Source: Pseudomonadota bacterium (GTDB lineage: Archaea > Thermoplasmatota > SW-10-69-26 > JACQPN01 > JAJPHT01). Taken from it: 16,064 nt of DNA. Made by a program: the position numbers and the translations under genes. The notes beneath the pieces were generated by a model that ran no database searches, had not been told where the DNA came from, and was given only the letters and a program-made list of their open reading frames with translations. The stretch lies in the NCBI GenBank assembly GCA_021325135.1, contig JAJPHT010000038.1, positions 1 through 16,064 on the forward strand, in the 5' to 3' direction. Below, piece after piece: positions 1 through 16,064 of this stretch; position 1 is the stretch's first letter, and each line of letters begins with the position of its first letter.

Positions 1-122
1 ATTGTCCGGATTCCTTGTAGGGGGCCGAAGTCGCCGCCGAAGGCGGCGACGGAGCGCCCCCTAAGGGCAATTCTGATCGGAATCCGCGGTCGCCGGGGGT
101 CCGAAGGCCCCCCCGCCACCGC
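1..122. other. Highly structured non-coding segment (nested hairpins, possible pseudoknot); may be cut by the window edge
   Basis: Complementary pairs: 7-14/79-86 (CGGATTCC/GGAATCCG), 18-25/56-63, 30-38/42-50, 1-7/65-71 (one G-U), plus a further hairpin at 86-122. No credible ORF. No RNA family recognised. Confidence 0.45.
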
Positions 123-123
123 T

Positions 124-140
124 GCAAGAAAAAGAGACAA
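124..140 (-). terminator. T-rich tract downstream of the COG3388-like gene
   Basis: Minus strand reads TTGTCTCTTTTTCTTGC about 50 nt after the stop at 188; resembles an archaeal oligo-T terminator. Confidence 0.4.
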
Positions 141-187
141 CCAGCAGCAACGTCGTCCATCGCGTCGCGGAGGCGAGCGCAGCGAGC

Positions 188-532
188 CTACGCGCCGATG
201 GTCTTCCTCAGCTCCGCCACCGTCTCGGTCATCATGTTGAGGATGCTCCGGAGGTGGGGGATGAAGTCGTTGATGTGCGCGGTGGTGACGGCGCCCTGCG
301 CGCTGGGCTCGATGAGGCCCTCCTGCTCCAGGATGCGCAGCGAGTAACGGACCTTGTGCTGGGGGTGGCCGGTGATCTCGCTCAAGCGGATAATCCCGAT
401 GGGCTCGTGGTCCTTGACCGCCTTGAGGATCTCCACGTGGCGCTGGAGGAGCTCCAGCTCAAGCTCCATCTTGCCGGTGAGTCCGCTTTCTGCGTTTTCC
501 AGGGGCGCGCGCTCCTCCATGCTACTCACCAT
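188..532 (-). CDS. Archaeal winged-helix transcriptional regulator (COG3388-like)
   Basis: Motif LLQRHVEILKAV..HEPIGIIRLSEITGHPQHKVRYSLRILEQEGLIEPSAQGAVTT matches the conserved euryarchaeal family (EPIGI..LS..TG.P.HKVRYSLR.LE). The start could instead be the ATG at 520. Confidence 0.85.
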   Translation of the reverse strand: MVSSMEERAPLENAESGLTGKMELELELLQRHVEILKAVKDHEPIGIIRLSEITGHPQHKVRYSLRILEQEGLIEPSAQGAVTTAHINDFIPHLRSILNMMTETVAELRKTIGA

Positions 533-598
533 GCTACAGGTTGAATGCGCCGGGGAGCCGGTGGTCCTGCTTAAAGCATACGGTAGGACGGGGCGACG

Positions 599-1522
599 TC
601 AGGAAGGCGTCGGCGCGTAGATGCCCACGAGGAGCTCAAGGAAGTCGAACGCGAAGTGCGCCGCGATGGGGCCCCACAGGCTGCCGGTGCGCTGGCGCAT
701 GACGCCCAGCGCGAGGCCCAGGGAGAAGGTGACGACGACCTCCAGCGCGTTCACGTAGGAGAGGTGCGCGAGGGAGAAGAGGACCGCCTGGGCGAGGACG
801 CCGATGCGCGGCTGGAGGAAGCCGCGGAAGAAGATCTCCTCGCTGAACGCCGCGCCCAGCGCGACCGCCAGCGCGCCGCCCGCGCTGAGGCTCTTGGCGA
901 TGGCCAGCGCGCGGTCGTTCTCGGGGACGTTGAAGGGCAGGTGCGTGAGCGCGGCGCTCAGGGCCAGGAGCGCGGCGAGGAAGCCCGCGGCGAGGAGGAC
1001 GCCCGCGACGAGCTGCCGGCGCGCGCCGTCCAATTCCAGGCCCAGCGCGCGGAAGGCGCCAACGGGGCCGCGGCTGCCCACGAAGGACACGTACAGCAGG
1101 ATGGGCAGCACGAGGACCGCGACGTTGAGCGCGACGCTGAAGAGGATGCCCCACGCGTCGACGGAGGGCTCGGGCGCGGCGGGGTTCGCCAGCGCACTCT
1201 CGATGGCGAGGATGCCGTCCGCGACGCCGAAGCCGAACACGTAGTAGATCGAGCCCGCAAGCAGCACGAGCGCGCCGACGTGGCCGGGGTCGCGCAGGTC
1301 CGCGCGGCTCACGCGCGAGAGGGCGCGCTGCATGAAGGTGGGCGCCAGGGCGAGGAGCGCGAGGAAGAGCACGAGCAGGCCCGTGCTCAGCACGAGGTAG
1401 GCCGTCCCCCAGACGTAGCCCGTTCCCTGGGCTCCAAGCACGATGGGGGTCAGCAGGGCGGCGACGAGGAGCGCGGCGAGGCCCGCGAGGAGGCGCGCGC
1501 CCGGAGCGTACTCCTCGGCCAT
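599..1522 (-). CDS. CPBP family (Rce1/Abi, CAAX protease-like) intramembrane glutamic protease
   Basis: Multiple TM segments with motifs SEEIFFRG (EExxxR), FSLAH and AAHFAFD. Start placed at MAEEY (1522) because the track's upstream extension overlaps a terminator hairpin. Confidence 0.9.
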   Translation of the reverse strand: MAEEYAPGARLLAGLAALLVAALLTPIVLGAQGTGYVWGTAYLVLSTGLLVLFLALLALAPTFMQRALSRVSRADLRDPGHVGALVLLAGSIYYVFGFGVADGILAIESALANPAAPEPSVDAWGILFSVALNVAVLVLPILLYVSFVGSRGPVGAFRALGLELDGARRQLVAGVLLAAGFLAALLALSAALTHLPFNVPENDRALAIAKSLSAGGALAVALGAAFSEEIFFRGFLQPRIGVLAQAVLFSLAHLSYVNALEVVVTFSLGLALGVMRQRTGSLWGPIAAHFAFDFLELLVGIYAPTPS

Positions 1523-1564
1523 CGGCACGGCGAGGCGCGCCTCCAAGATGAGCGTTGCGAGAAG

Positions 1565-1610
1565 GGGCTGAAGAAGAGGGGGCCGGCCCGCGGTGCGGTC
1601 CGCGGGCCGG
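1565..1610 (-). terminator. Terminator-like hairpin after the secreted protein gene
   Basis: Perfect 11-bp stem 1583-1593/1600-1610 (CCGGCCCGCGG/CCGCGGGCCGG), followed on the minus strand by pyrimidine-rich CCCCCTCTTCTTC. Confidence 0.55.
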
Positions 1611-1633
1611 GGATGCACAGGCTCGGCGCCCGA

Positions 1634-2869
1634 TCAGCCAGTGTAGGGGCCGGGAGCGATGTCGTTGTTGTTGCACGGCGAGACGCTGTCCTCGCAGTAG
1701 TACGGCGCCGTGCTGCCCTCGACGTCGTTCACCACGAAGTTGCGGGTGAGCGGGTCGTGGGGCGTCGCGAAGCCGTAGTAGAGGTCCACGTTGGCCGTCG
1801 CGTGGCACTGGTAGCCCTGGTAGCTGCCGTCCGGGCTCGCGTGGGGGTTGCCGTCGGGGCACGCCGCGGAGCCGCCGTGGTTGCCCTTGCCGTCGTACGT
1901 CGTCACCGGGTACGGGCTGGCCGGGTTGTAGTCGTGGCTGTTGCCCTCCAGGTTGTCGTCGCCGCTGGGGCAGGGCCACTCGCTGGTGTTGGGGTCGCAG
2001 CCCGAGACGTCCGCCGCGCGGTCCGCGGAGCCCGCGTTGTGGTCCTTGGGGGTCCCGCGCTGCGTGAGGTCGTCCAGGAAGGCGAAGAGCACCGCGTTGT
2101 ACTGGATCGCGTTGCCGCCCGTGGTGGGGTAGTCGCGGCTGCCGCCGGTGCCGGGCGCGCAGAGCGGGGTGTGGGTGAAGCGGCCCTCGCCGGTGCCGGT
2201 GTCGTTGTAGACCGGGTCCTCGCCGGTGGCGTCCACGACGGGGAGGACGTCCACGCCGCCGCACGGGCTGTCCGTGTAGGGCGCGCAGTTGCTCGACCCG
2301 TCGTCCTCCAGGCCCATGTTGGCCTGGTTGTTGAGGATGCCGACGCCCCAGATCGTCTCGCCGGCCACGACGCCCTTGTCGATGGTCCACGAGTTGTCGT
2401 TGGGGTCGGTCACGAAGTAGGACTCGACGTAGTTGGGCGCCGTGAAGGCCACCAGCGCCGCGTCGTTGCCGCCCAAGCTGGCGGGCCGCGGGTCCGCGTC
2501 GCCCTGGTTGACCATGAGCACCGCGCCGTTGCACGGGTAGCGGAAGGTGGCGCAGCCGTTGGAGGCGTCGGCGCCGTTGTTGCACTGGACGTCCGTGCTG
2601 GGGTCCACGAGGTACTGGTCGTTGAACCACAGGACGCCCGGGAAGCGGAACACCGTCTCGGACGCGGAGTACTCGCGCACGAGCACGGCCACCGCGGCCG
2701 CGAACTTCGTCTCGTTGGTCCGGGTGACGTTGGCCGCCTGGATGACGGTGAAGACCGTGTGGCCCTCCACCACCTGCTCTGGCGTCGGTGCCGCGACGTA
2801 GATGGTGGCCGCGGCGCCCACGGCGGGGGCGGCCAGCATGATCGCGAGCGCGATGATCCACTTTCGCAT
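1634..2869 (-). CDS. Secreted acidic Gly/Pro/Asp/Asn-rich protein with 12 Cys, function unknown
   Basis: N-terminal signal peptide (MRKWIIALAIMLAAPAVGAAA), strong GC3 codon bias, GAGG-containing sequence just upstream of the ATG, no C-terminal TM anchor. Confidence 0.85.
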   Translation of the reverse strand: MRKWIIALAIMLAAPAVGAAATIYVAAPTPEQVVEGHTVFTVIQAANVTRTNETKFAAAVAVLVREYSASETVFRFPGVLWFNDQYLVDPSTDVQCNNGADASNGCATFRYPCNGAVLMVNQGDADPRPASLGGNDAALVAFTAPNYVESYFVTDPNDNSWTIDKGVVAGETIWGVGILNNQANMGLEDDGSSNCAPYTDSPCGGVDVLPVVDATGEDPVYNDTGTGEGRFTHTPLCAPGTGGSRDYPTTGGNAIQYNAVLFAFLDDLTQRGTPKDHNAGSADRAADVSGCDPNTSEWPCPSGDDNLEGNSHDYNPASPYPVTTYDGKGNHGGSAACPDGNPHASPDGSYQGYQCHATANVDLYYGFATPHDPLTRNFVVNDVEGSTAPYYCEDSVSPCNNNDIAPGPYTG

Positions 2870-3021
2870 GATGCCTCAACCTCTCCAGGCCTGAGCCTGT
2901 GCGCCCGCGAAGTCCCAGTGGGAGACTATCAAGGGTCGGCTGTCACTCCCCTAGGTGAACAACCTGCAGCGACCTGGCTGCGCTCTCTAGAGACTATCTG
3001 TGAATTCCCTGGGGGGAGCGC

Positions 3022-3453
3022 ATGACGGAAAGGACGCGTCGCGGGGGCATGGACCCGTTCGACAGGACGAGGCTTCCCGGGCACGTCATATTAGAAGATC
3101 GGCGCCCGGACGCGCTCCGCGCCCGCGAACCGCGCTTCAAACGCCCGCAGCGCCATGCGGAGGCCGTGGTGGCCGTCGACGAGCTGGGAAGCCCTGAGGT
3201 CTCCGTCGCGATCCGGATGCTCGAGGGCGAGGCGCTGAACATGCGCCGCTTCATCGCCGCCTGCCAATCCTCCCCCGCCCGCGCGCGCAAGGCCCTCTCC
3301 CGCCTGGAGGAGCTTGGGCTCGTCCGCGTCGAGCGCCTCGACCAGGGCGCGACGCAGGTGTCGCGCATCTCGCTCTCCCCCCTGGGCAAGGAGGTCGCGA
3401 CGCACTTCGCCGCCGCGAGCGGGGCGATGGAGAAGGCGAAGAGGAAGAAGTGA
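3022..3453 (+). CDS. MarR-like winged-helix DNA-binding protein
   Basis: ARKALSRLEELGLVRVER...ISLSPLGKEVA is a typical wHTH recognition helix and wing with an L-[ST]-x-x-G signature. Start uncertain (3022 or 3049). Confidence 0.7.
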   Translation: MTERTRRGGMDPFDRTRLPGHVILEDRRPDALRAREPRFKRPQRHAEAVVAVDELGSPEVSVAIRMLEGEALNMRRFIAACQSSPARARKALSRLEELGLVRVERLDQGATQVSRISLSPLGKEVATHFAAASGAMEKAKRKK

Positions 3454-3457
3454 GGAC

Positions 3458-3480
3458 GATATCAGCAGGGCTGATATCAG
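3458..3480. repeat. Inverted repeat between the convergent wHTH gene and the tRNA 3' end
   Basis: GATATCAGC-AGG-GCTGATATC (9-bp perfect stem, 3458-3478), overlapping the palindrome CTGATATCAG (3471-3480). Confidence 0.6.
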
Positions 3481-3483
3481 AAG

Positions 3484-3568
3484 TGCGCAGATACGGATTT
3501 GAACCGTAGAACACCTAAGTGAATAGACTCTGAATCTATCGCCGTTGGCCAGGCTTGGCTATCTGCGC
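3484..3568 (-). tRNA. tRNA-Leu (anticodon CAG), CCA not encoded
   Basis: The reverse complement folds as a cloverleaf: acceptor GCGCAGA/TCTGCGC with discriminator A, D arm GCC..GGC, anticodon arm ATAGA-TT-CAG-AG-TCTAT, long variable arm CAC-TTAG-GTG, T arm TACGG-TTCAAAT-CCGTA. Confidence 0.97.
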
Positions 3569-3625
3569 GGATGCGGCGGACCCGGCCGCAAGGCCAGGCC
3601 TCGGAGCACGGCAAGCTGCGCTCCA

Positions 3626-3640
3626 TTCATAAACGTTCTC
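3626..3640 (-). promoter_or_regulatory. Putative BRE/TATA box of the tRNA-Leu gene
   Basis: Minus strand GAGAACG-TTTATGAA is the only AT-rich box upstream of the tRNA, about 60 nt from the mature 5' end. Confidence 0.45.
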
Positions 3641-3647
3641 ACGGGCT
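3639..3647 (+). repeat. Target-site duplication, left copy (TCACGGGCT)
   Basis: An identical 9-mer lies immediately outside both TIRs (3639-3647 and 7061-7069). Confidence 0.93.
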
Positions 3648-3702
3648 GGTGCTGTTCCATAGAGGGGGGACGGACTTCTCCCGTTTCATTCAGGGGGATG
3701 GC
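3648..3702 (+). repeat. Left terminal inverted repeat (55 bp)
   Basis: GGTGCTGTTCCATAGAGGGGGGACGGACTTCTCCCGTTTCATTCAGGGGGATGGC matches the reverse complement of 7006-7060 with 3 mismatches (positions 14, 33, 45). Confidence 0.95.
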
Positions 3703-4916
3703 TGTGCGTCGTCGCGCACGACTCGCGCCTTCCGGATGACGGCCGCCCATCGTGACTCCGAGGGGGCCGCGCGGACGCCGACGCCCGCCGCTTCGGCAGG
3801 CGTGCGCCCGCCCAGCGCCATGTGGGGTCGGACGAGGTTGTAGAACGCGGCCTGCCCCTCCGTGAGCGGACCACTCGGCTTCTTGAGGCCGCGCGTCACC
3901 TTCTGCCGCTGCCGAACGGTCCCGTTCAGGCGCTCGACCTTGTTGTTGTGCGGAAACTTCTGCGGCTTGGAAATGTGAGTCTCGCGCGTGTGCTTCGCAC
4001 CCCGAAGCTGCGAGCGGACGGCGTGAACGTAGGCCGGCAGCCCGTCCGTCACAATCTCGTCGGGCTTCTTGCCCGCGAGCACCGCCGCGTCGCGCATGAC
4101 GCGCACGGCGCCCTTGTCGTTGCGCTGCGCCGTCACGCGGGACACGAGCAAGAAGCGCGTGTCGGCGTCCATGACGTGCCACAGGTATTCCAGCTTCCCC
4201 GAGAACTTCGTGAACACCTCGTCCGCGTGCCACTTGTCCCCGACCCACGGCTCCAGCGTGGCCGCGTACTCGTTGATGAGCGTGACGTAGCGCATGATCC
4301 ACCGATAGACGGTCGCGTGCGCCACGCGCAGCCCGAAGAACTGGTTGAGCGTGTCCACGATTTGGCGGAGGCTGTTCCCCTTGAAGTGGAGGTCCAACGC
4401 GAGGCAGACGACCTTCGGCTCGCCCTTGAGGCGCGCGAAGCCCTCGTCGGGAACGAACTTGCGACCGCACGCGGGCGCGCGGCAGCGGTAAGATTGCTTC
4501 CCGCCCTTGGCGCCGTTCTTGACGACCTCCGCGCTCCCGCAATGCTTGCAAGTCACGAACTCGGGCAGCGCATCGTCGGGAAGGATCGCGCTGAAGCCGC
4601 GCGTCGCCTTGACCTTGCGCGGCTTCTTGGGCGCCATGCCCGGAAGCGTAACCTGGAGGCTGCGGTGGGCCGCCTCCGTGAACTTGGACGCGTGGATGTG
4701 CTTGCACTCCGCGCCCCGCTTCGCATGGTCCGGGCAGGTGCAGGTCCACCGCTCGGCCATGTCGTTGTGGCGGAAGCTCGTGACCGTGTAGCGGACGCCG
4801 GGCTGCGACTGGCTCGGGACGTGCCACTTGTTCTTCCCTTCCTGCTCGATGGCGTCACCCTTCGCCACGATGGCAAGACCGCGGACGGCGCGAGGATCGG
4901 AAGCCGATTCAACCAA
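3690..4916 (-). CDS. DDE transposase (IS6/IS240-like catalytic domain) with N-terminal SWIM zinc finger and zinc ribbon
   Basis: SWIM motif WTCTCPDH...CKH; zinc ribbon CKHCGS..VVKNG...YRC..CGRKF; DDE motifs WHADEVF..YLWHVMD, IVTDGLPAY and NNKVERLNGTVR; C-terminal YNLVRPHMAL.GRTPAEAAG. TTG start; the stop codon lies inside the left TIR. Confidence 0.93.
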   Translation of the reverse strand: MVESASDPRAVRGLAIVAKGDAIEQEGKNKWHVPSQSQPGVRYTVTSFRHNDMAERWTCTCPDHAKRGAECKHIHASKFTEAAHRSLQVTLPGMAPKKPRKVKATRGFSAILPDDALPEFVTCKHCGSAEVVKNGAKGGKQSYRCRAPACGRKFVPDEGFARLKGEPKVVCLALDLHFKGNSLRQIVDTLNQFFGLRVAHATVYRWIMRYVTLINEYAATLEPWVGDKWHADEVFTKFSGKLEYLWHVMDADTRFLLVSRVTAQRNDKGAVRVMRDAAVLAGKKPDEIVTDGLPAYVHAVRSQLRGAKHTRETHISKPQKFPHNNKVERLNGTVRQRQKVTRGLKKPSGPLTEGQAAFYNLVRPHMALGGRTPAEAAGVGVRAAPSESRWAAVIRKARVVRDDAQPSP

Positions 4917-4923
4917 GCGGACC

Positions 4924-5010
4924 CACTATGGAACCATAGTGATATGGAACCATATAGCCTTCCGAGCAACCCGAAAATGGTTCCATACCTTCAAGGCCGA
5001 ATGGAACCAT
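4924..5010. promoter_or_regulatory. Divergent promoter region with four ATGGAACCAT operator-like boxes
   Basis: ATGGAACCAT at 4928-4937, 4944-4953 and 5001-5010, and its reverse complement ATGGTTCCAT at 4977-4986. The first extends to the near-palindrome CACTATGG-AA-CCATAGTG. Confidence 0.75.
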
Positions 5011-5021
5011 GCCGGCTTCTC

Positions 5022-5195
5022 GTGAAGCTCCGCAAGCAATACGCCTACACAGCCAACGGCAAGGACTACCACAAGTGGGCCGTGAACCTGCCCCCCGAGC
5101 ATGTCGAGGCGTTGGGATGGGAGCACGGACAGGAGCTTGAGGCGGTCGTTCGGAAGGAGGGTATCCTTCTGCGACCGGCAAAAGCCGATGACTAA
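5022..5195 (+). CDS. AbrB/MazE/SpoVT-like small DNA-binding protein
   Basis: KWAVNLPPEHVEALGWEHGQELEAVVRKEGILLRP matches the swapped-hairpin pattern (V.LP......LGW..G.EL......I.L.P). Start is GTG 5022 or ATG 5001. Confidence 0.8.
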   Translation: MKLRKQYAYTANGKDYHKWAVNLPPEHVEALGWEHGQELEAVVRKEGILLRPAKADD

Positions 5196-5392
5196 AGGGT
5201 GACCTGTGGCGGGCAGGCGACAGCCGGCGGGGGCGAGCGCCGGGTTCAGCACACTCTACCCTGAATCGTACAGGGGAAGCTTTATCCTGGATTCGCACTC
5301 CACCCTCTTGTTCCAAGGCCCCCGTTTCCGCGATACAAACCTCTAAGCGGGCTTGCTGACATGTGGAGTAACGGGGGTACGAGGCGGTGCTG

Positions 5393-5647
5393 ATGCAAAG
5401 TCGAGGATTCTCATTCTCGGCTCTCGACGCTGAGAGCAAGTTGAGGGTGTTGGAGTCTATCGGGTATGGTACGGACGGCACGTTCGTTACCCGCCACGGC
5501 AAACCCTACCGCGATCAATACACGCACCAGCCAATCCGACTGACGGAAGTTATCGTTCTCCCCGGAAGCACGGTGGTTCTGAGCGACAACCCGATCAGCC
5601 TCGCGATGTACCTTGAGGACCACCCGGACGTTCAGATCGAATACTGA
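5393..5647 (+). CDS. Small hypothetical cargo protein (about 84 aa)
   Basis: Protein-like ORF (LESIGYGTDG...VLPGSTVVLSDNPISLAMYLED) with GAGG upstream, ending 8 nt before the next ORF. Alternative GTG start at 5387. Confidence 0.75.
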   Translation: MQSRGFSFSALDAESKLRVLESIGYGTDGTFVTRHGKPYRDQYTHQPIRLTEVIVLPGSTVVLSDNPISLAMYLEDHPDVQIEY

Positions 5648-5655
5648 ACTCGGGG

Positions 5656-6369
5656 GTGGCCGCCGTCATTCATGAACTGCCCCCAGAGCTTCTGAAACCC
5701 CTCCTGGAGGCAACTGCGGGAGCCGGGCTCAAGCTCACCGTCGAGCAGGCCAAGAAAGTCGGCGAGGCCATCAACAATCACTCCTTGGCTGGGATGGGCT
5801 CTCGCGACCACTGGGCGTTGGCGAAGGAAGCGGCGAAAGAACTGGCGAAGGCTCCCGAGTACCTGTCCTACAAGCCCTTCATCACCTCAAAGAATCAAGG
5901 AGCGATCATTCGCTTCGGCATGGTGCTCAGAAGGCACGCCAAGGACGAACCGGTCGTCACCGAGATCAAGGACGCACTGAAGGCCCTCGACCCGGACAGA
6001 GGTGTGGTCCTCGCTCAAGCTTCCCAGGCGGAACTGCTCCCGGTCATCATCCAAGAGTACACGCGGGGCGCTACCGACGACGGAACGTACCGTCGGAACG
6101 TCCAGCGGGCCTTGCAGCACATCGAGGAATATGTCTACTTCGTCTACGACGGGATCGACGAAGCGACTGCCGAGAACAGCATAGCCTCGGCACTCCATCA
6201 GCGACGCCCCCCGGTCTATTGCATCGCTGGGAGTGGACAAGCGGTGGACTCCACGCGGGCCGTTGCGAACGGTGTCGCCGCCAAGGCGCGGAAACTGTAC
6301 GTCATGGAATGGCGCCAGGCCGAAGGTCGAGTGAGCGCCATCTTCCGGCCAGCCGAGTACTTCGGCTGA
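5656..6369 (+). CDS. Hypothetical cargo protein (237 aa), helical N-terminal part and alpha/beta C-terminal part
   Basis: Long ORF with a globular amino acid composition, co-oriented with and close to 5393-5647. No recognised motif. Confidence 0.75.
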   Translation: MAAVIHELPPELLKPLLEATAGAGLKLTVEQAKKVGEAINNHSLAGMGSRDHWALAKEAAKELAKAPEYLSYKPFITSKNQGAIIRFGMVLRRHAKDEPVVTEIKDALKALDPDRGVVLAQASQAELLPVIIQEYTRGATDDGTYRRNVQRALQHIEEYVYFVYDGIDEATAENSIASALHQRRPPVYCIAGSGQAVDSTRAVANGVAAKARKLYVMEWRQAEGRVSAIFRPAEYFG

Positions 6370-6379
6370 AGCCCGCTCG

Positions 6380-6571
6380 CTACTTCTTCGGCTTCTTCTC
6401 GGCCTCTTCCTCGCGCAGCTTGGCCCAGGCGAACTCGGCGGCGTGTGTGAGGCTGGCCCAGCGCTTCCCGGGGCCAGTCTGCTCCAGGACTCAGGCGAGG
6501 ATTTGGGGGTCGGGGCTGATGCTGACCTTGCGCTTCTTGCCGTGGTCAGGCGCGATGACGTTTCGCCCCAT
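6380..6571 (-). pseudogene. Ribbon-helix-helix (CopG/Arc/MetJ-like) protein interrupted by one in-frame TGA
   Basis: Reading through the TGA at 6491-6493 gives MGRNVIAPDHGKKRKVSISPDPQILA*VLEQTGPGKRWASLTHAAEFAWAKLREEEAEKKPKK: a beta strand (KVSIS), a helix, a GKR.AS turn and a second helix. Confidence 0.7.
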
Positions 6572-6606
6572 CTTGCCCTTCAATGCGACAGTAGGGCTTA
6601 AGCGGA

Positions 6607-6993
6607 ATGGTTTCAGTTGTCGTACCGAAGACGCTTCCATGCGCCTTTGGAGAGACCCCAGATGCCCCGACGCCCTGCCTCCACCAAGACGCCTCCACCC
6701 CGCCGCCAAGCCAGCTTTCCCTCCTGAACGAGGACCGCTGCTTCACCGTCCTGGTCGGCGTCCGCGACACTCCCGAGCCCTTCGGAATGCTCACCTTCAC
6801 CCGGGCCAGTGGCCTGACCGGCCCCATGGCCAGGCGAGCCCGAGACACCCTGGAAGCCTGCGGCCTGCTCCAAGTCGAACGGCCAAGGAAGCGCGGCGCA
6901 GTTCGAGGCCTCCAGATGCGCCTCACTCCCGCGGGCCGGCGAGCCGCAGACAACCTCTTCGCCCTTGACCTCGACCTCCGCAGTCCCCCGTGA
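6607..6993 (+). CDS. MarR-like winged-helix protein (transposon cargo)
   Basis: ARRARDTLEACGLLQVER...LQMRLTPAGRRAA wHTH signature, similar to 3022-3453. Start uncertain. Confidence 0.65.
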   Translation: MVSVVVPKTLPCAFGETPDAPTPCLHQDASTPPPSQLSLLNEDRCFTVLVGVRDTPEPFGMLTFTRASGLTGPMARRARDTLEACGLLQVERPRKRGAVRGLQMRLTPAGRRAADNLFALDLDLRSPP

Positions 6994-7005
6994 GTGCGAA
7001 GCGGG

Positions 7006-7060
7006 GCCATCCCCCCGAATGAAACGGAAGAAGTCCGTCCCCCCTCAATGGAACAGCACC
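7006..7060 (-). repeat. Right terminal inverted repeat (55 bp)
   Basis: Reverse complement reads GGTGCTGTTCCATTGAGGGGGGACGGACTTCTTCCGTTTCATTCGGGGGGATGGC. Confidence 0.95.
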
Positions 7061-7069
7061 TCACGGGCT
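7061..7069 (+). repeat. Target-site duplication, right copy (TCACGGGCT)
   Basis: Identical to 3639-3647. Confidence 0.93.
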
Positions 7070-7075
7070 GAAGTC

Positions 7076-7104
7076 CCGGCGGCGGCACCGAAGCGCGCCG
7101 CCGG
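7076..7104 (-). terminator. GC hairpin downstream of the small secreted protein gene
   Basis: 9-bp stem CCGGCGGCG/CGCCGCCGG (7076-7084/7096-7104) about 27 nt after the stop at 7131. Confidence 0.45.
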
Positions 7105-7130
7105 ATGGGGGTGTTGTTGCTGTGGTCTGA

Positions 7131-7376
7131 TCACGCGAGCTGGCTGTCGGCGGGGATCACGGTGCCGTCCTCGAGGACCGTGGGCTCCGTCTGGAGGCCG
7201 GGGAGGGTGTTGCTCTCCTGCCACACGCTGGCGGCGGGGCCGGTCTCGTCGACGACGAGGTAGATGTCGCCGCCGGCGGCGCCGGTCGCATCGGGGATGG
7301 TGATGGGGTCGAGGGCCACGGCCAGGCTCGTGGAGAGCAGCAGGGCGAGGGCTCCGAGGGCAAACATGGTCTTCAT
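7131..7376 (-). CDS. Small secreted protein with VWQESN-x3-GLQ motif (paralog 1)
   Basis: Signal peptide MKTMFALGALALLLSTSLAVA; shares D[IL]Y...VWQESN...GLQ...DSQL with 7568-7825. Confidence 0.85.
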   Translation of the reverse strand: MKTMFALGALALLLSTSLAVALDPITIPDATGAAGGDIYLVVDETGPAASVWQESNTLPGLQTEPTVLEDGTVIPADSQLA

Positions 7377-7567
7377 GGTGTAGACGCTCCGTTGCCGTTC
7401 CGCCTCCCGGGCGGTTGGGCGAGCAGGAGCACGCCCGTGAGCCGTGTTAACGCTTGTAGTCCACGAGTGATTCTGAAGGCCCAGCGTACACGCTCTCAGG
7501 ACGATGGGGTTGAAGGGAAAGCGCCGGGCGATCGCGCTCGGGGCGCGATCTGTAGAGGAAAAGGGGC

Positions 7568-7825
7568 TCAGATGAGCTGCGAGTCGGGGCCGTAGAGGAA
7601 GTTGCCCTGGTCGTCGTAGGTAGCGTCCTCCTGGAGGCCGGCGTGGCCGTTGCTCTCCTGCCAGACGGTCAGGTCGTCGTTGTCGCCGTGGTTGACGAAG
7701 GGCACGGGCACGTAGAGGTCGCTCTGGCCCTGCGCGGTGGACAGGGGGACGGTGGTGTGCGCGAGGGCGCCGCCCACGGCGAAGGTGGCCAGCGCGGCGA
7801 CGGCGAGCGCGAAAACGGGCTTCAT
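7568..7825 (-). CDS. Small secreted protein with VWQESN-x3-GLQ motif (paralog 2)
   Basis: This is the C-terminal 85 aa of track ORF 7568..10237: MKPVFALAVAALATFAVGGALA signal peptide, then DLY...VWQESNGHAGLQ...DSQLI. Confidence 0.85.
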   Translation of the reverse strand: MKPVFALAVAALATFAVGGALAHTTVPLSTAQGQSDLYVPVPFVNHGDNDDLTVWQESNGHAGLQEDATYDDQGNFLYGPDSQLI

Positions 7826-7978
7826 GTCGGGTTGCTCTCCTGCGTCTCCGCCTCCCGGGCAGAAAGCGCGGGGGGACATCCTCCGGTGACCGTATGAAGC
7901 GGAGCCTGTCACCGGGCCGACGACGCGGAACCTTGAATCCGGTCGCGGGGCGGGCGAACGCTGAAGCGCAGGAAGCCC

Positions 7979-10651
7979 GTGCGCGCGCCTGAGAGCATGA
8001 AGCCGGGCGACCTCGTCGAGTTCAAGGCGGGCCTCTTCGGGGTGAAGCCGCCCGACAACCTGGGCATCTACCTGGAGCGCGTGAAGCGCAAGGGGCAGTT
8101 CTTCGTCGTGCTCTTCACGGTGCGCGGGAAGCAGGAGGTCAAGCCCGAGAACGTGACCTCGAAGCGCCTCGACGCCCGCGTGCCGCCCGATGAGCTGGAA
8201 GGGGGCGACCTCGCGCCGCGCCTCAAGCAGCTCATCGCGGCCGTCTCCAAGGGCAAGGTCAAGGAGGAGCTCTCCGCCGAGGGCGCCACGGACCGCGCGC
8301 TCTGGCTCAAGGTCAAGGACCGCGAGGGCGCGCCCGCCACGCCCGACGATCTCGCGGCCGCGTTCTTCGAGAGCAAAGCGCCTTCCCGAAGCCAGGTGGG
8401 CGAGATTCGCAAGATCCTGGAGTCGTGCCGCGAGCCGGGCGTCGGCTACTTCGAGCGCCTCCCCGGGCGCGAGGAGCTTTGGCGCCCGCTGACGCGCGCG
8501 GAGCACTCGTCCTTCCACAAGGAGAAGGATGGCCTCCAGAAGCTGCGCAACAAGCTCGTCCTCGTGGAGGAGGTCGAGGACGAGGAGACGGGCTTCCTGC
8601 GCACGGTCTACAAGGGCGTGCCCGTCGCGGAGGCCAACCTCGACGAGGAGGACCGCGCGCGGCTGGCCTTCGTGGGCGAGGCCATGCGCGACTTCGTGCT
8701 GCACGACCGCTTCACCGGCGCCCACACCCTGGGCGTCTCGGGCAAGCACACGCTGGACGGCTTCACGCTCTTCCCGTACCTCAAGTTCCTGGCGCTGGAC
8801 TGGACGGGCGCCGAGCGCGTGAGCGTCAGCAGCACGTTCGTGGAGATGCTCCTGGACGTGGGCCTCGTGGGCTACGACGACGCCGTGACGCTGGTCGCGC
8901 AGAGGAAGGTGCTCGCGTTCCCCAACTTCGGCTGGGACGTGCCCCCCGACGTGCTGCGCGCCGCGGAGCGCGCTCCCCCCGAGATATCGCCCGGCGCGCA
9001 TCGGCGCGACCTGCGCCACCAGCGCATCTTCACCATCGATCCGCCCGACGCGCGCGACCATGACGACGCGGTGGGCGTGGAGGAGCACGGCGACGGCACG
9101 TGGACGCTGTGGGTCCACATCGCGGACGTGAGCCACTACGTGGAGCGCGACACGACGCTGGACCACGAGGCGAGGAAACGCGCGACCAGCGTGTACCTGC
9201 CCAGCGGCGTGCTGCCCATGCTGCCCCCGCGCCTCTCCAACGACCTCTGCTCGCTGGAGCCGCAGAAGGACCGCTTCGCGCTCACCGCGGCCATCACCTA
9301 CGACATGGAGGGCCGCCTGCTGCGCGAGATGGCGTGCGAGAGCGTCATCCGCGTGACCGCCAACGTGCCCTACGGCGAGGTGCTGAAGGCCATCGAGCAG
9401 GGGGACCACGCCGTCGAGGCGGAGCACTACGACCCCCGGGGCTTCGAGTTCCGCCGCATGCGCGAGCTTGCCGACCTCATCGACCGCCACCGGAGGGGGC
9501 TTGCCATCGAGACGTCCGAGCGCCGCGTGAAGCTCACGCCGGACAACGTGGAGCACGTCGAGAAGATGGGCACGCCCGCCACGCGCCTCATCGAGACGTT
9601 CATGGTCGCGGCCAACGAGGCCGTGGCGCGCATCCTCACCCGCGAGGGCGTGCCCGTGCTCTACCGCTGCCATCCGCTGCCTGACCGGCCGGGCGTCGAC
9701 CGCTTCAACGGCCAGTGCGAGACCATGGAGGTGCCCATCCGCATCGAGCTTCCCAAGAAGGAGGAGAAGAAGGCGCCCGATGCCGAGGTGACGCTCTTGG
9801 ACCAGCTCAAGAAGGGCGGCAAGCTCAACCTCTTCGGGGGCGGCATCGGCATGTCGGGGCTCGACGAGCCGGAGCCCGAGCCGCAGGAGGAGCAGCCGCC
9901 GAAGCCCCTCGTGCAAGGCCTCGCGCAGCTCTCGCCCGAGGAGCAGGACGCATGGCTCTCCCCCTTCCGCGCCGCCCTGGAGCAGGTGGGCGGCATCGAG
10001 GACGACGCGCTCAAGGCGCTCGTCTACCTGAAGGTGCTCTCCACCATGGGCCGCGCGTTCTACACGCCCGCGAACCTGGGGCACTTCGGCCTGGGCTCCA
10101 CCTGCTACTGCCACTTCACGAGCCCCATCCGCCGCTACCCCGACCTTGTCGTCCACCGGCAGCTGCGCTGGCTCCTCCGCGGCCGGCAGGGCCCCATGCC
10201 CCACGACAACGCGTCGCTGGACATCCTCGCGGCCCACACGTCGGAGCAGGGCAGCGCGGCGGAGTCCCTGGAGCGCGGCGTCGTGGACAGCGCCCTCGTG
10301 TTCGCCTCGCGCGACCCGCGCTGGGAGGGCCCGCAGCGCGCGCTCGTCAACGGCATGACGCGCGGCGGCGTCTTCATGTCGCTGGAGGGCGGCCTGGAGG
10401 CGCGCGTCGCCATGAGCGACATCCCCGGGGGCCCCTACAGCATCGACGAGAACGACTCGCGCCTCTTCGTGGGCGAGGCCGAGCGCGCGGAGATGACGGC
10501 CGAGATCACGGCCAAGAACTGGCGCGAGTTCGTCGACCCCGCCAAGGACGAGGTCCAGCTGGTGCGGCTGCGCCTCGGGGACCGCGCCAACGTGCAGATT
10601 AGCGCGCGCGACTACGCCGAGGGGCGCGTGGCGGCGAAGCTCCTGGAATGA
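7979..10651 (+). CDS. RNB-domain 3'-5' exoribonuclease (RNase II/RNase R family)
   Basis: Catalytic motif IFTIDPPDARDHDDAV, plus WVHIADVSHYV, RATSVYLP..VLPMLP, LIETFMVAANEAVA and HFTSPIRRYPDLVVHRQL; C-terminal S1-like domain. The start may be ATG 7997. Confidence 0.95.
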   Translation: MRAPESMKPGDLVEFKAGLFGVKPPDNLGIYLERVKRKGQFFVVLFTVRGKQEVKPENVTSKRLDARVPPDELEGGDLAPRLKQLIAAVSKGKVKEELSAEGATDRALWLKVKDREGAPATPDDLAAAFFESKAPSRSQVGEIRKILESCREPGVGYFERLPGREELWRPLTRAEHSSFHKEKDGLQKLRNKLVLVEEVEDEETGFLRTVYKGVPVAEANLDEEDRARLAFVGEAMRDFVLHDRFTGAHTLGVSGKHTLDGFTLFPYLKFLALDWTGAERVSVSSTFVEMLLDVGLVGYDDAVTLVAQRKVLAFPNFGWDVPPDVLRAAERAPPEISPGAHRRDLRHQRIFTIDPPDARDHDDAVGVEEHGDGTWTLWVHIADVSHYVERDTTLDHEARKRATSVYLPSGVLPMLPPRLSNDLCSLEPQKDRFALTAAITYDMEGRLLREMACESVIRVTANVPYGEVLKAIEQGDHAVEAEHYDPRGFEFRRMRELADLIDRHRRGLAIETSERRVKLTPDNVEHVEKMGTPATRLIETFMVAANEAVARILTREGVPVLYRCHPLPDRPGVDRFNGQCETMEVPIRIELPKKEEKKAPDAEVTLLDQLKKGGKLNLFGGGIGMSGLDEPEPEPQEEQPPKPLVQGLAQLSPEEQDAWLSPFRAALEQVGGIEDDALKALVYLKVLSTMGRAFYTPANLGHFGLGSTCYCHFTSPIRRYPDLVVHRQLRWLLRGRQGPMPHDNASLDILAAHTSEQGSAAESLERGVVDSALVFASRDPRWEGPQRALVNGMTRGGVFMSLEGGLEARVAMSDIPGGPYSIDENDSRLFVGEAERAEMTAEITAKNWREFVDPAKDEVQLVRLRLGDRANVQISARDYAEGRVAAKLLE

Positions 10652-10930
10652 TCACATCGGCTTGCCGCAGGAGCCGCAGAAGCGGGCCTCCTCGTCGCTC
10701 AGGCCGCGGCACGAGGCGCAGCGCACCTTGACGGCGGGGCCCATGACGGCGCGCAGGTAGGGAGCGAAGAGGAGCAGCGCGAAGACCACGACGAGCGCGA
10801 TCGTGACGAGCCCGACGTGGTCCGCCGAGCCTCCCAGCCAGAACGCGACGATCACGAAGAACGCCGCCGTGCCCCAGGGGAACCTGTCCCAGGTCGACTC
10901 GCCCTCGTCAGACCCCACCCATTTGATCAT
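10652..10930 (-). CDS. Two-TM membrane protein with C-terminal zinc ribbon
   Basis: Starts MIKWVG; two hydrophobic segments, then VKVRCASCRGLSDEEARFCGSCGKPM (CxxC...CxxC). Confidence 0.8.
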   Translation of the reverse strand: MIKWVGSDEGESTWDRFPWGTAAFFVIVAFWLGGSADHVGLVTIALVVVFALLLFAPYLRAVMGPAVKVRCASCRGLSDEEARFCGSCGKPM

Positions 10931-10974
10931 GGCCGGCGAAGCTCGGGTTCGCTGATGAACGCTGCGGGGGCGTG

Positions 10975-11301
10975 TTACATCGGCTTGCCGCACTGCTGGC
11001 AGTACCGCGCGTGCTCGTCGTTGAGCGCGGAGCACGAGGCGCACTTCACCTTCACGACCTGCTGAGGGGGCTGCATGGGCCCGTACCAGCCGGGGCCCCA
11101 CCACGGGTGCCCCCAGCCGTACCAGCGGTACGGGCGGAAGAGCGCCGAGACGAAGATGGCGCCGAAGAGGCCGAAGACGAGGATCATGGGGTCGCGGGTC
11201 TGGAAGAACAACAGCGCGGCGAGCGCCATGACACCGAAGGCCACCACGGGGCGGATCCAGGACCACGAGGAGGCCTGCGGCGGCTGCTGGCCAGGCTGCA
11301 A
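10975..11301 (-). CDS. Two-TM membrane protein with C-terminal zinc ribbon (paralog of 10652-10930)
   Basis: Ends VKVKCASCSALNDEHARYCQQCGKPM. TTG start preceded by GGAGG and directly abutting the upstream stop. Confidence 0.8.
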   Translation of the reverse strand: MQPGQQPPQASSWSWIRPVVAFGVMALAALLFFQTRDPMILVFGLFGAIFVSALFRPYRWYGWGHPWWGPGWYGPMQPPQQVVKVKCASCSALNDEHARYCQQCGKPM

Positions 11302-11496
11302 TCAGATCCCTCCGCGGCCGTGGAGCGAGCGCGGGTCGAGCAGAAGCGCGGCGAGGCCGGGCGCCGCGGCCAGGGCGACCAGGGACCAGGAGCGCGTGGC
11401 GGCGGCGACGCCCAGGAGGGCGATGGCCACGGCGGCGAGCACGGCGCGCCAGGCGGCGACGCGCCGGGCGCGAGGCGGGGGAGGCAGGCGGGGCAC
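11302..11496 (-). CDS. Small membrane protein
   Basis: Two hydrophobic segments; its stop is immediately followed by the TTG start of the next gene. Confidence 0.5.
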   Translation of the reverse strand: MPRLPPPPRARRVAAWRAVLAAVAIALLGVAAATRSWSLVALAAAPGLAALLLDPRSLHGRGGI

Positions 11497-11545
11497 GAGG
11501 CGGACTCCCTGGGGAGGAGCAAGAAGCCTGCCCTGGAAGGTTCCA

Positions 11546-11839
11546 TCAGAGCCAGCCGGCCGCGTGGGCGGCCGCGCCCGCGAAGAGGGCGACCGGCGGG
11601 AGCACGACCAAGTAGGCCGCCGCGCGCACGGCCCACTTGTGGAGGCTCCCCTGGAGGCCCACCGCGGCGAAGGCCAGGAGGAAGCCCAGGGCCAGCGCGC
11701 CTGCGAACCACGGGTCCCACGTGCCGGCCTCGACGCGCTGCCACTCGATCCACGCGCCGCTGAGGACCATCATGGCCAGGGAGCAGCCCCCCACCGGGCC
11801 GGGCCACGTCAGGGGGCGGCGGTTGGCGTGCACGTCCAT
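11546..11839 (-). CDS. Hypothetical three-TM membrane protein
   Basis: Starts MDVHANRRPLTWPGP; three hydrophobic segments; fills the gap between neighbours. Confidence 0.6.
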   Translation of the reverse strand: MDVHANRRPLTWPGPVGGCSLAMMVLSGAWIEWQRVEAGTWDPWFAGALALGFLLAFAAVGLQGSLHKWAVRAAAYLVVLPPVALFAGAAAHAAGWL

Positions 11840-11891
11840 CCTTGGCCCCCGGGGAGCATAGGACTTATGCCCCTCGGCGGCTCCCGGCGCG

Positions 11892-12311
11892 ATGCCGCCG
11901 GCCTGGCCGTTCGTCGTGGAGGTGAAGGTCCCGTGGCGCGACCTGGATGGCGCGGGCCACGTGAACAACGCCGTCTATTTCAGCTACTTCGAGCAGGCGC
12001 GCACCGAGTGGTACCTCCAGGCGCGCGGCCTGGGCCCCCGCGTGCAGGACCTTGATATCATCCTCGCGCGGACCTCGTGCGACTTCCGCTCGCAGGCCAG
12101 CATGGGAGAGACCTTGCAGGTCCTCATGTGGCCAGGCAAGGTGGGCACGACCTCCTTCGGCCTGCGCTACGAGATCCGCGAGAAGAGGAGCCAAAGGCTC
12201 GTGGCGGAGGGGGAGAGCGTGCAGGTGGCGTTCGACTACGCGAAGAACGAGAAGAAGCCCGTGCCTGATAGCATCCGCGCGGCGCTCAGCGGCGCTCGCC
12301 CACCAGGTTGA
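11892..12311 (+). CDS. Acyl-CoA thioesterase (4HBT/YbgC/FadM hot-dog fold)
   Basis: Motif WRDLDGAGHVNNAVYFSYFEQAR; C-terminal KKPVPD. Confidence 0.93.
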   Translation: MPPAWPFVVEVKVPWRDLDGAGHVNNAVYFSYFEQARTEWYLQARGLGPRVQDLDIILARTSCDFRSQASMGETLQVLMWPGKVGTTSFGLRYEIREKRSQRLVAEGESVQVAFDYAKNEKKPVPDSIRAALSGARPPG

Positions 12312-12657
12312 CGGGGTTCCCGTCCAGGTCGCCGTAGATGAAGAAGAACCCCTCGTCCCCCTCGGCGGGCGCGCGCAGCAGGCGCCACCCGGCCTTCTCG
12401 ACGAATTGCCGCGCGGCCGCGACCTCGTTGCCCAGCATGGTGAACCCCAGCGCGGTGGCGGAGGTGGGGTCCGGCGCGGGCGCGTCCTCGCCCACCGCGC
12501 CGTGGAGCACCAGCGTCACGCCCTGCTCGTTGCGCAGGATCGCCATGCCCTCCATGACGCGGGCCTTCTGGAAGCCCAGCGCCTCATAGAGGGGCACGCT
12601 GGCGGGGACGTCGGAGACGTAGCGCACGACGTTGCGGAACGCCACCGGGCGGCTCAC
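12286..12657 (-). CDS. VOC/glyoxalase family protein
   Basis: YVSDVPASVPLYEALGF...LVLH...FFFIYGDLDGNPVNL. The GTG start overlaps the upstream TGA (GTGA). Confidence 0.85.
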   Translation of the reverse strand: MSRPVAFRNVVRYVSDVPASVPLYEALGFQKARVMEGMAILRNEQGVTLVLHGAVGEDAPAPDPTSATALGFTMLGNEVAAARQFVEKAGWRLLRAPAEGDEGFFFIYGDLDGNPVNLVGERR

Positions 12658-12857
12658 GCGCAGCACCCGCACGAGTGCCGGTCGCGGTCGGTCATCACGT
12701 CGTCGCGGTGCACCTGGAACTCCTCCGCCTCGCCGCGGACGAGCAGCAGCGATCCCCCCGCGTCAAGCACCGCCACCAGCGTGACGGGCTCCTCCGTCTC
12801 CCGGAGGCGAAGCGTCTGCCCAGCGTGCACGGGGCGGAGTGGGCGCCCCCGCCTCAT
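12654..12857 (-). CDS. Small hypothetical protein ending in HSCGCCA
   Basis: MRRGRPLRPVHAGQTLRLRETEEPVTLVAVLDAGGSLLLVRGEAEEFQVHRDDVMTDRDRHSCGCCA; coupled to the VOC gene by the GTGA overlap. Confidence 0.6.
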   Translation of the reverse strand: MRRGRPLRPVHAGQTLRLRETEEPVTLVAVLDAGGSLLLVRGEAEEFQVHRDDVMTDRDRHSCGCCA

Positions 12858-12908
12858 CACGGTTGCGGCGACCGGAAGGGCGATCCGAACCCGCGGCCTT
12901 GCGCCCGC

Positions 12909-13481
12909 GTGAGCCTTCACCTCCCCGTCCTCCTGGGCACCGTCCGCCCCGAGCGCAAGAGCGAGTGGGTCGCGCGCCACGTCGTCGACCGGCTCGCGAA
13001 GCGCCCCGGCGTGACGTCGGGCCTGGTGGACCCCGCGGCGCTGCCCTTCGGCAACCTGGAGCTTCGCGAGTGGGAGATGGACCCGCGCCCGCCCGAGGTC
13101 GCGGCGTTCGTCGAGGACATGGCGCGCGCGGACGGCTTCGTGGTCGTGACGCCAGAATACAATTTCGGCTATCCCGGCGCCCTGAAAAACCTCCTCGACG
13201 CGCTCTACGACGAGTGGAACCGCAAGCCCTTCGCGCTGGTGGGCGTGGGCGGCATCAGCGGCGGCCTGCGCGCCATCGACAACCTGCGGCAGGTCGTCTC
13301 GGGGCTGGGCGCGGTGACGGTGCCGACGCACGTGCCGGTGACGTTCGTGGGGAAGTCGTTCACGCCCGAGGGGCCCTTGGACGCCGAGGAGTGGGACCGC
13401 CGCTTCGTGAAGCTCTTCGAGGAGCTGGAGTGGTACGCGACGGCGCTCCAGCGGGCGCGGAGCGAGAGCCCGCCCTCGTGA
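12909..13481 (+). CDS. NAD(P)H-dependent FMN reductase (SsuE/ChrR flavodoxin-like family)
   Basis: LLGTVRPERKS, VTPEYNFGYPGALKNLLD and WNRKPFALVGVGGISGG. Start placed at GTG 12909. Confidence 0.93.
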   Translation: MSLHLPVLLGTVRPERKSEWVARHVVDRLAKRPGVTSGLVDPAALPFGNLELREWEMDPRPPEVAAFVEDMARADGFVVVTPEYNFGYPGALKNLLDALYDEWNRKPFALVGVGGISGGLRAIDNLRQVVSGLGAVTVPTHVPVTFVGKSFTPEGPLDAEEWDRRFVKLFEELEWYATALQRARSESPPS

Positions 13482-13482
13482 C

Positions 13483-14124
13483 TCAGGGCTCGGCCTTGCC
13501 GGCGTAGTCGCCGCTGCAGACGTCGGGGAACCTCGACTTCACGGTGTCGTTGCCGGGCACGCTGTCCCAGAGGCTCTCGATGGCCGCGCGCGACGCGGGG
13601 TCGAAGTACGTGACGGGGCACCAGCGGTCGCGCAGCAGGCTCACCGAGGCAAGCTCCCAGTGGACGTTGAACCAGCAGTGCTGCGCGTCGCAGTAGTGGC
13701 CCGCGTGCCCGACGACGTCGCCTTCGCGGACGCTGGCGCCCACGCCAAGGCCGTTGACGTCGTCCATCTCCTTGTAGCGCAGGAGGTAGACGCCGCTGCG
13801 GATCTCCATGTCCCACTTGCCAGGCTCCGAGGCGCCCTGCACGATCCGGCTGACGACGCCGTCGTGCGCCGCGACCATCGCGTGGGACGTCCCGTTGGTC
13901 CACAGGAAGTCGATGCCCGGGTGGCCGTGGGGCACCTGCGGCTTGGGGTGGTACACCGTCTCGCCCATGGGGATCATGCTGGCGGGCGTGTCGTTGCTCT
14001 CCCAGGGCGCGCGGATCTCGATGCGCTCGTGGGGGAGGTACGCCTGGAGCTGGAAGAAGACGCCGAGGCCCACGAGCGCGGCCGCCGCCACGCCCGCGAG
14101 GATCCACCACGACCGGCGCCGCAC
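13483..14124 (-). CDS. Membrane-anchored or secreted M23/LytM-fold peptidase-like protein, degenerate motif
   Basis: N-terminal hydrophobic anchor; HPGIDF (HxxxD), AAHDGVV and VGASVREGDVVG; NVHWEL stands in place of HLHFE. Confidence 0.7.
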   Translation of the reverse strand: MRRRSWWILAGVAAAALVGLGVFFQLQAYLPHERIEIRAPWESNDTPASMIPMGETVYHPKPQVPHGHPGIDFLWTNGTSHAMVAAHDGVVSRIVQGASEPGKWDMEIRSGVYLLRYKEMDDVNGLGVGASVREGDVVGHAGHYCDAQHCWFNVHWELASVSLLRDRWCPVTYFDPASRAAIESLWDSVPGNDTVKSRFPDVCSGDYAGKAEP

Positions 14125-14148
14125 GGCGGGGGCTCGCCGCCTTCCGGC

Positions 14149-14412
14149 TTAACCTTGGCGCGTTTTCCCGCGAGCCGCCAGGCCCAGCTTGGCCCGCCGC
14201 GGAAGGGCCTTCACCTGAAGCTCCCGCCGCAGCGCGTCCCCCCGCGTCGCGCACGCCTCGCTCCAGACGAGGACGACGGGGCGGCGGCCCGAGGTATAGC
14301 GCGCGCCGCGGCCGGCGTTGTGCGCCGCGATGCGCCGGGCGAGGTCGTTGGTGACGCCGCAGTAGAGGGTGCCGTCGGCGCAGCGCAGGAGATAGCAGGA
14401 CCACTCCGTCAC
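14149..14412 (-). CDS. GIY-YIG nuclease family protein (UPF0213/YhbQ-like)
   Basis: WSCYLLRCADGTLYCGVTNDLARRIAAHNAGRGARYTSGRRPVVLVWSE...ALRRE. The GTG start overlaps the upstream TGA. Confidence 0.92.
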   Translation of the reverse strand: MTEWSCYLLRCADGTLYCGVTNDLARRIAAHNAGRGARYTSGRRPVVLVWSEACATRGDALRRELQVKALPRRAKLGLAARGKTRQG

Positions 14413-14654
14413 GGGACGCCCTCGTCGCGCGTGGCCCACAGCGTCCCCGCGGCGGCGACGAGGAGCGCGCCCCCCATGCCGATGAGCATGAGCCGGACGA
14501 CGAGCCACGTCCCGGAGAAGGCGGCGTCGGCGGGCACGCTGGGGTCGGTGTTGATGAACAGCTGCCAGGGCGCGTCCATGCCGCCCGCGGTGATGAGCAG
14601 GACGCCCAGGGCGGCCCCCGCGAGGGCGCCCCGCTGCGCGCGCGTCGGCTCCAT
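14409..14654 (-). CDS. Small two-TM membrane protein
   Basis: Starts MEPTRAQRGALAGAALGVLL; two TM segments; the stop overlaps the GIY-YIG start. Confidence 0.65.
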   Translation of the reverse strand: MEPTRAQRGALAGAALGVLLITAGGMDAPWQLFINTDPSVPADAAFSGTWLVVRLMLIGMGGALLVAAAGTLWATRDEGVP

Positions 14655-14689
14655 GGCGGCGCCACGACGCCGGAGGGGCAAGAAGCTTC

Positions 14690-14941
14690 TCACGCGGGGG
14701 CCTTGCGGCGGCGGAGGGCCAGCCACGCCGCGACCCCCAGGAGGAGCGCTCCCACGACCACGAAATACCGGGGAGACGAGGTGATGCGGAAGAGGCCGAA
14801 CTCGGTCTTCTGGGCGCCCGTCTGGCTCTCGTAGTTGAGCACCCCCCAGGTCACTGGAGTGGGAGGCAGCGCCACGCCGAGGGCGGCGAAGGTGAGGCCG
14901 ATGACCGCGAGGATGACACTGACGAGGCGCGCGCGTTCCAT
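14690..14941 (-). CDS. Small two-TM membrane protein
   Basis: Two hydrophobic segments flanking a polar loop; basic C-terminus RRRK. Confidence 0.65.
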   Translation of the reverse strand: MERARLVSVILAVIGLTFAALGVALPPTPVTWGVLNYESQTGAQKTEFGLFRITSSPRYFVVVGALLLGVAAWLALRRRKAPA

Positions 14942-14996
14942 GGGGCTTCAAAAGCTGTTACAACGGAGGTCCACAAGAAGGCTTCGGCGTCCTTGA

Positions 14997-16064
14997 CTAA
15001 CGGCTCCCGAACCGCACGTTGGGCGTCCGCGCGGGCTGCGGCGCGTGCGCGGCGTGGGCCTCGTGGGGGTGCCCGCAGGCGCAGGTGCCCTCGCTGGCGG
15101 CGCCCGCGCGGAGGGCCGCGAGGCGGCGGTTGACCAATTCCCAGTTGGAGTCCTTAATGACGGTGCCGTCCTTGAGCGAGACCGGCGGGTGGTCCTCCAC
15201 CTTGTGGGTCCGCTCCCACGCTTCGAGGTCCAGCATGCGGCTGACGCCGGGCTTGACCAGGAGCGTCACGCGGCTCTCGCTACGCGCGCCCTGCTGCTCG
15301 TATCCGATGAGCGGGGCGAGGCGGTCGGTGAACGCCTGCACGTCGGCCATGCTGGGCATGTTGTCGATGGTCATGCGCTCGCGGCTGTAGCCCACGAACA
15401 CGTACCCCTTGGACTCGACGAAGTGCGCGCCGGCGCGCTCGTCGAGCTTGGCGTACTGCTCGACGTGCCCCTTGTCGGCCTCCATGTTCCACCCCTTCAC
15501 CAGCGTGTGGCGGCTGACCTTGCGGCAGTCCAGCGAGGGGAGCAGGTCGATGGTCTCCTCCAGCTTGTCCCACGCCCCGCCGCCGATGGGCACGCAGAGC
15601 TTGTTGAACACCTCCTCGTTGGGCGCGTCGACGCTGACGTAGAGCTGCGTGGGCAGCGGGTCGAGCTTCGCCAGGAGGTCGGGCCGGCTGCCGTTGGTGA
15701 CGAGGAAGGTGGTCATGCCGCGGCGGTAGCAGAGGCGGATGAACTCCCCCAGGTGCGGGTAGAAGGTGGGCTCGCCGTTGAGCGAGATGGCGACGTGCTT
15801 GGGCATCTGGCTCTCGACCCACTTCTGCTCGGGCGTCGTGGGGTGCCCCTTGTAGCCCGAGAGGAGGCGGCGCTGCTCGGCCAGCGCGCCGTCCAGGACG
15901 ACCTGGGGATCGTCCCAGGCGTAGCCGGGCGAGTTGACGTCCAGGTCGAAGCTCTGGGAGCGCCAGCAGTAGAGGCACGTGAAGTTGCAGTAGTCCACGA
16001 TGGGCGTCATCTGCATGCAGCCGCGCGACTCGATGCCGTAGAAGTCGCCCTTGTAGCAGTGGCG
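14997..16064 (-). CDS. taw1: 4-demethylwyosine (imG-14) synthase, radical SAM; 5' end outside the window
   Basis: RHCYKGDFYGIESRGCMQMTP, CNFTCLYCWR (CxxxCxxC), PKHVAISLNGEPT, TTFLVTNG, PTQLYVSVDAP, RHTLVKGWN and ESKGYVFVGYSR. Confidence 0.95.
   Translation of the reverse strand, partial: RHCYKGDFYGIESRGCMQMTPIVDYCNFTCLYCWRSQSFDLDVNSPGYAWDDPQVVLDGALAEQRRLLSGYKGHPTTPEQKWVESQMPKHVAISLNGEPTFYPHLGEFIRLCYRRGMTTFLVTNGSRPDLLAKLDPLPTQLYVSVDAPNEEVFNKLCVPIGGGAWDKLEETIDLLPSLDCRKVSRHTLVKGWNMEADKGHVEQYAKLDERAGAHFVESKGYVFVGYSRERMTIDNMPSMADVQAFTDRLAPLIGYEQQGARSESRVTLLVKPGVSRMLDLEAWERTHKVEDHPPVSLKDGTVIKDSNWELVNRRLAALRAGAASEGTCACGHPHEAHAAHAPQPARTPNVRFGSR

Follow-up and report, generated by a model that had tools for sequence, protein, structure and literature searches.

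The stretch of DNA analysed here (the window, 16,064 nucleotides) harbors an element of 3413 bp at positions 3648-7060, delimited by terminal inverted repeats (TIRs) and a flanking target-site duplication (TSD). The left TIR (3648-3711, plus strand) consists of a tip, GGTGCTGTTCCAT, and two subterminal G-rich repeats, and pairs with the right TIR (6997-7060, minus strand). The 55-bp core repeats (IRL 3648-3702, IRR 7006-7060) share 52 of 55 positions, and the 64-bp extended repeats, reaching to 3711 and 6997, share 57 of 64. Direct reading of the sequence showed the 9-bp TSD TCACGGGCT at 3639-3647 and a perfect second copy at 7061-7069. These reads bear out the original prediction as to the element limits, the TIR identity and the perfect duplication. 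An 11-nt match, CTCACGGGCTG, spans the duplication and adjoining bases and overlaps the terminal G/C; because the adjoining bases match as well, a 9-bp TSD follows from the window copy alone only with GG tips. Exact 9-bp duplications in four independent relatives establish the length. The host is a soil archaeon; its genome contains one copy of the element and nothing elsewhere with the same TIR, and no cointegrate or directly repeated pair was seen in it. A search of JGI metagenome contigs with a 22-nt TIR pattern (21 bases specified) gave no other TIR copies.

The transposase (3690-4916, minus strand, 408 amino acids) was characterized by Pfam and NCBIfam models, homologue alignment, an AF2 model and Foldseek. 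It comprises a SWIM-like domain (CxC..CxH residues C59, C61, C71 and H73), a zinc ribbon (C123, C126, C145 and C150), an HTH and an intact IS6-type DDE core. In an alignment of 30 homologues the catalytic residues D232, D291 and E328 as well as R335 are conserved, and the C59-x-C61-x9-C71-x-H73 pattern is invariant or nearly so. Pfam DDE_Tnp_IS240 matches at 1.8e-18 (67.4 bits against a cut-off of 27). The NCBIfam model transpos_IS6 scores 108.3 bits, which is below its curated cut-off of 125 but still the highest of the transposase models; transpos_IS1 stays below its cut-off (53 against 100 bits), and the IS481 and ISC774 models give 52 and 20 bits, respectively. The IS1/IS1595 N-terminal zinc domain NF050000 passes its threshold (41.7 against 28; 1.2e-10). 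PF04434 is precomputed for many of the homologues, and the window transposase did not reach E<0.1 with this model. The N-terminal domain is modeled with a pLDDT of about 90, and the Foldseek matches of the transposase model are DDE transposases and integrases. The earlier description of an intact, IS6-like DDE transposase with zinc-ribbon and SWIM-like domains holds.

Divergent to the transposase gene lies a gene for an AbrB/MazE-like protein of 64 amino acids (5001-5195, plus strand; Pfam MazE_antitoxin, 1.3e-5). The control region between the two (4927-5011) contains four ATGGAACCAT/ATGGTTCCAT boxes, the core of which recurs in the TIR tip. Since the AbrB-like gene adjoins the transposase gene in more than 15 independent related elements, it is a conserved divergent core partner of the transposase and not a passenger. 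The next two genes form a conserved module. The first (5387-5647, plus strand) encodes 86 amino acids; at another locus (L103), the homologue of the second gene is likewise preceded by an 86-aa gene, 41% identical to this one. The second (5656-6369, plus strand, 237 amino acids) has a helical N-terminal domain and a C-terminal domain with an Alba/IF3-C-like fold, the latter a weak match (AF2 pLDDT 87; top Foldseek match Alba, E 3e-3). For this protein 33 distant homologues were found among 1.84 billion representatives; there was no Pfam match, and a word-based search gave no homologue. PHROGs and PADLOC returned nothing for the cargo genes, and the matches from a PDB sequence search were zinc-finger only and were discarded as spurious. 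Further downstream are an RHH-like gene (6380-6571, minus strand), broken by a TGG-to-TGA change which places an in-frame stop where homologues have Trp, and a gene for a 128-aa protein (6607-6993, plus strand) that appears wHTH-like by eye and has no family match in Pfam, NCBIfam or PHROGs. Homologues of the latter occur in related elements, at L051 and at L010 (identical to L105), where the gene adjoins an RHH gene. Together, the RHH gene and the wHTH-like gene make up an accessory pair that recurs in related elements, which leaves the 86-aa/237-aa pair as the only idiosyncratic cargo. Of the five passenger ORFs initially proposed, all five are present as ORFs and four are intact, but one is broken and the AbrB-like gene belongs to the core.

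Classical IS6 elements such as IS26 are about 0.8 kb long, have short inverted repeats starting with GG, make 8-bp duplications and carry only the transposase. They move by replicative copy-in via cointegrates, and copies in direct repeat are found in pseudo-compound transposons. To our knowledge, they have not been described as choosing promoters. The window element shares with the family the IS240/IS26-type DDE core, the HTH and a K/R residue after the catalytic E, and departs from it in the 8-bp TSD and in the size of 0.7-0.9 kb (up to 1.76 kb) with a transposase alone. Its ends, which had been set apart from those of IS6, are in fact IS6-like: the tip GGTGCTG has GG at positions 1-2 and G at position 7, as in IS26 and as used to recognize IS6 TIR tips (PMC6807381).

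The closest similarities are to the long zinc-finger IS6 clades of Clostridia (h/VII, such as ISCpe7, and i/VIII; PMC6807381, PMC7986276), which have the same GG/G7 tips, N-terminal zinc ribbon, HTH and IS240-type DDE core with a basic residue 7 after the E. Over ZnR+HTH+DDE or HTH+DDE, the window transposase is 27-32% identical to an IS6-family protein of C. botulinum and to ISCpe7-family proteins of C. perfringens. However, the C. botulinum clade-h-type protein used for comparison lacks the SWIM-like N-terminal domain, and the clostridial elements have TIRs of about 14-20 bp (two-part repeats of 55-64 bp in the window), TSDs of 8 bp instead of 9 bp and a size of 1.2-1.8 kb with no extra genes, compared to 3.4 kb and five. 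The archaeal host and the insertion at a fixed position upstream of TATA-like boxes (see below) further distinguish the window element. The archaeal IS6 members in ISfinder, clades a-d or Ai-Aiv (ISH14/15/29, ISC774 and ISPfu types), also have an IS6-like DDE core and TIRs that exceed the bacterial consensus in length and often start with GG, but they are about 700-800 bp long, with a sole transposase of ~220-250 amino acids described without a zinc/SWIM extension (PMC6807381, PMC7986276). Only one IS6 member, the transporter IS (tIS) ISDsp3, is described with a passenger gene; it likewise has one transposase and its cargo within one TIR pair and is a bacterial element of 1.46 kb with one passenger (PMC7986276). 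In the whole clade around the window element, by contrast, cargo is the rule (13 of 13 complete elements, 2.2-7.2 kb). No archaeal IS6 member of the same architecture is found in the ISfinder-based reviews (PMC6807381, PMC7986276), and the literature searched gave no description of an archaeal IS6 branch with cargo, a 9-bp TSD and a promoter-upstream site. The comparison supports the assignment, made at the outset, of a non-composite, transporter-type element from a distinct archaeal IS6-related subgroup, marked by additional zinc domains, a regulator of its own, long TIRs and a 9-bp TSD. It bears on a question posed by Harmer and Hall, whether a separate family is warranted for archaeal and long 'IS6' elements (PMC6807381).

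Related elements were collected in several ways. An alignment-based locus search returned 9 metagenome and 5 genome loci, mostly distant; a single-protein locus search of genome contigs gave nothing, and no related loci were found in viral contigs. An alignment-based TIR search recovered no TIRs in L021, L022 and L049-L052, and complete relatives were delimited by an indexed, TSD-anchored scan. This gave four further complete 9-bp elements, L021 (2427 bp), L049 (3606 bp), L052 (4464 bp) and L081 (5275 bp), which have GGTNCTGT tips, exact 9-bp TSDs and transposases 46-72% identical to that of the window. In a phylogenetic tree the five 9-bp elements form one clade (support 98/98), with eight elements having 8-bp TSDs outside it. 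This is a clean change of stagger from 8 to 9 bp within one transposase lineage, useful for finding out what sets stagger length. The tip GGTNCTG occurs in 11 of 13 complete relatives.

A tRNA-Leu(CAG) gene (3483-3568, minus strand) has its 5′ end 71 nt away from the insertion. This gene was called by ARAGORN, folds as a cloverleaf (-28.5 kcal/mol) and is conserved at 82-99% identity in four congeners. It is not among the Rfam cmscan hits, and the call rests on ARAGORN, the fold and this conservation. The sole AT-rich octamer upstream of the tRNA, the TATA-like box TTTATGAA (3626-3633, minus strand), precedes the gene by 57 nt and is a putative tRNA-Leu promoter; the edge of the TSD is 5 nt upstream of this box. 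The same distance of 5 nt between the TSD and a TTTAWATA-like box was found in L021, L052, L081, L084, L085, L086 and L087, while it is 6-7 nt in L049 and ambiguous in L097 and L041 (2 of 12 relatives). At least 8 of 12 elements have the exact 5-nt spacing, in hosts with 30-69% GC and alike in the 8-bp and 9-bp clades, and at least 9 of 12 relatives share the placement of the window element. At five GC-rich loci an AT-rich octamer is equally close at 0.5-1.4% of positions, and it is present for five of the five elements. Targets include protein-coding genes, L052 being inserted in front of rpl15e. Some elements are stacked on one TSD, L081 on GCCGGCAAG and L087 on TGGTATTT. The fixed position upstream of a TATA-like box was not part of the earlier reading of the element.

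Three assemblies hold the insertion locus and all three carry the element. The insertion had been thought fairly recent; the perfect TSD hints weakly at this, but the insertion is common to all three assemblies. When the transposase and the 81-aa protein flanking the element were looked up by exact match, only occupied copies and no empty allele came up. DNA searches of four congeners around the insertion showed that the tRNA alone is conserved. In the nearest species (G002) the tRNA lies ~85 bp from an RNB gene, and since both the element and ~0.9 kb of adjoining DNA (window 7070-7950) are absent there, a precise empty site cannot be read from this genome.

Taken together, the data are probably best explained by a complete transporter IS of an archaeal, IS6-related type with a non-random, promoter-side target. 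In the proposed mechanism, the transposase would bind the two-part ends, that is the tip and the subterminal G-rich repeats, and the ends would be joined to the target at positions staggered by 9 bp, whether by copy-in or by cut-and-paste chemistry. The promoter-side edge of the duplication would be placed about 5 nt upstream of the TATA-like box, with the transposase recognizing either a promoter that is bent or occupied by TBP/TFB, or simply the TATA sequence. Because insertion occurs upstream of the box, the downstream gene would keep its BRE and TATA, and the site would be harmless and open to further insertions. The AbrB-like protein probably represses transposase expression via the four boxes of the control region.

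A more specific version, in which the transposase docks on the TBP/TFB-bound, bent promoter, possibly via the SWIM-like domain, and cleaves a set number of nucleotides upstream of TATA, is tentative and in our view somewhat less probable than its being wrong. Ty3 and other Pol III-targeted retroelements offer an analogy, as they likewise insert at a fixed distance from the site of a TBP/TFIIB-like factor. Insertion of the Ty3 type next to tRNA or housekeeping genes provides a safe haven and leaves the gene intact. Ty3 and its kin use retrotransposon integrases and are eukaryotic, whereas the window element has an archaeal DDE transposase whose contact with TBP/TFB is hypothetical. If promoter docking is true, it would be a prokaryotic counterpart of Ty3-type transcription-factor targeting and would account for stacks of elements before housekeeping genes.

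The preferred reading, of promoter-side target choice, has to be weighed against an ordinary IS6-type transporter IS which makes no such choice and whose insertions elsewhere were purged by selection. Surviving insertions would then be expected to be intergenic, selection against genic insertions could enrich promoter-upstream sites, and the sample of ~13 elements includes several from related genomes. Selection would not fix a spacing, however, and the exact 5-nt distance, its occurrence in both TSD clades, the stacking of independent elements on an identical target and the low background chance per locus make this explanation unlikely. Less probable still is a mosaic, in which a short IS consisting of the transposase and the AbrB-like gene took up neighboring DNA via a distant or surrogate end, the 3.4-kb unit having moved perhaps once. 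It would agree with the lower GC3 of the extra genes (0.71-0.76, against 0.90 for the transposase gene), with the differences in cargo between close relatives and with an IS26-like end look-alike, GGTGCTGATGCAAAG, at 5386. The latter was ruled out as an internal element end, as it is in direct instead of inverted orientation and cannot pair with IRL. Moreover, both outer TIRs have the full two-part structure, the TSD flanks the whole unit, and all 13 complete elements carry extra genes inside their TIRs. That the DDE enzyme is a site-specific tRNA-gene integrase of a tRNA-associated integrative element, as the nearby tRNA-Leu and the transposase gene directly after tRNA-Ser in L022 might suggest, is hardly credible given the protein-coding targets, a sample of relatives that does not lie mostly next to tRNA genes, the insertion upstream of the tRNA instead of in its 3′ half, and the presence of TIRs and a TSD with no att duplication of tRNA sequence.

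With promoter-side targeting as the preferred reading, an IS6 catalytic core with extra zinc domains and long two-part ends has become a cargo carrier in archaea, which parks at a set position before promoters and leaves them unbroken. It would provide an archaeal example in which promoter-anchored DNA integration can be tested directly and would account for the build-up of mobile-element arrays at housekeeping genes. Across the phylum, 401 species genomes were sampled, and members of the family turned up in 26 of them.

The element at 3648-7060 is a genuine, structurally complete transposon with one accessory gene broken, and it belongs to an archaeal IS6-related lineage that is absent from the searchable literature. 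Beyond the original prediction, the analysis added a subclade with a 9-bp stagger, a division of the genes into core and cargo, and an apparently TATA-anchored mode of insertion, here before a tRNA gene. The predicted inverted repeats were borne out, 3648-3702 and 7006-7060 being identical at 52 of 55 positions (57 of 64 when lengthened to 3711 and 6997), as was the direct repeat TCACGGGCT immediately outside both ends (3639-3647 and 7061-7069). In the window copy the bases beside this repeat match too, which extends the match to 11 nt (CTCACGGGCTG) and into the terminal G and C of the element; the reading as a 9-bp target-site duplication hence depends on GG tips. A scan anchored on exact duplications and inverted tips recovered complete relatives, including L021 (72% transposase identity, 2427 bp, duplication GGGTCGGAG), L049 (70%, 3606 bp, GGGGCGCCG), L052 (54%, 4464 bp, CGGCCTCCG) and L081 (46%, 5275 bp, GCCGGCAAG), all four with GGTNCTGT tips. 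These relatives settle the duplication of the window copy as one of 9 bp. Eight remoter elements with 34-41% transposase identity (L084, L086, two in L087, L093, L097, L085 and L041) have 8-bp duplications. A maximum-likelihood tree of the transposases (14 rows, some with over-extended N-termini) groups the five 9-bp elements together with 98/98 support and leaves all 8-bp elements outside, so the 9-bp stagger is a property of a subclade and not a coincidence of the window copy; the complete elements are a small sample, in part from related genomes. No empty allele of the window insertion site was found, and each of the three assemblies with this locus carries the same insertion. The window genome contains one copy of the complete element.

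The 408-aa transposase, encoded at 3690-4916 on the minus strand, matches Pfam DDE_Tnp_IS240 (1.8e-18) and, with its N-terminus, the NCBIfam IS1/IS1595 zinc domain (1.2e-10). Of the whole-protein models IS6 scores best, with 108 bits, which is under the equivalog cut-off of 125. Alignment of 30 homologues showed that a SWIM-type signature (C59-x-C61 ... C71-x-H73), a four-cysteine ribbon (C123, C126, C145, C150), the triad D232, D291 and E328, and R335, seven residues past E328, are invariant or nearly so. The AlphaFold model begins with a confidently predicted beta/alpha domain at the N-terminus (pLDDT ~90) and also has a zinc ribbon, an HTH and an RNase-H-like core; Foldseek matched it to DDE transposases and retroviral integrases. 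At least 413 matches in a large protein collection, and representatives in 26 of 401 species genomes sampled from the phylum, show that the family is not rare; homologues are labelled 'IS6 family transposase' and come from Thermoplasmatota and other archaeal MAGs. According to family reviews (PMC6807381, PMC7986276), archaeal IS6 members are ~700-800 bp long, the family makes 8-bp repeats, zinc-finger extensions among ISfinder members occur only in Clostridia (clades h/VII and i/VIII), and ISDsp3 is the single member carrying a passenger. Among plasmid records the nearest named relatives are ISCpe7-family and Clostridium botulinum IS6-family transposases (27-32% identity); in the C. botulinum protein there are two zinc ribbons and no SWIM motif. 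Full-text literature searches for SWIM combined with archaeal IS6, and for archaeal transposons that target TATA boxes, returned nothing relevant. The window is the whole of contig C13 (16,064 bp) of a 3.77 Mb MAG that is 94% complete, and the kin of this genome in the collection compared behave as a single archaeal phylum. GC3 is 0.95-0.97 in host genes, 0.90 in the transposase gene and 0.71-0.76 in the remaining genes of the element.

The insertion lies near a tRNA-Leu(CAG) gene (3483-3568, minus strand, ARAGORN), which folds as a cloverleaf and has counterparts of 82-99% identity in four congeners; an Rfam scan left it unreported at the gathering and the E-value threshold alike. In the direction of the tRNA, the element is followed by the duplication, GAACG, TTTATGAA (3626-3633), 57 nt and the tRNA itself; TTTATGAA is the sole AT-rich octamer in this stretch. 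The reconstructed targets of relatives have the same layout of duplication, short spacer and TATA-like box: CACCC and TTCAAATA in L021, CATGG and CTTATATA in L052 (125 bp before rpl15e), TCTAG and TTTAAATA in L081, CAAGG and TTTATATA in L084, CAACT and TTTAAATA in L086, AAATA and TTTATATA in L087, AAAAT and TTTATAAT in L085, and CAAGCG and CTTTATAG in L049. The L093 target fits at 4-7 nt, and the layouts of L097 and L041 are ambiguous. In the five GC-rich loci, an octamer with at least 7 A/T at 3-8 nt from a 9-mer occurs at only 0.5-1.4% of positions, and such an octamer lies beside all five elements there. Since the spacing from duplication to box is equal in the 8-bp and 9-bp clades, the cut on the side of the putative promoter, taken as such from its TATA-like box, appears to be the anchored one. 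The orientation of the elements relative to the promoter is unfixed (about 7 to 4). Elements are also stacked. In L081 (G078:C34, 2385-10853) they precede the TTTAAATA box, three ends sharing GCCGGCAAG; this repeat stands on both sides of the element at 2385-5569 and of that at 5579-10853, and the tip of a further element adjoins on the left. Stacked ends in L087 share TGGTATTT, and the elements of L084, L097 and L041 adjoin the tip of another element. Fixed spacing and stacking together suggest that the transposase would recognise either the TATA/BRE region itself or the promoter as bent by TBP/TFB.

In L022 (908-2216) a 71% identical transposase starts 1 nt past a predicted tRNA-Ser. This copy, which may have been rearranged, lacks both an upstream AbrB-like gene and a recognisable tip. 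A stretch of ~0.9 kb (7070-7950) separates the element from the RNB gene of the window and carries two small genes, for 81 aa with a signal-peptide-like N-terminus and for 85 aa. The congener G002 lacks it at the same place, tRNA-Leu being separated from RNB by ~85 bp there; paralogue-like matches to the 81-aa protein occur elsewhere in G001 and G002.

Extra genes occur in all 13 complete elements, which range from 2.2 to 7.2 kb. Of the five passengers originally predicted here, only the pair encoding 86 aa (5387-5647) and 237 aa (5656-6369) stands as cargo without a homologue in any related element. The AbrB/MazE-like gene (5001-5195, Pfam 1.3e-5), divergent from the transposase gene and separated from it by four ATGGAACCAT/ATGGTTCCAT boxes, belongs instead to the transposition module: more than 15 independent related elements, down to ~35% transposase identity, have it beside the transposase (counted from 24 tblastn matches, of which several fell in overlapping loci, and from gene tables). 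The RHH-like gene (6380-6571, minus strand) is broken by an in-frame TGA at a codon that specifies Trp in five homologues; homologues are found in L052 (74%), L051 and L022. The 128-aa gene (6607-6993) encodes a product that is winged helix-like by eye and gave no family match. Homologues of these last two genes lie side by side in L105 (G002:C17, 2544-3466), a decayed, internally deleted element of a congener with the tip GGTACTGTCCCGG and a transposase 3' remnant. A second, decayed element of the lineage is found in the window genome itself (L104, G000:C27:24000-38000, about 5660-7266), with an RHH homologue and a C-terminal transposase remnant (47% identity over aa 285-408, TGA within the match).

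Outside these transposons the 86-aa/237-aa pair is a conserved two-gene module; its homologues in L103 (2441-3385) are 41% and 28% identical and keep the 9-nt spacing. Among 1.84 billion representatives the 237-aa protein has no more than 33 homologues, all distant, and its good model (pLDDT 87) joins a helical N-domain to a C-terminal domain weakly resembling Alba/IF3-C (E 3e-3). In L101 and L102 the 237-aa homologue sits after an IS3-type transposase. At the start of the 86-aa gene, GGTGCTGATGCAAAG (5386-5400) resembles, in direct orientation, the IS26 end (GGCACTGTTGCAAA) and the element's own tip, a likeness that may be due to chance.
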